NCBI GenBank assembly: GCA_045126575.1
Contig: JBGVOQ010000017.1
Coordinates: forward strand, 26,555-90,554
Direction of reading: 5' to 3'
Origin: Candidatus Onthoplasma sp.
GTDB lineage: Bacteria; Bacillota; Clostridia; Christensenellales; UBA1242
DNA: 64,000 bases
This document shows positions 1 through 64,000 of the stretch, in pieces. The notes under the pieces were generated by a model, which did no database searches, had not been told where the DNA came from, and saw only the letters and a list, made by a program, of their open reading frames with translations. The position numbers were made by a program, and so were the translations under genes. How positions within the stretch are numbered: position 1 is the stretch's first letter; the number at the start of each line of letters is the position of its first letter.

Positions 1-18
1 AAAAACTTTTTCATCCAT
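1..18 (-). CDS. 5' end (6 codons, MDEKVF) of a gene that runs off the left edge of the window
   Basis: Minus strand reads AGGAG (30-26), 7-nt spacer, then ATG(18-16) GAT GAA AAA GTT TTT and continues past position 1. Too short to name. Confidence 0.35.
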
Positions 19-40
19 AATAATTCTCCTTTTATCAATT

Positions 41-65
41 AAAAAAATCAGTTTAGTCAAACTGA
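41..65 (-). terminator. Intrinsic-terminator-like hairpin inside the 5' leader of the left-edge gene (possible attenuator)
   Basis: Minus strand TCAGTTT-GACT-AAACTGA (65-48) followed by TTTTTTT (47-41). It lies between the promoter at 141-169 and the RBS at 26-30. Confidence 0.45.
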
Positions 66-140
66 ATTAGGCTCCTAGTTTGTGCACCTATACAAACACA
101 CCTACCAATAAAAGTTGGCTTTTAACTTCTACGTAAGTAG

Positions 141-169
141 ATTATAGCGCCAAATATGTTAAATGTCAA
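141..169 (-). promoter_or_regulatory. Sigma-A type promoter for the left-edge gene
   Basis: Minus strand TTGACA (169-164), 17 nt, TATAAT (146-141). Confidence 0.55.
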
Positions 170-261
170 CCAATTTATCAAAAAATTTTTGCACGTCCCA
201 ATTTATGATATTTAACATATCATATAATTATATGCTAAGGTTTCAAACCCTATTCACATTT

Positions 262-519
262 TTAATCTTCCGGCAAATATTCTACGATAAACTTGTCAAA
301 ATTAACACTCTCAATAAAATCCACCGGCTTAAATAATGTCATTGAAAACTTGTTAAAGTCACTTATATGTTTGTTTAACAAAACAGGTGTAGGAATATCT
401 AATCCTTCGCACAAACTTTTAATCATGTCAAAAAATGTACACTCACTTGGTTGTACGCTAACAGTAAAATGCTTAACTATCTTTTCGTTAACAAAAATCT
501 TGCCCCAGATATTAATCAT
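262..519 (-). CDS. Hypothetical small protein (85 aa from ATG at 519; the ORF track extends to a TTG at 555)
   Basis: Open frame only, with no recognisable motif and no clear RBS. TGgTATAGT lies a few nt upstream of the ATG, so the mRNA may have a very short leader. Confidence 0.35.
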   Translation of the reverse strand: MINIWGKIFVNEKIVKHFTVSVQPSECTFFDMIKSLCEGLDIPTPVLLNKHISDFNKFSMTLFKPVDFIESVNFDKFIVEYLPED

Positions 520-668
520 ACATATTATACTATACCAAAATTTAAAAAAAATCAAATATATTTGACTTATTTCAATAAATATTATATTCTAACTATATAT
601 TAAACAAATGTATTAAGACTCGAATATATTAAGAAACGAATATATTAACATTATATTTAGGAGATTTT

Positions 669-1838
669 ATGCGAAACACAACTGTTGCTTTAAAAACCTG
701 CGTAGAATATACGCCCAATATAGTAAACCTAGCATTGCAACAATGCTTTGATTTGCTTGGCGGATTAAATAGCATTATCAAACCTAGCCACAAGGTGCTA
801 ATCAAGCCCGATTTGTATTGTGTAACCGAGCCAAACATTGCCAAAACTAGCCACCCTAATATTATTGGCGCCTTAGCAGAACAGATTGCAAAAATTGGCG
901 CAAGATGCACTATTGCAGATTCTCCAAAGGGAAATTTTACACAATCAACCCTAGACAAAGCCTACATAAAAACACAGATGTTGCAAGCCAGCAACGAAGG
1001 CAACGCAACACTTAACACAAATGATGGTGTATCCTCTATTTGTAATCCCGATGGCGAGCAAAGCCGAGATATTTATATAATGGACGCAGTTAATGATGCA
1101 GATGTTATAATTAATGTTGGTAAACTTAGATGTGACAAGCACTTAGGGCTTATTGGTTGCGCTCAAAATCTATTTGGACTTGTACCTGGGAAATTCAAAT
1201 CATTAGTAACAACTCGTTGCAACACAATGCAGTCTTATTGCAATTATATGATAGACTTATACGAAACACTTGAAAATAAAATAGTAATCAATGTACTGGA
1301 CTCTGTGGTTGGTTGTGAATGTAACAACGACCCACGAATCCTAAATAGCATTATTGTTGGCGAAAATCCTTTTGCAGTTGATGCTGTTGCTTTAAAAATT
1401 ATCAATCAAAAATTAGACGGCAATATAATATTAAACGAAGCGGTTAGAAGAAACAAATTTAAGCCTGAGTTTGACATATTGGGCGACAACTTTGAAAGCC
1501 TAGTTTGCTGGGACTTTAATTACACTCAATCTACTACCAACATAAGCAAAACCTCACCAGCCGTTGCTAAATTTAGATATAACTCATTACAGAAGCGACC
1601 TACCATTTCGCCGAAACTATGCAAGGGCTGCAATGTGTGTGTTACAAATTGCCCAATGAAAGCCGTTAGTATGGAAAATGGGAAATTTGGCAAATTCGCA
1701 AAAGTTGACTATACAAAATGCATAAGTTGCTTTAAGTGCGTTGATATCTGCCCTTACAAAATAGTACAAGCAAAAACACCATTTAGATACAAATCTATTG
1801 ACAAAATGATAAAAAAATCAAACCGTAATAAAAAATAA
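669..1838 (+). CDS. DUF362 domain protein with C-terminal 2x[4Fe-4S] ferredoxin-type domain
   Basis: N-terminal KVLIKPDL...SHPNIIGALAEQIAKIGA pattern is typical of DUF362. C-terminus has CKGCNVCVTNCP and CISCFKCVDICP cysteine motifs. RBS AGGAG precedes the ATG. Confidence 0.85.
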   Translation: MRNTTVALKTCVEYTPNIVNLALQQCFDLLGGLNSIIKPSHKVLIKPDLYCVTEPNIAKTSHPNIIGALAEQIAKIGARCTIADSPKGNFTQSTLDKAYIKTQMLQASNEGNATLNTNDGVSSICNPDGEQSRDIYIMDAVNDADVIINVGKLRCDKHLGLIGCAQNLFGLVPGKFKSLVTTRCNTMQSYCNYMIDLYETLENKIVINVLDSVVGCECNNDPRILNSIIVGENPFAVDAVALKIINQKLDGNIILNEAVRRNKFKPEFDILGDNFESLVCWDFNYTQSTTNISKTSPAVAKFRYNSLQKRPTISPKLCKGCNVCVTNCPMKAVSMENGKFGKFAKVDYTKCISCFKCVDICPYKIVQAKTPFRYKSIDKMIKKSNRNKK

Positions 1839-1891
1839 TGCATAAAAGCAAGCCTTTCACACAATCTAATAATATCAATTAGGAGATTGTT

Positions 1892-2128
1892 ATGTTAAAA
1901 ATAGTTGCATTTATTATAACCATTGTCGGCGGAATTAATTGGCTTGCAATTGGCATGCTGCAATATGATTTTGTTGCAGGAATATTTGGCACACAGGCAA
2001 ACATATTTAGTCGTATTGTATATACTCTGGTCGGAGTTTCTGCCATATATATAACATGTGCTATCATTGCCAATAAAGGCAGATTAACTGAAGGCGAAAA
2101 AAAGAGAAAAAAAGCCGAGCAAGAATAA
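1892..2128 (+). CDS. DUF378 family small membrane protein
   Basis: IVGGINWLAIG...FDFV-type signature of DUF378 (YuzA-like). RBS AGGAG. A hairpin plus T-run follows at about 2141-2180. Confidence 0.8.
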   Translation: MLKIVAFIITIVGGINWLAIGMLQYDFVAGIFGTQANIFSRIVYTLVGVSAIYITCAIIANKGRLTEGEKKRKKAEQE

Positions 2129-2215
2129 ATATGTATACAAAATGTCCAAACAATTCGATATTGTTTGACATTTTTTTTATATATTGATAATATTTGCTTA
2201 GGAGAAAAATTTATA

Positions 2216-2460
2216 TGATATGGCTTTGGGTTTGGGGCATAGTTACGGCTATTGCCTTGATTGCAGAATTTTTAACTTCACACCTTGTAACAATTTGGTT
2301 TGCTGCTGGCGGATTAGTAACGTTGTTAGTTGTTGCACTTGCACCAGGATTGTTTATTGTTTGGCAAATTTTAATATTTGCTAGCGTATCATCAGTATTG
2401 CTTGTAAGTTTACGCAAAGTATGCTTGAAATATTTTAACAATCAGGATAAAAAACAATAG
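2216..2460 (+). CDS. Small multi-pass membrane protein, NfeD N-terminal-like (81 aa from ATG 2216)
   Basis: Hydrophobic throughout. AGGAG RBS lies 9 nt before ATG 2216. The ORF-track start at 2194 lacks an RBS. Confidence 0.45.
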
Positions 2461-2471
2461 GATTTGTAATT

Positions 2472-2507
2472 AAAAAACACTCTCCTTGATTTAGAGAGTG
2501 TTTTTTT
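2472..2507. terminator. Bidirectional rho-independent terminator between convergent genes
   Basis: AAAAAACACTCTC-loop-GAGAGTGTTTTTTT perfect hairpin with A-run and T-run flanks. Confidence 0.7.
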
Positions 2508-2518
2508 GTTTGGCTGTA

Positions 2519-2683
2519 CTAGTCTACTTGAACATAGTAACTACCCGAATGCTGAGTTGCTGGAAATCTTTTACCCTTTTCCAAATACAAACTTCCGCCA
2601 TTTTCACCATCTCGGCTGTAAGCTGAGTATGTGGCAGATTTTGGAACAATCTCACCAGGGGTCCATTTTTTACTTTCGCTCAT
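2519..2683 (-). CDS. YjzC-like small protein (54 aa), below the ORF-track size cutoff
   Basis: My own translation: MSESKKWTPGEIVPKSATYSAYSRDGENGGSLYLEKGKRFPATQHSGSYYVQVD. GGAG RBS at 2694-2691. Resembles the PGE..P..G.Y....G.....v.l.kGdrFP pattern of the YjzC family. Confidence 0.6.
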   Translation of the reverse strand: MSESKKWTPGEIVPKSATYSAYSRDGENGGSLYLEKGKRFPATQHSGSYYVQVD

Positions 2684-2779
2684 ATAGCACCTCCATATAT
2701 ATAATGTGCAAATTTGCTTATTTTACTCACCTATATAATAAATTATTTTATACATTCTTAAAACAAAATTGAAATTTGT

Positions 2780-2808
2780 TTGTATTAAATATTCTAAAGT
2801 GATATAAT
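2780..2808 (+). promoter_or_regulatory. Promoter of the ABC exporter operon, probably giving a leaderless mRNA
   Basis: TTGTAT (2780-2785), 17 nt, TGaTATAAT (-10 at 2803-2808). The ATG at 2816 is 7 nt after the -10 and has no Shine-Dalgarno. Confidence 0.45.
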
Positions 2809-2815
2809 ATCTTTG

Positions 2816-4552
2816 ATGAAAAACTTAGCAAAATATCTTAAATATTACAAACTCCAAGTTATACTTGGACCTATTTTTAAACTAATTGAAGCAATATTGG
2901 AACTGTATTGCCCATTGCTGGTGGCAAAAATTATTGATACAGGTATAGCCATGGGTGACACAGGCTACATTTTTAAATATGGCATATACGTTATTGCATT
3001 AAATATAATCGGTTTCGTGTTCGCAGTGATTTGCCAAAAATGTGCATCAATTGCCAGTGTAGGAGTCGCATCTAAAATACGTGAAGATATGTATAGTAAA
3101 ATAAATACTTTTTCACATGCAGAATTAGATAGCTTTGGAACATCTTCCCTACTTACAAGACTTACCAATGATGTAACTCAAATTGAAAATACCGTAAGTA
3201 TGCTAATCCGTGTAATGGTGCGTGTTCCTTGCTTGCTTGTTGGCTCAATAGTATTATCATTATTGATAAATATAAAATTATCATTGGTGTTCCTTATTGT
3301 AATTCCTATATTACTGGTAGTGCTGATACTTTTTACCAAAAAGTCAATGCCTTTTTATAAACTCGTTAGACAAAAGTTAGATGGGGTTTCCCGCATAACA
3401 CGTGAAAATCTATCAGGTATTAGAGTAGTACGCGCATTTAATCAGCAAAACCGTGAAGGTGAAAGATTTTATGATGCTAACGAAAAACTTGTTAAAACCC
3501 AAATCGGCGTTAGCCAAATATCTGCATTACTTAATCCATTAATTTTCCTAATTGTAGACTTTGCAATTATTGCGGTGTTATGGTTTGGCGGAATCGAAAT
3601 CAATCTAGGATTTATGAGTCAGGGTGAACTAATTGCCTTTTGTAACTACCTAACAACATTATCTGGAGCGCTACTATCTGCTTCAAGAATATATGTAAGA
3701 CTAGTAAGGTCTACCGCAAGTGCTCACCGCATCAATGAGGTTCTTCATACTGAGCCATCTGTTAATTTTAATACAGACTCTGTTAAATATGAATTGGATG
3801 AGAGCGCCCCAATTCTTGAGTTTAAAAACGTGGGCTTTTCATATGACATAACCGAAAAAGACCCTGAACGTATGTTCATTAAAGATTTAACATTTTCACT
3901 TATGCCCAACCAGACTGTTGGTATAATTGGAAGTACAGGGGCAGGAAAAACAACGCTTGCGAATCTTGTAACAAGATTCTACGACTGCAATTCAGGTCAA
4001 ATATTGTTATATGGTAAAGATATTAAAGAATATTCTCTATCTCAACTACGCGATATCGTAAGCATAACTCAACAACGTTCTACCCTATTTTCAGGTAGTT
4101 TACGCGAAAATATGCAAATACGAAAATCTGATGCTACAGATGAGGAAATTATATCTGCGCTTAAAACTTCTCAAGCATGGGATTTTGTAAAGGACTTACC
4201 TAATCAATTGGACTACAAAATAATGGCAGGCGGTAAAAACGTGTCCGGTGGACAAATGCAACGACTTACTATTGCTAGAAGTTTAATTGGAAATCCTAAA
4301 CTATTGATTTTGGACGACAGTGCTAGCGCATTGGATTTCCTAACCGATTTAAACCTACGCAAAGCACTTAAAAAAGACCTAAATTGTGCAACAATACTTA
4401 TATCACAACGTACAACCACCATCAAAAACTCCGACCTTATTATAGTACTTGACCACGGAGATGTGGTAGGTATGGGTACACATAAAGATTTGATTAAAAA
4501 TTGTGCAATTTATCGTGAAACATATCATTCACAAACACAAAGAGAGGAATAA
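2816..4552 (+). CDS. ABC exporter permease/ATPase subunit with a degenerate nucleotide-binding site
   Basis: Six-TM domain plus NBD. Walker A GSTGAGKTT, signature VSGGQ. Walker B LLILDD is followed by S rather than the catalytic E. H-loop position reads ISQR, not H. Confidence 0.9.
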   Translation: MKNLAKYLKYYKLQVILGPIFKLIEAILELYCPLLVAKIIDTGIAMGDTGYIFKYGIYVIALNIIGFVFAVICQKCASIASVGVASKIREDMYSKINTFSHAELDSFGTSSLLTRLTNDVTQIENTVSMLIRVMVRVPCLLVGSIVLSLLINIKLSLVFLIVIPILLVVLILFTKKSMPFYKLVRQKLDGVSRITRENLSGIRVVRAFNQQNREGERFYDANEKLVKTQIGVSQISALLNPLIFLIVDFAIIAVLWFGGIEINLGFMSQGELIAFCNYLTTLSGALLSASRIYVRLVRSTASAHRINEVLHTEPSVNFNTDSVKYELDESAPILEFKNVGFSYDITEKDPERMFIKDLTFSLMPNQTVGIIGSTGAGKTTLANLVTRFYDCNSGQILLYGKDIKEYSLSQLRDIVSITQQRSTLFSGSLRENMQIRKSDATDEEIISALKTSQAWDFVKDLPNQLDYKIMAGGKNVSGGQMQRLTIARSLIGNPKLLILDDSASALDFLTDLNLRKALKKDLNCATILISQRTTTIKNSDLIIVLDHGDVVGMGTHKDLIKNCAIYRETYHSQTQREE

Positions 4553-6300
4553 TGAAACCAGCTAACAAACCTTTTATGCAAACAATAAAAAAAGTTGTTG
4601 CTTATGCCAGACCGCATAAGGCTTATTTCTACTTATCTATAATATTTGCAATATCAGCAATTGGTTTAAATATGTTTGTTCCTGTAACGCTAGGTTGGGC
4701 TATCGACTGCGTTGTTGGAGCAGGCGCAGTAAACTTTGCAAAACTAACAAAACTGCTAATACTTATAGGCGTAATTGCGGTAGTTAGTGCTACACTTGAA
4801 TGGTTTGAAGTATTCTTTGAAAACATACTAACCAACCGTACCGCTCAAAGTATGCGAAATAAATGTTTTGACAAAATCAAAAGTGTACCACTAAAATATG
4901 TAGATAACGTCCCACATGGCGATATCATGAACACTATTATTAATGATATTGAAAATGTAACCGATGGATTCCTGTCAAGCTTTAAATCAATTGTTTCAGG
5001 CATAGTAACTGTATTAAGCGTAATTATATTTATGGTCACTATCAATTTAGCTATGGCACTCGTGGTAATTGTACTTGCTCCTCTAAGCTTGTTAGTATCA
5101 GTATATATAACAAAGAAATCTAAAAAAATGTACAAAAAACAGGTTGATAAACTTGGTGAAATCAGTGGATATAGCGAAGAAATGTTAGGCAATATAAAGG
5201 TTATCAAAGCTTTTAATAATGAGCAAACTAATATCGAGAACTTTTGTAAAATCAATAAAGACCTTGCCGTATCTTCTGAAAAGGCAGCATTCTACTCCTC
5301 GCTTGCAGGACCTTGTACAAGATTTATAAACGGAACATTATATGCTATCGTTGCAGTGTGTGGAGCATTTATTTGTATCGGTGGTCATATAAGTATTGGT
5401 CAAATTTCCACATTTTTAAGTTACGTTGGACACTATACCGAACCATTTAATGAAATCGCTAGTATTGTGGCAGATATTCAGGTCGCAGTAGCCAGCGCTA
5501 ACCGAGTGTTTGAATTGTTGGAAAGCAATGACGAAGTAAGTGATGACAACAGTATAAATATTGTAAATTGTAATGGCGAAGTAAAATTAAAAGATGTGTG
5601 TTTCTCATACACACCTCAGTCTAAGTTAATTGAAAATCTTAATGTATCCGTAGGAAAAGGTAAAACAGTTGCGATTGTCGGCCCTACCGGTTGCGGAAAA
5701 TCTACAATTATCAACCTATTAATGCGCTTTTATGATGTGAACAGTGGAAAGATTATGGTAAATAATCGTGATATCAAAAATGTTACTCGTAAAAGTTTGC
5801 GAAACTGCTATGGTATGGTGTTACAGGAAAGTTGGCTATACAACGCCTCAATCCGTGACAATATCGCTTATGGCAAGCCAGACGCAACAATGGACGAAAT
5901 TATCGAAGCCAGCAAATTGGCACATGCGCATACATTTATCGAAAAGTTGCCTGATGGTTATAACACAATTATTACCGAAAATGCCGATAACGTGTCAGCA
6001 GGTCAAAAACAACTTATATGTATTGCACGTATAATGTTAACCAAGCCACCAATGTTAATACTTGATGAGGCAACTAGCAACATTGACACTCGTACCGAAA
6101 TGAATATTCAACAAGCATTTGATTATATAATGGAAGGCCGTACGTGCTTTATAGTCGCACACCGCTTATCAACTATTATAAATGCCGATACAATACTGGT
6201 TATGAACAAAGGTAGAATAATCGAGCAAGGAACACATCAGGAACTACTTGCCAAAAATGGATTTTACACCCAACTATTCAACAGCCAGTTCGGTTCATAA
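4552..6300 (+). CDS. ABC exporter permease/ATPase subunit with a consensus nucleotide-binding site
   Basis: Walker A GPTGCGKST, Walker B MLILDEATS, H-loop VAHRLS, non-canonical signature VSAGQ. Its start overlaps the upstream stop (TAATG). Confidence 0.9.
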   Translation: MKPANKPFMQTIKKVVAYARPHKAYFYLSIIFAISAIGLNMFVPVTLGWAIDCVVGAGAVNFAKLTKLLILIGVIAVVSATLEWFEVFFENILTNRTAQSMRNKCFDKIKSVPLKYVDNVPHGDIMNTIINDIENVTDGFLSSFKSIVSGIVTVLSVIIFMVTINLAMALVVIVLAPLSLLVSVYITKKSKKMYKKQVDKLGEISGYSEEMLGNIKVIKAFNNEQTNIENFCKINKDLAVSSEKAAFYSSLAGPCTRFINGTLYAIVAVCGAFICIGGHISIGQISTFLSYVGHYTEPFNEIASIVADIQVAVASANRVFELLESNDEVSDDNSINIVNCNGEVKLKDVCFSYTPQSKLIENLNVSVGKGKTVAIVGPTGCGKSTIINLLMRFYDVNSGKIMVNNRDIKNVTRKSLRNCYGMVLQESWLYNASIRDNIAYGKPDATMDEIIEASKLAHAHTFIEKLPDGYNTIITENADNVSAGQKQLICIARIMLTKPPMLILDEATSNIDTRTEMNIQQAFDYIMEGRTCFIVAHRLSTIINADTILVMNKGRIIEQGTHQELLAKNGFYTQLFNSQFGS

Positions 6301-6328
6301 AAGCAAAGATTTAACTTTGCTTTTTTTT
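6300..6328. terminator. Bidirectional terminator between the ABC operon and the cwlD-like gene
   Basis: AAGCAAAG-ATTTAA-CTTTGCTT hairpin followed by a T-run. Confidence 0.65.
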
Positions 6329-7019
6329 AAATCCCTAAGTACATCATAATACCACGATATATACTATAAGTAAACTTTTCACGATAATCCTTGCTGTTTA
6401 ATAGTTTTACCTCCTCCGGTGATGACACAAATCCACATTCTACCAACACCGAAGTGTAATTGGTGCAGTTTAATATATAATAATCTCCACCGCTTACGGT
6501 TTTAGAAGTATTGCCCATATAATAACTTAAACAACCTTGAATTTTTTTTGCTGCATCAAAGCTAGTATCGCTACCTATTTGATAAAAAGTTTTAGCACCC
6601 TTACAACTATCCAATGGAAAACTATTCATATGCACACTTATCACCAAATCTGGTGTGGAATTGTTGATAATCTCTCTACGTTTGCGCATATCACTAAGTT
6701 TTTTGTTATCAGCACCATCATCATACAGCCCAGTATCGCCAGACCTTGTCATTACCACTTTTATTCCGGCATTGGTTAATAGTTTTTGTAAACTTTTAGC
6801 ATACTCAAGGTTTAAATCCTTTTCCACACTGCCATCAACTCCAATACTTCCACCATCTCTGCCGCCATGACCAGCATCAATTACAATCGTGTGTTGAGCT
6901 TTAGGTCTTGAGCCTGCCGCTATATATGGCACAGCCACCGCAAATCCCACCAAAATAGTTGCCACCAACAGCGGTATAATGTATACTAAATATTTTCTTT
7001 TATGAACCATTTTACTCAT
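6327..7019 (-). CDS. cwlD: N-acetylmuramoyl-L-alanine amidase, CwlD-like (germination-specific type)
   Basis: N-terminal TM segment, IDAGHGGRDGG, VISVHMNS, and ECGF..SP at the C-terminus. Size and layout match CwlD (Amidase_3). Confidence 0.7.
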   Translation of the reverse strand: MSKMVHKRKYLVYIIPLLVATILVGFAVAVPYIAAGSRPKAQHTIVIDAGHGGRDGGSIGVDGSVEKDLNLEYAKSLQKLLTNAGIKVVMTRSGDTGLYDDGADNKKLSDMRKRREIINNSTPDLVISVHMNSFPLDSCKGAKTFYQIGSDTSFDAAKKIQGCLSYYMGNTSKTVSGGDYYILNCTNYTSVLVECGFVSSPEEVKLLNSKDYREKFTYSIYRGIMMYLGI

Positions 7020-7136
7020 ACACTACAATATGCTTGTACACGACCTAAATATGCACTAATGCCATATATTTATCTCACTAAATACTACCCTTATTTCGCA
7101 TATAAAATTTGAAACTAGACCTATATTTTAACACAG

Positions 7137-7266
7137 TTATCCACACACAATCCACAAGTTATCCACATGTCAACACATACCATAAACCACTTAAAAATAG
7201 ATGTGTTAAAAAAGTTATCCACACAGTAAGTTGTAAATTGTGGATAACTTTTGTGGTTTGTCCACA
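7137..7266. promoter_or_regulatory. DnaA-box cluster (four perfect TTATCCACA/TGTGGATAA boxes and two near-perfect ones)
   Basis: Perfect boxes at 7137-7145, 7159-7167, 7215-7223 (plus strand) and 7239-7247 (reverse). TTGTCCACA at 7258-7266 and CAATCCACA at 7148-7156. Confidence 0.7.
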
Positions 7267-7359
7267 CATATTCACATATCAATTTTTTGTTGCTTTATGT
7301 ATTAAAAACAACCTTTTTGTAATCTAAATATTTTATATGTCAAAATGGTTATTTTTGCT

Positions 7360-7388
7360 TTGACAAAACCATTTAATATTGGTATAAT
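7360..7388 (+). promoter_or_regulatory. Sigma-A type promoter of nrnA
   Basis: TTGACA (7360-7365), 17 nt, TGgTATAAT (-10 at 7383-7388). Confidence 0.6.
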
Positions 7389-7426
7389 ACAATAGTCAAA
7401 ATTAAACATTTTAGTTAGGAGATTTT

Positions 7427-8407
7427 ATGAACCCCCAAATAAATAGATTGCTATCATCAGCAAAAAATATTGCCATTATTGGACACATTAATCCGGATGG
7501 AGATTGCTTTGGCTCTATTAGCGCTGTAAACGATTATATATCCACCAAACACGATTGCTTAATACATTGCTTTGCTCAATGCGAAACTATTGCAGAAGAA
7601 TTTAAACCATTTACTGAGGATATTAATTTTAATCCGCAACCTCTAGATAATTACGATTTATGTATATGCGTGGACGCTGCAGATATTGGCCGACTAGGAA
7701 AATATATGGACGTGTTTAACAACTCCAAAAACACTGTATGCATTGACCACCACGCCACTAATAAGGGTTTTGCAGATATTAATATTATCAACACAATTTC
7801 ATCTAACTGTGAAAATATCTACAACATGTTGCATGAAGATAATTTTGAAATAAGCAAAAAAACGGCTGGTAAATTGTTTGCCGGTATTGTGACCGATACC
7901 AACAACCTTTCAACCAATATGGTGACCGCCAATACATATAAGGCAGCAATGGACCTAATCAATAAAGGTATAAATTATTACAAAATTATCAAATTCTTTA
8001 TGGGCGGCAATAGCATGCCTCAATACAGATTGTTATCCATGGCTATGAACGGCGCTCAATTTTATAACAACAACACTATTATGGTAATGCGTATAACCAC
8101 CGACCAGTTAAATGCTGCGGGAGGAACTCAGGAAGATTTAAACCCAATTATCAACCAAGCATTTTGTATGAAACACGCAAAAGCGGCGCTACTAATAACA
8201 CCACGCAATGGTCAAGCCCATGTAAGTTTTAGAAGCCGTGGCGACATTGATGTTAGTGTGCTAGCCCAACACTTTGGCGGAGGCGGACACAAGCCGGCAG
8301 CAGCATTTACCAAACCAGAACTTTCTAGTGATGATTTAAATTTTATAATTAATAGCCTTTCTCAGCAAATAAATGCACTGCCTGAAGATAATGAAAGTTT
8401 GTTTTAA
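7427..8407 (+). CDS. nrnA: DHH/DHHA1 phosphoesterase, NrnA-type oligoribonuclease / pAp phosphatase
   Basis: IIGHINPDGDCFGS, IDHHATN (DHH motif) and GGGGH (DHHA1 motif). AGGAG RBS. Confidence 0.85.
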   Translation: MNPQINRLLSSAKNIAIIGHINPDGDCFGSISAVNDYISTKHDCLIHCFAQCETIAEEFKPFTEDINFNPQPLDNYDLCICVDAADIGRLGKYMDVFNNSKNTVCIDHHATNKGFADINIINTISSNCENIYNMLHEDNFEISKKTAGKLFAGIVTDTNNLSTNMVTANTYKAAMDLINKGINYYKIIKFFMGGNSMPQYRLLSMAMNGAQFYNNNTIMVMRITTDQLNAAGGTQEDLNPIINQAFCMKHAKAALLITPRNGQAHVSFRSRGDIDVSVLAQHFGGGGHKPAAAFTKPELSSDDLNFIINSLSQQINALPEDNESLF

Positions 8408-8558
8408 TTATTAAAAAAATTAATTATTTAATATTTATTATTTGTTATTTATTAATATTTATTATTTATACAATAAAAATATCATACACCTATTTTAATA
8501 TAAGAAAAATAAGGATTTTGTCCTTATTTTTTATTATTTTTAATCATTTATTTTAATA

Positions 8559-9707
8559 TTAAATAAAATCCTTGTAAATATCTTTTAAATTATCCACAAA
8601 TCCTGGCGCTTTAATATTTTCATTAGCAATTACCTTCAATGTAGAATAAACCTGTCCATCAATTACAATCTCAACATATCCAAGTTCCTGACCTATATCG
8701 CAACTAGAAATTGTGTTAGGTAAATAGCAGCGTGTTTCATATTCTGGAGTTTCTCCCTTTTTAGTTAAAATTGTATTGCAACCTTCTACCTTAACATCAA
8801 CCCTTCTTTCATCTTTACACGAAACATTTATAAGCCCACTTATGTCAAATGTATGATTTTCGTAATTTGCAAATCCATAGTTCAACAAATCACTTGCGCT
8901 TTTAAAACGGTCCTTAGTAGAGCTTGCTCCAAGCACAACGGATATCAAACTTAAATCGCCACGCTTTGCACCGACTGCCAAGCAATATCCCGCTTCTTGC
9001 GTAGAACCAGTTTTTCCGCCAATACAACCCTCGTAATATCTTGACAATCTATTGGTATTGGTCATTTCGGTAGTACGTCCACTTGGGTGTTGAAAATCCT
9101 CCAACCAAATACTAGAATATTCGTGATACTTATCATATTTTAAAACATTCTTCAATATTTGAGCAACATCCACAGCGCACGAATATTGATTGTCCGCCGG
9201 TAGACCTGTGCAGTTGACATAATTAGTATTGTCAAGCCCCATCTCCTTGGCACGATTGTTCATTATTTCAACAAAACTTGTTTCGCTACCAGCGATATAC
9301 TCTGCCAAAGCCACCGACGAGTCATTAGCGCTACAAACTATCACACTCTTTAGCAACTCGCCTAACTGATATTCACAATTCGCATCTAAGAATATTTGTG
9401 ACCCGCCCATACCGGACGCATTTTCGCTGACCGTAACTTTATCATCTAGCGATATAGAACCTTTATCTATATTTTCAAAGGTTAGCATTATTGTCATAAG
9501 TTTTACAATGCTTGCCACAGGCATACGCTCGGTTGCATTGTTAGAATGCAATTCTGTCCCCGTATCCAAATCTATTAATATTGATGCTTTAGTGTTTACC
9601 TGTGGTACATATGTTGCAGCATACGTTACATTAATATTGGCACATATTGCAAATAACATAATTAACGATAATCCTAAATACGCAATACTTCTATTAATTC
9701 TTTTCAC
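8559..9707 (-). CDS. D-alanyl-D-alanine carboxypeptidase (S11, PBP5/DacB/DacF-like)
   Basis: Signal sequence, SxxK (ASIVK), SxN (SAND), KTG (GGKTGST), and a C-terminal beta domain. Confidence 0.85.
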   Translation of the reverse strand: MKRINRSIAYLGLSLIMLFAICANINVTYAATYVPQVNTKASILIDLDTGTELHSNNATERMPVASIVKLMTIMLTFENIDKGSISLDDKVTVSENASGMGGSQIFLDANCEYQLGELLKSVIVCSANDSSVALAEYIAGSETSFVEIMNNRAKEMGLDNTNYVNCTGLPADNQYSCAVDVAQILKNVLKYDKYHEYSSIWLEDFQHPSGRTTEMTNTNRLSRYYEGCIGGKTGSTQEAGYCLAVGAKRGDLSLISVVLGASSTKDRFKSASDLLNYGFANYENHTFDISGLINVSCKDERRVDVKVEGCNTILTKKGETPEYETRCYLPNTISSCDIGQELGYVEIVIDGQVYSTLKVIANENIKAPGFVDNLKDIYKDFI

Positions 9708-9906
9708 AATTCACCTCTAACAATATCTTTTGTATTAAATTAAAAAATATTTATAAAAAAAATAAAAAGATTTAATTTTAAAACCTTTTTATTAAATATT
9801 TTTATTAAATTTGATTGTTTTTAGTACTTTAAAATAGGTAGTTGTGTTATTTTGCGTAATTAATTATTAATTTGATATTTATTTAATTTATTTTATTGTT
9901 TAATTT

Positions 9907-10350
9907 TTATTGTTTAAAAAATACGCTTATAATTTCTTCCACATTTTGCTCAACGCCATATTTATTTATTAATCCATTAAATATCATATCCAGCGATTTG
10001 CCTGATGATTCATCATTTAAACTAAGTTTAACACCCTTTTGCTCCATTTCCTTGGACATCTTGGTTAATATGCCCAATATATTATCTGTTGTGTTTTTGC
10101 TAAACCTGTTGTTATAATATGACTGATAATAGTCCCATAATTTATTATTAATTTCCATATACGCATTGCAATGTGAGCATACTAAAATACGTTTAGCGAT
10201 TTCGCTTTTGATTGGAATAAAGCAAAAATAATTGGTGACATGCAACTCCACCAAATTCACATCTCTTAATTCGTCCTTACATATTGTGCAACGCCTTACG
10301 CCGAAGTAACCTCTGTTAACTTCCTTAATATCTTTACCAAAAAATTTCAT
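9907..10350 (-). CDS. Hypothetical protein with an N-terminal zinc-ribbon (CxxC...CxxC)
   Basis: CTIC ... CSHC cysteine pairs. No other motif recognised. Confidence 0.5.
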   Translation of the reverse strand: MKFFGKDIKEVNRGYFGVRRCTICKDELRDVNLVELHVTNYFCFIPIKSEIAKRILVCSHCNAYMEINNKLWDYYQSYYNNRFSKNTTDNILGILTKMSKEMEQKGVKLSLNDESSGKSLDMIFNGLINKYGVEQNVEEIISVFFKQ

Positions 10351-10444
10351 ACCCTTAGTATATCAACAAAACAAGCCAATGTCAACCGGTAAACCTTATT
10401 AAGTTACAAAAAAAGTCCTATTTATGCAATAGGACTTTTAAAAA

Positions 10445-13396
10445 TTAACTATTGAATATTAAATTATATTCTTCTAGCGAGATTAACACTTGTCTAGGCT
10501 TACTGCCTTCGGCTGGTGATATAAATCCGTTTTGTTCCATCTGGTCAATAATACGTGCCGCACGTGCATAGCCTACACCAAATCGACGTTGTATCATTGT
10601 AATTGATGCTTGGTTTGCCTGGATAAAGAATCGCAACGCATCTTTTAACACTGGGTCAAAGTTGATTATATCTCCATCTGCGCTTTGCGCTGAAACGGAA
10701 GCGGTTTGGTTGATATCCTTTTGTGCTGACTCGTCAAAATCGGCACTATTATTTTCCTTAATAAACTTAACAACAGCAGCAACTTCACGGCTAGATATAA
10801 ACGCACCTTGTACACGCCTTGGCTCTGGCAAATCGCTTGGCTTAAACAACATATCACCCTTACCAAGCAATTTTTCGGCTCCACCCATATCAAGCACTGT
10901 TTTACTATCGGCAAAGTTGGTAAGCGCAAATGCAATACGACTAGGCAAGTTGGCTTTAATTGTACCAGTAATAACGTCAACAGATGGACGTTGTGTAGCA
11001 ATCACCAAATGTATTCCTGCTGCACGAGATTTTTGAGCCAATTTCATAATACGCTCTTCCATTTCACGCTTAGCATCAATCATAAGGTCACCCAACTCAT
11101 CAATTACAATAACCACATAAGGCAGTTTTTCAACTTCGTTATTCTTAACAATATCAAGAGCATTGTACTCCTTAATATTTACCACTTGATTTCGTTGCAA
11201 TAATGCATAACGCTCTTCCATTTCCTTGATTGCCCAGTTAAGCGCATTGATGGTTTGTTCCTTGGTTGTAATAATTTCCGGAGTTAATAGATGTGGGAGG
11301 TTTGCATAAGTTGAAAATTCCACAGTTTTAGGGTCAATAAGTATTAGTCTTAAATCTTCAGGACTAGATTTGTAAATCATACTTATCAACATAGTATTTA
11401 AGCACACCGACTTACCCGAACCAGTAGAACCGGCAACCAATAGGTGTGGCATCTTGTCAAGATTACAGAATTGCACACTTCCGTTAATATCCTTACCTAA
11501 CACAAATGACATTGGGTTCATACGCTTTTGATAGTCCAAACTTTCAATCATTTCACGCAAACTAACACCCATAACTGTTCGATTTGGAACCTCGATACCT
11601 ACTGCATTTTTACCAGGAATTGGTGCCTCGATACGGATGCTACCGTTGGATGCTAATGCCATGGCAATATCGTCAGCATGGAATTGAACCTTTTTAACAC
11701 TTACACCTTGTGGCATGCCGATTTCATATCTTGTTACCGCAGGTCCAACTTGAACAGCCTTCACTTTTGCATTAATTTTAAAATCTTGCAGTACTGTTTC
11801 GAGCTTTTCAATATTCTCATTGCACTCTTCTTCCGAAACGACTTCAACATTTTCCAAATACTCTAACAAACTTGTTGGAGGTTTAATATATTCGGCATGG
11901 TGGCGCTTAGGTCGTCCAAGCAGATTTTCCTTTTTCTCCTCCACAACTTCACGTGTGAATACCTCTGGCTTAGTTGTAAATGTTGCACTACGAACCACTT
12001 CGCTAGGATTTGCTGAAGGCAACTTAATTTCCTGCTCCTTTGGTTCTGATTTAACAACGTTAGTATTTGCATAACCACTAGAATTGCTTGTGACAAAATC
12101 TTCTGCATTGTCATCAAAGTCTTCGATAGTCATGCCATCTTCTTCTTCACCATCGTCCTCATCTTGAGTAGCGTTATTAAACATTTGTTTAACATTTTGC
12201 TGCCAATTTGATTGAGCGCTCTCAATCCCAGTAGGATTTTGTTTTTCCGTGTTTAGTGTATTATAACTATTTTGTACACTAGATGGTGTTGAGGTTTGTT
12301 GTGCAGGGTTAACTTGTGTTGGTTCTTGAATTTTACTTTCTTCTGGCATTTTTCTGCCCTCGATAACCTTGGCATCCTTATAAAACTCATCAGCATCACT
12401 TACAAATAGGTCGCTATTTAAATCAACCTTATCAAACAATTGTTTGTTAGGTTTTATTTCTGTTTTTGTAATTTCTTCAGGCTTAAAAACAGGTTCCTGC
12501 CTACGCTGAACCGGCTCGGCTTTAGGCTTTTCGTATTCCGGAATAACAATCTCTGGCGGCGTTAAAATATATTCTCGCTTGCTTTTGTATTTATTTGGAG
12601 TGTCCGGAATTTCGTCCACACGCATGCTTGAACTAATAATTGTAGAGCTACCTTGCTCCATACCTAATTTTTGTTTTGCAATCTTCTTTTTTAAGTCTTC
12701 TTGTTTGTGTTTTAAGGTAATCTCAACCTCTGGATTTTCTTCTTCTACCGTATTACCTTCAATCATTCCGCTAAAATCAAACTTGCTTTTAACAGGCTTC
12801 GTTTCCTCTGGAGTTTTATCTACTTGTCTAGCATCTAATATCAATCCAATACTCACAGTTAATAAAATTATTGATAAGATATATGCACCAACCACCGTTA
12901 AATACTTTTTCATTGGGTAGGTTAAAAGGCTCATGATTAGTCCCGCACCACTAGTTTTTAATTTGTAAGTGTCGGCTAAATATTGACCATAACTTTTAGT
13001 AGGTATTTTTGTTGTTAAAATTAAGTGGATTATCATTAGCACGAAAAACAATGCACAACTTAAAAATATTAAATATTTCTTGTTAACATCATACTTAGTT
13101 TTACCCAATCCTACCGCACACAAAAATGCACTAAGTAGCGTAATTGGGTAAGCCGAAATTCCTAGCAAGCCCAACAAAAAGTTTTTAGCAAAGTTGCTAG
13201 GCAAACACAGACTAACAAAGCTTACCACACTAACCAACAGCACAGCAATCATAATATATTTTGATAATTTAATTATATTGGGTTGTTTGGTTTTTATTTT
13301 AGGTGGCTTTTCCTTTTTCTGTTTCTTCTGTTTTGAAGTATTTAATGTTGATTTATATATTGACACAGTCCTTCCCCTTTTGTAAATATTATACAA
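10445..13396 (-). CDS. ftsK: DNA translocase FtsK/SpoIIIE
   Basis: N-terminal TM helices, a long low-complexity linker, Walker A GSTGSGKS, Walker B VIVIDELGDLM, and a C-terminal gamma winged-helix (YARAARIIDQMEQNGFIS). Start is uncertain: the TTG at 13396 versus a GTG near 13366 preceded by GGGGAAGGA. Confidence 0.9.
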   Translation of the reverse strand: MYNIYKRGRTVSIYKSTLNTSKQKKQKKEKPPKIKTKQPNIIKLSKYIMIAVLLVSVVSFVSLCLPSNFAKNFLLGLLGISAYPITLLSAFLCAVGLGKTKYDVNKKYLIFLSCALFFVLMIIHLILTTKIPTKSYGQYLADTYKLKTSGAGLIMSLLTYPMKKYLTVVGAYILSIILLTVSIGLILDARQVDKTPEETKPVKSKFDFSGMIEGNTVEEENPEVEITLKHKQEDLKKKIAKQKLGMEQGSSTIISSSMRVDEIPDTPNKYKSKREYILTPPEIVIPEYEKPKAEPVQRRQEPVFKPEEITKTEIKPNKQLFDKVDLNSDLFVSDADEFYKDAKVIEGRKMPEESKIQEPTQVNPAQQTSTPSSVQNSYNTLNTEKQNPTGIESAQSNWQQNVKQMFNNATQDEDDGEEEDGMTIEDFDDNAEDFVTSNSSGYANTNVVKSEPKEQEIKLPSANPSEVVRSATFTTKPEVFTREVVEEKKENLLGRPKRHHAEYIKPPTSLLEYLENVEVVSEEECNENIEKLETVLQDFKINAKVKAVQVGPAVTRYEIGMPQGVSVKKVQFHADDIAMALASNGSIRIEAPIPGKNAVGIEVPNRTVMGVSLREMIESLDYQKRMNPMSFVLGKDINGSVQFCNLDKMPHLLVAGSTGSGKSVCLNTMLISMIYKSSPEDLRLILIDPKTVEFSTYANLPHLLTPEIITTKEQTINALNWAIKEMEERYALLQRNQVVNIKEYNALDIVKNNEVEKLPYVVIVIDELGDLMIDAKREMEERIMKLAQKSRAAGIHLVIATQRPSVDVITGTIKANLPSRIAFALTNFADSKTVLDMGGAEKLLGKGDMLFKPSDLPEPRRVQGAFISSREVAAVVKFIKENNSADFDESAQKDINQTASVSAQSADGDIINFDPVLKDALRFFIQANQASITMIQRRFGVGYARAARIIDQMEQNGFISPAEGSKPRQVLISLEEYNLIFNS

Positions 13397-13528
13397 CCTT
13401 TTTACAATTTTTCAAAACAATTTAATTAATTGTTTGCTTAATTTTATGCCGATTCCATCTTTTTGAAAGACATAACGCCGATTAATTTTTGTTTGCAGGA
13501 TAGTTTGTTGCAAATTTTAACACTATTC

Positions 13529-14230
13529 CTAAATTTCCAAACCCAACGTTTTAGTAACAGTAGTGGCTTCAAATCCGTTGTTTTGACTATATGCCAAAAT
13601 TAGCGGCAACGCCTCCAAAGTGTTTTGAGTTGGGTGCATTAATATAAGGTCGCCGTTTGTTAGGTTTTTTGTAGCACGTTTTACAATTAAATCAGTATCC
13701 TTGTCACGCCAATCAATTGTATCATGTGTCCACATAATTGTTTTGTAATCTAGAGATTTTGCAATGTTAATAGTTGTATCATTAAATGCTCCAGATGGTG
13801 GTGCAAACAAATTCATTTCAACGCCCAAATTACCCTTAACAAGCAAATGTGTTTTATGTATCTCGTCATAGTTTTGTTGCTCGGTTATTTTATCGTGGTC
13901 CTTATGATTATATCCATGATTTCCTATTTCATGCCCACGCTTGTAAATCTCCTTTGCCATATCCACATTTTTAGCAAACCAACTGCCACCTACAAAAAAC
14001 GTTGTTTTAACATTGTAAACATCTAGCACATCTAACATATCTTCAATATACTCAGTTCCCCAATATACATTTATCATAAAACTTACTTTGTTTTGCGTTG
14101 TGTCGCCGCTGTAAATCACATCCGGGTTGACGCTGGTGCTAACACTTGAACTAAATGGGATTGCCACCGCAATCAATGCGATAAAAATTAATACAATAAC
14201 ACTATTTGTTACAAATCTTACTTTTTTCAT
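13529..14230 (-). CDS. Polysaccharide deacetylase (NodB homology domain), PdaB-like
   Basis: N-terminal TM/signal, VSFMINVYWG (PdaB-type variant of TFDD), HEIGNHGYNH, and the WTHDTIDW region. Confidence 0.7.
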   Translation of the reverse strand: MKKVRFVTNSVIVLIFIALIAVAIPFSSSVSTSVNPDVIYSGDTTQNKVSFMINVYWGTEYIEDMLDVLDVYNVKTTFFVGGSWFAKNVDMAKEIYKRGHEIGNHGYNHKDHDKITEQQNYDEIHKTHLLVKGNLGVEMNLFAPPSGAFNDTTINIAKSLDYKTIMWTHDTIDWRDKDTDLIVKRATKNLTNGDLILMHPTQNTLEALPLILAYSQNNGFEATTVTKTLGLEI

Positions 14231-14326
14231 ACCAATTTATATGCTAAAATTTGTAAATAAAGACTTGTTTTGTTACATCATCTATATATTAAATTAGGTT
14301 AAATTAAAATATTTTTTAAAAACCAG

Positions 14327-14355
14327 TTGACAACCTAATTAAAATGATATATAAT
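14327..14355 (+). promoter_or_regulatory. Sigma-A type promoter of tRNA-Arg(ACG)
   Basis: TTGACA (14327-14332), 17 nt, TATAAT (14350-14355). Confidence 0.6.
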
Positions 14356-14406
14356 ATTGGAAGCATTGTGAGTAAGCACATTGTTTACTTACAATTTAAT
14401 ATATAT

Positions 14407-14483
14407 GCGTCGTTAGCTCAGCTGGATAGAGCGTTGGTCTACGGAACCAAAGGCCAGGAGTTCGAATCTCTTACGACGCACCA
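14407..14483 (+). tRNA. tRNA-Arg (anticodon ACG), CCA encoded
   Basis: Cloverleaf folded by hand: acceptor GCGTCGT/ACGACGC, D arm GCTC/GAGC, anticodon arm TTGGT-CTACGGA-ACCAA, T arm AGGAG-TTCGAAT-CTCTT, then A-CCA. Confidence 0.95.
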
Positions 14484-14489
14484 TATAAT

Positions 14490-14518
14490 AAGCTTAGTTG
14501 GTTCTAAGCTTTTTTTTA
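14490..14518 (+). terminator. Terminator after tRNA-Arg (a second copy lies at 14677-14704)
   Basis: AAGCTTAG-loop-CTAAGCTT hairpin followed by T8. Confidence 0.65.
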
Positions 14519-14545
14519 TTTTATGTGCTGTTTATCTTTATTTGT

Positions 14546-14671
14546 AAGAGATTCGACCCATAAAGGGTTCGCCCTGTCGGTCGGACCGAAATCTTTGATT
14601 TCTCCCGCTTTGTGCTACAAACTTGCCACTGGCAACTTTGTTTAACGCAGTCGCCTCTTACGACGCACCAT
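14546..14671 (+). ncRNA. Candidate structured RNA/DNA module with tRNA-Arg-derived ends (family shared with 49073-49199)
   Basis: Three hairpins conserved with the Ser-locus copy, including compensatory changes. It ends in CTCTTACGACGCACCA and is followed by a terminator. No promoter of its own is evident. Confidence 0.4.
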
Positions 14672-14839
14672 ATAATAAGCTTAGTTAGTTCTAAGCTTTT
14701 TTTATTTTATGTACTGTTTATTTTTATTTGTAAGAGATTCGACCCATAAAGGGTTCGCCCTGTCGGTCGGACCGAAATCTTTGATTTCTCCCGCTTTGTG
14801 AAATAGTAAAAACTCCCTAATCAAATAGGGAGTTCTTTG

Positions 14840-16519
14840 TTACATTTCTTCCATTGTTTCAACACAAATTAAGTTAAATGCTTTAGATAGCACTTCTTTA
14901 ACCAAATTTAATAGTTGCAATTTTGCTTTAACCTGATGTAAGTTTTCGTCCAAAATTTTACACACAGTGTAGTACTTGTTAACCGTTTTGCACATTTCCA
15001 TACAATATTTTAGCACAACACTTGGGTCACGTTTATCAAGGGCAATTTTTAATGTATTTTCAAGATTGCAGCACATTTTGATTAATTCAAATGCTTGAAC
15101 TTGGTCTAGGCAATTATAGTCACATTGAACTTTGCTCAAATCCAAATCTTTAGCCTTACGCAATATACTCATAACACGTGTATAGGTGTATTGCATATAT
15201 GGTGCGGTTTCGCCCTCAAAACTAAACGCACGTTCGATATCAAAAATTGCATCCTTGTTACGTTCGATATTTAGTGCATTAAAACTTAACACACCTTTTG
15301 CAACCTTTAATGCAACATCTTTAGGGTTTTCGATACTAAATGTACGGTTTTTGATTACATCGTTGGCCTTATTTAACACGTAGTCCATCAAATCTACAAG
15401 TACCGCCTGTTTACCACGACGTGATGAAATCTTCCCATCTGGCAAACTAAATCTACCATAGGCAATATGTTCCAACCCACCACTAAATGGCATACCTGCA
15501 AGTTCTAGCACCTTAAAGAATTGTGCAAAGTGTAATTTTTGCTCGGTTCCTGTTAGATATAACATAATATCATATTTATAATCATTATATCTATCAATAG
15601 CGGCAGCAATATCACGAGTTGCATACAAGCTTGCTCCGTCACTACGCTTTACTAAACATGGTGGCATATCAAACTTGGATAAATCAACAACTGTAGCGCC
15701 TTGGCTAACTGTAAGCAATCCCTTGCTATCCAAAAATTTAATAACATTATCAAGTTCTGGCGCATAACTTGCTTCGCCTTTCCACGAATCAAAGTAAACA
15801 CCCAATATATCTAGTAAACGTTCAGCTTCCTTACGAGCAACATCAATAACTCGTTGATATATTGGATAAATTTCAGGGTCTTCATCTTCTATCTTTTTAA
15901 ATATATCACGTGCAAGCTGTTGAAGTTTTTCATCTTCCGCTTCGGCTGCACAGAATTTAACATAATATTCTTGTAATGCATCAATACCACGATCTTCAAT
16001 ATCCGCATCCGTTCCCCACATTTGAAGACCGGCAATAATTTTGCCATAAGGAGTACCATAATCGCCAATATAGTTAATTCGCACAACCTTATATCCAAAG
16101 TTTTCGAAAAGCCTTGCCAAACTTTCGCCTACAAAAATATTTTTTAGGTGCCCTATATGCATATACTTAGCAAGGTTAACCGAACAATAGTCAATACAAA
16201 CCACCTTATCGTTTGATTGACATACTGGTAATTTATAATTATTTAAAACATTTTTACTAACTTCACCCTTATTTAGGAAAAAGTTTACATATCCAGCCAC
16301 GCATTCAACTTTTTCAATATTTGTATTTTGAAGATTTAATACGCTAGCAATTTCTTCAGCAATGGCCATAGGAGATTTGCGCAACGTTTTAGCCAAAGCA
16401 AAACACGGTAAGCAAAAATCACCTTTGCTCGCATCAATACTATCAATAACTAGATTATTTAATTCGCCATAATCTTTTAACTGTGCTAAAACATTGTATA
16501 CTTCTTGTTTTAAATTCAT
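14840..16519 (-). CDS. argS: Arginine--tRNA ligase
   Basis: Class I HIGH variant (MHIGHLKN), KMSK-like ISSRRGK, and a C-terminal DALR anticodon-binding region ending in M. Confidence 0.95.
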   Translation of the reverse strand: MNLKQEVYNVLAQLKDYGELNNLVIDSIDASKGDFCLPCFALAKTLRKSPMAIAEEIASVLNLQNTNIEKVECVAGYVNFFLNKGEVSKNVLNNYKLPVCQSNDKVVCIDYCSVNLAKYMHIGHLKNIFVGESLARLFENFGYKVVRINYIGDYGTPYGKIIAGLQMWGTDADIEDRGIDALQEYYVKFCAAEAEDEKLQQLARDIFKKIEDEDPEIYPIYQRVIDVARKEAERLLDILGVYFDSWKGEASYAPELDNVIKFLDSKGLLTVSQGATVVDLSKFDMPPCLVKRSDGASLYATRDIAAAIDRYNDYKYDIMLYLTGTEQKLHFAQFFKVLELAGMPFSGGLEHIAYGRFSLPDGKISSRRGKQAVLVDLMDYVLNKANDVIKNRTFSIENPKDVALKVAKGVLSFNALNIERNKDAIFDIERAFSFEGETAPYMQYTYTRVMSILRKAKDLDLSKVQCDYNCLDQVQAFELIKMCCNLENTLKIALDKRDPSVVLKYCMEMCKTVNKYYTVCKILDENLHQVKAKLQLLNLVKEVLSKAFNLICVETMEEM

Positions 16520-16528
16520 AATTCCTCC

Positions 16529-16885
16529 TTAATTAAACAGACTTCCGGCTGCCTTGCTATATGCACGCACCAAACCACCTGCACCTAACTTGATTCCGCC
16601 AAAATACCTAACCACCGCTATTAACACATTTTTAGCACCACGCTTTTTAATAACATTCATTATAGGTGCGCCGGCAGTACCTTTGGGTTCACCATCATCA
16701 CTACACTTTTCAAGAACTTTGTCCACACTATACACATACGCATAACATATATGTGTGGCTTTTTTGTGTTCTAATTTTAATTGCGCTAAAGTATTGGCAA
16801 TATCTTGTTCGCATGTAAGCGGCTGCATAATGCCTATAAACCGTGATTTGTTTATAATTAATTCACACGTTTTCATGTTAAACAT
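16529..16885 (-). CDS. YigZ/IMPACT N-terminal domain protein (UPF0029), short form
   Basis: KSRFIG, ATHICYAY, DDGEPKGTAGAPI and RYFGGIKLGAGGLVRAY motifs. Start is ambiguous (ATG 16885 or 16876). Only 9 nt separate it from argS. Confidence 0.75.
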   Translation of the reverse strand: MFNMKTCELIINKSRFIGIMQPLTCEQDIANTLAQLKLEHKKATHICYAYVYSVDKVLEKCSDDGEPKGTAGAPIMNVIKKRGAKNVLIAVVRYFGGIKLGAGGLVRAYSKAAGSLFN

Positions 16886-17051
16886 TTTATCACATATCCA
16901 AATATTAATCAATAATAAAACACGAAATACTACTAATTATTTTGATTTTAACCTAATATTTTAATTGTTTAATACTAATTAACCCGCCACGTAAATATAA
17001 AACATGTAAAATTTTATTGTAAAAACCAAAACAATATATTATAATAATTGT

Positions 17052-17699
17052 ATGTACAAAATTCCTGCCAAACGATTAATACTATTTAGAATTATAACAT
17101 TGGTTATAGTTCCTTTTGCGTTATTTTGGACATTTGTTGCAGGATTTAACATAATGTATACTAGGGCGCCTGTAAATGGTTTATCTATGTATCCAACACT
17201 AAATAAAGAGTTATCCACAACCAATAAACATGATGTGATTTACGTTAGCAATTTTAGCAAATTTCATAAAAACGATATTGTTGTAATGGATTTGCGTGAC
17301 AATCCTGAGTTTGGAAATTTTACAATCAAACGACTTATTGCTACTGCTGGAGATGTGGTTAGCATTACAATTGAAAATGATGATTATTATGCACTAAAAG
17401 TAAATGGTCAATTGGTGTACACCAAATCATTTAGTGACGGACTTAACACCTATTTATCGTTTGGCAATTATACTAAGGAGCATATGTATCAATCATCTAG
17501 GGTTGTAAAATTGGATAATGGCGAATATGGCGTAAAAATTAATCAGGGCGAAGTGTTTGTGCTGGGCGACAACTGGAACGTTTCCAAGGATAGCGCAACT
17601 GTAGGGCCAATCAAACAAAAAGCTATTATTGGCAAGGTTAGATTTATTGTGCCTGGAGGGCAAAATGAATTTATTAGCATACTAAAACAAATATTTTAA
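17052..17699 (+). CDS. lepB: Signal peptidase I
   Basis: TM anchor, GLSMYPTL (catalytic Ser box), IKRLIATAGD (Lys box) and VLGDNWNVSKDS. Confidence 0.85.
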   Translation: MYKIPAKRLILFRIITLVIVPFALFWTFVAGFNIMYTRAPVNGLSMYPTLNKELSTTNKHDVIYVSNFSKFHKNDIVVMDLRDNPEFGNFTIKRLIATAGDVVSITIENDDYYALKVNGQLVYTKSFSDGLNTYLSFGNYTKEHMYQSSRVVKLDNGEYGVKINQGEVFVLGDNWNVSKDSATVGPIKQKAIIGKVRFIVPGGQNEFISILKQIF

Positions 17700-17812
17700 A
17701 ATAAGTGTTATAAAATAATATAAATCATTTGAATTTTGTCAACCTTGTGTGCTATACTAAATATAGTTAACTAAATTTTGTTACATTTTATAAATGTTAG
17801 GGGGATTTTATT

Positions 17813-18334
17813 ATGCAACTATGGATTGGAATTGCGGCAATTGTTATTGCGATATTTTCAATGGTTATATTGTACCTTACCAGAAACAATATTATTGAAT
17901 TACTTGACCGAGATGTTGTGATGTACGACAAAAATTTTGAAATAAAAAAGGAATGTTTGCACGAAGCTTTTAACTGTCTTGATTTGGTTGCTCAAAATGG
18001 TGCTAATATTAAAAATAGTCCACAATTTATTCAACGTGCTAAACAAGCCTATAACGGATTACTTTGTGTATTAAGTTCACCAAAACTATATCAAGAATTT
18101 TATCGTATGGCAATCGACCAAGGCGACAGCGTGTACAGCATTGAGGATATCGAAAACTTTAAGGTAGCATGCCGTGCAGAGTTGATTAGTAAGCGTAAAC
18201 GCAAAAACGAAGTGTTTAAAGGCTCTACAAATGGCGCTTTGAATAGCACTTACGCCCAAACTCGTTTAATGCAACAAGCTCAGCAGGCAAGACCTCAACG
18301 AGCAAATCCTAATGCTTCTAACCGAGAAGAATAA
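17813..18334 (+). CDS. Hypothetical membrane-anchored protein
   Basis: GGGGA RBS, one N-terminal TM helix, Q-rich C-terminus, no recognisable motif. A bidirectional terminator lies at 18338-18367. Confidence 0.55.
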   Translation: MQLWIGIAAIVIAIFSMVILYLTRNNIIELLDRDVVMYDKNFEIKKECLHEAFNCLDLVAQNGANIKNSPQFIQRAKQAYNGLLCVLSSPKLYQEFYRMAIDQGDSVYSIEDIENFKVACRAELISKRKRKNEVFKGSTNGALNSTYAQTRLMQQAQQARPQRANPNASNREE

Positions 18335-18391
18335 TATAAAAATCTCACATTACGTGAGATTTTTTTGTATCAATTTATAAATTAATTATAT

Positions 18392-19495
18392 TTACTTTGT
18401 ATGCGACTTTTTTAAATATTCATTAATTAGAGGTTGCAAATTGCCGTCCATAACATCTTGCACGTCACTTGTTTCATAATCTGTACGATGGTCTTTTACC
18501 ATAGTGTAAGGCTGGAACACATAACTTCGTATTTGGCTACCCCACTCAATCTTTTTTAATTCACCTTTAATTTCCTTTAACTTTTGTTGTTCTTGCTCTA
18601 TTTTCATTGCTAGTAATTTACTTTTTAAAATTCTAAGCGCATTTTCACGATTTTGCAATTGACTACGTTCGTTTTGGCAAGTTACCACAATACCTGTTGG
18701 CAAGTGAGTTATTCGCACCGCCGAATCGGTGGTATTAACGTGCTGACCGCCAGCGCCTGAACTTCGATATGTGTCAACCTTCAACTCATCACTGCTAACC
18801 GCTATTTCCGATTCGCTGGTAAGCTCTGGCGAAACTTCCACACTAGCAAAGGTTGTGTGCCTACGTTTAGATGAATCAAATGGCGAAATTCTAACCAGTC
18901 TGTGAACTCCCTTTTCGCTATTAAGCTTGCCATACGCATACTCGCCTTTGGCTATAAATGTTATGCTCTTTAAACCAACGCCACCACCATCAACACTATC
19001 CACAACAACCGTGTCAATATTGTTGCTAGCGCAGTACATGTTATACATTCGGTACAACATACTAACCCAATCTTGCGACTCAGTTCCACCGGCGCCTGAA
19101 TGAATGGTTATAATTGCATTGCATGTATCATATTTACCGTCCATAAGTGTTCTAACGCTAAGGCCTTCAATCTCATCACTTAGGTTTACAATTTCACAAT
19201 ATATTTCATTTAATCCGGACAAATCCTGACTTTGCTCCATCATTTGCTTTAATTCAGTTAAGCCGGCAAGGCGATTTTGCAAATTATTAACCTTGTCAAA
19301 CAATGTTTGCAAACTTTTAATTTCCTTGTTGGTGTTCATAGCAAAATCAACATTGGACCAAAACGACATAGACTCACGCTCTTTTAGCAAATCTGCCAAT
19401 CTTAAAGATTGCTGCTTTAGGTTTAAACACGTTTTGGTAAGTTCAAATTTTTCAATCAATTCGCCAATTTCTTGTTCAATGTTTTCAATATTCAT
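18392..19495 (-). CDS. prfB: Peptide chain release factor 2, encoded as one uninterrupted frame
   Basis: SPF tripeptide (RISPFDS) and GGQ (SGAGGQHVN). Start taken at ATG 19495 after GGAGGGG; the ORF-track N-terminal extension lacks an RBS. Confidence 0.9.
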
Positions 19496-19586
19496 AAGCC
19501 CCTCCGCCTTTATATAAAGTATATAAAAACATACCTTAAATGTCAAAGAAAAAAAATAAAAACCTTAAAAGGTCTTTATTTTTACA

Positions 19587-20354
19587 TTATTTATTATTGG
19601 TATTTTCCTGCGATTCAATCTCATGAGTCATTTGTTTGATAAGTGTAGGCTCTTCAGGTTCCTCACCTTGCGGTACATACACTTCAGGCACTACTGGCTG
19701 ACTAGTTGCCTCAGAGTTTTGAGCTGGTGCGGATTTTGTGTTTGCTGTAGATCTACCTTTAAAAAATTCCACATTTCTAATCCACACAAATAGTTTGATT
19801 TTGCTCTTGTACACCCAATTTAACAACAAGTACGCTATCACACCACCAACCAATCCTACGGCAATACCACCTAGGCAATCGCTAAAGTAATGAACCATTA
19901 AATAAATTCGGCTACTTGCCATTATTAGCGGTAAAAACATTATTGGCCAGTTGTGCTTTTTGTTAGTGGTCAACATCACAGCCATTGAAAAAGCCATCGC
20001 CGCCGTAACGTGTCCTGAAGGGAATGAATATCCACTTTCAAACTTACCATTGGAGCCCGCCCACCACAATTCAAACTGTGAACTTGCCTGAAATGGCCTA
20101 ACACGCTGTGCTATATTCTTTAATAATAAATTGCTTACCACAAAACCTATTGCGATTGACAAGATTATTGTTCCACCAACTTTCCTTGTACGTTTAAATA
20201 GTGCAAGACCAAATCCAATTAATAAAAACAATGCTCCATATTCGCCAATATAACTGATTATTTTCATTACCACATTGGTAAATTCACCACCCCATAAGTA
20301 CAATTTATGGAATAATTCTGCAAAGAAATAATCGACTTTATTTATAAATTCCAT
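19587..20354 (-). CDS. PAP2 family phosphatase (undecaprenyl-diphosphatase-like)
   Basis: KxxxxxxRP (KNIAQRVRP), PSGH and SRxxxxxHxxxD (SRIYLMVHYFSD) motifs. Multi-pass membrane protein. Confidence 0.8.
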   Translation of the reverse strand: MEFINKVDYFFAELFHKLYLWGGEFTNVVMKIISYIGEYGALFLLIGFGLALFKRTRKVGGTIILSIAIGFVVSNLLLKNIAQRVRPFQASSQFELWWAGSNGKFESGYSFPSGHVTAAMAFSMAVMLTTNKKHNWPIMFLPLIMASSRIYLMVHYFSDCLGGIAVGLVGGVIAYLLLNWVYKSKIKLFVWIRNVEFFKGRSTANTKSAPAQNSEATSQPVVPEVYVPQGEEPEEPTLIKQMTHEIESQENTNNK

Positions 20355-21655
20355 TATTTATCCTCCGTTGACTTTTTTTCACCGCTGCAAACAATAAATA
20401 ATAATGAAATTAATATCGGCAACGATGTGTATAAACTACATGTAATATCTTCAGACAAACCGTTAGTCATAATCAAAATAATAGGTAGATATGTGGCAAT
20501 GTTTCGTGAAAATCGTTTGCTTTTTAATATCCAAATCACGCATCCAACTAGTAAAATAGTTCCAACTATACCAAACTTATATAATATTGATAAATATATA
20601 TTGTGTGTTGTGCGTTCGTTTATATTGTCCGCAGTAATTCCGCACCCAAACAACATATATAGTGGCGAACTTGTCCATTTATCGATATATGATTTCCATA
20701 TATCTACACGGCCTGTTGTTGCCACATTTAGCACTCCACCCGAATAAGACGAATCATCTAAAAATCGTTTGATAATTGCTATAATGTACCCTCTAAAAAC
20801 AACTGTTAATATTGCTAAGCCTATTACGCCAATCATCAAAAATTTTATGTATTGCTTTTTGTTGTTACTTTTTGCAAAACCAATTATTACAGCCAACATA
20901 TATGATAACATTGTAAGCAATATAAAGGTCTTTGAAAATGTTAAAAGTCCGATAAGTGTTATTATAAGCAATATTGGCAAATATCTTTTAATATTTAATT
21001 TCTTTAACAACATTAATGCTAATATAAATGTCTGGCACAATGAGCAATACATTGCCAAAGCATTTATGTTAGAGAAGTATCCTCCAAATCTAAACCTAGT
21101 GCTGGCATCTGATATGAATGGTGGATAGGTTGCAACACCACAAAAATAAGCAATCAAGGATAGTATTGTTGATGATATTAATCCTAAACTTAATATTAAA
21201 ACCAACTTTTTAAAATCTACTTTTTCAACTAAATATACCACAGCAATTGTTAGAATTAAACCTATGCTTTGACCAAGTTTATAAAAATGAAATTTTGTTA
21301 AAATCAAGCCGTACAATGTTAAAATTGCCAATAAGCAAACGGTTGCGTAAATAAATTTAACTCTTTTTTTATCCTTACCCTTTATTGATAAAACTAGATA
21401 TTTTAGAATAATTAATGCCAAAACCGCTGCATATATTGACAAGAACAACGCAGTTAGCCCACTAGCACCTGTAAAACATACCGAAAAGGCTAAAAAACAT
21501 AATAAATCGCTGTCATTTAATAGCAGTACTGCAAGGAATGATAGTAAACCCAAAACCGCTACAAGCCCTGTAGTTAAAGGCATTAAAAATGCAAAAAAAG
21601 CATACGCAATTAATAGATAATAAAGTGATTGATTAGATTTTGCTTGTAAAATCAT
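20354..21655 (-). CDS. O-antigen ligase/polymerase-like (Wzy_C) integral membrane protein
   Basis: About 10-12 TM helices with a large periplasmic-type loop near the C-terminus (TTGRVDIW...HNIYLSILYKFG). TAATG overlap with the downstream PAP2 gene. Confidence 0.65.
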   Translation of the reverse strand: MILQAKSNQSLYYLLIAYAFFAFLMPLTTGLVAVLGLLSFLAVLLLNDSDLLCFLAFSVCFTGASGLTALFLSIYAAVLALIILKYLVLSIKGKDKKRVKFIYATVCLLAILTLYGLILTKFHFYKLGQSIGLILTIAVVYLVEKVDFKKLVLILSLGLISSTILSLIAYFCGVATYPPFISDASTRFRFGGYFSNINALAMYCSLCQTFILALMLLKKLNIKRYLPILLIITLIGLLTFSKTFILLTMLSYMLAVIIGFAKSNNKKQYIKFLMIGVIGLAILTVVFRGYIIAIIKRFLDDSSYSGGVLNVATTGRVDIWKSYIDKWTSSPLYMLFGCGITADNINERTTHNIYLSILYKFGIVGTILLVGCVIWILKSKRFSRNIATYLPIILIMTNGLSEDITCSLYTSLPILISLLFIVCSGEKKSTEDK

Positions 21656-21823
21656 ACTGCCCTCTACATATTACTTAAAAATATTTATAATATATTATCA
21701 CAAAATGATTTTATAGTCAATAAATATTAACCCTTAAATAAAGCGTGTAAACCGTATTAAATATTATAAAGTTTAGGTTCAATAAAAAATGTGCCAAATA
21801 ATATTTTGACACACCTTTAATTA

Positions 21824-21991
21824 TTAGTTGTTATCAATAGCGCCTACTGGGCAGATTGACATGCAAGTACCACATTTAATGCATTTTTTGTTATCAATTT
21901 GAGCCTTGCCGCCCTTCATTGCAATAGCGCCTACTGGGCACATTGAAGCACATGCTCCGCAGCCTAAACATTTATCTTTGTTTACCTTCAT
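21824..21991 (-). CDS. 2x[4Fe-4S] ferredoxin (55 aa)
   Basis: CLGCGACASMCP and CIKCGTCMSICP. AAGGAG RBS before ATG 21991. A terminator hairpin lies at about 21788-21822. Confidence 0.85.
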   Translation of the reverse strand: MKVNKDKCLGCGACASMCPVGAIAMKGGKAQIDNKKCIKCGTCMSICPVGAIDNN

Positions 21992-22038
21992 AATATTTCT
22001 CCTTGTTACATATATATTATCAATTTTGTTTACTTTTG

Positions 22039-22974
22039 TCAAATAATGCTAACAATAATTTCAAATGTTAAGTCAGGGCGCTCAAGCGGTACGACATATA
22101 ATGTTGTAGTTCCTTTACGCAATGCCTTTATTGTAATGGTTGGCGAGTTGAATTTTATAACCTCAACCACATCACCATCGGTCCAGCAATCAATCGCTTG
22201 GTTTCTATCTAGATTTACCAATGTGTATCCAATGTCAAAGTTGTATTGAGAATATTTCTTTTCTACAACGTTATCGCTTAAAACCTGACCGCCTAAAGTC
22301 AATTTTAGTTCCACTTTGGCGTTTACAACGCTTGGATTTATCTTAAGCGATATTTCCTGACAAATTGTTATGTCATTATCTTTTAATACAATGGTTATCT
22401 TAGTATCACCTTGCTTAAGTGGCGTTATAATCCCATTATTGTACTTCAAGTTTTCATCACACTCTACCGTAATACTACTATTGGCACTTTTCTTGATTCC
22501 TACTATTTTATCCAGCGCTATGTCCTCGTCTATATACAAGTTGCTAACATTTAATTTTTGAATATAAAAGCTAGTTGTTTCTCTTGGAGTATCTACCACA
22601 TCAATAGTTAAGCGGTCTTCGTTATAATACGTATCACCCGACTTAACTCTACATATCAAAATATACTTACCCTCATCTTCAAACTTGTGAGTTGTTTCAC
22701 TGATTTGAGTTTCTCCACTTTGACCGTACCTTTTAAACCAAAATTCTGGCACCAATGTGCAGTCGGCAGGCTTAATGGTTACCAAATCCTTGCTAAGCAC
22801 AATCTTGTTTTGGCTATAAATCTCTACCGCTCCGGCAGTGGTTTTAAATTTTACACTAGTTGCATAAATTTCCTTATCTCTTGGCTTGTTAATGGCTTTA
22901 ACTACTAGTATTATTGCAGTTATAATTATAATAACCATTGCCACAATCGACAAATTTCGACAAATCTTTTTCAT
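22039..22974 (-). CDS. Membrane-anchored protein with bacterial Ig-like (Big_2-type) repeats
   Basis: N-terminal TM helix, beta-rich repeats (for example ITPLKQGDTKITIV and IKALRKGTTTLYVV). Uses a TGA stop. Confidence 0.55.
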   Translation of the reverse strand: MKKICRNLSIVAMVIIIITAIILVVKAINKPRDKEIYATSVKFKTTAGAVEIYSQNKIVLSKDLVTIKPADCTLVPEFWFKRYGQSGETQISETTHKFEDEGKYILICRVKSGDTYYNEDRLTIDVVDTPRETTSFYIQKLNVSNLYIDEDIALDKIVGIKKSANSSITVECDENLKYNNGIITPLKQGDTKITIVLKDNDITICQEISLKINPSVVNAKVELKLTLGGQVLSDNVVEKKYSQYNFDIGYTLVNLDRNQAIDCWTDGDVVEVIKFNSPTITIKALRKGTTTLYVVPLERPDLTFEIIVSII

Positions 22975-23108
22975 GGTTATATGATAAACTAATTTTAATA
23001 TAATATCAAATGAAAATATAAGGTTTGTTTTAAATTACCATATTTTTTACAATTTTCACAATGTATTAGTAATTGACAAATCCTATTAAAGTTGATACAC
23101 TTGTATGT

Positions 23109-23975
23109 ATGAATTGTAACATGTGTCCACGAAAATGCAATGTCAATCGCAGCGTTAATCTTGGATTTTGTAACGCTAGCAATGATATAAAAATTGCAAA
23201 ATATATGCCTCACTTTTGGGAGGAACCTATTATATCCGGCACTCATGGCAGTGGCGCAATATTTTTTTCGCACTGCAATTTAAAATGTGTGTATTGCCAA
23301 AATGCGCAAATCAGCCATTATGGTGAAGGTAAATATTTCTCGGTTGAACAGTTTGTGGATATTGTAAAGCAGTTGGAAAATTTAGGCGTGCATAACATTA
23401 ATCTTGTAACACCCTCTCATTACACCGAACAAATAATATCTGCATTTGAAATATATAAGCCTAGCATTCCAATTGTATGGAATAGCAATGGCTATGAAAG
23501 CGTTGAAACAATCAGACGCCTTAAGGGCATTGTTGATATATATCTAGTTGATATGAAATATATGGATAGCGATTTGGCTTTAACATTATCCAAAGCTAAA
23601 GATTATCCACAGGTTTGCCAGCAAGCCATAATTCAAATGCGCAAAAACCAGCCTAAGGATATTATCAAAAATGGGATTATGAAAAAAGGCGTTATAGTCC
23701 GCCACCTAGTACTACCCAATGAAGTGCAGAATAGTTTTGATGTTCTGAACTGGATACATTCTAATATGGGCAATCAAACCTACGTAAGCCTTATGGGACA
23801 ATACACTCCTTATCATTTGGCAAAAGCCATGCCTAAATACAACCGGCCACTTAAACCTATTGAGTACAAGCGTGTAGTTAATCATCTTAACAAATTGGGA
23901 TTTGAAAACGGCTTTGTACAGGAATTATCTAGCGCAAGCGAAGCATTTATCCCGGATTTTGACAACAAAAACTAA
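23109..23975 (+). CDS. Radical SAM protein, PflA/PflX-like activase family
   Basis: CNLKCVYCQN (CxxxCxxC) plus an N-terminal CMNCNMCPRKC cluster. Start chosen at ATG 23109; the ORF track begins at TTG 23073. Confidence 0.75.
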   Translation: MNCNMCPRKCNVNRSVNLGFCNASNDIKIAKYMPHFWEEPIISGTHGSGAIFFSHCNLKCVYCQNAQISHYGEGKYFSVEQFVDIVKQLENLGVHNINLVTPSHYTEQIISAFEIYKPSIPIVWNSNGYESVETIRRLKGIVDIYLVDMKYMDSDLALTLSKAKDYPQVCQQAIIQMRKNQPKDIIKNGIMKKGVIVRHLVLPNEVQNSFDVLNWIHSNMGNQTYVSLMGQYTPYHLAKAMPKYNRPLKPIEYKRVVNHLNKLGFENGFVQELSSASEAFIPDFDNKN

Positions 23976-24038
23976 TAATTTTCGACAAATTCTTGTTACA
24001 AGGAAATTAATTTAATATTTTATTAATATAGATAATAT

Positions 24039-24632
24039 ATGAAAATCTCACCAAGAATTTCATATTCGTTTATAGAACCTATTAAACGCCACCGCTCATT
24101 TGTTTGGCTAATGCTTACACTTGTATGTGTATGCATTTTTTGCGCTGTAATGGCAGGTATCAAATTTAATAACAGCACCTTGATAATTAGTTTTAATAAT
24201 GTTACAGTTGTTAAGTTTTTGCGAGGAAGTTCAGGTATGGGCGGTTTGATATTTACCAGCATTTTTAGCGTGCTGATATTCTGTGCCATCATTATATTGT
24301 CCTCATGTAAAAAATACTCTATTAGCATAGGCATATTCTTTTACTGCTACTATGTGTATGTACAAATATTAGTGTTAATTGCCTTTATTTTACAGTACGG
24401 GATAATCAACACTTTGGCAATTGCATTTTGTATGCTGATATTTATGTGCATAACAATATTTTTAATGCTACATTTATTTTTGATTTGCCTAGAATGTCAA
24501 ACTAGTTACCAATACTTTAAAACATCATTAGTTAGCTGCACTCCAATCCTGATTTTTATTATTGTAGAATTAATTATTCAAGCATTAGTATTTTTTGTGT
24601 TAAAAAACTATATAATTGTGTTGGTTTACTAA
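24039..24632 (+). CDS. Multi-pass membrane protein (weak SpoIIM-like layout)
   Basis: Five or six predicted TM helices and no catalytic motif. The SpoIIM resemblance rests only on size and topology. Confidence 0.4.
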   Translation: MKISPRISYSFIEPIKRHRSFVWLMLTLVCVCIFCAVMAGIKFNNSTLIISFNNVTVVKFLRGSSGMGGLIFTSIFSVLIFCAIIILSSCKKYSISIGIFFYCYYVYVQILVLIAFILQYGIINTLAIAFCMLIFMCITIFLMLHLFLICLECQTSYQYFKTSLVSCTPILIFIIVELIIQALVFFVLKNYIIVLVY

Positions 24633-24696
24633 TTATTTTTAGCCAACTACTTGTACAAAACTTTAAAGTTTGTTATAATACTTTAAAGGAGTATAT

Positions 24697-25605
24697 ATGA
24701 GTCCAGAAAATTTGCAAAAATCAATAATCCTAACCGGACCACCATGTGTGGGCAAAAGTTTAATTGCCTCACACCTAGGCGAAAAGTTAAACATGCCGGT
24801 ATTTAATATAGATGATATGCTACTTATGCTGGTTGAGGAACGTGAACATAAAATCGGTCCATCAAAATCCTCTCAAAGGGCATTTATCCAAGATTTGCGT
24901 GAACAAATACTTGAATTTCCTCATTCCAGAAAGTTGTTAACTGACCCTCAATATATCGGCACACAGGAAAAACTTCTTCAAAATCTAGTTGATATTTACA
25001 ACAATATGCGTGCACAATTTGGAGATTTAAAATGCTTTTATAAGGCTGTTGACAAACACATTAATACGCTTGATTTAGATTATGTAAACGTCGATTATCT
25101 AATCGCATCACTTGCAGAAGTTTCAAATATAATGATCGAAATAATCCTTAGCAAATTAGACCAACCTGTAATTATTGACGCACCTGGGTGTTATGGTTGG
25201 CAGTTTGTTAAGCATCTAAGTCTAGATACTAAAATTTTACTACAACGCAACCTTAATATGCGCCCAACACATACCGAAAAACAAATGAATGATACGGTAG
25301 CATCAATGCAATCTATTTTGCTATTGCCAGGTCCTGATATTATTACTCGTATCCCAGAAGATGGCGAACTAGACGCTGAAAAAATGATTCATTCATCATT
25401 AGACGACTTTATGGATACCGACCTTGTTATGCCTGCTAACGAACTATTCTACCCTTCTAGCACAGATTACCTACGCCAACGTAAACTTGCAGACGCTCGT
25501 GAATATTTGGAAAAAGAAAAACTTAAAAACAAAGCAGAAATCACAAATATCTGTGAACAAATAATATCTGGCTTAAATGATTTGCAAGCATACAAAACAT
25601 TATAA
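24697..25605 (+). CDS. P-loop NTPase/kinase-like hypothetical protein
   Basis: Walker A LTGPPCVGKS at the N-terminus and AAGGAG RBS. The rest is unrecognised. Confidence 0.55.
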   Translation: MSPENLQKSIILTGPPCVGKSLIASHLGEKLNMPVFNIDDMLLMLVEEREHKIGPSKSSQRAFIQDLREQILEFPHSRKLLTDPQYIGTQEKLLQNLVDIYNNMRAQFGDLKCFYKAVDKHINTLDLDYVNVDYLIASLAEVSNIMIEIILSKLDQPVIIDAPGCYGWQFVKHLSLDTKILLQRNLNMRPTHTEKQMNDTVASMQSILLLPGPDIITRIPEDGELDAEKMIHSSLDDFMDTDLVMPANELFYPSSTDYLRQRKLADAREYLEKEKLKNKAEITNICEQIISGLNDLQAYKTL

Positions 25606-25673
25606 TTCAAAAATTTAAAACAGCATTTAGCACCCAAAAGGCACCCACTTTTAAAGTGTTAAATGCACTATAT

Positions 25674-25750
25674 GCGAGTGTAGCTCAACTGGATAGAGCA
25701 TCAGTCTTCGGAACTGAGGGTTGGGGATTCGAGCTCCTCCACTCGCACCA
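25674..25750 (+). tRNA. tRNA-Arg (anticodon TCG), CCA encoded
   Basis: Acceptor GCGAGTG/CACTCGC, D arm GCTC/GAGC, anticodon arm TCAGT-CTTCGGA-ACTGA, T arm GGGGA-TTCGAGC-TCCTC, then A-CCA. Confidence 0.9.
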
Positions 25751-25778
25751 AATTATAACTATGAGATTAGGAGATTAT

Positions 25779-26690
25779 ATGAGAAAAATTTATGTTTTAG
25801 AGCACTTTGATTTTACGCCAGAACAAATGAATAGACTTAAATCTTTGGGAGAAGTAGTATATTATCAGAAAGCAAATAAAGAAGAAATTAAAGATGCAGT
25901 AAATAATGCCGATGTCATTTTGCTTGACTGGTTAGATCCGAATCCTATTTTAGTAAATATGAAGAAAGGACAATTTATCTGTTTGCCTTATACAGGATAT
26001 GATTGGGTTGCTAATTTGCAAATTGCAAAGTCTAATGGTGTTATAATTTCTAATACTCCTAATTATTCAACAAATGCAGTTGCGGAACATCATTTGGCAT
26101 TAATTTTAGATTGTGCAAAACATGTTACAAGTTTTAACAATATATATAAATCTGGTGAAAAGGTTGGATTTAATCGTGGTTTGGAATTACAAGGGAAGAA
26201 AGTTGGAATTATAGGTCTTGGCAATATAGGACAAAAGCTTGCTAATTTATTATCAATATTTGGAGTAGAGATTTTTGCATATAATAGAACTCCAAAAAGT
26301 CTTCCAAATATTAAAGATGTCGACTTAACAGCACTGCTTTCAACTTGTGATATTATTTGCAATACTTGTAAACTTACACCACAAACGAGAGATATGATTG
26401 GAATGAAAGAATTAAAGCTTATGAAACCAACAGCAATATTGACTTCAACAACTGGTGGAATTATCAATCTTGATGAACTGAATGAATTTTTAAAATCTAA
26501 TCAATTATTTGGTATAGGTCTTGATGATGTTGACCAACAACAAGTTCCTGCAGAACTACTTATGCATGATAATGTTATTTGCACATATCATAGAGCATAC
26601 GATACAAATGAAAGTGAAAATAACCGAATAAATCTATGTATAGATAGTATTGAAGCATTTTTTGAACATAAACCAATCAATTTGATTTAA
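25779..26690 (+). CDS. D-isomer-specific 2-hydroxyacid dehydrogenase family protein
   Basis: NAD-binding GIIGLGNIGQKLA. AGGAG RBS at 25768-25772, only about 18 nt after the tRNA 3' end. The ORF-track N-terminus (25656-25778) is read-through of the tRNA gene. Confidence 0.8.
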   Translation: MRKIYVLEHFDFTPEQMNRLKSLGEVVYYQKANKEEIKDAVNNADVILLDWLDPNPILVNMKKGQFICLPYTGYDWVANLQIAKSNGVIISNTPNYSTNAVAEHHLALILDCAKHVTSFNNIYKSGEKVGFNRGLELQGKKVGIIGLGNIGQKLANLLSIFGVEIFAYNRTPKSLPNIKDVDLTALLSTCDIICNTCKLTPQTRDMIGMKELKLMKPTAILTSTTGGIINLDELNEFLKSNQLFGIGLDDVDQQQVPAELLMHDNVICTYHRAYDTNESENNRINLCIDSIEAFFEHKPINLI

Positions 26691-26964
26691 AATTCAATAT
26701 AAATTCACAAAAAAGGCACCCGAATTTGAGAAAGGTTTGAGTGTTTGTAAAAAGGCACCCGTTTGGCACCCAAAATATAAAATAGCACCCAACGGCTGTT
26801 AAACTTACTCAAAATTATTGAGAGGTGCGAATTTTACAAATTTTGCGAAAAAATAGTCACTATTTATTGTTGAGATTGTTATTTAAACGCTATAAATACA
26901 CACAGTCAAATGGCTAGGATGTAGAAATCCTGGCTTTTTTGTTATAATTTGTATATATTTTTGT

Positions 26965-26993
26965 TTGACTTGTTGATTATATATTGCTAAAAT
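26965..26993 (+). promoter_or_regulatory. Sigma-A type promoter of the TasA-like gene
   Basis: TTGACT (26965-26970), 17 nt, TAAAAT (26988-26993). Confidence 0.5.
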
Positions 26994-27057
26994 ATTTATA
27001 TATTGATTTATTAGAATGGATAATTATACTTTAATTTGAAATTCTTAGGGGGAATAA

Positions 27058-27813
27058 ATGATAAAAAAGAAGTCGAATTCGCAAAACTTTGTGATTGCAA
27101 TTCTTAGCATACTGCTACTTATATCAATCGCGTTTGGCGTTACATATTCGTATTACAATGGTAAATCCAATTTAATTAAGGGTACTATTACCACGGCAAA
27201 TCTTTCTATTAGATTGTTTGGTCAAAGTAGTTTTGGTCAAACCAGCGAATTTTCAATTTCTGCACCATTTGGTGAAGAATTTTTAGTTCCAGGCAACAAA
27301 CTTAATAATGTGGAACTTAATTTGATTAACAAGTGCACTCAATCTACATATATGGTGGTTGTATACTCGCTTAGCGCATTTAAAAATGACGACACTAAGG
27401 AAGATGTGTCCGATCGTTTAACCAATATGCCTGCAATTTCATTTAAGGATAATGCTGTTAACCCTGAAGTTTGGAAACCTATTTCATATAAATGTGAAAA
27501 AATTAATTCTACATTCACCTGTTTAGTTGGGCTTAATCCCTTTGAACCAATGACAACTAATGACGGCGTAACCGTAAATATCCTTCAACCTAATTCAATC
27601 GAAATTCCTACCGAATGGGATAACGCATTGCAAAATTGCTGTGTTACAATCTCGGTTGTTGCATATGCCGTTCAATCCGATTACTTAGGTGCCGAATATC
27701 TTGACCCAATTATAGCTGCAACAGAAAATAAGGATATGGAAGCCAAGGCTCAAGCAATTGCTAGAGCAACATTACAAATTTGCCAAATAGATGCAGTTGC
27801 TGTTACAGTTTAA
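27058..27813 (+). CDS. Secreted TasA/camelysin-like protein with SipW-class signal peptide pattern
   Basis: The N-terminus has a basic stretch, a hydrophobic stretch and then GVTYSYYNGKSNLIKGTITTANLSI, which mirrors the TasA-type AxFxD...F..GTLDL motif. It is followed by LVPGNKL. GGGGGA RBS. Confidence 0.5.
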   Translation: MIKKKSNSQNFVIAILSILLLISIAFGVTYSYYNGKSNLIKGTITTANLSIRLFGQSSFGQTSEFSISAPFGEEFLVPGNKLNNVELNLINKCTQSTYMVVVYSLSAFKNDDTKEDVSDRLTNMPAISFKDNAVNPEVWKPISYKCEKINSTFTCLVGLNPFEPMTTNDGVTVNILQPNSIEIPTEWDNALQNCCVTISVVAYAVQSDYLGAEYLDPIIAATENKDMEAKAQAIARATLQICQIDAVAVTV

Positions 27814-27861
27814 TATTTAAATACAAAAAAATCACGAGATAATCGTGATTTTTTCATCTTT

Positions 27862-28611
27862 TTAATCCTCTAAAAGCGGGTCGTTAAATCCCATACTTTT
27901 AATTTTGTCCTTTAAACTTCTTAAAAGTCCACTATTGGAAAATGAGTAGTATGTCCTATCGGCAACTATTACATGGTCATCAAACTTAATGCCAAGTGTT
28001 AATGCTGCTTGAATTAATTTACTTGTAGCTTCAACATCTGCATCAGTAGGGTCGCAAATTCCGTTAGGGTGGCTATGCATTACAATAATTGACTTTGTAG
28101 GAATCGAAACAATCTTTTCGGTAAACCATGACATTGGAAAGTTAATAACGGACGGAAAGTTGCTATTAAACTTTACACGTTTAACAAGTTCCTTTTTAGC
28201 ATTTAGGCAAAACACATAAAATGTTTCATTATCGCCAACCCTATCCACTTCCCTAAAATATCTAACGCATTTATGTGAATCATCTAGCAGGATTGCTCCC
28301 ACATTTTTTGATGCGTTATATTTAGCAAACATATCTGGCAATAAGGATAGAAATAATGCCGTTTCCTTGCCTATACCATTAACCTTCATCAATTGCTCAT
28401 ATCCAGCATCTAGCACACCACTAAATGTTCCAAATGTATCAATCAATTCGTGTGCTAGCGGATTAACATCTTTGTATGGCACCGAATATGTTAGCGCCAA
28501 TTCCAAAATTTCGTGATACGGCCATGACTCGATACCTATTTCACGTGCTTTATCCTTAAGGCGCTGACGGTGACCTTTGTGCATTTGTTTTTTCTTTTGC
28601 TCCATAGCCAC
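27862..28611 (-). CDS. radC: RadC-like JAB/MPN domain protein (UPF0758)
   Basis: Helix-hairpin-helix region (LMKVNGIGKETA) and JAMM motif HSHPNGICDPTDAD. Confidence 0.85.
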   Translation of the reverse strand: MAMEQKKKQMHKGHRQRLKDKAREIGIESWPYHEILELALTYSVPYKDVNPLAHELIDTFGTFSGVLDAGYEQLMKVNGIGKETALFLSLLPDMFAKYNASKNVGAILLDDSHKCVRYFREVDRVGDNETFYVFCLNAKKELVKRVKFNSNFPSVINFPMSWFTEKIVSIPTKSIIVMHSHPNGICDPTDADVEATSKLIQAALTLGIKFDDHVIVADRTYYSFSNSGLLRSLKDKIKSMGFNDPLLED

Positions 28612-28614
28612 CTC

Positions 28615-31110
28615 TTATTCGTTGGTTTGGTTTTCTTGCTCGGTTTCGTCTTGCTCTACATCTTCATCATCTCCTTGACGTTCCACAATTGACACGCCAA
28701 CAATCTTGCAACCAGAAGTATTCATCAGTCTCACGCCAAGAGCAGTACGTCCAACCTCATTAATCTGCTCAGCATGTGTACGAATAACAATGCCATTTGA
28801 TGTAATTGCTAGAATATCTTGGTCCTCAGTAATTGGCTTGATTGCCACAATTTCGCCAGTTTTATCGTTGAACTTACCAGCTTTTGTTCCTTTACCACGG
28901 CGAGATTGTAATCTGTAATCTTCAACCCTGGTACGCTTTGCAAAACCTAGTTCGGTAACTGTTAAAATATCTTTATTAGGGTCAAGAACAATCATATCAA
29001 TAATTCTTTCGCTGTTATCAATCTTCATACCCTTAACACCACGAGAACTACGGCCTAGGCTACGAACATCTTTTTCGCTAAATCTTACACATTTACCGTT
29101 GTTAGAAGCAATTAATAATTCGTCACCCTCATTTACAGCCTTAACACTTACCAATTGGTCATCTTCCATAAGTTTGATTGCAATTTTTCCATTCTTACGA
29201 ACTAAATCAAATTCTTCCATCTTGGTCTTTTTAATAAAGCCCTTTTCGGTTGCCATAAATAATGCTGCCTTATCTTTAGCATCTGCAACAATTGCAGTAA
29301 TCTTTTCGTCGCCTTGCAACATCATTAAGTTAACAATTGCACGGCCTTTAGATGTTTTTGTTGCCTCAGGAATTGTATAGGCTTTCATACGATACACTTT
29401 GCCAAGATTGGTAAAGAACATTAAATCATCATGACTATTACAACTAATCATATTAACAACAACATCAGTATCCTTAGCCTTATGTCCCACAACGCCCTTT
29501 CCGCCACGATTTTGACTCTTATATTCGCTTGCAGGCATACGCTTAATGTAACCTTCGTCAGTTAATGAAATTACAACTTCGTGTTTTGCAATTAAATCGC
29601 CAATATCAATGTCGTCATATTCTAATGACACTTCACTCTTACGAGGGCGTGCATACTTATCCTTAATTTGTAATATTTCTTCCCTTACAATTGCAGCAAT
29701 TCGTGCTGGTGATGCTAGTATATCGCTCAATTCCTTGATTGTTGCACACAATTCTTCAAGTTCGGCATTAAGTTTTTCAACTTCCAAACCTGTTAATCTT
29801 GACAATTTCATTTCTAGGATAGCATTAGATTGCTTTTCGCTTAGTTCAAACTTATCTTGCAACTTTTGCATTGCATCTTGCTTATCCTTAGACTTTTTGA
29901 TAATTGCAATAACTTCATCAATATTTCTAACCGCAATAACAAGACCTTCAATAATATGCTCACGTTCCTTTGCCTTTTCAAGGTCATAACTGGTTCTGCG
30001 AGTAATAACTTCCTTTTGGAAATTTAAATATTCTTCCAATATTTGCTTTAGGTTTAGTAGTTGTGGTTTTTGCTTTGACAAGCACAACAATATAATACCG
30101 TTAGAAACTTGCAATTGTGACATCTTGTATAGTTGGTTTAATACAATTTGTGCATTTGCATCTTTCTTGATTTCGATTACAATACGAAGACCGTCCTTGT
30201 CACTTTCATCACGGATATCACTAATACCTTCGATGCGTTTATCTTTTACAAGGTCAGCAATTTGCATAATCAATTTTGCCTTATTTACTTGATAAGGGAT
30301 TTCGGTTACCACAATGCGATAACGCTTGCCGTCGCCGTATGTTTCAATTTCGGCACGTGAACGAATAATGTATCCACCACGTCCGGTGCGATATGCTTCC
30401 TTAATTGCGCTCATACCTAATACTAAACCACCTGTTGGGAAATCTGGTGCAGGAATAACTTGCATAAGCTCATCAACTGTAATATCAGGGTTATCGATAA
30501 GCGCTACTACACCATCAATAGTTTCGCCTAAGTTGTGTGGTGGAATGTTAGTTGCCATACCAACAGCAATACCATCACTACCATTTACTAACAAATTAGG
30601 GAAACGGCTAGGGATAACCACCGGTTGCATACGTGTGTTATCAAAGTTTGGATAGAAATCTACAGTATTTTTATCGATATCACGAAGTAATTCGTTAGCA
30701 ATTTTACTTAAACGTGCTTCGGTATAACGATATGCTGCAGCCTTATCGCCGTCCACAGAACCAAAGTTACCATGACCCTCAACCAACAATTCGTTAATTG
30801 AGAAGTTTTGTGCCAAACGAACAAGCGCATCATAAACTGAACTATCACCGTGTGGATGATAACGTCCTAACACGTCACCGACGATTTTAGCACATTTTCT
30901 AAATGGTTTATCACTCCACAAACCTTCCTCGCTCATAGCATACAAAATACGGCGATGTACTGGCTTTAAGCCGTCACGCACATCGGGGATAGCACGTGAC
31001 ACGTTAACCGCCATTGCGTAATCCATAAACGACTCTTTCATTTCGTGTTCAAGGTTACGCTCCAAATATCTAGTATTATCAATTTTTTCAAATATTTCAC
31101 TTTTCTTCAT
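28615..31110 (-). CDS. gyrA: DNA gyrase subunit A
   Basis: RAIPDVRDGLKPVHRR, HPHGDSSVYDALVRLAQ, AAYRYTEARL (active-site Tyr region), C-terminal beta-pinwheel repeats and an acidic tail. Confidence 0.97.
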   Translation of the reverse strand: MKKSEIFEKIDNTRYLERNLEHEMKESFMDYAMAVNVSRAIPDVRDGLKPVHRRILYAMSEEGLWSDKPFRKCAKIVGDVLGRYHPHGDSSVYDALVRLAQNFSINELLVEGHGNFGSVDGDKAAAYRYTEARLSKIANELLRDIDKNTVDFYPNFDNTRMQPVVIPSRFPNLLVNGSDGIAVGMATNIPPHNLGETIDGVVALIDNPDITVDELMQVIPAPDFPTGGLVLGMSAIKEAYRTGRGGYIIRSRAEIETYGDGKRYRIVVTEIPYQVNKAKLIMQIADLVKDKRIEGISDIRDESDKDGLRIVIEIKKDANAQIVLNQLYKMSQLQVSNGIILLCLSKQKPQLLNLKQILEEYLNFQKEVITRRTSYDLEKAKEREHIIEGLVIAVRNIDEVIAIIKKSKDKQDAMQKLQDKFELSEKQSNAILEMKLSRLTGLEVEKLNAELEELCATIKELSDILASPARIAAIVREEILQIKDKYARPRKSEVSLEYDDIDIGDLIAKHEVVISLTDEGYIKRMPASEYKSQNRGGKGVVGHKAKDTDVVVNMISCNSHDDLMFFTNLGKVYRMKAYTIPEATKTSKGRAIVNLMMLQGDEKITAIVADAKDKAALFMATEKGFIKKTKMEEFDLVRKNGKIAIKLMEDDQLVSVKAVNEGDELLIASNNGKCVRFSEKDVRSLGRSSRGVKGMKIDNSERIIDMIVLDPNKDILTVTELGFAKRTRVEDYRLQSRRGKGTKAGKFNDKTGEIVAIKPITEDQDILAITSNGIVIRTHAEQINEVGRTALGVRLMNTSGCKIVGVSIVERQGDDEDVEQDETEQENQTNE

Positions 31111-31122
31111 ATCTCATCTTTC

Positions 31123-33078
31123 CTATATATCAAGATTTTTAACTTTGTCAGCATTTTCGTTAATAAATTCACGTCTTAATTCTGGACGCTCACCCATTAA
31201 CATATCAAATATTTCGTTTGCCTCAATAGCATCATCAATTTTAACTTGAAGAAGCGTACGAGTTTGAGGGTCCATAGTAGTTTCCCAAAGTTGGTCTGGG
31301 TCCATTTCACCAAGACCTTTATAACGTTGCACTTCGGCACCCTTGCTGCCATTAAGTTCCAAATCTCTATTTAATTCTTCATCACTATAGCAATATGTTG
31401 CTTTCTTACCACGTTGAACTTTGTATAGAGGTGGTTGAGCAATGTATATATGACCACCTTCAACTAGTGGACGCATAAAGCGGAAGAAGAAGGTTAGTAG
31501 CAATATTCTAATATGTGCGCCATCGACGTCCGCATCTGTCATACATACGATTTTGTCATATCTTAGTTTAGATAAATCACAAGTTTGACCAATACCACAA
31601 CCAAACGCTGTAATCATTGCTTGAATTTCGGCATTTTCAAGAGCCTTGGCTTCACGCACTTTTTCAACGTTTAATATCTTACCACGAAGTGGCAAAATTG
31701 CTTGGAAACGACGGTCACGGCCTTGTTTAGCACTTCCGCCCGCAGAATCACCCTCGACTATGAATATTTCACATACGCTTGGGTCTTTTTCGCTACAATC
31801 GGCAAGTTTGCCGGGCAATGCTGTATTTTCAAGCACTGACTTACGACGAGTTGCTTCCCTAGCATTACGAGCCGCTTCCCTAGCCTTTTGGCTTAACAAA
31901 CATTTGTTAATTAATTCCTTGGCTTGACGTGGGTGTTCTTCCAAATATATTTCAAGCGCTTCAGTTACAGCCTTTGTGGTATATGTTCTAATTTCATCAT
32001 TACCTAACTTGGTTTTGGTTTGACCTTCAAATTGAGGTTCTTCTACCTTAACGCTGACAACGGCAACAAGACCTTCACGTGTATCTTCACCACTTAGTTT
32101 TTGAGTGTCCTTTACAAGTTTATTTGCAATAGCATAATCGTTAACAGTTTTAGCCACCGCTGCCTTAAAGCCTTCAAAGTGTTTACCACCTTCTTCAGTG
32201 CGGATATTGTTGGCATAGGTATGGATATTTTCGCTATAACTATCAATGTATTGGAAACTTGCCTCGATTTCGCATTGTGCTGGCACCATTTCACCATTTT
32301 CGTTTTTACGTTTGTATGAATAAATCTTATCAACGTAAATTGGTGCATCAAACACTTTTTCCTTAGTTGCAGTTAATTCACCAACAAACTCGTTGATACC
32401 GCCTTCGAACACATAATTATCCTCTTGCTCTTGACCTTCACGCATATCTTCAATGCGAATCTTTAAACCTTTGTTTAGGAACGCAAGTTCACGCAAACGC
32501 ACCTTAAGTGTATCGTAGTTAAATATGGTTGTATCAAATATTTGGTCATCTGGCATAAAGGTTACGCTTGTACCAGTTTTTTCAATCTTTCCAACCACTT
32601 CAAGTCGGCCAGTTGGTCTACCACGGTGATATTCTTGATGATAGTGTTCGCCCTTTTGGAAAATGTCAAGTAGCAATGTGCTAGACAATGCGTTAACAAC
32701 TGACAAACCAACACCGTGCAAACCACCAGATATCTTGTATCCGCCACCACCAAACTTACCACCGGCGTGTAATTTGGTTAACACTAGTTCTGCCGCACTA
32801 ACACCTTCCTTAGGGTGAATACCTGTTGGGATACCACGCCCATTGTCAATTACTTGCACCGAACCATCTTTAAGGATTGTAACGCTAATCTCGGTACAAT
32901 ATCCAGCCAATGCCTCGTCAATACTGTTATCTACAATTTCAGTTACCAAATGATGAAGTCCACGTTCATCAGTAGAACCAATGTACATACCAGGACGTTT
33001 ACGTACTGGCTCCAAGCCTTCCAATACTTGAATGTTGCTCTCATCATAACTAGTAACTTTACTTAATTCTTCTGCCAT
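31123..33078 (-). CDS. gyrB: DNA gyrase subunit B
   Basis: GHKL ATPase motifs (VDNSIDEA, GGLHGVG), Toprim EGDSAGG, PLRGKILNVEK, DADVDGAHI. Confidence 0.97.
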   Translation of the reverse strand: MAEELSKVTSYDESNIQVLEGLEPVRKRPGMYIGSTDERGLHHLVTEIVDNSIDEALAGYCTEISVTILKDGSVQVIDNGRGIPTGIHPKEGVSAAELVLTKLHAGGKFGGGGYKISGGLHGVGLSVVNALSSTLLLDIFQKGEHYHQEYHRGRPTGRLEVVGKIEKTGTSVTFMPDDQIFDTTIFNYDTLKVRLRELAFLNKGLKIRIEDMREGQEQEDNYVFEGGINEFVGELTATKEKVFDAPIYVDKIYSYKRKNENGEMVPAQCEIEASFQYIDSYSENIHTYANNIRTEEGGKHFEGFKAAVAKTVNDYAIANKLVKDTQKLSGEDTREGLVAVVSVKVEEPQFEGQTKTKLGNDEIRTYTTKAVTEALEIYLEEHPRQAKELINKCLLSQKAREAARNAREATRRKSVLENTALPGKLADCSEKDPSVCEIFIVEGDSAGGSAKQGRDRRFQAILPLRGKILNVEKVREAKALENAEIQAMITAFGCGIGQTCDLSKLRYDKIVCMTDADVDGAHIRILLLTFFFRFMRPLVEGGHIYIAQPPLYKVQRGKKATYCYSDEELNRDLELNGSKGAEVQRYKGLGEMDPDQLWETTMDPQTRTLLQVKIDDAIEANEIFDMLMGERPELRREFINENADKVKNLDI

Positions 33079-33259
33079 AATTTACTCCTAAAAATATCAA
33101 GATAAACCGCTAAATTAATCAATCAGTTTAGCCCTATAGAACTATTATAACCTAATTAAATAAAACTTAAAACAATTTACCTATAGTATATAATATATTA
33201 TAGCATATTTATTAATATAAGCAAAGCCTTTTGCGCCAAAAAGTTTGCAAAATATCAAT

Positions 33260-33294
33260 AAAAAATCCACAAAATATCACTACTTTGTGGATAA
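33260..33294 (-). terminator. Terminator of the 135-aa gene whose stem arms are DnaA-box sequences
   Basis: Minus strand ATCCACAAA-loop-TTTGTGGAT followed by TTTTTT. Contains a perfect TGTGGATAA at 33286-33294. Confidence 0.55.
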
Positions 33295-33301
33295 GTTGAA
33301 T

Positions 33302-33709
33302 TTATTTAGTTTTATCCCAGTTATCTATCCTGCTCATAATCTCTGCATCTATATCTTTAAGAATTTCAAGTTGTTCTTTAGCAGTTATTGTTCCAGTATT
33401 AAATTTAACTTGCAAATCCTTAATTCTATCAAAAATCTCCTTAATAACGTCATCATTAAATGTTGCAGGTCTAGCATCTCTAGCAAACTTTATATGATAC
33501 ATAATTGTTGCAGTGGTTTCATCTGTTAAAACTGCTTCTGCCAACCTATCAAACTCCGCCTCTATGTTTTGGCTGGTTATACCATCAACACGCTCAGCAA
33601 TAATGCGTTTACTTAACGACTTTTTGCCTCTATTTTGAAATTTGTTTTGTTTATTCTTTAATGACTCTCTACGCAACCTATTCCTATCAATAAATTTATT
33701 AAATTCCAT
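33302..33709 (-). CDS. Hypothetical 135-aa protein between metG and gyrB
   Basis: Open frame with basic N-terminus and helical-looking remainder. No motif recognised. Bracketed by DnaA-box palindromes. Confidence 0.55.
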   Translation of the reverse strand: MEFNKFIDRNRLRRESLKNKQNKFQNRGKKSLSKRIIAERVDGITSQNIEAEFDRLAEAVLTDETTATIMYHIKFARDARPATFNDDVIKEIFDRIKDLQVKFNTGTITAKEQLEILKDIDAEIMSRIDNWDKTK

Positions 33710-33769
33710 ACTTTATCCTCTTATATTTATATTTTAGCACATTAACTTTACTTTGTAAATACCCATAAT

Positions 33770-33805
33770 AAAAATATCCACAACTTGCAATCAATTTGTG
33801 GATAA
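33770..33805 (-). terminator. Terminator after metG built from an inverted DnaA-box pair
   Basis: Minus strand TATCCACAA-loop-TTGTGGATA followed by TTTTT. Perfect TGTGGATAA at 33797-33805 and ATATCCACA at 33774-33782. Confidence 0.55.
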
Positions 33806-33842
33806 AATTATTTGTGTAATATTTTACTTACTTTTTAAGTAA

Positions 33843-35849
33843 TTAACAGCATCCGCTACCGTCTGCAATAATGTCTTTTTCAGGGCTAAGTAGTGAAATA
33901 TTTCCAATTTCATCTTCGGCACACACAATCATACCCTCACTTAAATATCCCTTCATTTCACGTGGTGGAAGATTAGTTACAACCACTACTTTTTTGCCAA
34001 CCATTTGCTCAGGTGTATATGCTTTTGCAATACCGCTTAGTATTGAAAGCGTTTTAGTTCCAACCCTTACAGTTGAGTGTAATAGTTTTGATTTTGGCAC
34101 AGCCTCACAAGCCAATACTTGACCGATTTTTAATTGCACTTTTGCAAAATCATCAATAGTAATAGGCTCAACTTCCTTAAACTCGATTACAGGTGCATTT
34201 TCAGCCTTTTGTTTAGCCACAATCTCATCAATTGTGGGTTTAATGTCATCAAATTTGATACGGTTAAATAGTATTTGTGGATTGCTTGTAATGCTAAATT
34301 CATGTGTTAATCCAAAGTTATCAATATCCGCAAAATCACGTGCCTTTACACCTAACTCATTAAAGATTTTATTAGCAGTTTCTGGCATAAATGGAGCAAG
34401 TAAATTTGCACCAATATTAATAGTTTCAAGCAAGTTAAATAATACCGTTGAAAGACGTTCACGTTTACTTTCGTCCTTGTTTAAATTCCAAGGTTCAGTT
34501 TCGTCGATGTACTTATTGGCACGTCTAAACAATGTCCACAATTCTTCCAATGCATCTGCTACCTTATATTCGTTAATCTTAGCAAATACTTTTTCCTTAG
34601 CGCCAACAACAATAGCCTTTAAGTCTTCGTCCATAGTATCTGCAATATTATAATTTTTAACTTTTCCTGCAAAATATTGATTGCTCATTGCAAGGGTACG
34701 TCTAACAAGATTACCCATCACATTGCTTAGGTCAGCATTATTCTTTTCGGTTAGCAGTTCCCAAGTGATTGTACCATCAGATAGGAAAGGCATTTCACGT
34801 AATACATAATAACGCACACTATCCACGCCAAAAATTGATGCCAAGTCGTCAAAGTAAAGCACATTTCCCTTGGATTTGCTCATCTTTTCGCCACCTTGAA
34901 GTAGCCAAGGATGACCTAGCACTTGCTTAGGTAATGGTTCGCCCATAGCCATCAAGAAAATTGGCCAATAAATAGTATGGAAACGCACAATATCCTTACC
35001 TACAACGTGTACATCTGCTGGCCATAATTTTTTGTATTGGTCGCTTGGATTTTCGGTATCATAACCAATACCTGTAATATAGTTGTTTAACGCATCAAGC
35101 CATACATAAACCACGTGTTTGCTATCAAAGTCAACAGGTATACCCCATGTGAATGTGCTACGGCTTACGCACAAGTCTTGAAGTTTAGTCTTGATAGTAC
35201 CATTTTCGATAGCCGCAAGCAACTCTTCATCACTCTTGCCAATAAATTCCTCATCTAGTAGGAAGTTGTTTAACATTTCATTTTTACGGCTAGTAGGAGT
35301 CATAAATTCTGGGTGAGTGATTATATGCTTTAAAAGTCTGTTTGCATAGTTGCTCATCTTAAAGAAATATGCTTCTTCCTGACTAGGTTTTACTTCACGG
35401 CCACAATCTGGACACTTGCCGTCAATCAACTGACTTTCAGTCCAAAAACTTTCACATGGAGTGCAGTACATACCCTCATAATGACCTTTGTAAATATCGC
35501 CTTGGTCATAAAACTTTTTAAATATCTTTTGCACACATTTTTCGTGGTCCGCATCAGTGGTGCGAATAAATTTATCGTATGAAATATTCATAAAGTCCCA
35601 AAGTTCCTTTATATCTCCCGCAATATTGTCAACAAAAGCCTTAGGTGTTAATCCCTTTTCCTTAGCCTTAGTTTCAATCTTTTCGCCATGCTCGTCCGTT
35701 CCTGTCATAAAGAAAACATCATACCCTTGCATTCGCTTACTTCTAGCAATAACATCCGACAAGATAATCTCATATGTATTTCCAATATGAGGTTTTCCCG
35801 AAGTATATGCAATAGCAGTTGTAATATAAAATTTTTCTTTATTTTCCAT
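33843..35849 (-). CDS. metG: Methionine--tRNA ligase with C-terminal tRNA-binding (Trbp111/EMAP-like) domain
   Basis: HIGN (HIGH motif), KMSKS, zinc knuckles CTPCESF...CPDCGR, and a C-terminal OB-fold domain. Confidence 0.95.
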   Translation of the reverse strand: MENKEKFYITTAIAYTSGKPHIGNTYEIILSDVIARSKRMQGYDVFFMTGTDEHGEKIETKAKEKGLTPKAFVDNIAGDIKELWDFMNISYDKFIRTTDADHEKCVQKIFKKFYDQGDIYKGHYEGMYCTPCESFWTESQLIDGKCPDCGREVKPSQEEAYFFKMSNYANRLLKHIITHPEFMTPTSRKNEMLNNFLLDEEFIGKSDEELLAAIENGTIKTKLQDLCVSRSTFTWGIPVDFDSKHVVYVWLDALNNYITGIGYDTENPSDQYKKLWPADVHVVGKDIVRFHTIYWPIFLMAMGEPLPKQVLGHPWLLQGGEKMSKSKGNVLYFDDLASIFGVDSVRYYVLREMPFLSDGTITWELLTEKNNADLSNVMGNLVRRTLAMSNQYFAGKVKNYNIADTMDEDLKAIVVGAKEKVFAKINEYKVADALEELWTLFRRANKYIDETEPWNLNKDESKRERLSTVLFNLLETINIGANLLAPFMPETANKIFNELGVKARDFADIDNFGLTHEFSITSNPQILFNRIKFDDIKPTIDEIVAKQKAENAPVIEFKEVEPITIDDFAKVQLKIGQVLACEAVPKSKLLHSTVRVGTKTLSILSGIAKAYTPEQMVGKKVVVVTNLPPREMKGYLSEGMIVCAEDEIGNISLLSPEKDIIADGSGCC

Positions 35850-35881
35850 AATTTTTCTCCTTAAATTTATTATTTGCTCAA

Positions 35882-36325
35882 TTAGTACTCTTGTACTAGG
35901 TTAATTGGCCCATCTAGAACTGTGTAGATTTCCATATGTTCGGCAAAGCGTCCCATTTTTACAGTCAAGCCATATTCATTGATAAGTTCTGCTTGAAGTG
36001 CTTGATATAACTCAATTGCCTTGTCCTTTGGTGCACTTAATGTAAAGTCAGGACGTGCTCCGCCACCGCCTTTACGGTCACATAATGTAAAGTTAGATAC
36101 AAGCAATATTTCGCCACCAACCTGAGCGATATTATTGTTTAACTTATCATTTTCGTCTTTAAAAAGTCGCACAGTTGCGATGCGCCTTGCCACACGCTTA
36201 ACTGTGTCCATTGTGTCGTCACGTGTAACGCCCACAAACACATTGTAACCATGTCCAATTTCACTTACAACTTGGCTATCCACTTCCAATCTTGCTTTAT
36301 GTACTCTTTGAATTACTATTTTCAT
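35882..36325 (-). CDS. dtd: D-aminoacyl-tRNA deacylase
   Basis: MKIVIQRV start, SNFTL, GGGARPDF, 147 aa. Confidence 0.9.
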   Translation of the reverse strand: MKIVIQRVHKARLEVDSQVVSEIGHGYNVFVGVTRDDTMDTVKRVARRIATVRLFKDENDKLNNNIAQVGGEILLVSNFTLCDRKGGGGARPDFTLSAPKDKAIELYQALQAELINEYGLTVKMGRFAEHMEIYTVLDGPINLVQEY

Positions 36326-36334
36326 ACTCTTTCC

Positions 36335-36583
36335 TTATTTGTTTAATGTTTCAATTTCTTGCAACTCAAATCTAAATTTTTGTTCAACGTTAGGATATTT
36401 TACCTTATCTACAGGAGATGCAAACATTTCATAAGGTCGCACGTATCTCTTGCCGTCACCATATAATGCACGGTATAACACCATCTTACCCTTGGTTTCC
36501 GAGTCTATTACAATATCTTCCACCAAATAATAATCGCCCTTAAAATGCTTATAAATTCTGCCAATCTTGATTTCCCTTTCCAT
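36335..36583 (-). CDS. DUF1653 domain protein
   Basis: YKHFKGDYY...VLYRALYGD...VRPYEMF pattern. Confidence 0.75.
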   Translation of the reverse strand: MEREIKIGRIYKHFKGDYYLVEDIVIDSETKGKMVLYRALYGDGKRYVRPYEMFASPVDKVKYPNVEQKFRFELQEIETLNK

Positions 36584-36599
36584 CGTATTCTCCTAATAC

Positions 36600-37001
36600 C
36601 TAATTTAAATGTTTAGTCAATTTTTGCCTTAATTCTTGTTTATCGCCATACCACTCGATAAGATTGATAAATTCATCAATATCGCACCATTTATAATCAA
36701 CGCTTTCTTCGTTTAATATCACGTTGTCACTATCGGTAAATGATATAAATGCGTGTTCAATACAATATTCACCTAGCGACTCATATTCAAACACCCAGTC
36801 CAAATCAATAATCTTAGTTAAACTTAAACCTGTTTCTTCCATTGTCTCACGTTTAACGGTATCTTCCAGGGTTTTGTCTTCCTTTTCACAACCGCCAGTT
36901 ACCACGTACCAAAAAGATTTGTGAAATTGCGGGTCTTGGTCACTACCCAGTAGTAACAATAATTTCTTATCTTTTGCAATAAAAGTTAATATCTTTTCCA
37001 T
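36600..37001 (-). CDS. NUDIX hydrolase
   Basis: Nudix box GGCEKEDKTLEDTVKRETMEETGL (Gx5Ex7REuxEExGu). Confidence 0.85.
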   Translation of the reverse strand: MEKILTFIAKDKKLLLLLGSDQDPQFHKSFWYVVTGGCEKEDKTLEDTVKRETMEETGLSLTKIIDLDWVFEYESLGEYCIEHAFISFTDSDNVILNEESVDYKWCDIDEFINLIEWYGDKQELRQKLTKHLN

Positions 37002-37030
37002 ATATTTCCGTTTGTAACTTTATGATTTAA

Positions 37031-37450
37031 TTATCCACGTGCAATTTTGTTTACAAGTTGCATATCAACTTTGCCAGCATAGTTTGCTTTAAAATGCTTC
37101 ATAATGCTTGGCATTGATTTATCATCAATACCTGCAATAATGTTACGGATTTCATCTTCACTCATCATTTGAGGTAAATATTTTTCAAGGATTGCCTTTT
37201 GAGCATTAATTTCTTCCACTTGTGCAGTATTGCCTACTTTTGCATAGTTTTCAGCCTCTTCGGTTAATTCCTTAATAGTCTTTTGAAGAATTGCAACCAT
37301 ATCGGCATCAGTCAACTCGCCACCAGTTTTACGTTTTTCAATGCTTTGAAGCATATGCTTATTAACTACCACACCATAAATTGTACGTGCAATAGTGTTT
37401 TTGTCCTTCATTGCTTGGACATTGTCCTTTTTGATTTCGTCAATAATCAT
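37031..37450 (-). CDS. yqeY: GatB/YqeY domain protein
   Basis: N-terminal I..D...AMK..D pattern and the size are typical of YqeY. Confidence 0.75.
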   Translation of the reverse strand: MIIDEIKKDNVQAMKDKNTIARTIYGVVVNKHMLQSIEKRKTGGELTDADMVAILQKTIKELTEEAENYAKVGNTAQVEEINAQKAILEKYLPQMMSEDEIRNIIAGIDDKSMPSIMKHFKANYAGKVDMQLVNKIARG

Positions 37451-37470
37451 AATTAATCTCCTTATAATTT

Positions 37471-37965
37471 CTATATATTTCTAAAAGTAAAAGCAAATCG
37501 ATTTTCTTTCCACTCGTGTTTTGTTACATTGTATTTAAAATTGTTGGCAAACACCTTTTCCCAAAATGCTAATGCGGATATACTTCTAGGTACAGGTCTA
37601 CATTCCCAATTCCCCTTATGCATATCAAATACTTGCTTAACAACACTAGATGCTAATCCTTTACCTTTATAATTGTTTAAAATAAATATTTCCGATAAAT
37701 CATAGTTGTTTGGTTTATTTTCAAGAACTTTAAATTCCTTATCAACCATCACAAACCCAGCAATCTTGTCATCAACATATATTAGATGTCCAAAATTATC
37801 TTTATTTTCTATCCACTCACTTAACGAATATGCCTCAAATGTTCCATTGTCATCGCAATCCCAAGGAAGTTCCCTTGAAATATCGTGAATATACAGTTGA
37901 AATAGGTTTTCAAGAATATTTAAACTACTTTTGGTTATTTGCTTTAATTCAAAATCCATATTCAT
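37471..37965 (-). CDS. GNAT family N-acetyltransferase
   Basis: Acetyl-CoA binding region YKGKGLASSVVKQVF (Q/RxxGxG/A-type). Confidence 0.75.
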   Translation of the reverse strand: MNMDFELKQITKSSLNILENLFQLYIHDISRELPWDCDDNGTFEAYSLSEWIENKDNFGHLIYVDDKIAGFVMVDKEFKVLENKPNNYDLSEIFILNNYKGKGLASSVVKQVFDMHKGNWECRPVPRSISALAFWEKVFANNFKYNVTKHEWKENRFAFTFRNI

Positions 37966-38023
37966 CCTTTAATTTATTTAATTTTTCCACAATAGGCAAG
38001 TCTATTTGCGGCTTCATACTTTA

Positions 38024-39478
38024 TTAAAACGCACCATCAAAGTCGTCATTTGCTACTGGTATTAATTCTTCGGTATCGTTTGATACATTGTGCACTGGTG
38101 CTTCGCTTAGGCGGTTAGCTTTAGGTTCCTCAAAACGTGTGTACTTACCATACCATTTAAGTAGGATTGAACCCAACGAACCGTTACGGTGTTTTGCAAT
38201 AATAAGTTTGCAAAGTTCGCCATCATCAATATTGGTGTCTGCCATTTCAACATCTTCATCAGGTTCTTGATTAGGGTCATTAGCACGGTCAATAAACATA
38301 ACGATATCGGCATCTTGCTCGATTGCGCCCGATTCACGCAAGTCGCTAAGTTGAGGCTTGTGGTCGGTACGTTTTTCGATATCACGCGATAACTGTGATA
38401 ACACAATAATGGGACATTCAAGTTCACGTGCAGCAATCTTTAGGCTACGAGTAAGGTCAGCCACTTCTTGTTGACGGTTGCCACTATCACGCTTGCCAGT
38501 ATTGTCACCTTTCATAAGTTGCAAGTAGTCAATCATTACAAGGTCAAGCCCTTTTTCAGCCTTAAGTCTGCGACACTTTGATAAAATTTGTGTAGGAGTT
38601 GTAAGTGATGAGTCGTCAACATATAGTTGAGCATTATTTAACTCATCTTTGGTTTGCATAACACTTTCCCACACACGTGAGTCGGTTGTTCCGCTAGTAG
38701 CATATTCCATACTAATATTACCCACGCTACACATTGTTCTTTGCGCAATTTGGCTAATAGGCATTTCTAGCGAGAATATTGCAACAGTTGCCCCACCATA
38801 AAGCGCCGCATTGCTACAAATATTAAGCGCAAGTGATGTTTTACCAATACCTGGACGGGCTGCTAGCAATATCAAATCGCCCTTATGGAATCCCTTAGTG
38901 TAATTATCAAGTGTAGGAAATCCAGTTTTGATACCACGGAATGCGTTTTTATCAATCGACAATTTTTCCATACGGTCAATAACTTGGTTTACACCATCAC
39001 TGATTTGCACAAGTTCGCTAATGTCTTTTTCCTTAGACAAATCGAAGATTTGTTTTTCCATATATTGCAATGCTTGCTTTGAATTAGTGTTGTCAAAACA
39101 AAAATTAATTCCATCTTGACACAACTCAATCAATCTACGCATTGTAGCATCATTTTGCACAATTTCCATATAATTTTTGTAGTTTGATGCACTAGGCACA
39201 GCATTGGTCAAATCTGCCACATATTCGATACCACCAACATCATCAAGTTCACCTTTTGCGTCCAAAGTTTTAGCAACGGTCACATAGTCAACACCCTTGT
39301 TGCCAACGTAGTTTTCGTACATTGCTTTAAAAATCTTTTGATGTCCTGTAGAATAAAAGTCGGTTGCTTGCATCTTGGCAAAACACTCACTTTGAGCATT
39401 TTGATTTAAAAACAAACAGCCCAGCAAACTTTGCTCAACCTCTAAATTGTGTGGTAAAATTCTTGGTGCTTTTTCCAT
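38024..39478 (-). CDS. dnaB: Replicative DNA helicase (DnaB family; DnaC in Bacillus nomenclature)
   Basis: N-terminal PHNLEVEQSLLG, Walker A ARPGIGKTS, Walker B MIDYLQLM, SQLSRDIEKR. Start at ATG 39478 after AGGAGG. Acidic insertion and C-terminal extension. Confidence 0.93.
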   Translation of the reverse strand: MEKAPRILPHNLEVEQSLLGCLFLNQNAQSECFAKMQATDFYSTGHQKIFKAMYENYVGNKGVDYVTVAKTLDAKGELDDVGGIEYVADLTNAVPSASNYKNYMEIVQNDATMRRLIELCQDGINFCFDNTNSKQALQYMEKQIFDLSKEKDISELVQISDGVNQVIDRMEKLSIDKNAFRGIKTGFPTLDNYTKGFHKGDLILLAARPGIGKTSLALNICSNAALYGGATVAIFSLEMPISQIAQRTMCSVGNISMEYATSGTTDSRVWESVMQTKDELNNAQLYVDDSSLTTPTQILSKCRRLKAEKGLDLVMIDYLQLMKGDNTGKRDSGNRQQEVADLTRSLKIAARELECPIIVLSQLSRDIEKRTDHKPQLSDLRESGAIEQDADIVMFIDRANDPNQEPDEDVEMADTNIDDGELCKLIIAKHRNGSLGSILLKWYGKYTRFEEPKANRLSEAPVHNVSNDTEELIPVANDDFDGAF

Positions 39479-39573
39479 AACTTTCCTCCTATAATACTTT
39501 CCTAAATGTGCATTAGCACTCTGCATAAGGCGTTAGCCAACTTCATTCTTTGACAAGCGTAGCGCCTTCATAT

Positions 39574-39837
39574 CTATTTAAATACATCTTCATCTTTGTG
39601 TAACACTTTGTTCATAAGTTGCTTCTTTGCGGCAACTTTTAGGTGTATATACTCCTCAATTGCTACCACTACTAACATAAATAGTGTAAATATTGCAACA
39701 CGTGCTACACTATTTATATTTTGCAACCAAAATCCTATCAAAACCATAATAGGCAAACAGCATAATATACAAATACCCACACGTTTAACAATCCCGTTTG
39801 ATATATTTGATACGTTATTTTTTTGAGTTCTATTCAT
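39574..39837 (-). CDS. Small membrane protein (two TM helices), hypothetical
   Basis: Hydrophobic core. Its ATG overlaps the typA stop (TAATG). Confidence 0.5.
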   Translation of the reverse strand: MNRTQKNNVSNISNGIVKRVGICILCCLPIMVLIGFWLQNINSVARVAIFTLFMLVVVAIEEYIHLKVAAKKQLMNKVLHKDEDVFK

Positions 39838-41657
39838 TAATCCACCACCGTTGGCTTATGGCTTTTTGCACGTAATTGGTGGTCAAGTATAGCTTTACGG
39901 ATACGAATACTCTTAGGTGTAACTTCCACATATTCATCATCTGCAATAAATTCGATAGCCATTTCCAAACTCATATCTTGGATAGGTGTCAAACGCAATG
40001 CTTCGTCACTAGCAGATGTACGCATATTGGTAAGTTGCTTTTTCTTACATACGTTAACCACAATATCATCACCCTTAGGGTTAGCACCTACTACCATACC
40101 CATATACACAGGGTCACCGGCACGCACTAGCAATCTTCCACGACCTTGAGCGTTAAATAATCCATAAGTGATTGCATCACCTGTTTCGTATGCGATAAGT
40201 GAGCCAAATGTACGGCTAGAAATATCTCCCTTGTATGGTTGATATTCGTGGAACACAGAACTCATAATACCTTCACCACGAGTATCGGTAAGCATTTGTG
40301 ATTTGTATCCAAACAATCCACGAGAAGGAATTAAGAATTCCAATCTCATACGGCTACCAATTGGGTGCATACTTACTAGTTCACCTTTACGGTTACCCAT
40401 AGCAGTCATAATATTACCAACACTATCTTCTGGTACGTCAAGTATAACCTTATCGATAGGTTCACACTTTACACCATCAATAGTACGATATAATACACGT
40501 GGACGGCTTACTTGGAATTCGTATCCATCACGGCGCATATTTTCAATCAAAATACTTAAATGCATTTCACCACGGCCACTAACCTTAAAACTTTCGGCCG
40601 TTTCGCCATCACGCACCTTTAATGACAAGTCCTTCATTGCTTCCTTATACAATCTATCACGAATATGACGACTAGTTACAAATTTGCCTTCCTTGCCTGC
40701 AAATGGGCTATCGTTAACCATAAATGTCATTTCTACGCTAGGTTCGCTAATCTTTACAAAAGGAATTGCTTGCATTTCGGCACTTTCGCTAATAGTATCA
40801 CCAATAGTTATATCAGGGATACCTGCGATAAGCACAACATCACCTGCTCCGCCTTCAGCAATTGCGTTACGCTTTAAGCCCTCAAAGTTAAAGATGTTTA
40901 CAACCTTACCAGTATAAGATTTGCTTTCGTCAAAATAATTCTTTACATAAACTGTTTGATTGGCCTTAACCTTGCCATTTTCGATTTTACCAACAGCAAG
41001 TTTGCCTAGGTAATCGCTGTGCTCAACTGATGAAACAAGCATTTGGAAAGGTTTTTCATCTTCGCCCTTAGGTGGGTCAATATGTTCGATAATTGCATCA
41101 AACAATGGGTCCATATTAACAGCCTCTACGTTAGGGTCCTTTGTACAAACACCATTACGTGCTGAACAGTATAGCACTGGACTATCAAGTTGCTCATCAT
41201 TAGCATTAAGGTCAAACAACAATTCCAATACTTCATCAGGAACTTCGTTAAGACGAGCATCTGGACGGTCAATCTTGTTGATAACAATAATAACCTTTAA
41301 GTTTAACTCAAGCGCCTTTTCAAGTACAAAACGAGTTTGTGGCATTGGGCCTTCATATGCATCAACTACCAACAAAACACCGTCTACCATTTTAAGTACA
41401 CGTTCTACCTCTCCACCAAAGTCTGCGTGGCCTGGTGTGTCAACGATATTAATTTTAGTATCCTTGTACATTGCCGAACAGTTCTTGGAAAGAATAGTAA
41501 TACCACGCTCACGTTCCAAAGCGTTGCTATCCATAACACGGTCCTGAACTTCTTGATTTTCTCTAAACACACCACCTTGAACTAGCAAAGCATTAACCAA
41601 AGATGTTTTACCATGGTCAACGTGGGCAATAATTGCAATATTTCTAATGTTTTTCAT
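39837..41657 (-). CDS. typA: Translational GTPase TypA/BipA
   Basis: IAIIAHVDHGKTSL (G1), DTPGHADFGGEV (G3), NKID (G4). Start at ATG 41657 after GAGGAAA. The ORF-track 69-aa extension overlaps the upstream gene region. Confidence 0.93.
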   Translation of the reverse strand: MKNIRNIAIIAHVDHGKTSLVNALLVQGGVFRENQEVQDRVMDSNALERERGITILSKNCSAMYKDTKINIVDTPGHADFGGEVERVLKMVDGVLLVVDAYEGPMPQTRFVLEKALELNLKVIIVINKIDRPDARLNEVPDEVLELLFDLNANDEQLDSPVLYCSARNGVCTKDPNVEAVNMDPLFDAIIEHIDPPKGEDEKPFQMLVSSVEHSDYLGKLAVGKIENGKVKANQTVYVKNYFDESKSYTGKVVNIFNFEGLKRNAIAEGGAGDVVLIAGIPDITIGDTISESAEMQAIPFVKISEPSVEMTFMVNDSPFAGKEGKFVTSRHIRDRLYKEAMKDLSLKVRDGETAESFKVSGRGEMHLSILIENMRRDGYEFQVSRPRVLYRTIDGVKCEPIDKVILDVPEDSVGNIMTAMGNRKGELVSMHPIGSRMRLEFLIPSRGLFGYKSQMLTDTRGEGIMSSVFHEYQPYKGDISSRTFGSLIAYETGDAITYGLFNAQGRGRLLVRAGDPVYMGMVVGANPKGDDIVVNVCKKKQLTNMRTSASDEALRLTPIQDMSLEMAIEFIADDEYVEVTPKSIRIRKAILDHQLRAKSHKPTVVD

Positions 41658-41814
41658 AATTTTCCTCACATAATATAATATATAGCATATATAGTTTAAC
41701 ATATATTGCTGAAAAATGATAGGGGTTTTACTAAAGTTTTTTATTTTTTTACAAAAATCTTTATTAAAAATAAAGAACTTCCCGTTAGAATTGGAAGCTC
41801 TTATGCTTTTATTG

Positions 41815-42552
41815 TTAAAATATGTTGGAATATCCTGTTTGAATAAATTTTTTAACGCTATCATCTGCTTCTTTTGTTTGTTGCTCGGTTTGGTTTGTTC
41901 CTCTACTTTTTAACAAGCCTTTGACTTTTGACAACAGTTTTAAATACTTATTAGCCTCTTTTAAAGAACTATCACTATAACTATCTAATTGATTTAATTC
42001 ATTACGTTTAAGTTCCAAATCCATTCCACGAGAAATCATACCCCTTCTAATAACTGCAGTTAAATAATTTAACATACGGGTAGACAACTCTTCTATTATA
42101 ATATAATTTTCTTGATTAAGCGCCCTTTTGATAATCTCCTTAGAACTCTTCTCCAACAAATATATACACGCGTTATTGGTCTTGCCTATGGTATTTATGC
42201 GGCTTTGCTTTGCGGTTTGGCCTTCGTCAGCAACTACTTCATTAAGTTTTTCCACTACCGACACCTTAAAAATTCTCATAATACAATTAGCAACTTGCTG
42301 AATCTCTGTATTATCCAGTTCTCGAATTGCAATGCCTAACTTAATATTTAAATCTCTAATCTTTTTAGCTCTAAAAGCGCCAACTACGGTATTTTGTACT
42401 ATATCCTTTTCCTTGCTTTTAATAATTTGAACAATGCTGTCGCCTAATGGAAAATCGACTCCATCATTCAAGTTATAATCCCTCAGCCCGTACAAAATAG
42501 TTGCCTTGTTTATTAACCCCCTAGCCTTTTTAAATGCTTGTTTTCTATCCAT
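41815..42552 (-). CDS. Hypothetical 245-aa protein
   Basis: Open frame with AAGGA RBS and its own consensus promoter. No motif recognised. Confidence 0.55.
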   Translation of the reverse strand: MDRKQAFKKARGLINKATILYGLRDYNLNDGVDFPLGDSIVQIIKSKEKDIVQNTVVGAFRAKKIRDLNIKLGIAIRELDNTEIQQVANCIMRIFKVSVVEKLNEVVADEGQTAKQSRINTIGKTNNACIYLLEKSSKEIIKRALNQENYIIIEELSTRMLNYLTAVIRRGMISRGMDLELKRNELNQLDSYSDSSLKEANKYLKLLSKVKGLLKSRGTNQTEQQTKEADDSVKKFIQTGYSNIF

Positions 42553-42586
42553 AACCGCAATTTAATCCTTATACTAAACTTGACTA

Positions 42587-42615
42587 ATTATAACAGCAGT
42601 TAAGCCGGTTGTCAA
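42587..42615 (-). promoter_or_regulatory. Sigma-A type promoter of the 245-aa gene
   Basis: Minus strand TTGACA (42615-42610), 17 nt, TATAAT (42592-42587). Confidence 0.6.
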
Positions 42616-42865
42616 TACGCATATTGGCATTTTTTACCGCCACTTATTCACCTGTATATGCCGCATATTTGGTCAGTTTTGTGATTAATTGATAGATTAT
42701 AGGGTATACTTGATATTATAAAAGTGGCTAATACGGCTTAAAAAGTGCTATAAATAAGCAAAAACTTTGAATTTTGTATAAAATTTAGTTGACTTTTATA
42801 AAAATTATTTGATAAAATTTTAATAGTTATAGCAAAGGCTATTACAAGAAAAGGAGAAATTGTTT

Positions 42866-43147
42866 ATGAAAACTATGAACGCAGGCGATTTTTACAGAGC
42901 AGTTGCTGAAGAAACTGGTGTTTCAATTGCTCAAACTAAGGCTATCTTTACCGCAGGTTTAGAAGTTCTTAAGGACGCTTTAAAGAAGGGTGACAAAGTT
43001 CAATTTATCGGCTTTGGTACTTTTGACGTAAAGAAAAAAGCTGGTGGCACAAAAGTTAATCCTTTCACTAAGAAGAAGATTACTGTTAAGGCTTGTAAGG
43101 TTCCTACCTTCAAGATGAGTGCAACATTAAAGAGCTTGTTAAAGTAA
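42866..43147 (+). CDS. hup: HU-family DNA-binding protein (divergent arm region)
   Basis: KGDKVQFIGFGTFDVKKK...KVPTFKMS pattern. AAGGAG RBS. Promoter TTGACT-18-TAAAAT at 42789-42818. Terminator at 43171-43203. Confidence 0.8.
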   Translation: MKTMNAGDFYRAVAEETGVSIAQTKAIFTAGLEVLKDALKKGDKVQFIGFGTFDVKKKAGGTKVNPFTKKKITVKACKVPTFKMSATLKSLLK

Positions 43148-43269
43148 TTTATCAATTACAACAAATCTCAAAAAAAAGAGCAACATCAGTTGTTCTTTTT
43201 TCTTTGCATAAATTTAAATGTTAAAATGCTTTTTAGCGCCTTGAGTAAATCCTGCTAGTTATTGTGAAT

Positions 43270-43938
43270 TTACTCAACTTCTATTTGATTATCGTTAGAG
43301 TTTTGAACAGCTTCCACATCAACAATATTGCCTGTTTTTGCTTGATAAGCCACATAAGCATCTTCAAAGAACGCAACGTGGCTAGCACTAATATAAGGTA
43401 ATAGGAATAGCAAACCAATACCTAGTGTAAGTATTGAAAGAAGTGCCCAACCGATAAAACTAATTTCAAGGCAGAATAATTTCCACTTTTTACCGTCCAT
43501 AATCTTTTGTGACAAATCGATAGCCTCACCAGCTTTCATTTCAGGGTTCTTAGATTTTAGGAATAAGGTCATTGAATATGCATATGTTTTAATAATTCCA
43601 GGGATTATAAATAACAACATCCATAGGAATGTGTAAATTGATTGTAGTATATATGCACCCACATTGCCTAAAAAATCCTTACCAAAATTGGTAAATGCGG
43701 TGCCTACTGTTGGATTTTCCTTTTTGTTTAACGCAATGAAATAACGAAATTCTGCAACAATTAATGGACCAGATATTACTATTGATACCACACTTCCTAC
43801 TAATGGGATAATACTGGCCAAACCCGCCAAGAACGAAATACCAAATATTATTAAGCCCACCAATATTGCAGTGCCCCAATTATTTTGTAAGTTACCTCTT
43901 GCAACCCCTCTGTAATACGCCGAATTTTTTTCTATCAT
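43270..43938 (-). CDS. DUF975 family membrane protein
   Basis: ARGNLQNNWGTAILVGLI N-terminal signature and several TM helices. Start at ATG 43938 after AGGAGG. Confidence 0.7.
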   Translation of the reverse strand: MIEKNSAYYRGVARGNLQNNWGTAILVGLIIFGISFLAGLASIIPLVGSVVSIVISGPLIVAEFRYFIALNKKENPTVGTAFTNFGKDFLGNVGAYILQSIYTFLWMLLFIIPGIIKTYAYSMTLFLKSKNPEMKAGEAIDLSQKIMDGKKWKLFCLEISFIGWALLSILTLGIGLLFLLPYISASHVAFFEDAYVAYQAKTGNIVDVEAVQNSNDNQIEVE

Positions 43939-44004
43939 AAATCCTCCTTTGTTATTCAATATATTATACTAAAATTAACAAAATGTAAATACTTTTACAT
44001 AACT

Positions 44005-44952
44005 TTAAAACTTTTTATCGTACCATAATATCGTTTTGCCTATATATGTAGTAAATTTACACTTTGGCTGCCAGCCAAGTTCGTTAAATATCTTGCTAGC
44101 GTCAATGCAGTATCTTTGGTCCTGACCCAACCTATCAGGTACAAATTTAATAAGCGATTTAGGCTTTTTCAACTTTTTTAAAACAAGATTAATTATTTCA
44201 AGATTTGTTTTTTCGCAATTTGCACCAATATTGTATATCTGCCCTGCCTTGCCTTGCCTTACAATCAAATCAATTGCCTCGCAACAATCTTCGACATACA
44301 CCCAATCCCTTATTGCCCGCCCATTACCATGCACGGTTAAATCCTTGTTTTGTTTTGCATTTTTTACCATAAGCGGAATTAGTTTTTCGGGATATTGATT
44401 TGGCCCATAATTGTTAGTGCTTCTAGAAATTGTTACTGGCAAACCATATGTTTTGTGGTAAGCCATTGTTAACATATCTGCCGCCGCCTTTGAGGCGCTG
44501 TATGGCGTTGTTGGGTTAAGTGGCGACTTTTCAGTAAAAGGTTTTTGTTTAGGAGTCAGACTACCATATACTTCGTCGGTTGATACTTGATGAAATCTTT
44601 TTATTCCATACTTTTTGCATGCATCTAGCAAAACTTGTACACCATTGACGTTGGTTTTAGTAAAAATATCCGGCTTTACTATGGATTTTCCAACATGTGA
44701 TTCGGCTGCAAAGTTTATCACAACATCAAGCCCTTCACGTTTAAATAATTTGTCAACTAGTTTAACATTGCATATATTGCCCTTTATGAATTTAAAGTTT
44801 GGTTTATCCACAATATCAACAAGGTTATCCATACTACCTGCATAAGTCAAAGCGTCTAAGCATATAAAGTTATCTTGCGGATACCTATCTACCACCATTT
44901 TACAAAAATTACTACCTATAAACCCCGCTCCACCTGTAATTAATATTTTCAT
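44005..44952 (-). CDS. rfbB: dTDP-glucose 4,6-dehydratase (RmlB-type SDR)
   Basis: GGAGFIGSNF, LDALTYAGSMDNL, FAAESHVGKS, STDEVYG, YSASKAAAD. No rmlA/C/D partners are in the window. Confidence 0.85.
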   Translation of the reverse strand: MKILITGGAGFIGSNFCKMVVDRYPQDNFICLDALTYAGSMDNLVDIVDKPNFKFIKGNICNVKLVDKLFKREGLDVVINFAAESHVGKSIVKPDIFTKTNVNGVQVLLDACKKYGIKRFHQVSTDEVYGSLTPKQKPFTEKSPLNPTTPYSASKAAADMLTMAYHKTYGLPVTISRSTNNYGPNQYPEKLIPLMVKNAKQNKDLTVHGNGRAIRDWVYVEDCCEAIDLIVRQGKAGQIYNIGANCEKTNLEIINLVLKKLKKPKSLIKFVPDRLGQDQRYCIDASKIFNELGWQPKCKFTTYIGKTILWYDKKF

Positions 44953-44990
44953 TAGATTATCTCCATTATTTAATTATCAAATCTATTATA

Positions 44991-46061
44991 TTAGTTTTTA
45001 GTCAATTCTTCCAAATCGCCCTGTTCGTATCCGCCATATACAAACAACTCATCAAAAACAGTTTTTAGATCACCTATAAGTTTTTGGATATATTCGTCAT
45101 TGTCCTTATTCCTTTTTATGTATTCTACAAGCCACTTGTTTTCACGTATAATTTTTAGCATTGTGACAATCTTGCTAAGCGGCTCCGTTTCAATATCAGC
45201 CCTATCATGGTGACTTACCGTAGGTTCGATTTTTTTGCCAAACACTATATTAACGTCGTACCCACCATGCGCCATCGAATTTCGTATATGCGCAATTTTA
45301 GCAAACACATTAGAATCTCGGTTAAACAATTTGTAGTAATCATTTTGCTCGTATGTCATTTGACTTACAAGCAATGCATAGTAGTTGATTAGCGCCCTGT
45401 TTTCTGGGTTTTTAAACCTTTCGTAGTGCTTTAACTTTGGGTTAAGGTAATTTTCTGCAAACCTAAGCATATCCGCCGCCAGCAAGAAATCCTTTACCTG
45501 CTCGCCGTGGCTACTTTTTACCTTATATGAAAATTGCTCAGTTGTAAGAAATGTGTACGGCATTGCCTTACGTTTAAGTTGTTGGCGGTTTATATCAAAC
45601 AATGCTTCCTTGGATATTATAATTGGCTCATCTACTATAAATTCTTTACGTTGTGGCTTTAATACAAAATTTAAACGCTTGGAATACACATCATAGTCAA
45701 TTTCAAAATTGCCATGCGCAAAACTATTGCGTATATCCTTTATTATTAAGTTGTGTGCCATGGTTGACGCTTGCTCATCTGTAAAATTTGCGTATTTAGG
45801 GTTTGATTTAATCATTTCCTTAAGCGCTTGCTCTCTATCGCTGGCTTCATACTCGATATCTGCAGTTCTATTTTCATGAACCATTGTTAACAATGTTGCC
45901 GCATACAAACAAAGTGCTCCAGCATCCATAGCCCACTCACGACAGTCTGCATCTAAATCCTTAAACATAACTTCGTTTTCCGATGTTGGAAAATGGTCAA
46001 TCATTACCCTTGCGCTCGCAAATGGCGAAATCCTAGCCGGCCGCATTATTCTAATATCCAT
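44991..46061 (-). CDS. Hypothetical 356-aa protein with two Rx4H (HEPN-type) motifs; predicted tandem-HEPN RNase
   Basis: DIRNSFAHGNF and HIRNSMAHGGY lie about 155 residues apart with similar downstream context. Start at ATG 46061 after GGAGG. The TTG at 46109 lies inside the -35 box of the gene's own promoter. Confidence 0.6.
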   Translation of the reverse strand: MDIRIMRPARISPFASARVMIDHFPTSENEVMFKDLDADCREWAMDAGALCLYAATLLTMVHENRTADIEYEASDREQALKEMIKSNPKYANFTDEQASTMAHNLIIKDIRNSFAHGNFEIDYDVYSKRLNFVLKPQRKEFIVDEPIIISKEALFDINRQQLKRKAMPYTFLTTEQFSYKVKSSHGEQVKDFLLAADMLRFAENYLNPKLKHYERFKNPENRALINYYALLVSQMTYEQNDYYKLFNRDSNVFAKIAHIRNSMAHGGYDVNIVFGKKIEPTVSHHDRADIETEPLSKIVTMLKIIRENKWLVEYIKRNKDNDEYIQKLIGDLKTVFDELFVYGGYEQGDLEELTKN

Positions 46062-46080
46062 ACAACCTCCACTACTTAAA

Positions 46081-46109
46081 ATTATATCACATACCTCTTC
46101 CAATTTCAA
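46081..46109 (-). promoter_or_regulatory. Sigma-A type promoter of the tandem-HEPN gene
   Basis: Minus strand TTGAAA (46109-46104), 17 nt ending in TG, TATAAT (46086-46081). Confidence 0.6.
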
Positions 46110-46120
46110 TATGTTTTAAT

Positions 46121-46156
46121 AAAAAAACACGTTTGACGTATAAGTCAAAAGTGTTT
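46121..46156 (-). terminator. Terminator after the second DUF378 gene
   Basis: Minus strand AAACACTTTTGAC-TTATAC-GTCAAACGTGTTT followed by a T-run. Confidence 0.65.
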
Positions 46157-46169
46157 ATATTATAAAATT

Positions 46170-46388
46170 TTATTTTTGTATATTTCTAACATATATTGCT
46201 TGCCTTGTTAATACAACAAAACTTAACCACATGGTTGCTAATAAAACTAGGATATAAATAATGATAGAACCGGCATTATATCCGCCAAAAATCCAATCCA
46301 CAAGATTGAAATTAAAGATTCCTACCAATCCCCAGTTTAATCCACCTACGAACAATACGATTAAACTTATAATATTTGCAATAATCAT
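46170..46388 (-). CDS. DUF378 family small membrane protein (72 aa; second paralog in the window)
   Basis: FVGGLNWGLVGIFNFNLV signature. AGGGAGGGG RBS before ATG 46388. The ORF-track N-terminal 67 aa is read-through of the repeat region. Confidence 0.75.
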   Translation of the reverse strand: MIIANIISLIVLFVGGLNWGLVGIFNFNLVDWIFGGYNAGSIIIYILVLLATMWLSFVVLTRQAIYVRNIQK

Positions 46389-46467
46389 AAACCCCTCCCT
46401 ACCATTATTGTTTTCAATTATCGCAAATTTATGCAAACTAAAGATATCCAGATGCTTAAATTCTGTT

Positions 46468-46523
46468 ATAAAAAACAACCCAATCAAAACACATGGTGTT
46501 CGGATTGGGTTGTGCTTGGCGGG
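46468..46523 (-). repeat. Left direct repeat of the tRNA-Ser islet (degenerate tRNA-Ser 3' tip plus post-tRNA hairpin)
   Basis: ATAAAAAACAACCCAATCAAAACACATGGTGTTCGGATTGGG..TTGGCGGG aligns with 49203-49258 at roughly 85 percent identity by eye. Confidence 0.7.
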
Positions 46524-46579
46524 AAGACCGTTATCCAATCCTAACACCAAAATATATATTGGTGCTAAGTGGATTAAAG

Positions 46580-47695
46580 TTATATCCAAATTTCATAATG
46601 GAAAGTCGAATCGGTAGTAGAATTTAAATACGCAATTGCTATAGCTAGACCCACGTTTGTTAGAGACATATTGGATAATATAGATTCATCCCACCATTTT
46701 GAGAATTCAAAAATTTTAGAATGATTATCTTGTATATTTTTTATAAAATCATCTTTTGAAACATTATCATTTATATATTTATTAAAAATAGATATATCTT
46801 CTTGTGTGATTTTATTTTTGATTTTATTAAATTGTCTTATGTCTATTAAAACCTTTTGATTGTTATCGTTTTTGAAATTAAATGAGATATTATATTTTTT
46901 CATGAGAATTTCAAGTTCTTCAGGAATATTAAATACAGATATGCCATTATTTATATGTTCATAATACTCAGAATACATAGAATCAATTAAATTAGAATTA
47001 ACTTTAATAGAAGATATTCTCGCACATTTTGTATATTCTAAATGCAAATAAACAGATTGTTTATATTCATTTTTTATTTCGGAGAACAAATCAATAAACT
47101 TTTCATATTTATTTAATAAGTCATCAAGATTTAAAGAATTTAAATGGACCTCTTTTAATATATACACTATACCTAACATTTTGAAATGGATTGGCAATAG
47201 TTTTGAAATGACTTCTGCCGACTCGTCTATTGATAATTCTAACATTGAGAGATTGTTTGTTTTTAATCTCATTGAAATTAATTCTGCCAATGTTTTGATT
47301 CCGTCGTTGTCATGAGTTTTAATTGCCGATGTTTGAATATTTTTTAAAAAGTAAATAAAATTTGGATCTCCTAGCAATTCATTAATCTTCTCTGATTGTA
47401 TCGTTTGCTCCTTTAAAACAATTCTTAGTTCGTCGGCTAAGAAATTGACTTTTTCCATTGCTTTGAGAGAAGCTTTTTCTATTATTAAAGATTCTCTTTC
47501 TGATAAGCATAAAGTACAAACTTTTATTAAATCATCAATATTAGGATTTTCAGTAATTTGAAAAATTTGATTAAATGTGTTTTCCATACATACTACTGTA
47601 TTCGTCTCATGATTTATATTATTACTATTTTCCGTTTTATTAATACTTTGGTCGTTATTATTACCCTTTATTTTTTGTTCATAACTATTATCCAT
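46580..47695 (-). CDS. Hypothetical 371-aa protein; from memory resembles the LPO_1073/Vpar_1526 family (unverified)
   Basis: Start taken at ATG 47695, which overlaps the stop of the upstream small ORF. N-rich N-terminus and helical body. C-terminal SLTNVGLAIAIAYLN....YEIWI tail. Confidence 0.6.
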   Translation of the reverse strand: MDNSYEQKIKGNNNDQSINKTENSNNINHETNTVVCMENTFNQIFQITENPNIDDLIKVCTLCLSERESLIIEKASLKAMEKVNFLADELRIVLKEQTIQSEKINELLGDPNFIYFLKNIQTSAIKTHDNDGIKTLAELISMRLKTNNLSMLELSIDESAEVISKLLPIHFKMLGIVYILKEVHLNSLNLDDLLNKYEKFIDLFSEIKNEYKQSVYLHLEYTKCARISSIKVNSNLIDSMYSEYYEHINNGISVFNIPEELEILMKKYNISFNFKNDNNQKVLIDIRQFNKIKNKITQEDISIFNKYINDNVSKDDFIKNIQDNHSKIFEFSKWWDESILSNMSLTNVGLAIAIAYLNSTTDSTFHYEIWI

Positions 47696-47843
47696 TGTTA
47701 ATGTCTCCAATTTGTTGTTTATTGTTATTTCCTTTAGCTTTTTGTTTAATTTTTAAACTGTATGTTTTTGTGAAAAACCCACCTATGAAACCTAATACAG
47801 AACTTACTAAACCAATTATTAAATTCACTAACCAATCTGGCAT
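47688..47843 (-). CDS. Small single-TM peptide (51 aa), below the ORF-track cutoff and translationally coupled to the 371-aa gene
   Basis: My own translation: MPDWLVNLIIGLVSSVLGFIGGFFTKTYSLKIKQKAKGNNNKQQIGDINNG. AAGGAGG RBS at about 47851-47857. It overlaps the downstream ATG by 8 nt (ATGGATAA). Confidence 0.55.
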   Translation of the reverse strand: MPDWLVNLIIGLVSSVLGFIGGFFTKTYSLKIKQKAKGNNNKQQIGDINNG

Positions 47844-47910
47844 ATCTTTAGTCCTCCTTATAATTAAAGTAAGTATAGCACATATTTCTTAAAATTGTAT
47901 ATATTCTGAC

Positions 47911-47941
47911 AAAAAAGAGAAGAAGTTTTTTACTTCTTCTC
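47911..47941 (-). terminator. Terminator closing the non-coding stretch downstream of the NDT-like gene
   Basis: Minus strand GAGAAGAAG-TAAAAAA-CTTCTTCTC followed by TTTTTT. Confidence 0.6.
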
Positions 47942-48255
47942 GTGGGTTTTATTGATTGGATTGCAAATGAGTGTAGACTTCATTTGCTGATAGGTTAGAA
48001 AAGTTGCCGTTAGTTTCGGCAAAGTTCTTTAAGTCAGTTGCAAGAATAAAAGCAATTCTCTTTATTTGTTTTGACTTAATTCTGTTTTGCCTTGCCTTAA
48101 TAATTTGGGGAGCGATTCAAAATGCATCTCGGGGTATGTTCAACTGAACCACCAAAAACCAACTATTTTGTAGTGGTTTTTAGCGTTGAAATTTCAATTT
48201 TGAGTCCGCTCCTTATCCTGCTCCCTAAAATTTAATGACAATTTATGTCGTTTTG

Positions 48256-48762
48256 TTATTTTTCAAAAGAAAAATCCGGTTTATATTTATGGTATTTATC
48301 AAACCATTCACGACTATTCCACATTTCATTTTCCATTATAAGAATTTCGCACAATCTTTCTGGTGAACATATATTAAATTTTTCGGTAATTAAACTGGAA
48401 ATAAGTTCATCTTGTGGTTGTTCTTGAAAATAGACTTCTTGTCCTTTTGCTATAAGATATCCTAGTTCAAACATTGCAGTTCCGCCAATATAACCATTGC
48501 TATTACAGCAATAAACAACATCGGAAGCAAGTAACGCCTTTAAATAATCTTTTTCTAGTTCTCTTGGTGATTGAGATTTATCTGTATCTAATAAAACAAA
48601 TGAGACATCTTTTGAACCTGAAATTGTTGTTGATTTAGGAACCAAAACTTTAAATCCTTTATTTAAAAATATTTCTTTTGCTCTCTGAATATCCTCCATT
48701 TGTTTTCTGAAAGAGCCAATTATTGAAATTGTTTTATATTGTTGTCCATTAAAAGTTTTCAT
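48256..48762 (-). CDS. Nucleoside 2-deoxyribosyltransferase-like fold protein (168 aa)
   Basis: N-terminal ISIIGSFRK and C-terminal NGYIGGTAMFELGYLIAKGQEVY match the DxGTxxExGyAxxxgKPV-type motif of the NDT/Rcl superfamily. Start at ATG 48762 after GAGG. Promoter TTGAAA-17-TATTAT at 48808-48780. Confidence 0.55.
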   Translation of the reverse strand: MKTFNGQQYKTISIIGSFRKQMEDIQRAKEIFLNKGFKVLVPKSTTISGSKDVSFVLLDTDKSQSPRELEKDYLKALLASDVVYCCNSNGYIGGTAMFELGYLIAKGQEVYFQEQPQDELISSLITEKFNICSPERLCEILIMENEMWNSREWFDKYHKYKPDFSFEK

Positions 48763-49038
48763 ATAATAACCTCGTAAGTATAATATCATAATATATAAAT
48801 TTTTTCAATACCAATTCTAAAATTTGTCTAATGTTTTGTATAATATTTTTCTAACAAATTTCATTAGACACGAAAAAAAGTGTGATTTTTCTGTTAGACA
48901 TTTTGTTAGACATCATACATTAGTGCCAAAAACCGTTGATGTGAATGTAATTTAATGAAAAGTGAAGAATGAAAAATGAAGAATTAGAAAATCATAAACA
49001 AAACCTTAACTTTTCATTATTAATTAGTCATTTATCAT

Positions 49039-49062
49039 TAAAAAACTCTGCTGTTAAGCAGA
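49039..49062 (-). terminator. Terminator immediately after the Ser-locus structured module
   Basis: Minus strand CTCTGC-TTAACA-GCAGAG followed by TTTTTT. Confidence 0.6.
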
Positions 49063-49072
49063 GCGATTTTTT

Positions 49073-49199
49073 ATGGCGGAGAGTTAGAGGCGACTGCGTT
49101 AAGAAAAGTTGCCAGTGGCAAGTTTTTAGCATAAAGCGGGAGCAACTTGTTGCGGTCCGGGTCGACAGACCGAACCCTTTGTGTGTCGAATCCCGCCCT
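49073..49199 (-). ncRNA. Candidate structured RNA/DNA module with tRNA-Ser-derived ends (same family as 14546-14671)
   Basis: Minus strand TTAGGGCGGGATTCGAC...AACGCAGTCGCCTCTAACTCTCCGCCA. Same three hairpins as the Arg copy. The last 14 nt are identical to the tRNA-Ser 3' end including CCA. Confidence 0.4.
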
Positions 49200-49202
49200 A
49201 AA

Positions 49203-49258
49203 ATAAAAAATAAACCCAATCAAAACACATGGTGTTCGATTTAGGTTTTGATTGGCGG
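49203..49258 (-). repeat. Right direct repeat of the islet (genuine tRNA-Ser 3' tip plus downstream hairpin)
   Basis: Aligns with 46468-46523. Confidence 0.7.
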
Positions 49259-49339
49259 AGAGTTAGGGATTCGAACCCCAGGATGCTTGCACATCAACGG
49301 TTTTCAAGACCGCCGCTTTCGACCACTCAGCCAACTCTC
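49252..49339 (-). tRNA. tRNA-Ser (anticodon TGA), long variable arm, CCA encoded
   Basis: Minus strand GGAGAGT-TG-GCTGAGTGGTCGAAAGC..GGTCTTGAAAACC..variable arm..TGGGG-TTCGAAT-CCCTA-ACTCTCC-G-CCA (88 nt). Confidence 0.93.
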
Positions 49340-49374
49340 CATATATTAAACTATGTTACATTTGCAACAAGTAT

Positions 49375-49403
49375 ATTATATATTATTTAAAAGGCTATGT
49401 CAA
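49375..49403 (-). promoter_or_regulatory. Sigma-A type promoter of tRNA-Ser
   Basis: Minus strand TTGACA (49403-49398), 17 nt, TATAAT (49380-49375). Confidence 0.6.
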
Positions 49404-49556
49404 GCACTTTTTAAAAAATATTTTTGCAATAAAAGAAAAAAGTGGAGATTATTCTCCACCAAGCACACTAACACGGTGCATTGCAATCAGTACATCAGTG
49501 CCTATTGCTTGATAAAATTATTATAGCATATTTTTTATGGTTTGTCAAATTTTATA

Positions 49557-50774
49557 TTAATTATCGTACATCCAGTCCACATATACGCCAAAGCCTTGAG
49601 TTGGTTCGTTTACGAATACATGCGTTACCGCACCCACGAGTTTGTTGTTTTGAATAATTGGGCAACCACTCATACCCTGGATAATTCCGCCAGTTTTTTC
49701 GATTAGTTCCTTATCGGTTACCCTAAACACAATACTCTTATCATCGGCATTATCTTGATGATTGGTTTTGATAATTTTAATATCATACGGCTTGACGCCC
49801 TCGCCATCAATACAAGCATAAATTTGCGCTTTGCCTGGCTTAATACTCATACGCCCACCTAGGCAATAGTCATCAATAAGATTAAGTTTGTTTACATTTA
49901 AAATATTTCCATACACGCCATACTTGCAATTGGTATCCGCAACGCCTATTGCATCATCTGACAGTTTCATAGTGCTACGGATTTCGCCCGGAGCATTTGG
50001 CTCGCCTTTTTTAATCCCTAAAAGATTGCATAGATACACTTCACCTTCTGCCACCTTATAATTATCGCCAAAAGTTGCATCTGTAAGCGAATGACCGACA
50101 GCGCCAAAACGATTGTCGTTCTTCTTAACATAGGTCAACGTACCAACACCACTAGTGCTATTTTTTACCCACAAGCCCAACTTGTATTTTTGCGTAAATA
50201 CATCTAGTGCTGGCGTAACATTACATTTAATTTCCTTGTTATCCCTAATAACACTAATTTCAACATCACGCCCAGCATATTCCACACTATTTAAAATCTT
50301 GTCAATATCGTAAATCGACTTAATTTCCTGCCCTTCAATTGATTTGATACTATCGCCTTCCCTAAGTCCTGAATCCAGTATTGGTTCCTTACTACCCTCA
50401 CGTGTAAAAACGGCATTTGAACCCACAACTATAACGCCTTCTGTGTTTAAACTAAACCCTACAATATTTCCACCGACGTATACCTCAGGCGAATTAATAA
50501 GTTTAACCTTAACTTTTTTTAGTGGCAAAAATCCAAACAACTTAATACGCATGGTGGTAGATGTCACTTCCTCACCATTAACCGCCATGGTATCAGTAAG
50601 ACCAAACTTGATAAATGGCGCAAGGTCGCTATTGTCGTTAATAAACTGGATATCATCTGCTGTTACGTACATATTGTTTGGATAGTCGATAGCCTCATTA
50701 ATAGGCTTCACCACATAAAAATATCCCATTACAAAAAAAGATATGATAAATAAACTGAAAACAACTTTCTTCAT
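49557..50774 (-). CDS. spoIVB: SpoIVB peptidase (S55) with PDZ domain
   Basis: N-terminal TM, PDZ region GLREGDSIKSIEGQEI, and catalytic Ser context GIIQGMSGCPIIQNNKLVGAVTHV. Terminator at 49431-49459. Confidence 0.85.
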   Translation of the reverse strand: MKKVVFSLFIISFFVMGYFYVVKPINEAIDYPNNMYVTADDIQFINDNSDLAPFIKFGLTDTMAVNGEEVTSTTMRIKLFGFLPLKKVKVKLINSPEVYVGGNIVGFSLNTEGVIVVGSNAVFTREGSKEPILDSGLREGDSIKSIEGQEIKSIYDIDKILNSVEYAGRDVEISVIRDNKEIKCNVTPALDVFTQKYKLGLWVKNSTSGVGTLTYVKKNDNRFGAVGHSLTDATFGDNYKVAEGEVYLCNLLGIKKGEPNAPGEIRSTMKLSDDAIGVADTNCKYGVYGNILNVNKLNLIDDYCLGGRMSIKPGKAQIYACIDGEGVKPYDIKIIKTNHQDNADDKSIVFRVTDKELIEKTGGIIQGMSGCPIIQNNKLVGAVTHVFVNEPTQGFGVYVDWMYDN

Positions 50775-50842
50775 ATTTACTCCATATCTTTTAGTATAAG
50801 TTTTATATTAAATTTTATTCTTTTAATTTATTGTAAAATATA

Positions 50843-51304
50843 TTAATACCAACTAGTTCTTTCGATATTTATATTTCCATCTGTATCAGTAGTTAAATAT
50901 TTTAAAAATATTCCTTGAACAATTGATTGTCCTTTTGGTATAAACACTTCTTTGTCACTTTCATTTTGAATTTTAGCCCAAATATGACCTTCATTATCTT
51001 TATTATTGTAATAATCTGCATCAATAATACCAACTTGATTACACAAACGAATATTATATTTAAATCCCGTACTGCTACGCACAATTAAAAACATTACTTC
51101 ATCTTTTTGAAAATGTGCCTTTATTCCAGTAGGTAATTTTTTAATTTCATTTGGCATAATATGTAAGTCTTCTAGCAAATAAATGTCGTATCCAGCAGTA
51201 GCGTCAGAATCCCTTTGAGGCAATAAATATTCATTATACAAATTTATATCATTTTTTACATCTTTTTTAAATTGTTCAAAACTAATTTTTTCAAAATCTC
51301 TCAT
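50843..51304 (-). CDS. dut: dUTP diphosphatase (dUTPase superfamily, YncF/YosS-like)
   Basis: DATAGYDIY, VRSSTGFK and GIIDADYYN motifs. Confidence 0.75.
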   Translation of the reverse strand: MRDFEKISFEQFKKDVKNDINLYNEYLLPQRDSDATAGYDIYLLEDLHIMPNEIKKLPTGIKAHFQKDEVMFLIVRSSTGFKYNIRLCNQVGIIDADYYNNKDNEGHIWAKIQNESDKEVFIPKGQSIVQGIFLKYLTTDTDGNINIERTSWY

Positions 51305-51318
51305 ACTTTTATCCTCTA

Positions 51319-52329
51319 TTAAAGTTCCAAATTGGCTTTTGGTGCAAGGCTTCCATCTGCAAATGGTTTGCCTAGTAGCACATCAAAATAGGCACTACTT
51401 CCTATCATTGCAGCATTGTCGGTGCAGTATTTTAGGTCTGGAAGATAGCATTTTATACCATTTTGTGCACACTTTGTTGATAACTCTTGGCGTAAAAGTT
51501 TGTTTGCTGACACGCCACCAGCGACAACAACTTTATCAAGTCCGCTTTCAATAGTTGCCTTAATGGTTTTATCCACAAGTTCATCAACTGCACATCTTTG
51601 GAAGCTGGCACAAATATCACTAACTGGAACAGTTAAGCCTTTTTGCTCTAAATTATGAATATAGTTGATAACCGCAGTCTTTTTACCGCTAAAACTAAAG
51701 TTGTAACCCAAACTATCATTAGGTTTTACAAACACTATATCGTCTTTACCGGTTTCAGCAGCCTTAGATACCTTTGGCCCACCAGGATAGCCTAGTCCCA
51801 TTACACGAGCGACTTTGTCAAAACTTTCACCAACCGCATCATCAAGCGTATTACCAATAACAGTGTGCTGATTATATTCATCAACCCTAATAATTGCCGT
51901 ATGTCCACCACTAACTAGTAGGCACATAAATGGTGGTTTTAAGTCAGGGTATGTAATAAAGTTAGATGCAATGTGTCCGTTAATATGATTAACTGCAATA
52001 AGCGGTTTGCCCGTTGCAAATGATAATGCCTTAGCATAACTAATACCCACCAACAAGCAACCAACAAGTCCAGCACCATAGGTTACTGCAATAGCGTCAA
52101 TATCGTCAAGAGTTTTACCCGCAACACTTAATGCTTCGTTTACCACATTATCAATAGCGGTTATGTGGTTACGTGATGCAACTTCTGGCACAACACCACC
52201 AAACAATGTATGGATATCTATTTGGCTAGAAACAACGTTGGAAAGAACTGTTCTGCCATCTACCACCACAGCACAACTTGTTTCATCACAACTACTTTCT
52301 ATTGCTAAAATTGTATAATTCTTCTTCAT
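51319..52329 (-). CDS. tsaD: tRNA N6-adenosine threonylcarbamoyltransferase TsaD
   Basis: [18 protein letters not shown] (metal-binding His pair), [19 protein letters not shown]. Confidence 0.93.
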
Positions 52330-52449
52330 ACCCTTATTATATTACAAACCACACCAAAAATCAAGTGCTAAACACTAACTATTTTTGTTTTTAATCTTGA
52401 CAAATTATTAATATGTGCTATAATGCAAGCATAACGTAGGAGAAATTTT

Positions 52450-52983
52450 ATGAGTGATAAATTTAAAATTAGTATTGATGATGTGCAAGATTTTTTAAGC
52501 AAGGTAGCGGGATTAAAATGGGATAAAACCGTTCTTACCGAACAAGGCAGAATCCCTGCAACTAAATTAGGCGATTTAAAATTTAAAAATAACAACCCTG
52601 TTGCTATCCGCACTATCGACCGTAGCAATAACCCTAATATTATAAATATCGCAGCTAGCCCAATATACTTTGCAACTTATGTGGAATCTTTTGATTATTC
52701 AGATATTGATGATGTTATTGAATTTGCTGTTGAGCACGACCTATCTGACCTTTGGATTAAGTTCTTGGTTAAAAAGTACGGCAAAGATTACCAAGAATAT
52801 GCCGAAAAGTTCTGTCAACATGAAAAAAATCGTATAGTGCTTGATACCTATGCAAAAGTTAAAAGATTAGACGCTGAAAAGCGTGCTATATTAGATGAAC
52901 ATAAATCAAAATTGAACAAATACGATAGTGTTTCAAAATTACTTTATAGCAACAATTCTTCAACAACCCTTGAAAAAAAGTAA
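52450..52983 (+). CDS. Hypothetical 177-aa protein, divergent from tsaD
   Basis: AGGAG RBS, no motif recognised. Bidirectional terminator at 53001-53035. Confidence 0.55.
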   Translation: MSDKFKISIDDVQDFLSKVAGLKWDKTVLTEQGRIPATKLGDLKFKNNNPVAIRTIDRSNNPNIINIAASPIYFATYVESFDYSDIDDVIEFAVEHDLSDLWIKFLVKKYGKDYQEYAEKFCQHEKNRIVLDTYAKVKRLDAEKRAILDEHKSKLNKYDSVSKLLYSNNSSTTLEKK

Positions 52984-53080
52984 ACATCTAAATATTATAA
53001 AAAGAAACATCTCGTTTTGAGATGTTCTTTTTTTAACAATTTTATTTTATATTTAATATCCAACCATATTAAATAAGTTA

Positions 53081-55465
53081 TTATATACTTTCATCATAAA
53101 CAACTGTATACCAAATGTCGCCATTTGCTTGTTTTTCTGAAATTACAGTATAGCCTTCTGCAACGTAGTTTGTGCCTTGACCTTCAGAAGCATTGTTTGA
53201 TGGATCAAAATTCACAAATGTTCCGCCATAAATAACAACGTTTGCTGAACCGTTTCTATAATTTGCATCAATACAGTTAATTACATAAGTTTGGTTTTCT
53301 GTTTGACTTTCAAAGAAACCACCATTAATTGTAACTGTTCCTTCCACTACATTAATTGCAGTAGTACCACCAACATATCTACCACCGTTAATTTCCAAGT
53401 TTGCACCATTACGAACACACACAGCATATAATTCTGCATTTGCAGCAGTTATAACACCACCAGTGGTACCGTTAAATTGTACGTATCCACCATTTACATT
53501 TATTCCTGCCCAGTTAGCAGTTTCGCTTGTTGCGTTAGGGATATCTAAGTTGATAGTATTATCACCAAAATAAACAACTTTATCTTGAGTTATAATTGCC
53601 TTAGCCTCTGCACTCTCGCTTGTTTCAACTATATCAACGGCAACACGAACTTCAACAGTTTCGTCATTATTAGCAAACAGGTCTTTAGCACTTGTTGTAA
53701 CAGTATACCAAACATCGCCATTTGCATCAGTTTCAGATTTCGCAACGGTATATCCTGCTGGAACAAAGTCTGCAGTAGGATATTCGCTTGTACTACCATC
53801 TGGATTGTAGTTAGCAAATGTTCCACCATAAACTTCAATAGTTGCTCTGCCATTTTGATAATATTCGTCAAAACAGTTTAGAGTATATCTACTATCGCCA
53901 GTAACTTCTGATAGTTGTTTAATATCAAATGTTCCGCCCTTTACAATTAATCTTCCAAATTTAACATATACTGAATGCACATTACCTATATATGTTCCAC
54001 TTTCGATTGTACATGTTCCGCCATTACGGATATCAATTGCATAGCAGTCATCTTCCTTAGCATCAACTGTTCCGTTTTTGATAGTTAAATTTCCGCCATC
54101 AACTGAAATTAAAGACCATTGGCTATTAGCAGGGTCCCAAATGCCATCCACATTGTTAATAGTGTGGCCATTTAAGTCAAGGGTTAGCTTTGAAGTAATA
54201 CTTAGTGGAGCGTCTAGCACCATATCACTTGACAATGTTGCTGTAACATCTATATCCATAGGGATATATGACAACATTTCAATTGCTTGCTGTTTTTCAA
54301 CAACTTGATAAACTCTTACACCTTGCTCAGGTTCGTAGTCTACAACAATCTTATCATTAGATACATAGTTTGTATTTACACCTTCACTTAGGTTGTTTGT
54401 AGGGTTAAAGTTTACAAAATAACCGCCGTTAATAACTACGTTTGATGTGCCATTTGTATAATTTGCGTCCAAACAATTTATTGTGTATCTAGAGTCCTTT
54501 GTTCTAGGATCTAGTTGTTGTATTGCAAATGCGCCACCGTTAATTACCAAGTCGCCTTCATACACATATACAGCACTTATATTTCCAACAAAAGTTCCTG
54601 ACTCGATAGTACACTTACCGCCCTCTCTAACATCAATAGCATAACAATCGTTTTCCTTAGCCATCATTATACCATCTTCATTTTCAGATGAATCACTAAC
54701 AATTAGTTCGCCACCATCAACAACCGATAACAATGACCACTTGTCGTTATCTTCATTCCAAAGGTCTTCAGTGTTTGAAATTTTCTTACCAGCTAGGTTA
54801 ATTTCCACCTTCTTAGAAATATCAATTTGCTTATCTAGCACAACGTCAGTTGTAAGCATAATTTCGCCACCCTCAGAAACCACCTCAAGCGCCTTTTCGA
54901 AGGTCATTTCGCTACCAACATATATTGTATGTCCTAGGTAAACTCGTTCGGTTGTAGTTGTATCGTTTGAGTAATGGAATGTAATATCCATATATACATT
55001 TTCATCCGCGTCACAGAATGACTTGGTAGAAACATTTACAATGCCAACACCTTGCTCACCTTGAATTCCTTGGTCACCCTTGTCACCTTTTTCGCCTTGA
55101 ATACCTTGCTCACCTTGAATTCCCTGGTCGCCCTGAGGACCTTGTGGACCTACTGCGCCTTGTGGTCCCTTAATGTTAGAAACTCGTATCCAGCCTTGTT
55201 CGTTTAGTTGCCACACATTTCCGTCATCAGTTTCGATATAAAAATCGCCCACTTTGCCTGGATTATCTAACTTGTTTGGACTTTCAGCACCATAGTAAAA
55301 ACTTGTGCCTGCTGGCGCCTGGATTGAACCGCTTTCGGTATCACAACCAACTAACAATCCGCCCGAAATCATTGCTGTACCCAACAATGCACACAATGCT
55401 CCCTTTTTCAAAACATTAAAAGGAACTTTACCTTTGTTTTTAGCAAATTTTTTATTCTTTGCCAT
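53081..55465 (-). CDS. Lipoprotein with a collagen-like G-X-Y tract and three copies of a ~130-aa beta-rich module
   Basis: Lipobox LLVGC (Cys41). 13 uninterrupted G-X-Y triplets (nt 55049-55168). Three paralogous modules, each containing CYAIDxRxGG.CTIESGT..G...VYV and ending in NxDPxxNxSEG. Confidence 0.75.
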   Translation of the reverse strand: MAKNKKFAKNKGKVPFNVLKKGALCALLGTAMISGGLLVGCDTESGSIQAPAGTSFYYGAESPNKLDNPGKVGDFYIETDDGNVWQLNEQGWIRVSNIKGPQGAVGPQGPQGDQGIQGEQGIQGEKGDKGDQGIQGEQGVGIVNVSTKSFCDADENVYMDITFHYSNDTTTTERVYLGHTIYVGSEMTFEKALEVVSEGGEIMLTTDVVLDKQIDISKKVEINLAGKKISNTEDLWNEDNDKWSLLSVVDGGELIVSDSSENEDGIMMAKENDCYAIDVREGGKCTIESGTFVGNISAVYVYEGDLVINGGAFAIQQLDPRTKDSRYTINCLDANYTNGTSNVVINGGYFVNFNPTNNLSEGVNTNYVSNDKIVVDYEPEQGVRVYQVVEKQQAIEMLSYIPMDIDVTATLSSDMVLDAPLSITSKLTLDLNGHTINNVDGIWDPANSQWSLISVDGGNLTIKNGTVDAKEDDCYAIDIRNGGTCTIESGTYIGNVHSVYVKFGRLIVKGGTFDIKQLSEVTGDSRYTLNCFDEYYQNGRATIEVYGGTFANYNPDGSTSEYPTADFVPAGYTVAKSETDANGDVWYTVTTSAKDLFANNDETVEVRVAVDIVETSESAEAKAIITQDKVVYFGDNTINLDIPNATSETANWAGINVNGGYVQFNGTTGGVITAANAELYAVCVRNGANLEINGGRYVGGTTAINVVEGTVTINGGFFESQTENQTYVINCIDANYRNGSANVVIYGGTFVNFDPSNNASEGQGTNYVAEGYTVISEKQANGDIWYTVVYDESI

Positions 55466-55597
55466 AATACCCCTCCTAAAAAATTATATGTTCTACATAT
55501 ATTACTTATTCAAATAATACCATAATCTTTACCAAAACGCAAAAGATTTTTTAAATTTATTAAAATACCTTTAAATTTATAGCTATATTTGCCATAT

Positions 55598-56941
55598 CTA
55601 TTGGCTATACCAAGAATTATTTAGCACCTGCTTGCCACTTTCTGCTTGTTTACACATTTCCAACCTATTAGTTTTAAACCATTCGGTGTCTTTTAATACT
55701 AATGTATTATTACTGCAGTAAACACTCATTTCAGTATCTTCCTTTTTAGCCATTACAACAATATTGCCATTAAATGATGTAAACTTTCCGGCATCATAAT
55801 CAATGCAAAGTGTTGTTACATAAACCTGTGTGGTAAATTGCGATACATTATTTATAAATTCCTTAGTTGGAAATTGGTTGGCTACAGCATTGGTATACTC
55901 GTTGCTTCCAGCGCAGCAGCATACGCAAACAATCTTAGGATTGATTATATTTAAAAAGTCCATTGATGAAGATGTTTTGCTGCCGTGATGACCCGCTTTG
56001 TATAATTCTACTCTAAAATTTTGACTATGTAGCACGGGATTTTGGGCTTGCTCTATTAACTTTTCCTCACCTTCAATTTCAAGGTCGCCTGTAAATATGA
56101 AATATTTATTACCCTGATTTAAAAGTGTACAAACCGAATAATCGTTTTCGTGACCATCATTAGCATAGTAATAATTATCCAATATTTGTAAATTAATATT
56201 ATTTGCCGCATCTAACTCGATTTTACCATCAGTGTATGTTTGCAACACTTCAGTCGCTGTATAGTGAACCGGTTTTTGTCCGGCCCTCGCACCCTTAATT
56301 AGCGTAGTATTTAATTCCGCAGTTAACTCCCTGTTAAAGTTAGCATACAAGGTGCTAGTAGAAGTTGTTGTTTCTGCATAAGACACAATACCCAACTTTG
56401 AAATATGCTCCTTATTTGAAACGGTTTCATCTAAATATGTTGTAGGCATCTTTTGATTAGTGGTCGAAAACGTAATAATTGTTTCGCATTCAAACAAATC
56501 AAAAATACTATCTACCTTTGCGCTTGTTGCAAACCCCGCATAGTGGTCTTGATGGGCGTGTGTTACAATAACATATTCCAACACGCCATCTGTTACATAT
56601 TTGTTTGAATAATTGCTAACTGTTGCCACGCTATTAGATTTAGAACCACAGTCAATCAAAATATCTATATTTTCTCCAACTTTGATGTAAGTGCAATCAC
56701 CTGTGTACTTGTTGCCCAATTCCAAAAAGTGCACCGCAACAGCACCAGGTTCCGCCTGCTGAACTCCTTCGGCAACCGAAACGGTCGTATCATCACCTGA
56801 TAATGAGTAAAATACATTATCATTATGTACTAATTCCTCATTATGTGGAAGTGTAAAGTAGGTAAGTCCGCCTATTCCAGCAATAATACCCACACAAAAC
56901 ATTATTATTGATAAAAATGTTACTAATGCTTTATTTTTCAT
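55598..56941 (-). CDS. Membrane-anchored MBL-fold metallo-hydrolase (ComEC C-terminal-domain-like)
   Basis: N-terminal TM helix, HxHxDH motif (THAHQDHYAG), and a later GHHGS. Confidence 0.75.
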   Translation of the reverse strand: MKNKALVTFLSIIMFCVGIIAGIGGLTYFTLPHNEELVHNDNVFYSLSGDDTTVSVAEGVQQAEPGAVAVHFLELGNKYTGDCTYIKVGENIDILIDCGSKSNSVATVSNYSNKYVTDGVLEYVIVTHAHQDHYAGFATSAKVDSIFDLFECETIITFSTTNQKMPTTYLDETVSNKEHISKLGIVSYAETTTSTSTLYANFNRELTAELNTTLIKGARAGQKPVHYTATEVLQTYTDGKIELDAANNINLQILDNYYYANDGHENDYSVCTLLNQGNKYFIFTGDLEIEGEEKLIEQAQNPVLHSQNFRVELYKAGHHGSKTSSSMDFLNIINPKIVCVCCCAGSNEYTNAVANQFPTKEFINNVSQFTTQVYVTTLCIDYDAGKFTSFNGNIVVMAKKEDTEMSVYCSNNTLVLKDTEWFKTNRLEMCKQAESGKQVLNNSWYSQ

Positions 56942-56952
56942 ATTTCACCTCC

Positions 56953-57495
56953 CTAATCCACTACGCTATCTGGCGTGCTTTCCACAAATGTTATAAGCCT
57001 TATACGCTGCACCGTGAAAATTTTGCCATACTTTATATCGTTTACTTTGTAAATTATGTAATATGTTCCAACTTCGTCCGCATAATATCCACCATCAGAA
57101 TGCTGTTTTAGGTCGGTTTCGATATATACATCCTTGCTAATATCTCTACCAAATGATACAACCTTAACACCTTCATCATAATAGATATTGTTAGAGCCAA
57201 ATTCTGTTACGTCCTCATCTCTAAGCGTTAAAGTTATTTCGTCCATTCCAATAAGTTGGAAACAGTCCTTACGTGATACAATCCAGCATACGCCCAAACC
57301 AATAGCACCACCAATAAGCGTTACAAGTAATATTATTAAGATTGCTTTAAATCCAATCTTTTTTACCTCTTTGTTTATACGTTTGGTTGTTTTTTTCTTA
57401 GTTGAACGTGTGGCTTTACCATTTCTATCCTCTGGAGCATCCCAACCCCAATTTATCTTAGCTTTTGTTTTTACCTTCTTTTGTTGTTTTTCCAT
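56953..57495 (-). CDS. Membrane-anchored protein with Ig-like (DUF5011-like) ectodomain, hypothetical
   Basis: Basic N-terminus, one TM helix, beta-rich C-terminus (GTYYIIYKVND). Low-confidence domain guess. Confidence 0.45.
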   Translation of the reverse strand: MEKQQKKVKTKAKINWGWDAPEDRNGKATRSTKKKTTKRINKEVKKIGFKAILIILLVTLIGGAIGLGVCWIVSRKDCFQLIGMDEITLTLRDEDVTEFGSNNIYYDEGVKVVSFGRDISKDVYIETDLKQHSDGGYYADEVGTYYIIYKVNDIKYGKIFTVQRIRLITFVESTPDSVVD

Positions 57496-57685
57496 AAAGC
57501 CTCCTTATGCTTATATTTTAGCATAGTTAATGTTGATTTTCCTAACAATTATAAAAATTTGTATATATTGATTCTTTCAACTAGAACATTCGACAAAAAA
57601 TACTTAAAATGTTGTGCTATACACCTATCTATCATTTGTCATTTTTTTAAATTTGTGTTATACTCCTAATTATAACGGAGGATTT

Positions 57686-58546
57686 ATGAACAAAATTTTA
57701 ATAACAGCTGAGGATATGAGCGATTTAACTCCCGAACTTTGTAAACTATACAATATTGAAACAATTGCTATGAATTTAATTGTTGACGGCGTTGAATATA
57801 ATACAAAAGCTAATCCAATTTCAAGTCAGGATTTTTATAAGGCAATGCGTGCCGACAAAAAGGTTAGCACTAGCCTTGTTAACGAGTTTGATGCAAAAAA
57901 CTTTTTGGAGGACAAACTAAATGCAGGATATGATGTGGTACATATTGGATTTAGCCGTAACCTTAGCGGAACCTACAATAACTTCGTATCTGCTAGTGAA
58001 CAATTAAAGGAAGTTTATGGTAACCGTATACGCATTGTGGATAGTTTAACTGCTTGTGTTGGTCAAGGCCTAAACGCAATCCTAGCAAGCGAGTACAATG
58101 ACGGAACAAAGTCATTAGACGAAGTTGCAAACTATGCTAAAGAAATTAGCACCCATATCACACACTTATTTATTGTTGATAGTTTAAAATATCTTGCACG
58201 TACAGGACGTATTAGCAAACTTACAGCAGGTATTGGAACATTACTTCAAATTAAACCTGTGCTACATGCTGACGACGATGGCCGACTTACTAATCTTCAA
58301 AAAGTTATCAGCCGTAAAAAATCTATTCAGGTTTTAGCACAAAAAGTTGCCGAAACTAAAAACGATTTGTGTGACAAAATTTTTGTAGCACATGCCGACT
58401 GTATTGATGACGCAACAACTCTTGCAAGTTTACTAGAAAGCAAGTTAAATATCAAACCTCAGATTTTGGATATTGGCGTTATTATTGGCTCACATTCAGG
58501 CCCTGGAACATTGGCAGTTTTCTATACTTCAGATAAAAGAATTTAA
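57686..58546 (+). CDS. DegV family fatty-acid-binding protein
   Basis: ILITAEDMSDL start, SGTYN, GRISKLTAGIGTLLQIKPVL, HSGPGTLAVF. Start at ATG 57686 after GGAGG. Confidence 0.88.
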   Translation: MNKILITAEDMSDLTPELCKLYNIETIAMNLIVDGVEYNTKANPISSQDFYKAMRADKKVSTSLVNEFDAKNFLEDKLNAGYDVVHIGFSRNLSGTYNNFVSASEQLKEVYGNRIRIVDSLTACVGQGLNAILASEYNDGTKSLDEVANYAKEISTHITHLFIVDSLKYLARTGRISKLTAGIGTLLQIKPVLHADDDGRLTNLQKVISRKKSIQVLAQKVAETKNDLCDKIFVAHADCIDDATTLASLLESKLNIKPQILDIGVIIGSHSGPGTLAVFYTSDKRI

Positions 58547-58792
58547 CTTAAAAAACAAAAAATAAAAGGCAAAATGTCTTTTATTTTTTTATTTATAAAT
58601 TATTAATTAAAAATTATAAAAATAATAATTTGAAAATCAAAAATTAATTTAAATAAATTATTTTTACACGATTAAAGCACTTATTTATAGTATGGTATGT
58701 TTATTATTTAATTTATTTAATATTTTAATTATTTAATAAATTTTAAAATTTTTATTTAATTAATTTCACATTTAATTTATTACATATTAATA

Positions 58793-60484
58793 TTATTTTA
58801 ATTTATTTTTAAATTCATTACACATGTATTTTGATTCCTGCGCCACCTGTAAAGCTTGAGCATTTTCGCCAACACCCATAAGTCTTGCAATTTCAAAATA
58901 CAATTCTCTATCACGTATTTCAGTAAGCCTTGTATGAGTAGTGGTATCACTATATTTTTCAACCCTAAAATTCGTATCAGCCATACTTGCAAGTTGTGGC
59001 AAATGCGATATTGTAATAACTTGCTTATGTCGTGAAAGTTTTGTCAAACATTCTGCAACAACGCTTGCCATTTTTCCACTTAGCCCGGTATCAATTTCAT
59101 CAAAAATCAATGTGTCAATTTCATCTAAATCCGCAACAACAATTTTGTATGCTAACATAAATCTGCTTAACTCGCCACCTGACGCAACCTTGGCAAGCGG
59201 CTTGCATTCAAACCCAAGGTTAGCCGAAAACATAAACTCAACCCAGTCTTGACCTTTGCGAGTATATTGTTCGCTACGCTTAGTTAGGTTGATTTTTACG
59301 CTCGCATTTGGCATACCCAACAACTCAATTTCTTTTTGAATCTTGCTAGCAAAATCAATTGAATTTTTTGTTCTAATTTCAGTTATCTTGTTTTGAATAT
59401 TTGCAATATCGTTAAGCAATTTATCCTGACCAATCATTAATTCACGATGTCGTGCTTCGCTGTTAATTAGGTTATCTAGTTTGGCGCTAATTTCGTCATA
59501 ATACTTAATCATTGAGTCGTAGTCGCCACCATACTTTCTAAACAAATCCTTAATATAGTCCGCACGCTCATCAAGTTGTCTAAGTGCATCCGCATCAAAA
59601 CTTCCGCTAGACATATACTCCGAAATAGTCTTAGAAATGTCGTCCAATTCCACTACAACACTTTCGATACGATTACTTAGCTCTGCATATTTTTCACCAA
59701 ATTCTTGCAACAAAATCATTTGTTTGCTTGCCTCCGAAACCAGGTCAACCGCTGGTGTCGTGTAAGCATTTTCAGCCAAACACTTATAACTTTCCTGCAA
59801 TCGTTCGGCAATTTTTTCGTACGATTTCATTTCCTTAATTTGCTGCAAAATATCCTCGTATTCACCTTGCTTAATGTTTGCCAAATCTATTTCATTAATT
59901 TGGTAGTTGTACAAGTCAATTAGATTTTGTTTTTGTTCCAGATTCCCACCCAGCATATCTAACTGCATTTTCACTTCATTTAACTCATCAATCAATGAAT
60001 TCAACTTTTCCAAATAAGGAGTTATTTCACCCTTTGAAAACATATCAAGAATATCCAACTGATATTCGTTATCCATCAACGATTGATGTTCGTGTTGACC
60101 ATGAATATCAATTAGTCGACTGCTAACCTTCTTTAAAATAGTAGTATTTACGCTTTCGTTGTTAATTTTACACACAGTTTTGCCACTATCGTAATACTCA
60201 CGTGTTATAACCAACTCATCATCAACATCTATGCCTGTAAGTTCCTTGATATATGAAGCCACACCTCTCCCAAGGCTGTCAAAAAAGGCATCGACACGCA
60301 TACTGTCGGCACCTTCTCGAAGTAACGTTTTATCAAGTCGGTCGCCAAACACAAAGCCCATAGCATTAAGCATAATACTTTTACCTGAGCCTGTTTCGCC
60401 ACTTATAACGTTTAAACGGTTGTCAAACCTTATATCCAAACTTTCAATTAACGCCACATTTTTTATTTTTAAATTAACTAACAT
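58793..60484 (-). CDS. recN: DNA repair protein RecN
   Basis: Walker A GETGSGKS, long coiled-coil, signature GGELSR, Walker B LIFDEIDTG. Confidence 0.93.
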   Translation of the reverse strand: MLVNLKIKNVALIESLDIRFDNRLNVISGETGSGKSIMLNAMGFVFGDRLDKTLLREGADSMRVDAFFDSLGRGVASYIKELTGIDVDDELVITREYYDSGKTVCKINNESVNTTILKKVSSRLIDIHGQHEHQSLMDNEYQLDILDMFSKGEITPYLEKLNSLIDELNEVKMQLDMLGGNLEQKQNLIDLYNYQINEIDLANIKQGEYEDILQQIKEMKSYEKIAERLQESYKCLAENAYTTPAVDLVSEASKQMILLQEFGEKYAELSNRIESVVVELDDISKTISEYMSSGSFDADALRQLDERADYIKDLFRKYGGDYDSMIKYYDEISAKLDNLINSEARHRELMIGQDKLLNDIANIQNKITEIRTKNSIDFASKIQKEIELLGMPNASVKINLTKRSEQYTRKGQDWVEFMFSANLGFECKPLAKVASGGELSRFMLAYKIVVADLDEIDTLIFDEIDTGLSGKMASVVAECLTKLSRHKQVITISHLPQLASMADTNFRVEKYSDTTTHTRLTEIRDRELYFEIARLMGVGENAQALQVAQESKYMCNEFKNKLK

Positions 60485-60499
60485 TTGTATTGTCCTTTG

Positions 60500-61051
60500 T
60501 TACACCGTTAAATCAGCAGTCTTTGTTTTAGACACACTTTCTATATAAATCCCTTTATCAAATCCCCCTAATTTTTCACGCATTGTTTTACGCATTTCTT
60601 CCACTTTAGCAAACGACAATTCGTGAGTTTCCACTAGATTACGGAGCGAAACAAGCATATCATTTAACTGGTCTTTTACCGCTTCCGTTCTCATAGGTAT
60701 CAATTCATAAAATTTTTGAATTAAGTCAGTCCTTGCCTCATGCAATTTGCTTTTTGACGGCGAAAGATTCTTGTACCAATCCAAGGCTTGTTGCTTTTTA
60801 TCCGAAAGGTTGTTTTTAAATTTAGTTTTGGTAATTGTCATTAATGTTGTTACAACCTCCACCATATCGGCATAAGTAACCTGCAATTTTTGAGGATTGT
60901 TATTTCCCAACGTTTGCTTATACCTCGACAAAAACAATGAATATAACTGAACTTTATATTCTTTACCTTTTAATTTTTTGCCTTTAACACCATAGCCTTG
61001 CACTTTATACATCTCGGCAGCATTGTTTCGACTTAATTCTTTAATTTCCAT
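60500..61051 (-). CDS. Hypothetical 183-aa protein encoded immediately after recA
   Basis: Its ATG directly abuts the recA stop (TAG|ATG). Lys-rich and helical-looking. No RecX or other motif recognised. Confidence 0.55.
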   Translation of the reverse strand: MEIKELSRNNAAEMYKVQGYGVKGKKLKGKEYKVQLYSLFLSRYKQTLGNNNPQKLQVTYADMVEVVTTLMTITKTKFKNNLSDKKQQALDWYKNLSPSKSKLHEARTDLIQKFYELIPMRTEAVKDQLNDMLVSLRNLVETHELSFAKVEEMRKTMREKLGGFDKGIYIESVSKTKTADLTV

Positions 61052-62035
61052 CTACATTTTCTCTCTTATTAATTTTTCAATTTCATCCGCTATTTCAGGA
61101 TTGTTGTGCAAATAATTAATAACATTATCACGGCCTTGACCTATTTTTGCGCCGTTGTAGCTAAACCAAGAACCGCTTTTTTCTACAATATTGAATTCGA
61201 TTGCCATATCTAGCAAGCAACCCAACATTGAAATACCTTCGCCATACATAATGTCAAATTCAGCTTGTTTAAATGGCGGAGCCACCTTATTTTTAACCAC
61301 TTTAACACGTGTACGGCTACCCACCATATCTTGTCCACTCTTAAGAGTTTCCACCTTTCTAACATCCATACGGACACTTGAGTAGAACTTTAACGCCTTA
61401 CCACCAGGAGTTGTTTCAGGTGAACCAAACATAACACCTACTTTTTCACGTAATTGGTTGATAAATATAACTAAGGTATTGCTCTTTGATATACCTGAAG
61501 TCAATTTTCTTAATGCCTGACTCATAAGTCTTGCTTGAAGACCGATAAAACTATCACCCATTTCGCCATCAATTTCAGCCTTTGGAGTAAGTGCCGCAAC
61601 TGAGTCAACTACCACAATATCAACACCGCCACTACGAACCAATTGCTCGGTAATTTCAAGCGCTTGTTCGCCTGTATCGGGTTGAGATACGTATAAATTA
61701 TTGATATCAACACCTAATTTACTAGCATAGTTAGGGTCAAGAGCATGCTCTGCATCAATAAATGCCGCAACACCGCCCAACTTTTGTGCTTCAGCTATTA
61801 CGTGAAGAGCAACTGTTGTTTTACCTGAAGATTCTGGTCCGTATATTTCAATAATCCTTCCTCTAGGAAGTCCACCAACACCCAAAGCGTAATCTAAAGT
61901 CAAACAACCTGTTGGGATTACTTCAATATCCTTGTTAGCCTCTTCATCCATCTTGATAATTGAGCCCTTACCAAATTGCTTTTCGATTTGTAAAATAACT
62001 TGGCTAAGAACTTTTTGTTTTTCCTCTCTATCCAT
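61052..62035 (-). CDS. recA: Recombinase RecA
   Basis: Walker [29 protein letters not shown]2 region [20 protein letters not shown]. Confidence 0.97.
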
Positions 62036-62065
62036 AATTACTTCCTTTTAAATTAGCGCTAAATA

Positions 62066-62650
62066 CTATTTAGAACTAATAACTTGCTTGTTTTTCACTA
62101 TATAGTTTACCCCAGAAATCACAGTTAATACTGTTGATAAACCAATTAATACATAACAAACTATTGCAAAAATATCTAAACCTAATGTTCCTTGAACTTT
62201 TGTTACTCCATTTAGGAATGCCAACAAGATACATAATGGCATTGTCCAGCATTGAACCATAGTTTTTGCCTTACCAAAAATATCTGCAGCCATAACAATT
62301 CCTTTAGTTGAAGCAATTAGTCTAAATGCATCTATAATAAGCTCCCTACTAATAATAATTGCAAGAACAATTAATCCCCATGGTGCAGGAATTGTTCCGT
62401 CAACAACAATCATAATTAGTGTTGTTATAACCAACAATTTATCCGCAATTGGGTCCAAAAATTTTCCTAGGTCGGTTACTAGATTGTACTTACGTGCAAT
62501 ATAACCATCCAAAAAGTCAGTCGCTGCCGCAATTACAAACAATGCTAGTGCTATAATCTTGCCAAATGGTATAGCATCAACCATATAGCAAACCATAACC
62601 ATAGGTATCATAATAACTCTTAAAACTGTTAATTTGTTAGGTAGATTCAT
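62066..62650 (-). CDS. pgsA: CDP-diacylglycerol--glycerol-3-phosphate 3-phosphatidyltransferase
   Basis: CDP-alcohol phosphatidyltransferase motif DFLDGYIARK....G.FLDPIADK. Confidence 0.9.
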   Translation of the reverse strand: MNLPNKLTVLRVIMIPMVMVCYMVDAIPFGKIIALALFVIAAATDFLDGYIARKYNLVTDLGKFLDPIADKLLVITTLIMIVVDGTIPAPWGLIVLAIIISRELIIDAFRLIASTKGIVMAADIFGKAKTMVQCWTMPLCILLAFLNGVTKVQGTLGLDIFAIVCYVLIGLSTVLTVISGVNYIVKNKQVISSK

Positions 62651-62952
62651 TTAATCTCCTCCTTTTATTATACTTATATCATAACAAACAAATTAAAATT
62701 TTACAAACATTTTTGACACGTTGCACCATAAAATTTTTAAAACACACATATCCAACAAACTTCAAAAAGTTTATACAACTAAAACAATCACCTATTTAAT
62801 AGACGATTTTAGATAATTGGCATAATTTATCAATAGTATCATTACTCCGTGTTTCAAAAGATTTGTATGTTATATAAATCGCTTGACAGATTATTTTATT
62901 TTATTTATTATATTAGTTATATAATACCAATGACATATTAAAGGAGAGTTTT

Positions 62953-63843
62953 ATGGCCAAAGTTGGCGTAGTTACTGATAATAGTTGCGGATTAACAATT
63001 GAGGAATGTAAAAATTTAGGAATAGGATTAACATTTATACCTTTTCTTATAAATGGTGAAGAATTTAGTGAGAACCGAAACCTTACTAAGGAACTTTTTT
63101 TTGAAAAATTAAACAGTTCCGCAAGCGTTTCAACATCTCAACCTAGCATTCAAGCCGTAAAAGATGCATGGGACGAAGCATTGAAACAATATGATGAAAT
63201 TGTATACATTCCTTTATCAAGCGGTTTAAGTTCAGGATATCAATCCGCAGAATTTTCTAGTTCTGAATATAATGGCAAAGTTCAAGTGGTTAACAATAAG
63301 CGTGTATCTGTTACACTTAAAGCCGCAGTGCTTGAAGCTTTAGAACTTGTTAAGACTGAAAAATCTGCCAAAGAAATAAAACAAATTTTGGAAGGCTCTG
63401 CAAACAATTCTAGCATTTATATCACGGTTCCAACTCTTAAATATTTAAAAAAGGGTGGACGTATCACAGCAGCAGCTGCCGCAATCGGCTCATTACTTAG
63501 CATAAAACCTGTATTACAAATACAAGGTGATAAGCTTGATGCTTATGCAAAGGTGCTAACAATTAAGCAAGCAAAATCAAAAATGATTAATGCAATTAAA
63601 AAAGATATTGAAACCCGTTTTAACAAAATTCGTACTAATGAAAAAGTTATTGTATCACTTGCTCACACATGTCAAAATGAAGAAGATTTTGAAGAATTTA
63701 AACTTGAAGTAGCTCAACAATTAAGCGGATATACCATCAAGTTTACCGACCATTTACCACTTGCAATTGCCTGTCACATTGGCCCAGGAGCATTAGCGGT
63801 TGCATGTTCAGTGGTTGATGAAAAAGTTGTTAAAAATTATTAA
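62953..63843 (+). CDS. DegV family fatty-acid-binding protein (second paralog)
   Basis: VVTDNSCGL, SGLSSGYQS, GGRITAAAAAIGSLLSIKPVL, HIGPGALAV. AAGGAG RBS. Confidence 0.88.
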   Translation: MAKVGVVTDNSCGLTIEECKNLGIGLTFIPFLINGEEFSENRNLTKELFFEKLNSSASVSTSQPSIQAVKDAWDEALKQYDEIVYIPLSSGLSSGYQSAEFSSSEYNGKVQVVNNKRVSVTLKAAVLEALELVKTEKSAKEIKQILEGSANNSSIYITVPTLKYLKKGGRITAAAAAIGSLLSIKPVLQIQGDKLDAYAKVLTIKQAKSKMINAIKKDIETRFNKIRTNEKVIVSLAHTCQNEEDFEEFKLEVAQQLSGYTIKFTDHLPLAIACHIGPGALAVACSVVDEKVVKNY

Positions 63844-64000
63844 TAATAATTAATTAAAAAATATTAAGAAATTAATTATAAATACATATTTATTATCGGT
63901 AATATGCTTTAAAGTAGCGTATTGTCGATTTTTTATATATTTTTATATTTATCGATAATTAATATAAATATATAATATTATTTTATTAAATTAACTTTAT

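Follow-up and report, generated by a model that had tools for sequence, protein, structure and literature searches.

A gene-less structured module family in the loops of spare tRNA fragments

Introduction

tRNA genes are classic landing sites for genomic islands and phages, and the known players in this traffic are integrases with one fixed target each. The locus described here raises the question of what a short, hairpin-rich sequence is doing directly downstream of a tRNA-Arg gene when its two ends copy that tRNA in antisense and in sense, and when a related sequence with other ends follows a tRNA-Ser gene. Both lie in the window, the whole stretch of 64,000 nucleotides from Candidatus Onthoplasma sp. 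that was analysed. A preliminary description of this DNA had regarded 14546-14671 (+) as homologous to 49073-49199 (-), and this homology was borne out, with 0 chance matches expected for the shared blocks. It had also offered two directions for the function, a guide-carrying RNA of the omega or bridge type and a recombination site or folded single-stranded DNA, and the second was found to fit better. The comparisons below show that the module belongs to a gene-less structured family that sits in the loops of spare tRNA fragments and has flanks derived from the target. Judged from its copies, this family is unevenly distributed, differs in copy number, and has no counterpart in known libraries; the sample of it is small and comes from a single narrow clade.

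Results

Organization of the two loci

The host is a sporulating Clostridia-like organism with a G+C content of about 34%. ARAGORN placed three tRNA genes in the window and no other (Arg-ACG, Arg-UCG and Ser-UGA). These genes, together with the promoter of the first, are located as follows:

14327-14355, plus strand: promoter of tRNA-Arg, a perfect TTGACA-17-TATAAT (promoter scan)
14407-14483, plus strand: tRNA-Arg(ACG), an intact target gene (ARAGORN; Rfam tRNA, 66 bits)
25674-25750, plus strand: tRNA Arg-UCG (ARAGORN)
49253-49340, minus strand: tRNA-Ser(UGA), an intact target gene (ARAGORN; Rfam tRNA)

The core copies of the window are found at 14565-14655 (+), after tRNA-Arg-ACG, and on the opposite strand at 49177-49089 (-), after tRNA-Ser. 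They are surrounded by genes with housekeeping roles (argS, polysaccharide deacetylase, ftsK, spoIVB, and dUTPase), and the earlier statement that no transposase or integrase is adjacent was confirmed in the window. The diagnostic blocks AAAGGGTTCGNNCTGTCG and AACTTGCCACTGGCAACTTT are confined to the module sites in the window, for a chance expectation of 0 matches, and a window search placed the blocks shared by the Arg and Ser copies at both module sites and at one more site only. No copy beyond those already known was returned when the window was scanned with the covariance model described below.

The Arg locus is a tandem array of 186-187-nt units, 1.8 units in length. This 186-nt array was overlooked by Tandem Repeats Finder and was detected by a separate repeat search. 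Its parts, all on the plus strand, are the following:

14468-14516, plus strand: direct repeat copy 1, comprising the T-stem 3' strand, acceptor 3' strand, CCA, and intrinsic terminator (stem 14490-14511 and T run)
14544-14556, plus strand: X' of the Arg unit, GTAAGAGATTCGA, an inverted copy of tRNA-Arg positions 56-68 (3' part of the T-loop, T-stem 3' strand, start of the acceptor), 13/13 complementary to 14462-14474
14565-14571, plus strand: GGGTTCG, the 5' half of the T-arm (T-stem 5' strand and first four loop bases), joined straight to the core
14572-14580, plus strand: hairpin A, CC(C)-TGTC-GG, with stems that covary among copies
14581-14587, plus strand: constant block TCGGACC, after hairpin A
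14588-14602, plus strand: hairpin B, GAAATC-TTT-GATTTC, with covariation
14603-14617, plus strand: invariant block TCCCGCTTTGTG followed by CTA, the boundary between the two being a recurrent break point (breaks at window 14800 and in L164)
14618-14640, plus strand: hairpin C, CAAACTTGCC-ACT-GGCAACTTTG, with covariation; in its lower extension, GC/TTGTG/TA pairs with TA/CGCAG/GC
14642-14655, plus strand: invariant block TTAACGCAGTCGCC, with which the core ends on its right side (copy alignment)
14655-14703, plus strand: direct repeat copy 2, comprising the tRNA 3' end through CCA and a second copy of the terminator (stem 14677-14698)
14730-14800, plus strand: second, cut-off unit with X' (14730-14742), GGGTTCG, and hairpins A and B, ending exactly at CCCGCTTTGTG (covariance model, 26.6 bits)

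The direct repeat of the Arg locus is 49 nt long, as 14468-14516 is identical to 14655-14703 with the terminator included. A repeat of the tRNA 3' end had been recognized before and is real, but its length had been given as 16 nt. The second Arg unit, whose partial core spans 14751-14800, is fused at 14800 to the argS terminator (14811-14834), and the layout is identical in L272, a close relative of the window's locus.

At the Ser locus, the corresponding parts are on the minus strand:

49186-49201, minus strand: X' of the Ser unit, in which the T-loop and the T-stem 3' strand are copied inverted and imperfectly as TTAGGG-CGGG-ATTCGA
49089-49177, minus strand: GGGTTCG and the core with hairpins A, B, and C and the constant blocks (covariance model, 93 bits)
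49074-49087, minus strand: direct repeat of the tRNA-Ser 3' end, CTAACTCTCCGCCA
46470-46527, minus strand: tRNA-Ser 3' end in a third, relic form, TCTTCCCGCCA, together with its native terminator

The repeat at 49074-49087 and the relic at 46470-46527 bracket a low-GC islet of 2.5 kb (46528-49073). The antisense relation of the 5' 13 nt to the tRNA, given in the preliminary description, is exact (100%) at the Arg locus, but its Ser counterpart is inexact because of a 4-nt insert.

A conserved core within tRNA-derived flanks

Among the copies, a core of about 95 nt is conserved in the order hairpin A, CCRGACC, hairpin B, TCCCGCTTTGTGCTA, hairpin C, and TTAACGCAGTCGC. Hairpin A has 3-5 bp that close a TGTC loop, and the base of hairpin B is invariably G(A/C)AA...TT(T/G)C. 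Hairpin C is composed of an A-run, a stem, a loop of 3-4 nt, and a T-run, and the lower pairing between GC/TTGTG/TA and TA/CGCAG/GC lies below it.

All of the sequence outside the core is tRNA-derived. On the 5' side of the core stands the 5' half of a tRNA arm, which at the Arg, Ser, and Lys loci is GGTTCG (T-stem and loop bases 54-57), and on its 3' side stands the 3' strand of that arm, after which come the acceptor, CCA, and often the native terminator. Since GGGTTCG is the 5' half of the T-arm, the core lies inside the T-loop. In the Arg, Ser, and Lys loci, it is bounded by T-loop base 57 on the 5' side and by the T-stem 3' strand (about position 61/62) on the 3' side, and in the Leu-UAA locus (L149), it comes after anticodon-loop base 36 in the arrangement GGGACTTAA-core-CCCTCGGTAGC. 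The partial tRNA reaches upstream to the anticodon loop and is unbroken at GGTTCG in L156 copy 2, L162, L164c, and L277; in L156 copy 2, the GGGTTCG bases are continuous with a partial tRNA-Ser. The arms that are targeted all have a GGG...CCC stem and a 7-nt loop.

All observed copies are in a spare partial tRNA and none is in a working gene. The spare copy is located either right after the terminator of the intact gene or in a 3' fragment that an integrated island has displaced. The direct repeats start at the T-stem 3' strand and measure 12-54 nt, a variable length that rises to about 95 nt when X' is counted. X' repeats the uninterrupted arm in antisense, covering tRNA positions of about 52-70 (25-42 in L149), and it lies on the 5' side of the half-arm at most loci whose unit comes directly after the intact tRNA. 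Where X' abuts the 5' half-arm, the two form a palindrome, as in TCGAACCC-T-GGGTTCGA of L160 and TTAAGTCCC-TT-GGGACTTAA of L149. In L160 and L164, X' spans the 5' half-arm and the loop only, so the closing stem of the folding model discussed below is not universal.

Hairpin covariation and transcription signals

RNAalifold and pair counting with 13-19 copies showed that 98.7% of the cells in hairpins B and C are paired, compared to 41-52% (about 45%) in a control in which the partners were slid. Seven pairs of these two hairpins are changed on both sides, and 0 of 500 shuffles equalled the observed value. The stem of hairpin A occurs in the variants CTCC/GGAG, CACC/GGTG, CCGG/CCGG, GTC/GAC, CTC/GAG, and TTCC/GGAA. 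Of three hairpins that had been described as kept between the Arg and Ser copies, B and C therefore stand as described, and A has to be redrawn as a stem of 3-5 bp with a TGTC loop. The outer stem that had been drawn for it (TCGAC...GTCG) is not conserved, neither it nor a closing stem CGAC/GTCG being retained in L149 or L156 copy 2, and the compensatory change once read into the T.G versus T-A closing pair of hairpin A is not borne out.

In 16 distinct copies, the three hairpins comprise 298 predicted pairs, many of them non-independent, and all 298 are Watson-Crick, with 0 G-T pairs. Such all-Watson-Crick stems would be unusual for a set of RNA helices covarying this much. The RNA fold of the Arg copy has a z of -3.7, and the opposite strand of the module folds at least equally well. 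The lower stem of hairpin C, which shows no covariation, contains conserved T-G juxtapositions that pair on the tRNA-sense strand only. In a promoter scan of the modules, the good-scoring promoter-like sites were tRNA promoters only (12/12 matches), and a strong terminator lies upstream of each module. Collectively, the lack of a promoter of its own, the upstream terminator, the Watson-Crick stems, and the folding of both strands point to hairpins that are palindromes maintained at the DNA level rather than helices of a transcribed RNA.

Simpler readings of the module were also considered. Hairpin C has a weak terminator score on both strands, and it was rejected as a plain terminator because its T run forms part of a conserved stem that extends further and because the block with the highest conservation comes after the hairpin. 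ORFs in several frames seem to be conserved across the module, yet the hairpins covary and the frames differ between copies, which indicates that the module is not coding. Spurious ORFs of 50-110 aa have been called across it and are a source of annotation artefacts. A resemblance of GGATTCGAC to the 5' region of tmRNA was traced to the motif being the reverse complement of a T-loop, and neither ARAGORN nor Rfam gave support for a tmRNA; nor did either program find a tRNA-like domain on the module.

Copies outside the window and family searches

A covariance model (R1) built from 13 copies recovered 21 full copies scoring 91-111 bits at 15 loci of related Christensenellales-like genomes. The copies adjoin four tRNA species, tRNA-Arg, -Ser, -Lys, and -Leu, and X' and the repeat match the local tRNA. 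The notion of a conserved scaffold with locus-specific ends, which had been drawn from two copies, holds over these four species and 15 loci, and the model scan that had been proposed as a check on it gave copies beside tRNAs. A pattern scan of species-representative genomes gave four true loci amid chance matches:

L127: Candidatus Onthoplasma (Christensenellales)
L149: Eubacteriales, a partial tRNA-Leu(UAA) with the core in the anticodon loop
L156: a Clostridia MAG
L159: Lachnospiraceae

Seven further loci, L160-L166, were obtained in a metagenome scan. Use of the spurious ORFs as bait yielded four loci (L276-L279), the other frame giving none, and orthologous loci L272-L275, L280, and L281 were reached via relatives of ArgRS.

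The module had been thought not to belong to a known RNA family, and the Rfam scan agreed. At the gathering score, the whole window gave tRNA matches only; in the permissive mode, there was no match on the module at E<=10 (Arg region) or E<=1 (five other loci), and the best score on it was that of a permuted tmRNA, a chance-level 19.8 bits compared to a gathering score of 47. BLAST against phage and plasmid records gave no module match. Pattern scans of viral contigs (IMG/VR) gave no real copy, the matches being absent or due to chance and without further similarity; one viral contig has the hairpin C palindrome in common and nothing else. Near the module in simple loci, no recombinase was found, and Pfam and PHROGs searches of islet proteins also found none. 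The 15 loci contain no integrase, except for an unrelated large-serine-recombinase prophage that abuts one L156 copy. All-against-all BLASTP of flanking ORFs across loci revealed no shared neighbouring enzyme. A described equivalent of the module was not found in the literature, which leaves its absence unproven.

Presence, breaks, and turnover among relatives

The state of the Arg locus differs among genomes with closely related ArgRS proteins:

Window and L272, ArgRS identity 100% and 99%: 1.8 units
L273, 90%: a remnant in which only the tRNA, its terminator, a decayed X' (ATAAGAAATTTAG), and CCCATAAAGG precede the argS terminator
L280, 90%: without the module; other genes instead
L274, 85%: one full unit, then an islet
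L127, 84%: one full unit, then an islet
L275, 83%: without the module; other genes instead

Copy number also differs within one species. L160 and L164 are 98% identical across 5.5 kb, and L160 has one unit, compared to two or more tandem units in L164, which also contains a 1.2-kb islet and a cut-off copy. Strain-specific islets lie beside many copies (window 46528-49073, L127, L156, L164, and L274), and in L162 the order is island end, partial tRNA with core, and island start.

The copies break at three recurrent points. Break J1, after X' and the palindrome centre, is found in L273, L276, and L277. Break J2 falls after CCCGCTTTGTG, that is, between GTG and CTA, at window 14800, likewise in L272, which is 99% identical, and in L164c. 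Break J3 falls after GCAGTCGC, ahead of the 3' strand of the arm, in all copies. The terminators that flank the unit are mutually homologous, and those of the Arg locus are also homologous to the terminator of module-less relatives. Since these terminators are native to the locus, the repeat is a local duplication of the target and not foreign DNA. The distal tRNA fragment decays, as exemplified by a diverged T arm in the repeat of L149.

Similarity among cores does not track tRNA identity. The Arg-linked core of L127 shares 95.6% identity with the Ser core of the window, whereas the Arg core of the window shares 84-86% with either of them. A diverged relative, core', is composed of hairpin B', CGCTTTGGCTA, hairpin C', and CAAACGCGTCGCG, and lies inverted after ...TCAGTG in the variable loop of a pseudo-tRNA-Lys (L166 and L278).

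Discussion

Proposed mechanism and alternative explanations

The best reading of these sequences is that the gene-less element may be mobile or recombinogenic, with GGG-(7-nt loop)-CCC stem-loops in tRNA genes as its special target. Our leading proposal, to which we give somewhat less than an even chance, is that the module is a non-autonomous DNA element that would fold as a single strand to mimic its target and be moved in trans. On one DNA strand, X' would pair with both half-arms around the core, and this pairing would rebuild a double-stranded replica of the target from which the three-hairpin core branches off. The folded core and the target replica may be recognised together by an enzyme encoded elsewhere, either a recombinase or one of the HUH type. 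Strand exchange could take place at the boundary between the loop and the 3' stem (J3), perhaps also at GTG/CTA (J2) and at the palindrome centre (J1), and replication would subsequently fix the duplication. Exchange at the boundary of loop and 3' stem would lead to the order that is observed, namely intact tRNA, terminator, X', half-arm, core, and repeat. Copies may survive only in spare partial tRNAs because an interrupted tRNA would presumably be useless. Several observations count against this proposal: neither an excised circle, an empty-site pair, nor a single-stranded replicon was seen, the viral, phage, and plasmid collections gave no copy, and the match of X' and the repeat to the tRNA could also arise by template switching or gene conversion, as taken up below.

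A bolder version holds that X' and the direct tRNA segments are working homology or guide arms. A folded ssDNA or RNA copy would then pair with both strands of the tRNA arm and choose the insertion site, and the arms would be re-copied from each new target. We consider this version improbable; if it were true, the module would be a self-retargeting recombination substrate that has no protein gene and serves a trans-acting enzyme, which would be categorically new.

Among the alternatives to a mobile single-stranded element, one that we regard as unlikely on the whole, yet well worth weighing, holds that the module is a scar or miniature of integrase-driven islands. The core would be an attP arm, the direct repeats attL and attR, and the 160-190-nt units CIME-like islands stripped down to their att arms, which persist or accrete in tandem. 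Direct repeats of the tRNA 3' end do flank the unit, as would be found with att-type repeats, tandem arrays are present, and strain-specific islets adjoin many copies. The L162 arrangement resembles an attP or a tandem junction, partial tRNAs that begin at the anticodon loop are typical attR remnants, and a large serine recombinase prophage abuts one copy. However, no simple locus contains an integrase, and the islets are downstream of the repeat, outside the interval that separates the tRNA from the module. A single target is the norm for an integrase family, whereas one core is found here with four tRNAs, in T-loop and anticodon-loop sublocations, and with an inverted relative in the variable loop. 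Furthermore, the core interrupts the loop of the arm instead of flanking an intact identity segment, its hairpins vary yet stay paired, unlike protein-binding arm sites in a duplex, the duplicated terminators are native to the locus, and the collections searched hold no phage, plasmid, or viral copies. The absence of mobility altogether would account for the local nature of the repeats. The module would then be a locally duplicated tRNA 3' region with an old insertion, inherited vertically and homogenised by gene conversion and template switching at quasi-palindromes, and its hairpins would at most add to termination or insulation between the tRNA and genes convergent with it. Hairpin C with its weak terminator score on both strands would suit such a role, as would the position of modules between convergent or tandem transcription units. 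Even if they had no function and were under no selection, X' and the repeat could stay matched to the tRNA through template switching between inverted repeats or through gene conversion, and such concerted evolution could also explain the 95.6% Arg/Ser core identity without transposition. We nevertheless hold this to be very unlikely, since the same core family occupies four different tRNA genes, with three different loops and orientations among its sites, since its presence varies among genomes whose ArgRS proteins are 83-90% identical and its copy number differs between L160 and L164, and since its invariant non-hairpin blocks of 12-16 nt are unexplained by terminator function.

The remaining alternative, a structured non-coding RNA, takes up the suggestion of guide-carrying RNAs in the preliminary description. 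Such an RNA may bear guides, with its 5' antisense and 3' sense segments directing a trans-acting enzyme to the tRNA or its gene, or it may be a regulatory or decoy RNA made by read-through from the tRNA promoter. Three covarying hairpins, invariant single-stranded blocks, the z of the Arg fold, T-G juxtapositions that pair on the tRNA-sense strand only, and ends complementary and identical to the adjacent tRNA are all features that an RNA would have. On the other hand, the only promoter is that of the tRNA and a strong terminator separates the tRNA from the module, the variable stems contain 0 G-U among 298 pairs, the opposite strand folds at least as well, and the T-G pairs are in a stem that does not covary. 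Cut-off copies persist with recurrent internal ends, an inverted relative lies inside pseudo-tRNAs, and there is neither an Rfam match nor a linked protein gene. These observations make an RNA function decidedly improbable and count in particular against the omega or bridge type, while the folded single-stranded DNA remains in better agreement with them.

What is at stake is one small, structured, gene-less core in the loops of four tRNAs that is accompanied by a duplicated and often an inverted copy of its target. If it is a mobile element, it would imply that gut Clostridia possess a so far unrecognised kind of insertion chemistry, specific for structure and perhaps guided by homology, together with the enzyme responsible, and it would explain the small variable islets that gather at tRNA loci in these genomes. 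If it is only an att scar, the module would still be a useful marker of island traffic.

Comparison with known systems

Compared to the systems that have been described, the module would appear to work most like a structure-defined, single-strand recombination site placed where tRNA-specific integrases act. Folded single-strand attachment sites are reportedly known from the attP(+) of CTX-phi and from other elements that exploit Xer, and are said to have been described by Val and colleagues in 2005. Like attP(+) of CTX-phi, the module has two inverted target-like copies on one strand that could anneal to a replica of the target. In both cases, the two inverted copies end up at one end of the element after integration, and tandem arrays occur. 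However, the target of CTX-phi is dif, whereas that of the module is a tRNA arm and its unit of about 110-190 nt is without genes; there is no evident single-stranded replicon or Xer-type site, and a branched core of three hairpins interrupts one arm. The likeness to such folded att sites is one of geometry only, consisting in pairable inverted and direct copies of the target.

The attC sites of integrons, which act as folded single strands of about 60-140 nt, and clusters of attC sites without an integrase share with the module a conserved hairpin structure, a variable sequence, and an arrangement in arrays. Alignment of the copies showed that the attC boxes RYYYAAC/GTTRRRY are absent from the module consensus. 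Unlike attC, the module has no cassette ORF attached, it is embedded in tRNA arms, and no integron integrase was seen.

Miniature derivatives of IS200/IS605 elements, which are associated with palindromes, resemble the module in being gene-less and about 100-200 nt long and in having subterminal hairpins and conserved single-stranded blocks. IS200/IS605 elements insert 3' of a short motif, at a site that can be reset by short complementary "guide" bases, and the module comes after TTCG or TTAA. These elements make no target duplication and have guides of 4 nt, whereas the module has a duplication of 14-95 nt and an inverted target copy of 9-19 nt. Moreover, three loop bases are replaced by the module, no TnpA or TnpB was seen, and there was no Rfam omega-RNA match. 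Scaffolds flanked by antisense and sense target-matching segments are also a feature of the bridge/seek RNAs of IS110/IS1111 and the omega RNAs of TnpB/IscB. These RNAs are transcribed, are located beside a recombinase or nuclease gene, and have short guides in internal loops or at one end, none of which was found for the module; where such a gene would be expected, the neighbours of the module are argS, polysaccharide deacetylase, FtsK, SpoIVB, and other housekeeping genes.

For integrases, the sublocations used in tRNA genes are reportedly the anticodon loop, the T-loop, and the 3' end, according to a 2002 survey by Williams. Islands that integrate into tRNA genes and cis-mobilisable elements use the same sublocations as the module, duplicate the tRNA 3' end, and leave the gene intact, and tRNA-integrating islands, too, accrete in tandem and have islets adjacent to them. 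The module differs from these islands in that its core is inside the loop, it is found with four tRNAs, it has no integrase, and its hairpins covary.

An insertion inside tRNA loops is said to be known from the Thermoproteales archaea, whose transposed tRNA introns were reportedly the subject of work by Fujishima and colleagues in 2010. As with the module, the loops of different tRNA genes share a single short, conserved insert. The archaeal inserts are spliced introns of working tRNA genes, whereas the module is bacterial and lies in partial, non-functional tRNA fragments. Finally, MITEs have terminal inverted repeats of their own and a short, fixed duplication. By comparison, X' of the module pairs with target-derived sequence and not with the other end of the core, and the duplication made at its sites is long and variable (12-54 nt).

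Islets and inserted elements beside module copies

The islet adjoining tRNA-Ser in the window has repeats of the tRNA-Ser 3′ end on both sides, and repeated (A/G)TGTCTAA motifs lie at its left end and also at the ends of the islets at two related loci, L162 and L164. Its features are as follows.

46528-49073: low-GC islet of 2.5 kb (27% G+C within 46001-48000)
46580-47710 (-): ORF of 376 aa, no Pfam match, weak match to phrog_19542
48256-48789 (-): ORF of 177 aa, no Pfam match

At L156, another related locus, an inserted element has its junction within the 3′ strand of the tRNA-Ser acceptor (…A|CTCCGCCA), with a module copy directly downstream, and a gene for a large serine recombinase is placed at the end of this element. 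Genes in other islets and gaps are listed together with it.

L156, 3263-4795: large serine recombinase, 510 aa, with Resolvase, Recombinase and zinc-ribbon domains
L127, 3253-4344, and L164, 5460-8288: GDSL-type lipase/acylhydrolase genes in variable islets adjoining module copies
L275, 6730-7323, and L274, 6712-7311: conserved ORF of 197-199 aa, no Pfam match

The GDSL-type genes belong to two different tRNA loci, and just the last ~50 nt of the one at L164 is kept at L160, a locus of the same species. The conserved 197-199-aa ORF fills the gap between tRNA-Arg and argS in some relatives, whether the module is present or not.

Reading frames and partial matches

Both strands have open reading frames that span the Ser module.

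48969-49244 (+) and 49028-49223 (-): ORFs of 50-91 aa

The reverse-complement frame gives the 91-aa ORF P0121, which is found, with similar ORFs of other loci, among the predicted proteins of public collections (P0121-P0124). We rejected a protein-coding reading of these module-spanning ORFs; the entries are annotation artefacts.

Pseudo-tRNA-Lys copies carry, inserted and inverted within their variable loop, a diverged core sub-family that is missing hairpin A.

L166, 99-203, and L278, 631-722: diverged core

At L278 the pseudo-tRNA-Lys stands in tandem with, and upstream of, the working tRNA-Lys gene.

In an unrelated viral contig (L081, 2559-2579), the palindrome of hairpin C, AACTTGCCACTGGCAACTTT, stands by itself just upstream of a TATAAT-like box. 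Since no other part of the module is present in that contig, coincidence or an unrelated operator probably accounts for the palindrome.

Other RNAs and tRNA genes

A Gut-1 RNA lies ~40 nt downstream of a module copy at L163; Gut-1 had no match in the window.

L163, 241-313: Gut-1 RNA (RF01706), score 51.1 bits (gathering score 50)

The tRNA-Arg(UCG) of the window (25674-25800 region) has neither terminator nor module, and an ORF with a ribosome-binding site begins ~30 nt past its CCA. Judging from this start of the ORF, the tRNA and the ORF are probably co-transcribed.

Follow-up and report, generated by a model that had tools for sequence, protein, structure and literature searches.

The stretch of DNA analysed here (the window, 64,000 nucleotides of a contig from Candidatus Onthoplasma sp.) carries on its minus strand a gene for a 356-residue protein with two HEPN-type R-N-x-x-x-H motifs, hereafter the double-HEPN protein, which lies between a DUF378 gene upstream and a dTDP-glucose-4,6-dehydratase-type (rfbB-type) gene downstream (44005-44952). 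The features of the locus are collected in Table 1. The open-reading-frame list gives a longer frame, 44991..46109, that opens with TTG and would encode 372 residues, and within it the in-frame ATG at 46061 gives 356. We rejected the TTG as the gene start because it falls in the promoter -35 hexamer and because GGAGG stands 4 nt ahead of the ATG; the ATG is therefore taken to be the real start, and a methionine at this position is the start in almost all homologues. The promoter, called perfect in a preliminary description of this DNA, leaves one of the twelve consensus positions unmatched and is better termed near-perfect; its -35 hexamer, TGnTAnAAT and GGAGGTTGTATG are conserved in the loci L002, L003 and L018. 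The 5' UTR is very short, with the -10 hexamer ending 19 nt upstream of the ATG. The terminator described earlier between the DUF378 gene and the double-HEPN gene was borne out, as a hairpin of 12 pairs with one mismatch is followed there by U7 (-11.6 to -12.8 kcal/mol, z = -4.0), and it was not flagged by a simple terminator scan. No terminator-like site was found in the 38-nt gap before the rfbB-type gene, again as first described.

Table 1. Features of the double-HEPN gene and its immediate surroundings (positions in the window)
Feature	Position	Strand	Remarks
Coding sequence, 356-aa double-HEPN protein	44991..46061	minus	ATG at 46061, stop TAA 44993-44991; protein starts MDIRIM
Sigma-70-type promoter, TTGAAA-17-TATAAT with extended -10 TG	46081..46109	minus	11/12 consensus positions; kept in L002, L003, L018
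Ribosome-binding site GGAGG	46066..46070	minus	4 nt before ATG; invariant in 4 related loci
Hairpin + U7 ending the upstream DUF378 gene	46118..46156	minus	context, outside the double-HEPN gene's own unit; from folding energy
N-terminal HEPN-like module, ~residues 36-172	45546..45956	minus	helices 41-64, 74-86, 95-116, strands 120-150, helix 151-170 (AF2)
C-terminal HEPN-like module, ~residues 173-345	45027..45545	minus	helices 174-206, 220-246, 251-264, strands 268-294, helix 295-318 (AF2)
First catalytic-type motif, R111-N-S-F-A-H116	45714..45731	minus	within DIRNSFAHGNF; end of helix 95-116 (AF2 model)
Second catalytic-type motif, R260-N-S-M-A-H265	45267..45284	minus	within HIRNSMAHGGY; end of helix 251-264 (AF2 model)

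Two RNSxAHG motifs had been reported in this one chain and both are present, spaced 149 residues apart from DIRNSFAHGNF to HIRNSMAHGGY. The pattern RN...H occurs 8 times in the 127,996 residues of the six-frame translation of the window, from which some 0.02 occurrences would be expected per 356 residues, and RNS.AHG occurs in that translation solely at these two sites. The arginine and histidine, on whose conservation the preliminary description had made its reading depend, are invariant together with the asparagine in both motifs across an alignment of 39 homologues, as is G117. When the alignment was widened to ~20% identity (34 distant relatives), N112, H116, G117, R260 and H265 were still invariant and R111 and N261 were kept in at least 90%. 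The HEPN Rx4-6H motif is described as having a polar residue after the arginine and as lying 'at the end of helix-3' (PMC3710099), and both RNxxAH motifs of the double-HEPN protein terminate a helix and have a polar residue (N) after the arginine. Given this conservation of R, N and H in both copies, we read the motifs as the HEPN catalytic signature (PMC3710099).

The two halves of the protein are homologous, which upholds the internal duplication proposed earlier. An hhalign comparison of the N half with the C half gives an E-value of 1.4e-7 and a probability of 94%, with a score between halves of 42.8-48.7 where column shuffles reach no more than 19.1, and by the same method each half resembles the other far more than it does the pEK499_p136-like HEPN family (PF18736). 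In the AF2 model of the 356-residue protein (pLDDT 89.3, pTM 0.90) the order of elements in each half is H-H-h-H[RNxxAH]-E-E-E-H, identical to that in an AF2 model of a genuine pEK499_p136 protein. Behind each motif, where a beta-like stretch had been noticed, the model places three strands (120-124, 129-134 and 147-150 after the first motif; 268-271, 281-286 and 289-294 after the second), and the C module carries an extra helix, 322-341.

Profile comparisons point to the HEPN superfamily at scores below the curated limits. The window protein reaches 22.4 and 23.0 bits against Pfam HEPN models with gathering cut-offs of 26.6 and 28.4, respectively, the former score being that for PF18736, which is the best-matching curated family. 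The HEPN families matched by profile are PF18736, PF18735, PF18731, PF18733, PF18737 and PF18730, and the PADLOC models matched are CARF_HEPN, Csx1 and RTasHEPN; HEPN models match both halves, with the weak matches to Csx1 and CARF_HEPN covering residues 214-285. PF18736 is matched at E<=0.01 by 38 of the 39 members (best 3e-7), and six of the ten Pfam families listed for these members are HEPN families, which give nearly all of the matches, the four non-HEPN families being matched by one member each. Taken alone, N halves score 15-19 bits against PF18736 and PF18735, and C halves 0-15 bits against the Pfam HEPN models. Against the pEK499_p136 alignment, hhalign gives a P-value of 1.8e-3 with the N half and P-values of 1.7-2.6e-4 with the C half, with the motif and the following strands in register, at scores that are only narrowly above the best of 20 column shuffles (25.7 vs 24.5 and 31.4 vs 27.5). 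Pfam searches with 20 distant members gave almost no matches, searches of PDB sequences with the protein and with profiles of the close (39) and wider homologue sets gave none, nor did NCBIfam with the double-HEPN protein, and PHROGs returned noise only.

The preliminary description had left the fold to be confirmed by profile and structure searches. The matches of the window protein are to HEPN families only, all of them sub-threshold, so that its contrary case of profile matches to a non-HEPN fold did not arise. Foldseek with the full model found no meaningful match in the PDB (best E 0.2) or in BFVD (best E 0.12), and a control with the model of a genuine pEK499_p136 protein (PF18736) likewise found no match (best E 1.2); the negative result is thus uninformative on HEPN membership. 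Since Foldseek aligns locally, a half-length query could not have lifted matches of E>5 to significance. The sub-cut-off profile scores, the small margins of hhalign over shuffles, the lack of a structural neighbour in PDB and BFVD and the lack of any Pfam match in most distant members would also be compatible with a duplicated RNSxAHG in another, undescribed fold that has a non-nucleolytic role, for example ligand or nucleic-acid binding. This we regard as very improbable, because the weak matches fall nearly all on HEPN families and are in register on the motif, the order of secondary structure equals that of a genuine HEPN family, for which the Foldseek control fails alike, and both copies keep R, N and H invariant, the mark of the catalytic signature (PMC3710099). 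A HEPN fold is what we infer for both modules, on direct evidence that is weaker than that for the motifs and the duplication.

HEPN RNases build each active site from two motifs, and almost always do so through homodimerisation. In the reviews consulted, single chains with two active HEPN units are limited to Cas13, plus dyads fused to other domains, Swt1 and some Csx1 (PMC6452270, PMC3710099). The founding member of PF18736, WP_000528932.1 of plasmid pEK499, is a 'HEPN family nuclease' of 166 residues, and the double-HEPN protein shares with this family the RNSxAH motif followed by a strand F/I-x-I/V, as well as an equal order of secondary structure. Genuine members, however, have ~155-170 residues (range 136-200), with one unit and one motif, against two units and ~350 residues in the double-HEPN family, and their hosts are mostly Proteobacteria and Bacteroidota, whereas the double-HEPN family is found in gut Clostridia.

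Two HEPN domains have been called a 'unique signature' of Cas13 (2019 review, PMC6452270), and the double-HEPN protein resembles Cas13, its miniature forms included, in having two R-N-x-x-x-H motifs per polypeptide, which by analogy would imply an intramolecular composite RNase site. It differs in that Cas13 proteins have several hundred to more than 1000 residues against 356 here, no crRNA-binding lobe is evident, both halves being HEPN-like, and Cas13 structures gave no sequence or fold match in PDB searches and Foldseek. The locus differs too, for the 64-kb window holds no CRISPR-like array and no cas genes among the ten large open reading frames scanned (500-983 aa, all those >600 aa included), which encode FtsK, GyrA, GyrB, MetRS, ArgRS, DnaB, a RecN-like protein, ABC transporters and a collagen-repeat protein; the absence of CRISPR and cas elements had been stated at the outset. 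AbiF/AbiD (Abi_2, PF07751), proposed as the root of Cas13 (PMC12373285, PMC13064643), is like the double-HEPN protein a compact (~340-370 aa) HEPN protein of Bacillota that is encoded by a single protein gene, often in tandem duplicate. AbiF, however, has one HEPN motif and forms a homodimer, and it is neutralised by an upstream ncRNA with abiF motifs, whereas the double-HEPN protein has two motifs per chain and its locus has a very short 5' UTR and no Rfam match; PF07751 was not matched at E<=10 by the window protein or by any of the 39 members.

Swt1 of eukaryotes and MJ1666-type Csx1 also have two HEPN units per chain (PMC3710099), and PF18731, the Swt1-like HEPN family, gives weak matches in eight members. 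In those proteins the dyad is joined to PIN or Rossmann/CARF sensor domains, and that of Swt1 is listed as inactive, whereas the protein described here consists of little else than the dyad and has both motifs intact. A HEPN protein that stands by itself is ApeA, which has its own promoter and no antitoxin and becomes active only on infection (bioRxiv 10.64898/2026.03.20.713152). The double-HEPN gene likewise stands alone, has its own promoter and lacks an antitoxin gene; ApeA, in contrast, is a homodimer of ~600-residue chains, each with a single HEPN motif and a sensor domain at its N-terminus, and the PADLOC model for ApeA does not match the double-HEPN protein. A literature search that was not aimed at a description of the double-HEPN family found no name for it in the sources consulted. 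The family would appear to be a new architectural variant of the known HEPN superfamily, consisting of a bare, conserved dyad of ~350 residues with both motifs intact and with no partner.

The lack of a partner was examined by clustering open reading frames over 21 loci, which revealed no conserved neighbour, consistent with the earlier remark that no partner or antitoxin gene was visible. Nor did the 21 loci share an MNT gene, a CRISPR array or an upstream ncRNA; HEPN-MNT toxin-antitoxin systems of types II/VII have the MNT gene adjacent, where the window has the DUF378 and dehydratase genes. PADLOC assigned ten neighbours to no known system, and gave only the candidate PDC-M42C for a NADAR neighbour in L002. 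MNT proteins and RNAs are common antidotes to HEPN toxins (PMC3710099, PMC13064643, PMC12373285), and AbiF, formerly held to act alone, proved to have its upstream ncRNA, so that one may ask whether the double-HEPN protein is the toxin of a pair whose antitoxin goes unrecognised, an antitoxin that might be a tiny open reading frame, an unlinked gene or, as with AbiF and AbiV, a small RNA of type I or III. Short unannotated open reading frames do adjoin some members (142 aa in L018, 153 aa in L020), as does DUF1653 in L006 and L012. The idea is nevertheless improbable, given that no neighbour is common to the sublineages and that there is little room for an RNA: upstream intergenic gaps at the loci are 64-243 nt, and the 110 nt of the window are taken up by the terminator and the promoter. 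In addition, the search for an RNA antitoxin gave no Rfam match with either threshold used, the gathering score and E<=5, the abiF motif included, and no repeat array, the sole notable direct repeat (D3) being the DNA that encodes the two motifs, and antisense promoter-like sites are at chance level (12 found vs 12.9 expected).

The family is small and closed. A profile search with the wider alignment found ~58 clusters in 5.8 billion proteins, none of them named, and no bridge from these 58 to named families; 41 homologous clusters of similar length had come from the homologue search. Members have 340-430 residues with two motifs each and are confined to gut and rumen Clostridia-type MAGs, and a pattern-limited scan of representative genomes of 185,579 species gave 7 loci. 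No homologues were found in phage, plasmid and IMG/VR collections. A 365-aa gene beside the copy in L019 was tested as a paralogue and is unrelated, and a 566-aa match from an exhaustive search (P0087) is an unrelated repetitive protein.

Compared with its orthologue in L002, which is 87% identical, the double-HEPN gene has a dN/dS of 0.11 and so is under purifying selection. Between the window and L002 it is in synteny with core genes and has diverged as fast as they have, the rfbB-type and DUF975 genes being 81-83% and BipA and HU 99% identical between the two loci; the core genes around it in the window are BipA, HU, rfbB-type, GyrA/B and DnaB, with a host-like G+C of 0.35-0.38. DUF378 and TMEM164 recur near the gene in several loci. 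Variable segments lie beside it in both the window and L002, and restriction-modification genes, recombinases or prophage genes lie within ~5 kb in L001, L004, L008 and L021. Its location differs among sublineages, L018 has tandem paralogues and the copy in L016 is split. Such a gene could encode a lineage-specific housekeeping endoribonuclease with two HEPN units, acting for instance in the processing of rRNA, tRNA or mRNA like eukaryotic Las1, rather than a defence factor or toxin, in which case the poorly known gut Clostridia would have a new enzyme for RNA processing. Synteny and identity in L002, the low dN/dS, the location among core genes of like G+C, the strong constitutive-type promoter with its ribosome-binding site and the absence from phage, plasmid and viral collections would all accord with this; narrow substrate specificity would account for the lack of an antitoxin, and the recurring DUF378 and TMEM164 suggest vertical descent in a sublineage. 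We consider it rather unlikely all the same, as a housekeeping function is at odds with so rare and patchy a distribution (the 7 loci and the ~58 clusters in all), with a location that varies between sublineages, with the tandem paralogues and the split copy, and with the variable segments that the gene adjoins in the window and L002.

We hypothesise, with somewhat better than even confidence, that the double-HEPN protein is a HEPN RNase in which one chain forms a pseudo-dimer and which needs no partner, its most likely setting being conflict or stress. Such an enzyme would probably cut RNA on its own and would have a layout that is new. The stand-alone pEK499_p136-type units (~160 aa, one motif) would pair as homodimers, to judge from other HEPN nucleases, and internal duplication of such a unit would have given the present dyad of two HEPN-type modules. 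In each module the third core helix would end in one R-N-x-x-x-H motif. Judging by every HEPN nuclease characterised so far, these two motifs may come together where the modules touch and make up a single RNase site, which would need no metal and would leave 2',3'-cyclic phosphate ends. As in Cas13, the motifs would pair within one chain instead of by homodimerisation. With its own strong promoter and ribosome-binding site the protein would act alone, and since a conserved neighbour, an MNT gene, a CRISPR array and the space for an RNA antitoxin upstream are all lacking, it must be harmless at rest, which could be achieved through autoinhibition, dependence on a trigger or narrow choice of substrate. 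A role in conflict or stress, similar to that of Abi proteins or ApeA, seems the most likely because the gene is rare and patchy, has tandem paralogues and is often found beside variable or mobile DNA. We also observe three points that count against a role in defence, these being that PADLOC recognises no known system in the neighbouring genes, that the phage, plasmid and IMG/VR collections yield no homologue, and that in the window and L002 the gene is syntenic with core genes and keeps pace with their evolution.

If active, the double-HEPN protein would be a second, independent case of HEPN duplication and fusion and would be among the smallest self-contained two-HEPN enzymes, and it would raise the question of how an RNase that has no partner is kept silent. 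A bolder reading, which we think distinctly unlikely, is that the family is an independent, minimal single-chain design with two HEPN units in ~350 residues, free of guide and partner, that descends from a pEK499_p136-like unit rather than AbiF and is switched on by an infection or stress signal. Were this true, the duplication and fusion of HEPN units that is believed to have led to Cas13 would have taken place more than once, and the protein could be used as a very small scaffold where a triggerable RNase is wanted.

The window protein (the 356-residue product of the HEPN gene) contains both peptides named in the preliminary description, DIRNSFAHGNF (R111-H116) and HIRNSMAHGGY (R260-H265). 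Across all six reading frames of the window (127,996 residues), just 8 instances of RN...H turn up, and RNS.AHG is restricted to the two sites in this protein; because these patterns are so rare, two copies in one 356-residue protein are no chance event. The internal duplication suggested earlier is solid: hhalign matched residues 36-172 with 173-345 (probability 94%, E 1.4e-7, 90 columns), with the motifs, the helix before and the strands after in register, and under other settings the two halves scored 42.8 versus 15.2 for a reversed control and 19.1 for the best of 20 column shuffles. R111, N112, H116, G117, N118, R260, N261 and H265 are invariant in an alignment of 39 homologues, and in a broader alignment, reaching about 20% identity, N112, H116, G117, F119, R260 and H265 are invariant and R111 and N261 at least 90% conserved. 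The arginines and histidines are therefore conserved, and the objection that they might not be falls away. A dN/dS of 0.11, relative to the 87%-identical orthologue at locus L002, places the gene under purifying selection.

In our view both halves are quite likely HEPN domains. The whole protein matches two HEPN families in Pfam at E < 0.001 (PF18735, 23.0 bits; PF18736, 22.4 bits) and, more weakly, DUF7035 (E 0.021), with no curated cut-off reached; it falls short of the Pfam threshold for pEK499_p136 (PF18736) and is not filed as a member. PF18736 is matched by 38 of the 39 aligned members at E<=0.01 (best 3e-7), and six of the ten families listed for these members are HEPN families, with nearly all of the matches, the four others having one member each. 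Separated halves gave 15-19 bits (N-terminal) and 0-15 bits (C-terminal), and most distant members had no Pfam match. Among the PADLOC models, CARF_HEPN and Csx1 touch the region of motif 2 and RTasHEPN touches motif 1. We also collected and aligned a family from the founding PF18736 member of plasmid pEK499 (166 residues, annotated ‘HEPN family nuclease’). Directed hhalign comparison with this alignment gave P values of 1.8e-3 (N half) and 1.7-2.6e-4 (C half), narrowly ahead of the best shuffles (25.7 vs 24.5; 31.4 vs 27.5); both alignments are anchored on RNSxAH and continue through the strands, and that of the C half includes the last helix. AF2 modelled the window protein with confidence (pLDDT 89.3, pTM 0.90), and each half has exactly the element order of the modelled pEK499_p136 protein (pLDDT 82.3): two helices, short helices, a helix that closes with RNSVAH, three strands and a long helix. 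This position agrees with the rule that the Rx4-6H motif sits ‘at the end of helix-3’ (PMC3710099). Foldseek found nothing for the window model in PDB and BFVD, which carries no weight because the genuine pEK499_p136 model was equally invisible (best E 1.2).

HEPN RNases are metal-independent and require two Rx4-6H motifs side by side, which pair across subunits or, in the case of Cas13, inside a single chain (PMC3710099; bioRxiv 10.64898/2026.03.20.713152). The duplication supplies both motifs in one chain, so that an intramolecular, pseudo-dimeric active site is the natural reading by analogy. The closest family, pEK499_p136, comprises one unit of roughly 160 residues, whereas the window protein has two. 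Two motifs per chain are the sole likeness to Cas13, which has a CRISPR array and a crRNA lobe that the window protein lacks. AbiF is alike in size and host range, but its single motif, homodimer, Abi_2 domain and upstream ncRNA (PMC12373285; PMC13064643) were not found for the window protein. HEPN dyads also occur in Swt1 and MJ1666-type Csx1, fused to other domains (PMC3710099). We conclude that the family represents a new variant architecture within the HEPN superfamily. It is unnamed, and literature searches, not aimed at a description of it, found none published.

A word-indexed search gave 41 clusters, nearly all of 340-390 residues and none with a functional name; an exhaustive HMMER search of 1.84 billion representatives gave 55 at E<=1e-3, and a profile including distant members still just 58. 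Hosts are exclusively gut and rumen Bacillota MAGs (Candidatus Caccovivens, unclassified Clostridia, one Erysipelotrichaceae). In a scan whose reach its search pattern limits, representative genomes from 185,579 species yielded only 7 loci, and phage, plasmid and IMG/VR collections held no homologue.

The coordinates first assigned to the double-motif gene are correct (see table). The ATG at 46061 is the true start, since the alternative TTG, which we rejected, begins the -35 hexamer, GGAGG precedes the ATG by 4 nt, and the -35, TGnTAnAAT and GGAGGTTGTATG are kept in three related loci. The gene has its own promoter as proposed, one consensus position short of the perfection ascribed to it; just 19 nt separate the end of its -10 hexamer from the ATG. 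Upstream of the promoter, a hairpin (-11.6 to -12.8 kcal/mol, z = -4.0 on folding) followed by U7 is plausible as the strong terminator postulated for the neighbouring DUF378 gene (Pfam E 2.8e-13). As also described, the 38-nt downstream gap contains no terminator-like site; the following gene, which encodes a dTDP-glucose-4,6-dehydratase-type epimerase/dehydratase, could also be driven independently by a promoter-like site at 45014-44985 (10/12 consensus positions). In the window this gene forms a single 315-aa ORF, and at L002 6654-7573 it is divided into two (163 + 145 aa).

Features of the HEPN gene, its surroundings and related loci
Locus	Coordinates	Strand	Feature	Remarks
Window	44991..46109	minus	HEPN gene ORF, TTG start	372 aa; ORF listing
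Window	44991..46061	minus	HEPN gene CDS, ATG start	356 aa, begins MDIRIM; translation
Window	46109-46081	minus	Promoter TTGAAA-17-TATAAT, extended -10 TG	11/12 consensus positions
Window	46580-49250		Low-GC islet	0.22-0.29 vs ~0.35-0.40 around
Window	49253-49340		tRNA-Ser(tga)	adjoins islet
L002	3124-5405		Three extra genes between DUF378 and HEPN gene	280 aa, 209 aa, 163-aa NADAR
L016	4380-5502		Split family copy, two overlapping ORFs	162 + 233 aa; roe-deer caecum MAG
L018	4660-7303		Two family paralogues in tandem	70% and 58% identical to window protein

No partner or antitoxin is visible, as had been noted. When all ORFs of 21 loci were clustered, nothing besides the HEPN gene was common beyond sublineage synteny, and no MNT gene, cas gene or conserved small ORF was found; gaps 5' of the family genes span 64-243 nt, and neither Rfam families (including the abiF motif) nor repeat arrays were found. 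The reported absence of CRISPR-Cas from the window holds for arrays throughout its 64 kb and for the ten ORFs scanned (500-983 aa, all > 600 aa included): FtsK, GyrA, GyrB, MetRS, ArgRS, DnaB, a RecN-like protein, ABC transporters and a collagen-repeat protein. The surroundings are core chromosome. Since the gene combines a near-consensus promoter with a strong RBS and lacks an antitoxin, its product would have to do no harm at rest, through autoinhibition that a trigger relieves, as in ApeA, or through narrow specificity.

Tandem paralogues (L018), a split copy (L016), which reflects either a frameshift in a pseudogene or faulty assembly, and mobile or variable neighbours hint at an accessory or conflict role. 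At four loci (L001, L004, L008, L021), restriction-modification genes, serine recombinases or prophage genes are found no more than about 5 kb away; the most divergent close homologue (P0041, L021) adjoins a prophage or lies at its margin, judging by an S24 repressor-like peptidase, HTH genes and a large terminase 2-5 kb away (8945-13035). Both in the window and in L002, the closest long contig, the HEPN gene is flanked by a variable segment: in the window the low-GC islet by tRNA-Ser, in L002 the three extra genes, which are absent from the window and mark a variable hotspot. Host-like G+C and synteny with core genes between these two loci hint instead at a resident gene, and the main rival to a conflict function is a housekeeping processing nuclease. 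Our preferred reading is an RNase that acts alone in conflict or stress, as a predicted activity. A further hint of a resident gene is the identity between window and L002, which at 87% for the HEPN gene ranks between 81-83% for rfbB and DUF975 and 99% for BipA and HU.

The L018 paralogues are separated by an unannotated 142-aa ORF, and the L002 NADAR gene matches the PADLOC candidate PDC-M42C (E 4.8e-8). The window islet encodes a 376-aa orphan, a 51-aa hydrophobic peptide and a 177-aa protein; the first and last have no PADLOC or significant Pfam match, the peptide has no Pfam match, and the 177-aa protein has only a weak nucleoside 2-deoxyribosyltransferase match. A 245-aa protein without a Pfam family (41815-42552; weak PADLOC PDC-S15 match, E 8.9e-4) shares just 48% identity with its counterpart in L002, versus 99% for the flanking HU and BipA, and its gene is thus evolving fast. 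A 794-aa ORF at 53081-55465 matches collagen-triple-helix repeats and includes an 18-nt tandem repeat (55049-55120).

Follow-up and report, generated by a model that had tools for sequence, protein, structure and literature searches.

Conserved, folded elements with ends copied from the preceding tRNA in Christensenellales-like Clostridia

The 64,000-nucleotide stretch of DNA analysed here (the window) carries, behind a tRNA-Ser(UGA) gene, a module that belongs to a small family, not described before, of conserved and folded elements with ends copied from the preceding tRNA. Two direct copies of the tRNA's 3' segment (positions 61–76, usually with trailer and terminator) flank its scaffold of ~110 nt, which stands in place of T-loop bases 58–60 (Table 1). 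The GC content of the module is 0.50, against 0.35 for the genome. We found no described counterpart in the literature on RNA-guided or tRNA-linked elements. In Rfam 15, only tRNAs reach the gathering score, and permissive Rfam searches (48900–49400; L022/L023) returned chance-level matches elsewhere; likewise, neither four exact-pattern scans of viral contigs nor blastn against phage and plasmid collections gave a match to the module.

At the tRNA-Ser locus, the first-pass annotation had described a module with both ends fitted to the tRNA, and this description was confirmed. Read on the minus strand, the module starts at 49201–49185 (−) with TTAGGG-CGGG-ATTCGAC, which is tRNA-Ser TCGAATCCCTAA in reverse complement plus four additional bases, and its 3' end, CTAACTCTCCGCCA at 49087–49074, is the last 14 nt of tRNA-Ser(tga) (ARAGORN, 49253–49340, minus strand). 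The window holds exactly two occurrences of this 14-mer, where 0.07 would be expected (≤2 mismatches allowed). The CTCTGC/GCAGAG hairpin with its T-run lies at 49045–49064 and is terminator-like by scan on both strands, and the features follow each other in the order proposed: tRNA, hairpin, module, duplicated 3' end, terminator and low-GC islet. The first hairpin, h1, is homologous to the tRNA-Ser trailer of genomes without the module (alignment with L007, L011, L020 and L045), and homologues of the second, h2, are found directly after the tRNA-Ser CCA in L006 and after the module in L020.

Table 1. Features of the tRNA-Ser locus and of the related tRNA-Arg locus, in window positions.
Feature	Position	Strand	Basis or remark
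tRNA-Ser promoter, perfect TTGACA-17-TATAAT	49403-49375	(-)	promoter scan
tRNA-Ser(UGA) gene, CCA encoded	49253..49340	(-)	ARAGORN; Rfam tRNA 58.6 bits
h1, native tRNA-Ser trailer: AU-rich hairpin, 18-nt loop, then T-run	49202..49252	(-)	
Module: locus-specific 5' complement, conserved scaffold, copy of tRNA positions 61-76	49074..49201	(-)	CM R1 148.6 bits, E=1e-39; alignments
(a) 5' TTAGGG, Watson-Crick complement of CCCTAA (tRNA 61-66)	49196..49201	(-)	closing helix P1 with 49089-49083
CGGG, irregular joint and the scaffold's own G triplet	49195-49192	(-)	
Inverted T-arm-like block GGGATTCGAC, loop, GGGTTCG	49171..49194	(-)	can pair as hairpin P0
P2b hairpin GGTC-TGTC-GACC	49160..49171	(-)	
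P3 hairpin GCAAC-AA-GTTGC	49142..49153	(-)	length and sequence variable among copies
P4 long hairpin GCTTTATGCTAAAAACTTGCC-ACT-GGCAACTTTTCTTAACGCAGTCGC	49090..49138	(-)	RNAalifold
(d) copy of tRNA-Ser 61-76: T-stem 3' strand, acceptor 3' strand, G73, CCA	49074..49089	(-)	exact 49087-49074
h2, bidirectional terminator hairpin, part of the islet end, not of the module	49045..49064	(-)	
Islet, decayed integrative element, no integrase remaining, GC 26-29%	46528..49073	(-)	
Islet far end: degenerate core TCTTCCCGCCA (46527-46517) and second copy of tRNA-Ser trailer h1 (46516-46471)	46471..46527	(-)	
Sister copy behind tRNA-Arg(ACG) (14407-14483)	14544..14670	(+)	CM 141.8 bits
Second tandem Arg unit, truncated	14730..14800	(+)	stops at CCCGCTTTGTG beside argS terminator

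The Ser copy shares its scaffold with the copy behind tRNA-Arg, as had been claimed, in long exact blocks for which 0 chance matches are expected. A search with a covariance model (CM R1), the check that the same annotation had asked for, matched only three places in the 64 kb, namely 49070–49205(−) at 148.6 bits, 14537–14674(+) at 141.8 bits and a truncated match at 14723–14868(+) of 52.5 bits; across many genomes, seventeen non-truncated matches have E-values of 1e-22 to 1e-42. The hosts are related uncultured Christensenellales-like Clostridia, and the scaffold is found in them with ends fitted to tRNA-Ser(UGA), tRNA-Arg(ACG), tRNA-Lys(CUU) and a fourth tRNA, extending the earlier observation of one scaffold with two tRNA species. 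A genome pattern scan returned five real loci and two chance matches (L014, L018), and a metagenome pattern scan returned four loci; since both patterns were strict, the family is under-sampled. Representative genomes hold 1–2 pattern-matching copies, always behind a tRNA and always in its orientation. The elements sit 8–12 nt past the T-run of the terminator, behind tRNA genes that stand singly and have strong promoters, and the same micro-architecture, in which nothing intervenes between terminator and scaffold, is repeated at 13 or more loci and at four or more tRNAs. In same-species contigs L003 and L005, which end too early, another element may lie between tRNA and module.

The end matching persisted when further copies were added. 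In every copy, the 3' segment (d) equals tRNA positions 61–76 (16 nt), the Ser copy of the window being exact over 14 nt with one mismatch in the 16 (CTCTA vs CCCTA). The 3' match that had first been noticed is real, but it covers only one portion of a longer duplication at the locus, which begins at the T-stem 3' strand and takes in CCA, trailer and terminator. A copy of the trailer and terminator of the module's own tRNA follows (d) in L011, L015, L021, L022, L024 and the Arg locus of the window; at the Ser locus of the window, the same duplicate appears behind (d) once the islet is removed. The duplicated flank terminates where the tRNA primary transcript does. At the scaffold's 5' edge, 4–8 nt complement the copied bases of T-stem and acceptor by Watson-Crick pairing, so that the module ends close as a helix (P1); at the Arg copy, GTAAGAG pairs with CTCTTAC, and the 3' end reads CTCTTACGACGCACCA. 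This complementarity between the 5' and 3' ends is specific to the cognate pair (permutation test, 4/5040). In L011 the 5' complement has been lost, and parts of it drift.

P1 reproduces the T-stem and 2–5 inner acceptor pairs, and the tail at the 3' end is the true acceptor strand with NCCA; pairs 1:72–3:70 have no 5' partner, the T-loop is replaced, and the rest of the acceptor 3' strand stays single-stranded along with NCCA. At positions where the tRNA itself has G.U, the 5' piece forms A-U or C-G with the copied strand. Between this piece and the scaffold lie 1–4 irregular bases, and the CC with which the scaffold ends overlaps the C-rich strand of the T-stem; such joints are of the microhomology type. 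Because the 5' match is a strict Watson-Crick complement with an irregular joint, the customisation looks like local templated copying rather than a designed guide. In copies of Form B, the same scaffold is closed by a genuine tRNA-Ser T-stem, GGGGTTCG being there the true T-arm of a 3' half of tRNA-Ser; it follows that the scaffold is a T-loop insertion domain.

In the alignment, 94.4% of cells pair in the consensus structure, compared to 36–57% with slid partners, and 0 of 500 shuffles attain any of the observed structure measures. Twelve pairs show changes on both sides; as the copies are few and closely related, the number of covariation events is limited. The stems of P2b and P3 and the extension of P4 contain compensatory changes, with covariation in P1 at the G[G/A]G:C[C/U]C pairs. 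The P2b stem exists as GGUC/GACC, GCUC/GAGC, CUCC/GGAG and CCGG/CCGG, and P3 as GCAAC/GUUGC or GAAAU/AUUUC and in longer forms, with changes on both sides in three of four pairs. P4 has 18 pairs (96% paired), U.G at two positions and A-U to C-G covariation; its conserved G.U pairs mean that it folds on the tRNA-sense strand only, and such strand-specific pairs suggest an RNA. The copies thus have strand-specific conserved secondary structure with compensatory changes, the generic mark of a structured non-coding RNA. GGUUCG, in a GGGTTCG stretch equivalent to the T-stem 5' strand plus TTCG, has two mutually exclusive pairings, either with the inverted T-arm block (P0) or with CCGGACC (P2a), neither of which covaries, and single-sequence folding is unexceptional (z = −1.07 for the Ser copy and −2.72 for the Arg copy). 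At orthologous tRNA-Ser loci, identity rises from 68% in the leader and 83% in the trailer to 94.5% in the scaffold and 97.5% in the tRNA, and scaffold divergence scales with that of the hosts. Length changes in the module loops are not multiples of three, hence the module is not coding; the small peptide ORFs at 49028–49219 and 49071–49223 were rejected on this non-coding indel pattern.

By promoter scan, the module has no promoter of its own, and the tRNA promoters are perfect consensus. The Ser trailer h1 is not called by the terminator scan and is not a canonical terminator, which makes read-through past it plausible. P4 with its U-run is terminator-like and could end transcripts ahead of the tRNA-derived tail.

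As the best explanation, held tentatively and just short of probable, we propose that the module is a structured, tRNA-linked RNA that arises by read-through; a T-stem/acceptor mimic would close it, an NCCA tail would follow, its ends would be templated on the local tRNA, and selection would keep it. Judging from its context, it would be transcribed in the tRNA direction from the tRNA promoter, and the 3' end of the putative RNA would be formed and handled like that of the cognate tRNA. Such a mimic of a tRNA acceptor end could act as a decoy, a competitor or a processing signal. New copies would arise rarely, by copying with the local tRNA locus as template for both ends, and would be retained by selection although flanking direct repeats ease deletion. 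The paired and covarying structure, the conservation of the scaffold, the expression context, the cognate ends, the housekeeping neighbours and the lack of matches in Rfam and in viral, phage and plasmid collections support this explanation; against it count the terminator-like P4, the unexceptional single-sequence folding, the loss and drift of the 5' complement, mutations in conserved blocks (L027 and the Form A copy of L043), absence from several close relatives and the small number of closely related sequences. If it is an RNA, the module would add a class of tRNA-linked structured RNAs in which a constant folded domain is set inside the T-stem, acceptor strand and NCCA tail of one tRNA, and it would imply that some partner acts on the 3' ends of tRNAs, be it in processing or quality control or as part of toxins or defence.

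It is possible, though doubtful, that the module is instead a non-autonomous mobile element that retargets to tRNA genes with an enzyme supplied in trans, its ends being guides or having been copied by reverse transcriptase (RT) or replication-fork template jumps. The occurrence of one scaffold with matched ends at four or more tRNA species fits this explanation, as do the microhomology-type joints, the end of the duplicated flank at the end of the primary transcript and the presence of the scaffold within the T-arm of a displaced tRNA-Ser 3' half in Form B. Scaffold subtypes, moreover, do not follow tRNA identity, as the Arg copy L015 has the Ser-type scaffold of its own genome (L019). Copy number is also polymorphic: L024 holds a tandem array, and at the Arg locus conspecific strains have either 0.6 or 1.6 units (L025 vs L026). 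Occurrence among relatives is patchy, the element being missing in several close ones (Ser L045/46, L007 and L006; Arg L029/32 and L034). Against a mobile element stand the low copy number per representative genome, a scaffold divergence that follows host divergence as in vertical descent, and the mutual pairing of the two putative guides. Nor is there an empty/filled pair with otherwise identical flanks that shows a fresh insertion, and among the ORFs read by eye there is no RT, transposase or recombinase beside most copies or anywhere in the 64-kb window. Were the module mobile, it would offer a natural way to re-aim an element at new tRNA genes via short base-paired or templated ends, which is relevant to programmable DNA insertion.

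Bolder still, and in our estimate unlikely, is the proposal of a scaffold that acts as a mobile RNA-based element, or guides a recombinase or RT encoded in trans, and can be re-aimed at tRNA genes through ends that pair or are copied, or else of RNAs that impersonate acceptor ends as decoys. In the re-aimable case, the 5' segment would pair with one strand of the T-arm/acceptor region and the 3' segment with the other; alternatively, both ends would be copied from the target's primary transcript at insertion. As decoys, the RNAs would each impersonate the acceptor end of one tRNA, with tRNA-end-directed enzymes or toxins as targets. A self-retargeting, tRNA-end-specific system would, if true, be of a kind not yet described. 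The first-pass suggestions of a programmable specificity, or of an action of the RNA on its cognate tRNA, may thus apply.

The islet had been read as an element with the module at its tRNA-proximal edge, an interpretation that does not hold, because the islet is a separate decayed integrative element inserted in the module's duplicated tRNA end. It contains arm-like repeats of TTAGACA/ATGTCTAA at ~48790–48930, an ORF at 48256–48789 and another at 46580–47710, and the same repeats flank a tyrosine integrase in L002/L004. Segment (d) served as the islet's left attachment site, and the far end of the islet is the displaced right half of the original 3' flank of the module; the islet entered the tRNA-like 3' end later and is not part of the module. 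Core repeats that bracket an element, as at attachment (att) sites, are found at 49087–49074 and 46527–46517. A comparison of orthologous loci, proposed earlier as a check on linkage of module and islet, found the two uncoupled and the scaffold conserved: L011 has the module and no islet, and in L006 the same islet end lies directly on the tRNA and the module is missing. A HEPN-like islet protein (44991–46109; weak Pfam matches) was rejected as a partner, as modules exist without the islet.

These insertions raise the question of a role in DNA, in which the duplicated tRNA 3' end would be a spare attachment site that takes integrations and imprecise excisions and so spares the real gene. An islet-type element does lie at the module core, within core repeats and not in the tRNA, in the window, L016, L019, L020 and L043. 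Furthermore, tRNA-Ser has a recombination hot spot at its CCA, with at least four alternative continuations, and relatives carry a tyrosine integrase element and large serine recombinases at this locus. We nevertheless consider this role improbable. It leaves unexplained the strand-specific fold with compensatory changes and the Arg and Lys copies, which have no mobile DNA nearby; the module-core insertions may all stem from one event, and since integration into a tRNA gene normally restores the gene, the benefit would be small. In addition, phage mv4 uses a 21-bp attB at the 3' end of tRNA-Ser that extends from the T-loop to the acceptor (bioRxiv 10.1101/2023.11.06.565760) and has T-loop bases that are missing from the module.

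An att scar of the CIME type, that is, an attP arm and core left after a tRNA-targeting element had lost its cargo and integrase, is in our view very improbable. Here too, sequence of foreign appearance beside the tRNA gene is enclosed by a direct repeat of the tRNA 3' end, real integrase elements use this tRNA-Ser, and the indel between L006 and the window is bounded exactly by the core repeat. In attL/attR at tRNA 3' ends, the last bases of the gene are likewise duplicated right behind it, and the islet itself is of this kind, with the module's copy as one of its ends. The module differs in that the repeats are only ~180 nt apart with no gene between them; at the Ser locus (cores 49266–49253 and 49087–49074), as at those of Arg and Lys, this interval consists of trailer and scaffold alone. 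From one tRNA to another the scaffold stays constant, the same micro-architecture recurs at the loci counted above, and an inverted complement is present at the other end. The flanking repeat spans the host-specific trailer and terminator, which is not expected of a foreign attP; arm-type repeats are missing from the scaffold, the TTAGACA repeats lying beyond h2 in the islet; and RNA-type covariation with compensatory changes, conservation near that of the tRNA, and the lack of a homologue in viral, phage or plasmid collections also speak against a scar. The first-pass argument that the module is not the att arm of a single integrase is borne out, in that most copies lie amid housekeeping genes with no recombinase nearby: by eye, none of the 51 window ORFs is recognisable as a recombinase gene and the neighbours in L015, L017 and L021–L024 look housekeeping, and the precomputed Pfam labels of orthologous Arg-locus contigs L025–L042 include no recombinase. 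For annotation, this matters because a tRNA gene followed by a duplicate of a tRNA 3' end is routinely taken to carry an integrase scar marking the edge of an island; here, the repeat belongs to a different, older element, inside which the island sits.

A neutral local duplication, or chance matching of the ends, is barely credible, for although tandem duplications beside tRNA genes are common and some copies are decaying (conserved blocks are mutated in L027, as they are in the Form A copy of L043), it is already contradicted by the shared blocks, the covariance-model E-values, the permutation test and the joint presence of conservation and covariation.

Several known systems resemble the module in part. 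The bridge (seek) RNAs of IS110/IS1111 are structured non-coding RNAs of 130–180 nt with short segments that match both target strands and vary among copies on a constant scaffold (Nature 2024, PMC11208160). Unlike them, the module has no donor-binding loop and no adjacent DEDD recombinase gene among the ORFs read by eye (window, L015, L017, L021–L024) or the Pfam labels of L025–L042; its matching segments are terminal and pair with each other instead of lying in two internal loops, its own internal loops are constant or unrelated to the flanks, and it is flanked by a duplication of 16–75 nt rather than a dinucleotide core. Its identification as a bridge or seek RNA is therefore not supported. 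The omega RNAs of TnpB/IscB also have a conserved scaffold followed at the 3' end by ~16 nt from flanking DNA, but the 16 nt of the module duplicate the upstream tRNA end instead of a unique flank and have a complementary 5' end, and there is no adjacent TnpB/IscB gene, no IS200/IS605 ends and no Rfam match to omega RNA or HEARO. Integron attC and the attP of CTX phage likewise fold one strand of imperfect inverted repeats, rebuilding a double-stranded target and looping out the rest. Unlike attC interiors, however, the module's interior sequence is highly conserved, and there is no integron integrase or cassette array; attC was also rejected because its RYYYAAC-like counterpart here, CCCTAAC, is specific to tRNA-Ser. 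Group II introns of class C insert, like the module, just past the T-run of an intrinsic terminator, but at ~110 nt and with no domain V/VI, RT ORF or Rfam intron match, the size and domains do not fit.

Among transposon-type identities, an IS91-type insertion at GTTC or an IS200/IS605 insertion after TTCG was discarded for three reasons: T-loop bases 58–60 are absent, the flank occurs twice, and no transposase is present. A casposon-type target duplication of 14–16 bp was set aside since terminal inverted repeats are lacking and the duplication frequently spans 60–75 nt, and a MITE/PATE-type miniature transposon because of the low number of pattern-matching copies, the locus-specific terminal repeats and a duplication ranging from 16 to ~75 nt.

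The tRNA mimics, namely tmRNA, the tRNA-like domain of bacterial Y RNA (YrlA) and viral tRNA-like structures, likewise have a helix that reproduces T-stem and acceptor pairs, and an NCCA 3' end. The module differs from these in having no 5' acceptor strand for pairs 1–3, in the replacement of its T-loop by a three-hairpin domain of ~85 nt, in being missed by ARAGORN and Rfam, and in being re-tailored to each neighbouring tRNA. A possible tmRNA-like tag frame (GGC-AAC-UUU) is broken by 1-nt indels between copies. The module also has a GGAUUCGAC-like motif that recalls the 5' region of tmRNA; a tmRNA fragment was rejected, as ARAGORN and Rfam lend it no support and the motif is an inverted T-loop (TTCGAA palindrome).

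A covariance model trained on eleven copies of the element behind tRNA-Ser (the module) and run over the 64-kb window returned three matches: the Ser copy (148.6 bits), its sister behind tRNA-Arg (141.8 bits) and a truncated second Arg unit (52.5 bits). This search, proposed in the first-pass annotation, thus recovered both copies, and the annotation's sequence description of the Ser copy was accurate in its ends, the order of features, the duplicated 14-mer and the scaffold (a conserved core of ~110 nt) common with the Arg copy. The window contains the terminal 14-mer exactly twice (0.07 expected), and the Ser and Arg copies have long exact blocks in common, where none would be expected by chance. 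The model found no module behind the third tRNA of the 64 kb, tRNA-Arg(TCG) at 25674. Both module-bearing tRNA genes are monocistronic, and the tRNA-Arg(ACG) gene is convergent with argS (arginyl-tRNA synthetase).

Features of the module-bearing loci and the islet (window coordinates)
Feature	Position	Strand	Remark
Promoter of tRNA-Ser	49403-49375	-	consensus, perfect TTGACA-17-TATAAT
tRNA-Ser(UGA)	49340-49253	-	
h1	49252-49202	-	AU-rich trailer hairpin + T-run
Module, Ser copy	49201-49074	-	starts TTAGGG-CGGG-ATTCGAC, ends CTAACTCTCCGCCA
P4 hairpin, Ser copy	49109-49121	-	terminator-like score
h2	49064-49045	-	bidirectional terminator; low-GC DNA beyond
Islet	46528-49073	-	low-GC, decayed integrative element
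Repeats in islet	48790-48930		at least five TTAGACA/ATGTCTAA, both orientations; resemble arm-type integrase sites
177-aa protein, near or in islet	48256-48789	-	weak nucleoside 2-deoxyribosyltransferase-like match below Pfam cut-offs
Far core + second h1	46527-46471	-	degenerate tRNA-Ser core TCTTCCCGCCA
372-aa protein, near or in islet	44991-46109	-	weak HEPN (RiboL-PSP / pEK499_p136) matches below Pfam cut-offs
Promoter of Arg locus	14327-14355		perfect TTGACA-17-TATAAT
Module, Arg copy	14544-14670	+	
P4 hairpin, Arg copy	14623-14635	+	terminator-like score

Cutting all copies at conserved anchors gave four parts. The final 16 nt are tRNA positions 61-76 in every copy, comprising the 3' strands of the T-stem and acceptor, the discriminator and CCA. 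A GGTTCG block is equivalent to the last T-stem bases on the 5' strand joined to the TTCG of the T-loop, and the conserved domain S, which extends to ...ACGCAGTCGC, begins directly after it and therefore occupies the place of T-loop bases 58-60. GGTTCG is preceded by an inverted T-arm-like block that reads GGGATTCGA(A)CCC, or GGCTCGAACC at Lys-type loci, where the tRNA T-loop is TTCGAGC. The outermost 5' piece consists of 4-8 locus-specific bases, the strict Watson-Crick complement of positions 61/64-67/70. Since a G.U pair in the tRNA stem becomes A-U or C-G in the module, this piece complements the copied 3' strand and is not a copy of the tRNA 5' strands. It matches the 3' piece of its own locus significantly better than those of other loci, the observed value being reached in 4 of 5040 permutations, and has been lost in one tRNA-Ser copy (L011). 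The extra bases that the first-pass annotation had read as a 4-nt insertion are present, and represent an irregular joint between the 5' piece and the G triplet of the scaffold, reading GGC, GAC, CAC, GGT, TA or T depending on the copy.

Besides this standard arrangement (Form A), two copies in related genomes or metagenomes (L020 6490-6623 and L043 9854-9986) consist of a genuine tRNA-Ser 3' half, ...CCTGGGGTTCG, followed by S and then CCCTAAC...CCA (Form B). The tRNA half begins in the anticodon loop, the scaffold replaces T-loop bases 58-60, and both copies lie at the far end of the islet, ahead of a DUF378 gene. Deletion between GGGTTCG repeats, conversion or insertion are possible origins.

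RNAalifold and counts of pairs across copies support four helices. In the closing helix P1, the 5' piece and G triplet pair with the T-stem and acceptor copy; P2b is a 4-bp hairpin with a UGUC loop and GGUC/GACC, GCUC/GAGC, CUCC/GGAG or CCGG/CCGG stems; P3 is a variable hairpin of 5-8 bp (GCAAC/GUUGC versus GAAAU/AUUUC); and P4 is a long hairpin in which A-U switches to C-G and two U.G pairs are conserved, the latter limiting folding to the tRNA-sense strand. GGUUCG has two alternative partners, the inverted T-arm block (P0) or CCGGACC (P2a). Paired cells amount to 94.4% overall versus 36-57% with slid partners, both sides change in 12 pairs, and 0 of 500 shuffles reach the observed values; single-sequence folding energies are unremarkable. 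The terminator-like part of P4 within the module, TTGCC-ACT-GGCAA with a U-run, has an A-run next to it as well, a feature of bidirectional terminators.

The host belongs to uncultured Clostridia of the Christensenellales type, with Candidatus Onthoplasma MAGs as top genome matches. Pattern scans and look-up of orthologous loci in related genomes yielded further copies at tRNA-Ser(UGA) (L011, L016, L019, L020, L043), tRNA-Arg(ACG) (L015, L017, L021, L025-L027), tRNA-Lys(CUU) (L022, L023) and a fourth, unassigned tRNA end, where at least three units of 158 nt form an array in L024. The module matched no Rfam family, and the viral contigs, phage genomes and plasmids searched held no relatives. 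Arg and Lys copies adjoin housekeeping genes (ArgRS, polysaccharide deacetylase, FtsK, ProRS, LeuRS), with no recombinase or reverse transcriptase among their neighbours; neither was recognised among the 51 ORFs of the window. At orthologous loci, the Ser module is missing from L045/46, L007 and L006 and the Arg module from L029/32 and L034/35, and Arg unit number varies by strain (0.6 in L025 versus 1.6 in L026 and the window).

In L011, L015, L021, L022, L024 and the Arg locus of the window, the trailer and terminator of the tRNA recur, down to the T-run, as a copy behind the second CCA. Trailers are host-specific, paired copies at one locus being nearly identical while species differ, and h1 is homologous to the Ser trailer of module-free genomes (L007, L045); the unit is therefore D - scaffold - D, with D comprising tRNA 61-76, trailer and terminator. 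Such a unit is easily lost through recombination between the D repeats, which fits the patchy presence and differing unit numbers among relatives.

The first-pass annotation had placed the module at the tRNA-proximal edge of the islet. Instead, the 2.55-kb islet inserted into the module's own core (the tRNA 3'-end repeat), as the displaced core and second h1 copy at its far end imply an original order of tRNA - D - scaffold - D - DUF378 gene, the order found in L011. The sequence GGATTGGATAACGG just upstream of the far core resembles a diverged T-arm brought by the inserted element. The islet contains h2, TTAGACA arm-like repeats and two ORFs, and no integrase; in same-species contigs L002 and L004 (L002 9325-12391), the TTAGACA motif borders genes for a tyrosine integrase of 464 aa, an excisionase-like protein (HTH_17) and a DNA methylase. 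Because L011 has the module-only order and L006 joins the islet end straight to the tRNA CCA without a module, the module predates the islet and is independent of it. The islet itself is an integrative remnant of the ordinary tRNA-end type; phage mv4 at tRNA-Ser is a characterised analogue, whose 21-bp attB reaches into the T-loop (bioRxiv 10.1101/2023.11.06.565760).

Across four orthologous Ser loci, mean identity was 68% in the leader, 82.5% in the 5' block, 83% in the trailer, 94.5% in the scaffold and 97.5% in the tRNA. Scaffold identity drops as hosts diverge (100%, 94%, 91%), a parallel that points to vertical descent under purifying selection and not to a recent sweep. Changes in conserved blocks of L027 and of the Form A copy in L043 (7538-7673), whose Form B copy is intact, are evidence against strict constraint. 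Scaffold subtype does not go by tRNA identity: the scaffold of the L015 Arg copy is of the Ser type found in the same genome (L019). Scaffolds have therefore moved or been converted between loci, whereas the ends remained specific to each locus.

The best-supported explanation, which we hold tentatively and at slightly less than even chances, is that the module is a structured RNA element associated with individual tRNA genes. It lacks its own promoter, shares the strand of the tRNA and begins at the point where a tRNA transcript from the perfect-consensus promoter upstream would stop; the Ser module sits behind a hairpin (h1) not scored as a terminator. From transcription onward the steps are ones we infer: read-through from the tRNA promoter would give an RNA spanning the module, with a closing helix mimicking the T-stem and inner acceptor pairs and a tail equal to the true acceptor 3' strand with NCCA. 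Given this tail and a trailer the same as that of the tRNA, the 3' end would be expected to be trimmed and recognised like the cognate tRNA, and S would be the constant functional domain of the putative RNA. The main rival, a non-autonomous, retargetable mobile element, is appreciably less probable. The strict 5' complement, the irregular joints, the CC overlap at the 3' joint, a duplication that stops at the transcript end, tandem arrays, scaffold exchange between loci and the scaffold within a displaced tRNA half speak for it; all of them would fit either templating of the copy at insertion or a guide-like pairing with both target strands. Low copy number, the lack of an enzyme gene and divergence parallel to the host, however, argue against recent activity. 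The RNA and mobile explanations are compatible if copies arise rarely and are then maintained. A landing-pad role for integrative elements is improbable, an integrase scar a little more so, and chance scarcely credible.

Regarding known systems, the module lacks the defining features of an att scar, bridge/seek RNA, omega RNA, MITE, tmRNA or group IIC intron. Its likeness to bridge and omega RNAs is limited to the combination of a constant scaffold with target-derived bases; the closing helix and the NCCA-ending tail recall tRNA mimics. We place it within the broad kinds of tRNA-mimicking structured RNA or tRNA-end-specific element and consider a categorically new kind unlikely.

The tRNA-Ser CCA is a recombination hot spot, and at least four different sequences continue after it in related genomes. 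An independent assembly of the same strain (L001) has a contig end (5845) exactly at this CCA, consistent with population heterogeneity there. In L020, a large serine recombinase (3263-4795; Resolvase, Recombinase, Zn-ribbon) ends just before CACTCCGCCA, trailer and module with no tRNA body upstream, indicating that a third element type splits the tRNA-Ser end; a similar recombinase lies ~900 nt downstream of tRNA-Ser in L007-L010. In L002 (8745-9061) and L004, the host tRNA-Ser stops at its anticodon loop; behind this 5' half come 190 nt containing ATGTCTAAT repeats and then a complete tRNA-Ser of another sequence type, an arrangement implying a second element family that crosses over in the anticodon loop and carries its own tRNA-Ser. 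A mirror-image architecture is seen at tRNA-Arg(ACG) in three related loci (L038 2560-2915, L039, L040), where a duplicated 5' half to the anticodon loop and a GC-richer insert of ~190 nt precede the complete gene; no Rfam family matched.
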